DNA from: an uncultured bacterium
GTDB taxonomy: Bacteria > Lernaellota > Lernaellaia > Lernaellales > Lernaellaceae
Assembly (NCBI GenBank): GCA_964534375.1
Contig: CAZHPN010000167.1
Location: 1 to 13,364, forward strand
Direction: 5' to 3'
DNA: 13,364 bases
Part shown: in pieces, positions 1 through 13,364 of the stretch
Layout: each line of letters begins with the position of its first letter
Position numbering within the stretch: position 1 is the first letter of the stretch
Program-made: the position numbers and the translations under genes
Notes under the pieces: model-generated
The model's database searches: none
What the model was told of the DNA's origin: nothing
What the model saw: only the letters and a program-made list of their open reading frames with translations

Positions 1-309
1 CGATGCGAACATATGGCCCTGGTCCGACGGCGCACCCGGCGGACCGCGCATCCGAGCCGCTGACTCGTGCAAGCAGGGCGCCAAGCGGCAGCCGATTTCG
101 AATTTTGCGCGCGGGCCGCTAACTGGTTGTCTTCACGGGCGTTTTCGGTGGACTAGCAGAATCACAAGCCGTTTTGGCGCCGGCGGGGGAATCGGTTTCC
201 GGGCAACCGTTCCCGTGGTGAAGGGAATCGTCACCTCAAAAAAAGGGTTGGTTCGCGGATGTTGACATCAATTAAGACGCATCGGCGTTGCGCCGGCTTC
301 GCACAATGT

Positions 310-1590
310 TCAATCTCGTGCGCAACGGAAACCAAAACTGTAGTACCGAACATCGGGCGAGTCCCAAAATCGGTCGGACGCTCGCGTTGCCGCGGCGGGG
401 GTGCGCCACGAGTCGCCGCGCAAGACGCGGCGTTTGCCGGAACTCGGACCCTTCGGGTTTACCGCAGGCGAGGACGCGTAATATCGCTCGTCGTACCAGT
501 CCGCACACCACTCCCACACATTGCCCAGCATGTCGTACAGACCGTAGCCGTTCGGCTTTTTCTGGCCGACCGGGTGGGTCTTGTTGTCGGAATTCTCGGC
601 GCACCAGGCAATGGCGTCGAGGTCGCCATAGCGCGCGGCCGTCTTTCCGCCGCGCGCGGCAAACTCCCACTCGGCCTCGGTCGGCAGGCGCTTGCCTGAT
701 TTCTCGCAATAGCTTCGCGCTTCGTCCCACGTGACGCTGTCGACGGGGCAGGTCGGGCAGCCGGAAAAATGGCTGGGGTTGGCGCCCATCATCGCCTGGA
801 AAGCGGCCTGGGTCACCGCCGTCGCGTCCAACCAGAACGGGCTGACGGTCACCTCGTGCGCCGGTTTCTCGTCGTCGTAGCATTCCGCATCGCCCGGCGA
901 GCAACCCATCGCGAACGTTCCGCCGGGAAGGCGAACGAGGCCGACCGGCGGCGGCGCATCGGCGTCGCGGACGCATCGCACTCCCCCGAGGTCGTCGCGG
1001 CCGACAGGCGAGCCGCGGCCGCGGTAGGAAGCGCGCACGATCCAGGGCCCGGTTTCCCACGTGCCGCCGCGCCAGACGCGGTACGTGCCGGCGCCCGGCC
1101 CCGTGGGGTTTTCCGCGGGCGACGACGCGTAATACGTTTCGTCCCACCAATCCGCGCACCACTCCCACACGTTGCCCAGCATGTCGTACAGGCCGTACGC
1201 GTTCGGCTGTTTTTCGCCAACCGGATGCGTTTTGCCGCCCGCGTTGTTTTTATACCAAGCCACGGTGTCCAAGTCGCCGTACCGCGCCGCCGTCGTTCCG
1301 CCCCGCGCCGCAAACTCCCATTCGGCCTCCGTCGGCAGCCGCTTGCCCGCTTTCTCGCAATAGCTTTGCGCATCGTGCCAAGAGACGCTGTCCGCGGGGC
1401 AATTCGGGCAATCGGCGAAGCGGCTGAAGTAGGTTCCCATCGCCTTTTCGTACTGCGTGTGGGTCGCCAGCCTCGCGTCCATCCAGAACGCGTTGACCGT
1501 CACGCGATGGGCCGGCTGCTCGTTGTCGTAGCATGCCGCATCCCCCGGCGAGCAACCCATTAGAAACGTTCCCCCGGGAACCCGCACCAT
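310..1590 (-). repeat. Intragenic tandem domain duplication: copy 1 about 964-1590, copy 2 about 313-939; third paralogous copy about 12540-13166 (+)
   Basis: Long near-identical peptide blocks in both halves (GKRLPTEAEWEFAARGG, YGLYDMLGNVWEWCADW, MGCSPGDA) with visible DNA similarity. Confidence 0.9.
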
Positions 1591-1674
1591 GCCCGAGAAC
1601 GCCTCGTCCGCGAGGGCCGGCGCCGCCGCCAGCAGCAGAATCGCGAACATTGACGCAAACCGCCTTCCGGACAT
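310..1674 (-). CDS. Exported protein with two tandem FGE-sulfatase (SUMF1/CLec-fold) domains, probably non-catalytic
   Basis: Two copies of PGGTFxMG...RLPTEAEWEFAARGG...PNxYGLYDMLGNVWEWCADW...RVxRG.[ST]W...GxRCxRD, joined by the linker ADAPPPVG. Start moved to ATG 1674, which follows GGAGGAG. N-terminal signal peptide MSGRRFASMFAILLLAAAPALA. Confidence 0.92.
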   Translation of the reverse strand: MSGRRFASMFAILLLAAAPALADEAFSGMVRVPGGTFLMGCSPGDAACYDNEQPAHRVTVNAFWMDARLATHTQYEKAMGTYFSRFADCPNCPADSVSWHDAQSYCEKAGKRLPTEAEWEFAARGGTTAARYGDLDTVAWYKNNAGGKTHPVGEKQPNAYGLYDMLGNVWEWCADWWDETYYASSPAENPTGPGAGTYRVWRGGTWETGPWIVRASYRGRGSPVGRDDLGGVRCVRDADAPPPVGLVRLPGGTFAMGCSPGDAECYDDEKPAHEVTVSPFWLDATAVTQAAFQAMMGANPSHFSGCPTCPVDSVTWDEARSYCEKSGKRLPTEAEWEFAARGGKTAARYGDLDAIAWCAENSDNKTHPVGQKKPNGYGLYDMLGNVWEWCADWYDERYYASSPAVNPKGPSSGKRRVLRGDSWRTPAAATRASDRFWDSPDVRYYSFGFRCARD

Positions 1675-1993
1675 GAACTCCTCCGCGCACATTTTTGAGA
1701 TTACGCTGGCGTCACAGCGCGTTCAAGCAGCCGGACCGAATTTCGCGGTTTGGGAGTCCGCGGGCACGAGCGCCAGCGCCGAAAAGAGGGCGAGGGCGGT
1801 CAAGAGCCGGCGCAACAGCGGGCGTTCGAGGCGGCCGCCGCCGCTGTCCCGGCGGCGTCGCGATTGCGCGCCCGGCGATTCGCGCGTACCTTGAAAATAT
1901 GGCCCGGCGAGGCGATCCCGCCGAATTCCTCGAGACGTACGGCGCGCGGAAACGCCGCCTCACCGATTGCCCCGAGGGCACAGAGAAAACACC

Positions 1994-2893
1994 ATGAATG
2001 CTCGTCCGATTTTCAGCCGGGAGGCATGTACGCTCTGCGGGACGTGCGTGGCGGATTGTCCGCGCCGAATTCTCGCGATCGTCGACCAAGCGGTCGTTCT
2101 GACCGAAGACGCCTGCCTGCTCTGCGCGCACTGCTACGCTGTTTGTCCGGCGAACGCTGTCGCGTTCGATTCGGATCGATTGCAGGCGCCGACGTTTCGG
2201 ACGTTTGCGCCTCCCGAACAAGTGTTCGACGCGCAGCGCATCGACGCCACGATGTTGGCGGGCGCCGCGTTGTCGCGCCGCAGCATTCGCCGTTTCCAGG
2301 ACACGCCGGTTTCGCGGGAAGCGCTCGCCGACCTGGTCGAATTCGCGGCCACGGCGCCGTCGGGGAGCAACAGCCGGAATTGGGAGTTTTCCGTGGTGAG
2401 CACGGCCGCCGGCGTCGCCGCCGTGCGCGCCCGACTCGTCGCCTTTTACCGCCGGCTCAATCGCCTGGCGGGGAATCCCATCGTCCGGGCGCTGAGCGTG
2501 CCGGTCACGGGCAAGCGGCTGCTCGATTATCATCGCCTGCGGCGCGTCCGCATCGAGTTCATGGTTCGGCAGGCCGACGCCGGTCGCGATTTGTTCTTCT
2601 GGGGCGCGCCGGCCTTGATCGTCGTGCACAGCGGTCCGGACGGCAGCACGCCGCTCGAAGATGCGCAATACGCCGCCTACAACATCACTTTATTGGCGCA
2701 CGCGCTCGGTCTGGGAACCTGTTTCATCGGCTACGCGCGCGAAGCCGTCAACCGCGACGCCCGGCTCAAAACGCTGCTCGGCATTCCGCGGCGCCACAAG
2801 GCCCACGCGGTGCTGGCGGTCGGCCACCCGGACGTCAGCTATGCGCGATTGCCGCTGCGTAAAAATTTCCAGGTGAATTGGGTCGAAGCGTAG
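1994..2893 (+). CDS. Nitroreductase family protein with N-terminal 2x[4Fe-4S] ferredoxin domain
   Basis: Two CxxCxxCxxxCP motifs (CTLCGTCVADCP, CLLCAHCYAVCP), followed by nitroreductase motifs RRSIRRF, APSGSNSRNWEF and LAHALGLGTCFIG. ATG at 1994 chosen as start. Confidence 0.92.
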   Translation: MNARPIFSREACTLCGTCVADCPRRILAIVDQAVVLTEDACLLCAHCYAVCPANAVAFDSDRLQAPTFRTFAPPEQVFDAQRIDATMLAGAALSRRSIRRFQDTPVSREALADLVEFAATAPSGSNSRNWEFSVVSTAAGVAAVRARLVAFYRRLNRLAGNPIVRALSVPVTGKRLLDYHRLRRVRIEFMVRQADAGRDLFFWGAPALIVVHSGPDGSTPLEDAQYAAYNITLLAHALGLGTCFIGYAREAVNRDARLKTLLGIPRRHKAHAVLAVGHPDVSYARLPLRKNFQVNWVEA

Positions 2894-2925
2894 GGCGATG
2901 CCCGAGGAAGGCTCGTGGTCGCCCG

Positions 2926-5264
<2,339 letters not shown>

Positions 5265-5386
5265 TCATTGTTTTCCGGCCCCGCGTAAAGACGCCCGGCG
5301 ACGGGCCAGCGCGCGGCCGAACGCGACCGGTCGCCGGGTGCGACGATCTCGCCGGGGCGCCCCGAACCGCGGGTGGGAAAGCGTCG

Positions 5387-5424
5387 ATGGGACGTATAGG
5401 TCTTATAGGACATATAGGTCCCAT
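5387..5424. repeat. 9-bp-period tandem repeat that is also an imperfect palindrome
   Basis: ATGGGACGT-ATAGGTCTT-ATAGGACAT-ATAGGTCCC-AT. The ends ATGGGAC and GTCCCAT are reverse complements. Confidence 0.8.
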
Positions 5425-5532
5425 ATCGGCGACAAACGGGCAAAAAAGGTCGCCTTTTTACGCGCCGAAACGAACAGCCGCTTCGCGAGCGGTTGCTCGC
5501 CGCGATCGACGCTCGATTGTCCCAGAAAAAGC

Positions 5533-5561
5533 TTGACTTCAATTGGCACAACCATTACCAT
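5533..5561 (+). promoter_or_regulatory. Putative sigma70 promoter for the nucleosidase-like/S53 unit
   Basis: TTGACT (5533-5538), 17-nt spacer, TACCAT (5556-5561), with an A-tract just upstream, in a locally AT-rich patch. Confidence 0.6.
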
Positions 5562-5729
5562 ATATCGGCAACATCGAATTACCGTCATCGAAGCGAACCG
5601 AAGGCGAACTCGCCCAGCGAGGGAACGGCATGCCGTTCTGCCGACGATCGTCATTTCGATATCGGGCGCGGCAGCCGCCCCGTCGAAATATCTGTCACAT
5701 AATAACCAAACACGGGGAGGGGAAACACG

Positions 5730-6833
5730 ATGAAACCACAAATTGATCCGCACGATTTGCACCTGAACTACAACCCGGAAGAACCGCAGGAACGGTTCAA
5801 AGCCGCGGGATTGGAGGCCGCGTTGACGGCGCGCGCCGGCGACCGCCTGCCCAGTGCGCCGCCGTGGCCGGCCGGGAAGGCGCCGGCGGCGGCGCCGTTG
5901 CCCAAAGCGCCCGCGGAAACCGACGACCTGTCGAAGTTTCGCGGCTACGACGCGGTGGTCGTCACCTGGACGTCGGCGGAAGCCGCGGCGCTGGCCGCGC
6001 TGTTCACGCCCGGTTATTCGACGTCGGCATGGTACGAATATCGGCATGACGTGGCCGCCTATTTGCCGCTGGTCACGGGCGGCCGGGCGCCGTTTAACGA
6101 CAAACAAACCGACATGGCCCGTTATTATCACAGCCTCGGCCTGTATTTCCCGGTCCGCATCGGCGGCGCCAAAGTCCTGGTGATGAAATCCGGCTTGCAC
6201 CTCGATTATGACGGGCCGGCGATCCCGGTGCGCAAGCTGATGGGCGAGATTGCCCAGGTGGTGCAACCGAAGGTGTTCATCACCACGGGCACCGGCGGCG
6301 GCATCGGCAGCGACGTGGCGCTCGGCGATGTGGTCATTGCCGGCAAAACCGTGTTCGATTGCGTCACCCAATTCAAAGACCCGCAGAAATTTCCGTGGAA
6401 CTGCGGCAGCTATTGCCCCGCGTCCGTCCCGCGCCAGGCCCTGGCCGCGATCACGCCCGCGTTGACGTACGTCAACGCCGCTCGCGTGCCGAACGCCCGG
6501 TCGACGCCGACGATCTGGTGCGCGCCCACCGACGCCATCGTGACGACGGACTTTTTCGGCTTCGACGATTCGACCGACTATTACCATCTTCAGGGGCTGG
6601 GCCGCGTCTGCGATATGGGCGACGCGATGGTCGGTTTGGCGATGCAGTCGTATCCGGACATCCAATGGTTCGCGATCCGCAACGCGTCCGACCCGCAGAT
6701 TCCGAATCCGAACCACGACATCAAGGCCGCCGACAAAGAAGCGGGGGAAATTTATTCCAAATATGGGGCGTTCACGACCGCGGCCAGCGTCATCGCGACG
6801 TGGGCGGTCATCGACGCCATCGTCAATCGATAG
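5730..6833 (+). CDS. Atypical PNP_UDP_1 / MTA-SAH nucleosidase-fold protein with N-terminal extension
   Basis: VVVTWTSAE (aligns to IIGAMEEE), FITTGTGGGIGSDVALGDVVIA (the GxAGG...GDVV signature), VTTDFF, DMGD (in place of EME) and AIRNASD (RxxSD). RBS GGGGAGGGG upstream. Confidence 0.72.
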   Translation: MKPQIDPHDLHLNYNPEEPQERFKAAGLEAALTARAGDRLPSAPPWPAGKAPAAAPLPKAPAETDDLSKFRGYDAVVVTWTSAEAAALAALFTPGYSTSAWYEYRHDVAAYLPLVTGGRAPFNDKQTDMARYYHSLGLYFPVRIGGAKVLVMKSGLHLDYDGPAIPVRKLMGEIAQVVQPKVFITTGTGGGIGSDVALGDVVIAGKTVFDCVTQFKDPQKFPWNCGSYCPASVPRQALAAITPALTYVNAARVPNARSTPTIWCAPTDAIVTTDFFGFDDSTDYYHLQGLGRVCDMGDAMVGLAMQSYPDIQWFAIRNASDPQIPNPNHDIKAADKEAGEIYSKYGAFTTAASVIATWAVIDAIVNR

Positions 6834-6880
6834 TCGACAGCGCAACGGGGTCGCAATTTCGAACCAGAAAGGAACCGAAG

Positions 6881-8515
6881 ATGAACCAGGCGAAACACGT
6901 GAAATTGAACGGGAGCGAGCGTGCGGTCATGCCCGGCGCGCAGGTCGCCCGGGCGGCCGATCCGGACGAATGCGTGGAATTGACCGTCAAGATCCGCGGC
7001 AAAGCGGCGATGCCGCCGCTCGAAGGGCGCCCGAGCGACATCCTGACGCACGCCCAATTGATCGAGAAATACGGCGCGGCGGATGCCGATATTCAGTTGG
7101 TGCGGAAAACGCTCGAACAGTACGGCCTCGATTTTGTCGAGGCGAACGCCGGCGCCCGCAGCATCCAATTCTGCGGGCCGGTGAGCGCGATCGAAAAAGC
7201 GTTTCAGGTGAAGTTGTTCCACTACACCCACGAGCAGGGCGACTACCGCGGGCGCGCCGGCGCCATCCATCTGCCGGCGGAACTCGACGGCGTCGTGGAA
7301 GGGGTCTTCGGCCTCGATACGCGCCGGGTGGTGCAAAGGCGCGGCGGGCACGGACACGCGGCCCGGGAGTTGACGGCGGCGACGATTGCGCGGCGGCCGT
7401 GGTTTTTCCCGGCGGAACTGGCGGCGCTCTATGATTTCCCGGCCGGCGACGGCGCGGGGCAGTGCGTCGGTCTGTTGGAGTTCGGCGGCGGCTATTTCCC
7501 GGCGGACCTGCAGGCTTTCTGCCAGACGGCCAAGGTCGGCGTGCCGAAAGTCACCGCGGTGAGCGTGAATCACACGGCGACGAACCGGCACGACGGCGCG
7601 GAAGGCGAGGTGATGCTGGACGTCGAGGTCGTCGCGGGGGTTTGCCCGAAGGCCGACATCGCCGTCTACTTCAGCAAATTCTCGGAAGCCGGGTGGGTCG
7701 CGGCGATCGACGCGGCGATTCACGACCAGAAAAACAATCCGTCGGTCATCTCGATCAGTTGGGGTTACGCCGAGGATTACGCCGGCGCTTGGACCACGGC
7801 CGCGATCAACGCCGTGAATCAAACCTTGCAGCAAGCGGCGATGCTCGGCAAAACCGTGTGCGTGGCGGCGGGCGACGACGGTTCCAGCGACGCGCAAACC
7901 GACGGCCACGCCCACGTGAATTTCCCGGCGACCAGCCCCTATGTGTTGGCGGTCGGCGGCACCACGGTCCGCAAGGCCGCGGGCAACGTGACGGAAGTCG
8001 CCTGGAAAGACGGCAGCGGCGTTCGCCCCAACGGCGGCAGCACCGGCGGCGGCGTCAGCACGCGCATTCCGCGGCCGGCCTGGCAGCACAACGTCGCGGT
8101 GCAATCGGTCAACCCCGGCGCGATGGCCGGTCGCGTCGTGCCGGATATCGCGGCCGACGCCAGCGCGAACACCGGTTACTGGACGGTGGTCGACGGGCAG
8201 GGCGAGCCGTCCGGCGGCACCAGCGCCTCGTCGCCGCTGTGGGCGGCGTTGATCGCGCGCATCAACGCGAAATTGCCGCAGGGCAAAGCGGCCGGTTATT
8301 TGACGCCGTTGCTGTACGCGAACGTGGCCGGCGGCACGATGGGCTCGACATGCTGCAAAGACATCACCAGCGGCAACAACGTGACGGCCGCGGTCGGCGG
8401 CTACTATGCGCAAGCCGGGTATGACGCCGTCACCGGCTGGGGCGCGCCCAACGGGAACAAATTGCTCGCGGCGCTCACGACGATGGTGGCCGGCGCCGGC
8501 GGCGCCAATACGTGA
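6881..8515 (+). CDS. S53 family (sedolisin/kumamolisin-like) serine-carboxyl peptidase with prodomain
   Basis: EVMLDVE (catalytic Glu/Asp), SISWG, AAGDDGS (oxyanion Asp), PATSPYVLAVGGT, GGTSASSPLWAA (catalytic Ser) and DITSGNN...GYDAVTGWG (Ca site). Prodomain ends near VEGVFGLD. AGAAAGGA RBS before ATG 6881. Confidence 0.95.
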   Translation: MNQAKHVKLNGSERAVMPGAQVARAADPDECVELTVKIRGKAAMPPLEGRPSDILTHAQLIEKYGAADADIQLVRKTLEQYGLDFVEANAGARSIQFCGPVSAIEKAFQVKLFHYTHEQGDYRGRAGAIHLPAELDGVVEGVFGLDTRRVVQRRGGHGHAARELTAATIARRPWFFPAELAALYDFPAGDGAGQCVGLLEFGGGYFPADLQAFCQTAKVGVPKVTAVSVNHTATNRHDGAEGEVMLDVEVVAGVCPKADIAVYFSKFSEAGWVAAIDAAIHDQKNNPSVISISWGYAEDYAGAWTTAAINAVNQTLQQAAMLGKTVCVAAGDDGSSDAQTDGHAHVNFPATSPYVLAVGGTTVRKAAGNVTEVAWKDGSGVRPNGGSTGGGVSTRIPRPAWQHNVAVQSVNPGAMAGRVVPDIAADASANTGYWTVVDGQGEPSGGTSASSPLWAALIARINAKLPQGKAAGYLTPLLYANVAGGTMGSTCCKDITSGNNVTAAVGGYYAQAGYDAVTGWGAPNGNKLLAALTTMVAGAGGANT

Positions 8516-8518
8516 ATG

Positions 8519-8555
8519 AAAACGCCGCCGGCGGCCGACGCCGGCGGCGTGGTTT
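8519..8555. terminator. Probable intrinsic, possibly bidirectional, terminator between convergent genes
   Basis: Perfect 12-bp stem ACGCCGCCGGCG (8522-8533) / CGCCGGCGGCGT (8539-8550) with a 5-nt loop, flanked by AAAA on the left and GGTTT on the right. The U-tracts are short. Confidence 0.65.
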
Positions 8556-8654
8556 CGGGTACCGAACGGCTTCTGCGGCGGCCATCGGATGGTCGCGGCG
8601 GCGCCGTGGCCGCAAGCGATCCAACCTCAGTCCAGTGCAGAACCCGCGGGCTGC

Positions 8655-9095
8655 CTATTCGGGCGACGAGTCCGGCGGGGCGGTATTGACGAAGAAGTAT
8701 TGAATGATTTGGTTGCTGACGCCGCCGTCGTCATCGACGAGGGTGAGAGTGATTTTGCCGTTGTAGACGGCTTGGGCGACGACAGTGAAGGAGATCGTGC
8801 CGGCGTTCGCGTTGCCGATGAGTTGCGGATCGACGACCGGAATCGGCATCGTCTGTCCGCTGTAGGTGTTGGTCGAGAGAATGTTGATCTGCGGCTTGGT
8901 CATGGCGCCTTCGGCGTCGCGCCAACTGATGATGAAGGTCGATTGGTCGCCGGCGGTCACCGGATTCGGGTAGATTTCGAGGCTTTCGGCAATGGGCGCG
9001 AGAATCTGCCGCGTCGTCGGCGTGTTGCAAGCCGCGAGAAATGCGCCAAGGCTTGCCAGCCCGACCAGCAATGGGATAAACCTAGCGCGCACCAT
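8655..9095 (-). CDS. Hypothetical lipoprotein (146 aa), beta-rich
   Basis: GGAGG RBS. Signal MVRARFIPLLVGLASLGAFLAAC ends in the lipobox LAAC. Mature part has alternating hydrophobic, beta-strand-like patterns. Confidence 0.8.
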   Translation of the reverse strand: MVRARFIPLLVGLASLGAFLAACNTPTTRQILAPIAESLEIYPNPVTAGDQSTFIISWRDAEGAMTKPQINILSTNTYSGQTMPIPVVDPQLIGNANAGTISFTVVAQAVYNGKITLTLVDDDGGVSNQIIQYFFVNTAPPDSSPE

Positions 9096-9180
9096 GGTCG
9101 CCGCCTCCGGTGAAAAACGGTGTGTTACTGTACCGGTTCCGAAAGAAACCGCAAGGGCGGGCAGCCGGGCGAGGTGAAAG

Positions 9181-9894
9181 TTGGCGATTGCATCCGATGC
9201 GGAATTGCAGCTGGCCATCGGCCACGAATTCAACGATCCGGCGCTGCTGCGGCAGGCGCTGACCCATTCCAGCTACGCCAATGAAGATCCGGGCGGCGAC
9301 GATTACGAACGCCTGGAATTCCTCGGCGACGCCGTGCTCGAACTGATCGTGTCGCACATGCTGCTCGACCGTTTCCCCGAATGCCGCGAGGGCGAATTGT
9401 CGCAAATGCGGGCCAGCGCGGTGAATCGCCGGACGCTGGCGGCGATCGGCCGCCGCCTGCGGCTGGGCGAGCACACGCGGATGAGCCACGGCGAAGAGAA
9501 GACCGGCGGGCGCGACAAGGACACGATTCTGGCGGACGTCTTCGAAGCGGTGATCGGTTCGCTTTATCTCGACGCCGGCCTCGGCGCAGCGGCGGCGTTC
9601 ATCGAACGCTGGTTCGATCTGCTGTTCGAGGGCTACGACCGCCGCATCCTGTTCACCGACTACAAGACGCGGTTGCAGGAGACGACGCAGGCGAGATTCG
9701 GCGCGGCGCCGACCTACCGGGTGCTCGGCGCGACCGGCCCGGACCACGACAAACGCTTCACGATCGAGGCGTCGCTGGGCAGCAAGATATTCGGGGTCGG
9801 CCAGGGACGCAGCAAGAAGGACGCCGAGCAGGAAGCGGCCAAGGCGGCGTTCGAGAAAATTTCGCAAGACGAAAAAGAAGCGGAGAAACGCTGA
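9181..9894 (+). CDS. rnc: Ribonuclease III
   Basis: ALTHSSY, ERLEFLGDAVL signature, ADVFEAVIGSLYLD and dsRBD (DYKTRLQE...GRSKKDAEQEAA). TTG start after GAGGTG. Confidence 0.97.
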   Translation: MAIASDAELQLAIGHEFNDPALLRQALTHSSYANEDPGGDDYERLEFLGDAVLELIVSHMLLDRFPECREGELSQMRASAVNRRTLAAIGRRLRLGEHTRMSHGEEKTGGRDKDTILADVFEAVIGSLYLDAGLGAAAAFIERWFDLLFEGYDRRILFTDYKTRLQETTQARFGAAPTYRVLGATGPDHDKRFTIEASLGSKIFGVGQGRSKKDAEQEAAKAAFEKISQDEKEAEKR

Positions 9895-9896
9895 CC

Positions 9897-13364: not shown

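Follow-up and report, generated by a model that had tools for sequence, protein, structure and literature searches.

Nucleosidase-like proteins of the PNP fold and endopeptidases of several families are, with high probability, functionally coupled in the bacteria that carry them, and the coupling is hard to dispute because the two domains also occur fused in single chains. The pair considered here is encoded by two adjacent genes in the window, the 13,364-nucleotide stretch of DNA (contig CAZHPN010000167.1 of assembly GCA_964534375.1, from an uncultured bacterium of the Lernaellaceae) that was analyzed as a whole. Here the peptidase is a sedolisin homolog; elsewhere the place is taken by papain-like or pepsin-type enzymes.

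The two proteins and their locus

The first gene, on the forward strand at 5730..6833, encodes P0001, an MTAN-like PNP_UDP_1 protein of 367 aa; the second, on the same strand at 6881..8515, encodes P0002, a 544-aa homolog of S53 pro-kumamolisin with prodomain and catalytic domain. The 47-nt gap between them (6834..6880) carries an AGGA ribosome-binding site. Upstream lie a candidate sigma-70-like promoter on the forward strand (5533..5561; TTGACT, 17 nt, TACCAT) and an untranslated leader (5562..5729) with a GGAGG ribosome-binding site ahead of the ATG; downstream, a G+C-rich hairpin (8522..8550; 12 pairs, 11 of them G-C) separates the convergent S53 and lipoprotein genes. The unit is flanked by ligA (3192..5261, reverse strand) on one side and, on the other, by a lipoprotein ORF (8655..9233, reverse strand; a signal-like stretch runs from an internal Met up to the lipobox LAAC) and rnc (9181..9894, forward strand). 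An earlier sequence-only reading had placed the two genes between these neighbors, and the ORF positions agree. It had also named a promoter and a terminator, each of which stands in part: the promoter matches the consensus at 9 of 12 positions, but taken alone is at chance level, because shuffled sequences contain 0.6 +/- 0.7 such sites and the real one a single site; the hairpin is strong, but it has a T-run only on the side of the minus strand.

The leader gave no Rfam match on the forward strand at E up to 1 (the sole hit, on the minus strand, was sub-threshold at E 0.27), and its folding is no better than that of shuffled sequences (z -1.53). Direct or inverted repeats flanking the pair, as signs of insertion, amounted to chance-like G+C-rich matches, and the G+C content of the pair (0.62-0.68) lies inside the window range (0.62-0.69). 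In four metatranscriptome runs from three studies, contigs of 100% identity extend over both genes and across the 6834..6880 gap; we propose that the two are co-expressed, the contigs falling short of proof of a single transcript. One RNA-library contig begins at 5607, downstream of the promoter candidate. Within 4800-9400, RNA-contig cover is lacking for ligA, 7264-7571 and 8496-8800, a pattern that is not interpretable.

P0001 scores 32.5 bits against PNP_UDP_1 (PF01048), above the Pfam gathering cut-off of 25.1, so the fold first read from the letters holds. In the predicted structure (pLDDT 90.6), residues 71-367 superpose on MTAN with Z 20.5 and an rmsd of 3.1 A over 223 residues, and on PNP with Z about 18; residues 1-70 form a conserved N-terminal extension, and there are inserts relative to MTAN. 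Across 21 homologs there is little or no variation at E84, TTGTGG, D295/M296/D298 and R317-N318-S320-D321. The last group belongs to the RNASD motif (residues 317-321), whose D321 aligns with the Asp of the RAISD-type motif of MTAN; E84 would correspond to MTAN residue 12, going by the structural-alignment offset alone. Presumably Glu12 is the water-activating residue of MTAN and Asp197 its catalytic acid, the mutants at both positions being named in PDB titles. P0001 would then be an N-ribosyl hydrolase of the MTAN fold whose active site appears intact. The fold of residues 71-367 is common to MtnN/Pfs and futalosine hydrolase; unlike MtnN/Pfs, to which it is about 14% identical, P0001 is long (367 aa versus about 230, through the extension and inserts), has D-M-G-D in place of the E-M-E motif, and is rare, patchy and peptidase-linked.

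Could P0001 simply be a housekeeping MTA/SAH nucleosidase that came by chance to lie beside a protease? The MTAN-like fold is in keeping with this, and a search of the genome (94% complete) gave no MTAN of the TIGR01704 type. Nevertheless P0001 falls far under the cut-offs of the MtnN equivalog models TIGR01704 and NF004079 (13 versus 73.8 and 18.6 versus 169 bits). The genome has two canonical PF01048 genes at other positions (150.7 and 117.8 bits), and P0001 is thus not the housekeeping enzyme. Adjacency, fusions and partner exchanges are documented in its homologs, as set out below; the open frames checked there argue against fusions as artefacts of gene calling; and P0001 itself was found in none of 60 relatives. 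Chance neighborhood is close to refuted, and we regard it as very improbable.

P0002 matches Pro-kuma_activ (PF09286) at 63.8 bits, and its residues 59-534 match pro-kumamolisin (1t1e) at E 4.3e-104. The latter alignment takes in prodomain and catalytic domain, the motif positions correspond (GGTS at residues 445-448), and E243, D247, D332 and S448 are invariant among eight partner S53 sequences; the Ser-Glu-Asp and oxyanion Asp positions are kept, and P0002, with an activation domain followed by a subtilisin-fold domain, belongs to family S53. The earlier description of an S53 gene with intact catalytic motifs 47 nt behind the first gene is therefore upheld. S53/S8-like matches in the genome number only 5 in 6.3 Mb, which sets the chance level for adjacency. 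What distinguishes P0002 from known S53 enzymes is its position as second gene behind a nucleosidase-like gene, the fusion to a nucleosidase in relatives, and the lack of a signal peptide. On this last point both proteins are as first read: neither has a hydrophobic N-terminal stretch, the top 12-residue hydropathy in the first 70 residues being 0.91 for P0001 and 0.78 for P0002.

Exchangeable peptidase partners

A peptidase gene lies no more than 600 nt from the nucleosidase gene at 41 of the 88 related loci. Where flanks of 900 nt or longer are available on each side (43 loci), 22 have such a neighbor, encoded on the same strand in 21 cases; this count takes in L024, which is the copy in the window, and some loci that are nearly identical. 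The partners are of four families and three catalytic types: 12 are divergent papain-like enzymes here called X, 6 are S53, 2 are C1 papains as defined by Pfam and 2 are pepsin-type A1. The supposition that S53 is the partner thus holds in part: S53 enzymes are indeed linked or fused in relatives, but as one of at least four interchangeable families, and X, not S53, is the commonest neighbor. A fifth recurrent partner, Y, lies next to seven loci; its AlphaFold model, built from three sequences, reached a pLDDT of 39 and is unusable. Even distant PNP-like proteins (35-41% identity) adjoin C1 or X peptidases in two loci, L117 and L118.

Fusions make the same connection within one chain. Long homologs number 54, and 49 of them are single-chain fusions with a C1, X, S53 or A1 peptidase: 24 carry PF00112, 19 PF09286 and 1 PF00026, and 5 more have the X domain. 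Both domain orders occur (P0149 and P0151; P0328). Single open frames were verified at the DNA level for L044, L066, L071 and L103, natural fusion types among which are PNP-C1 (L044) and PNP-S53 (L071). The domain fused to a paralog clade is given no peptidase assignment, its motif being H-E-x-x-x-H and not HExxH. On the nucleosidase tree the partner label changes at least 20 times, and none of 200 shuffles gave a number as low. The catalytic residues appear, from the alignments, to be kept in nucleosidase and peptidase families alike; papain-like partners have short N-terminal regions only.

The linkage is not obligatory. None of the four peptidase families is found near 21 of the 43 well-flanked loci; 2 of these have the fifth partner, and the remainder have ordinary metabolic neighbors. 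The nucleosidase can evidently stand alone.

One perspective on this exchange makes the protease the effector and the PNP-like domain its regulator or sensor, which would bind or consume a nucleoside, nucleotide, other metabolite or signal and thereby switch the peptidase. The occurrence of both domain orders is consistent with this, as is the wider traffic of the two domains: the same PNP-like domain is found fused to modules other than peptidases, namely pentapeptide repeats, HU and two domains whose fold is unknown, and chains also exist in which the X peptidase is joined to another hydrolase, either a PF04185 phosphoesterase or a PF08924 domain. Aravind's group, moreover, has proposed that PNPase-superfamily domains generate base-release signals (PMC7159879). 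It is nevertheless the nucleosidase that stays constant across phyla, at 57-78% identity, while the peptidases are swapped, as would be expected if one shared effector were combined with accessories that can be exchanged; moreover, the nucleosidase has invariant catalytic residues. We consider a regulatory role for the PNP-like domain unlikely.

Distribution and the question of defense

The family is large, with 224 representatives (E 1e-30) and no fewer than 525 loci in metagenomes (a contig search with P0001 as a single-protein query returned only 8 loci). Around the window's own lineage its presence is patchy, a property that the sequence-only reading had proposed to score: neither gene was found in the 16 nearest genomes searched, P0001 having been sought in 60 relatives as given above and P0002 found in 0 of 16. 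In the family to which the L007 genome belongs, 13 of 301 genomes have a match. Three of 16 genome copies are broken, by a frameshift (G068), by a TAG codon (G202) or into fragments (G280), which suggests that the gene is dispensable. Searches of plasmids and phages (tblastn) yielded no relatives of P0001, and 65 pattern matches in IMG/VR viral contigs included none; PHROGs had no match for either protein. We propose that the pair is an acquired, horizontally spread module built on a rare enzyme family.

A second perspective, close to the scavenging alternative named in the sequence-only reading, supposes a catabolic pair of hydrolases for acidic habitats, which would digest protein and nucleosides to recover nutrients, either after non-classical release or lysis or in the course of starvation. 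Sedolisins, kumamolisin among them, are acid proteases, and S53, A1 and C1 are acid-active digestive families; the holders come, going by run labels, from wetland or peat metagenomes; some loci have two peptidases (L026 and L076), and in L065 a GDSL lipase lies between the nucleosidase and the A1 gene; neighbors are otherwise metabolic; and RNA libraries contain the pair with no inducing condition known. Set against this, P0001 and P0002 have no signal peptide, and inspection of the fused forms showed none; a digestive role would not explain why nucleosidase and endopeptidase are joined in a single chain, in both orders; rarity, with absence from the close relatives searched, would be unusual for a nutritional function; and the genome already holds its two canonical PNP-fold enzymes. 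A digestive role seems to us improbable, though worth keeping in mind.

The sequence-only reading had favored a defense or stress switch of the kind known from immune ATP nucleosidases. Part of this survives: linkage and patchiness speak for a functional unit. The part that ties it to defense fares less well. Neither in the window nor in some 20 annotated neighborhoods were known defense genes (CBASS, Detocs, Avs and pAgo included) or sensor domains seen, so the location in a defense island that had been considered is not borne out; Pfam likewise showed no sensor domain in P0001 or P0002. Kinship with Cap17 or DtcC likewise fails to appear: a PADLOC search at E up to 1, with version 2 models that we presume to include both, gave P0001 no such match and returned only PDC-M60C at E 0.012. 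The likeness to Cap17/DtcC lies in the use of PNP_UDP_1 as a module with variable partners and in patchy distribution; the difference is that the partners of P0001 are peptidases, of which the available part of the Cap17/DtcC paper describes none for bacteria (10.1101/2023.01.24.525353). In that same part, PNP clades other than Cap17 are not enriched near defense systems (Rousset et al.). Full-text searches of the literature turned up no report in which S53, C1 or A1 peptidases are paired with a PNP-fold protein, although Rousset tables S3/S4 might list such a clade.

Proposed protease gating of the nucleosidase

The explanation we prefer, tentatively and at something short of an even chance for the direction of cutting and the conflict role taken jointly, is that the module is a nucleosidase pro-enzyme coupled to a protease and active in conflict or stress. 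Any type of endopeptidase seems to serve; the step supplied is then most likely a generic cut rather than a specific catabolic reaction. That is, the nucleosidase would be made latent, held in check by the family-specific N-terminal extension or the inserts; the S53 zymogen would begin by cleaving off its prodomain, kumamolisin-like, at low pH; in its activated form it would go on to cleave the nucleosidase or, where the two are fused, the linker; and the nucleosidase so released would hydrolyze a pool of nucleosides or nucleotides. Conflict or stress would be the likely setting, in a manner resembling abortive infection.

Precedent for such gating may be found in PMC12799240, where pro-nucleases held in check by inserts are cut by partner proteases. 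Those pairs of nuclease with trypsin-like or caspase protease, and the pairs of gasdermin and protease, are inherited together, as here; in PMC12799240, as in the P0001 family, the effectors have inserts relative to housekeeping relatives and the proteases are of different families. They differ in that the pairs treated there sit in sensor-bearing immune systems (Hachiman, AVAST, canu), whereas the P0001/P0002 locus has no sensor; here the proteases are of acid type (S53, A1, C1), the effector would be a nucleosidase, and cleavage is only proposed. Conserved linkage of the kind expected of a protease-gated pair is thus present, in the adjacent genes as in the fusions, and attachment to a sensor or an immune system was not found.

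Against the pro-enzyme reading count the well-flanked loci that lack a partner, the three broken gene copies, the failure to find relatives in the plasmid, phage and viral sequences searched, the short N-terminal regions of the papain-like partners, and the oddity of a kumamolisin-type acid activity in a neutral cytoplasm. Kumamolisin itself removes its own prodomain at low pH. A bolder version, which we think quite unlikely, turns this difficulty to account: the pair would be a sensor-less, self-contained suicide or defense module of bacteria of acidic habitats, triggered by a physical state and not by a molecule. A phage, toxin or predator would breach the membrane; acid from outside would enter the cytoplasm; the latent zymogen, whether S53, pepsin-type or papain-type, would activate itself and cut the nucleosidase pro-enzyme; and the nucleotide pool would be destroyed. 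As any acid-triggered protease would serve, this version would explain the free exchange of unrelated partners.

PNP-fold immune nucleosidases and protease-activated effector pairs are both recent discoveries. If protease gating is correct, the family would join these two ideas, and would add acid-type proteases (sedolisin, pepsin-like and papain-like) to such systems; we know of no role assigned to these inside bacterial cells. As two small proteins, both predicted to be soluble, whose catalytic residues can be named and which have natural fused and split versions, P0001 and P0002 should make a testable system. Should the pair be digestive instead, it would still represent a set of hydrolases, encoded as cytoplasmic proteins and not reported before, in bacteria of peat and soil. 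The nucleosidase and its interchangeable partner proteases almost certainly work together, in a manner so far undescribed, in soil bacteria.

The gene pair and its site

The PNP_UDP_1 gene (5730-6833; protein P0001, 367 aa; Pfam 32.5 bits, cut-off 25.1) and the S53 gene (6881-8515; P0002, 544 aa; Pfam Pro-kumamolisin activation domain, 63.8 bits) are separated by 47 nt, so the two-gene arrangement proposed by the sequence-only reading stands, as does the proposed lack of signal peptides: neither protein has a hydrophobic N-terminus. The proposed signals held up in part. The promoter exists as a 9-of-12 consensus match, but the frequency of such sites is not above chance; the terminator (8522-8550) is a strong hairpin, but its T-run is on the opposite strand. 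The leader upstream of P0001 has no Rfam match, and its fold is not unusual.

Pfam places an FGE-sulfatase gene (PF03781; 310-1692, minus), a ferredoxin/nitroreductase gene (1967-2893, plus), an acylphosphatase gene and ligA (3192-5261, minus) on one side of the pair. On the other lie a minus-strand ORF (8655-9233), then, by Pfam, rnc (9181-9894, plus), era, der and a second FGE-sulfatase gene (PF03781; 12435-13169, plus). The ORF was correctly labelled ‘lipoprotein’, since an internal Met in it is followed by a lipobox, LAAC. The two FGE-sulfatase genes thus lie one at each end of the window. An FGE-S domain is listed among partners of immune PNP domains in Rousset et al. (10.1101/2023.01.24.525353); because housekeeping genes intervene between these genes and the pair, the co-occurrence is treated as coincidence.

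The pair is patchy in distribution, a point the sequence-only reading proposed to score: P0001 has a match in 0/60 genomes around the window's (same family 0/7, same class 0/9, more distant 0/44), and P0002 in 0/16 of the nearest genomes at E 1e-20. In three same-family genomes (L021-L023), the era-rnc-lipoprotein and ligA-acylphosphatase blocks are syntenic with the window; the lipoprotein-ligA interval, occupied in the window's genome by the pair alone, holds ∼8.7 kb of unrelated genes (MiaB-like, PfkB, ferredoxin, FadL-like, GGDEF and PMT_2, in the two genomes annotated), and the site has therefore been rearranged. The borders of the pair's interval showed neither repeats nor mobile-element genes.

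Contigs 100% identical to the window occur in four metatranscriptome runs from three studies (labels: wetland or metagenome). Most of each gene is covered; every run has one contig spanning the 47-nt gap, and one contig begins in the leader, at 5607. The bridging contigs place the pair in RNA libraries; they are no proof of a single transcript, and DNA carry-over is possible.

The nucleosidase-like protein and its S53 neighbor

The AlphaFold model of P0001 (21-homologue input) has a pLDDT of 90.6. In this model, residues 71-367 superpose on MTA/SAH nucleosidases (MTANs) over 223 residues (Z 20.5, rmsd 3.1 Å); the first 43 structural matches are all MTAN or futalosine hydrolase, and purine nucleoside phosphorylases come next at Z ∼18. 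A PDB search with the family profile likewise ranks MTANs first (E 1.5e-5). An assignment as MtnN orthologue was rejected, with scores of 13 and 18.6 bits against model cut-offs of 73.8 and 169 bits. Residues 1-70 are absent from MTAN, but conserved and confidently modelled.

The family alignment keeps E84, T185-T186-G187-T188, M296-G297-D298 and R317-N318-S320-D321 invariant, and D295 nearly so. In the profile alignment D321 lines up with the RAISD Asp of MTAN, and the structural-alignment offset would put E84 at the place of MTAN residue 12. From these matches, P0001 appears to be an active N-ribosyl hydrolase whose ribose-binding motif is altered, D-M-G-D replacing the E-M-E of MTAN. The window's genome has two other, canonical PNP_UDP_1 genes elsewhere (150.7 and 117.8 bits), as well as a P0001 paralogue (37% identity, 394 aa; G000:C203:6936-7913, minus; L002 1480-2661, minus) that has Sel1-repeat genes on either side and is next to none of the genome's S53-like genes.

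P0002 aligns with pro-kumamolisin (1t1e) through prodomain and catalytic domain (E 4.3e-104). Its catalytic motifs are intact, as had been read: E-x-x-x-D, GDDGS and GGTS are in register with 1t1e and invariant across eight partner S53 sequences.

Linkage to, and exchange of, peptidase partners

Loci were assembled from eight genome loci and 80 metagenome loci (the best 80 of 525 relatives, L024 being the window itself); partner genes were sought by tblastn with partner domains and counted as adjacent within 600 nt, near-identical loci included (e.g. L085/L087, L055/L057, L041/L043). The anticipated adjacency holds for peptidases broadly: of the 43 loci that extend 900 nt or more to each side of the nucleosidase gene, 22 have one, co-oriented in 21/22. 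Just six of these 22 are S53; 12 are the family called X here, two papain-type C1 and two pepsin-type A1. Peptidases were also seen in 19/45 shorter-flanked loci. Among 301 genomes sampled from the family to which L007's genome belongs, 13 gave matches at E 1e-40; two are broken (G202 by a TAG codon, G280 in fragments), and five have a peptidase inside the 1.5-kb flanks, two of these with a PNP-like protein only 35-41% identical to P0001. In the genome of L008, a frameshift near residue 132 breaks the nucleosidase gene (L107/L108).

Fusions join the same domains. The 54 long homologues of P0001 (at least 644 aa) carry Peptidase_C1 (PF00112) in 24 cases, the Pro-kumamolisin domain (PF09286) in 19, X (270 aa, without Pfam match) in five and the pepsin-type Asp domain (PF00026) in one; the other five are more distant, with other N-terminal domains. 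Domain order varies (PNP-S53 in P0149, S53-PNP in P0151, X-PNP in P0328), and the fusions checked on DNA (L044, L066, L071, L103) are single open frames. The link between nucleosidase and peptidase is general, beyond this locus. Mere coincidence of unrelated neighbors is highly improbable: with only five S53/S8-like matches in the window's 6.3-Mb genome, chance adjacency is negligible. Domain and gene-order evidence indicates that the two proteins are very probably functionally coupled.

The wider family (224 representatives at 50% clustering, E 1e-30) shows further architectures. Among distant PNP-like domains (P0242, P0262, P0314, P0268, P0187-P0201), some are joined to long stretches of pentapeptide repeats or to an HU DNA-binding domain; others occur in tandem or with a 130-aa C-terminal extension. 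In a paralogue clade (P0172, P0174-P0176, P0203, P0222, P0234, P0266, P0249) the fusion is to a 480-aa N-terminal domain without Pfam match; four of five aligned (P0172, P0174-P0176) keep H-E-T-G-G-H (H-E-x-x-x-H) and D-E-A-A-x-D, and it might be a metal-dependent hydrolase.

X is predicted to be a papain-like peptidase of divergent sequence: in hhalign it pairs with the C1 partners at 90.9% probability (E 1.1e-6), the Cys (GDCTCAA) and His (GGHAV) motifs falling into line, and among PDB entries a cysteine protease (3ois, E 0.03) comes closest to it. X matches phrog_19005. In P0181 (588 aa), an intein (precomputed PF14890) splits an X-type peptidase exactly at the catalytic-Cys motif. A fifth partner (280-291 aa) adjoins the nucleosidase gene in seven loci (L006, 7164-8039; L101, 3929-4768; L056, L083, L095, L098, L102) and, in P0250, shares one chain with a PNP-like domain. 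Its S-H-E-x-x-E-M-L-V-D-P motif is invariant; it has no match in Pfam or PHROG, and its AlphaFold model failed (pLDDT 39). The ESM Atlas clusters closest to it consist of hypothetical proteins; in two of the top three, the known taxon represented most often is tailed phages.

A PNP-domain tree (quick IQ-TREE run, LG+G4) had 108 rows: the window, 82/87 loci and 25 fused proteins, picked from the 54 long homologues plus two others; the five loci outside it had a best match below 300 residues or with a stop. Partner labels change at least 20 times, against a possible minimum of four and a mean of 42.4 for shuffled labels (0/200 shuffles as low); well-supported branches alone require at least seven changes for S53 and six for X. 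The rows nearest the window are L026 (77% identity), whose nucleosidase gene is preceded by an A1 gene and followed by an X gene, and three loci with X. Nucleosidases are 57-78% identical across phyla, whereas P0002 is 28-43% identical to seven other aligned partner S53s (50% to the S53 portion of P0151); record titles place the holders in Verrucomicrobiota, Planctomycetota, Acidobacteriota, Gemmatimonadota, Acetobacteraceae, Binataceae and Methylomirabilota. Judged by this tree, partner peptidases are exchanged along the nucleosidase lineage.

Defense, digestion and a possible trigger

Placement in a defense island, one of the checks proposed by the sequence-only reading, was not borne out: neither the window nor the annotated neighborhoods contain a known defense gene. 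Several findings count against defense: no sensor domain in the same regions; metabolic neighbors of ordinary kinds at the 19 well-flanked loci without recurrent partner; broken nucleosidase copies; searches of plasmids, phages and viral contigs that turned up no relatives; and no PADLOC match of P0001 to Cap17 or DtcC. Rousset et al. (10.1101/2023.01.24.525353) report enrichment near defense systems for the Cap17 clade alone.

A digestive pair for acidic habitats is unlikely in our estimate. The two-peptidase loci (L026, L076), the GDSL lipase of L065 (2720-5640, where a PNP-like gene, a gene for a 183-aa protein with hydrophobic stretches, the lipase and an A1 protease share one strand) and the fusions of X to a PF04185 phosphoesterase (phospholipase C/acid phosphatase type) and a PF08924 glycoside-hydrolase-like domain (P0179, P0184, P0185) would suit a hydrolase toolkit, and they too count against defense; the inspected N-termini of these three fusions show no signal peptide.

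Peptidases of three catalytic types interchange beside an unchanging nucleosidase, so what they contribute is most likely a generic cut. Among published systems, the nearest parallel lies in Hachiman, AVAST and canu, with their pro-nuclease/protease pairs (PMC12799240). The generic cut and this parallel lead us to favor, tentatively, a nucleosidase that would be made latent and that its partner peptidase would unlock. The reverse arrangement, a nucleosidase-like protein serving as nucleotide-sensing regulator of a protease effector, seems as doubtful as the digestive one.

For the favored latent nucleosidase, the partner families offer a possible trigger. Pepsin and cathepsins are acid-activated zymogens, and sedolisins are so described in abstracts; the holders come under wetland or peat labels. 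On the boldest reading, which is improbable, the module might therefore be triggered by cytoplasmic acidification following a membrane breach.
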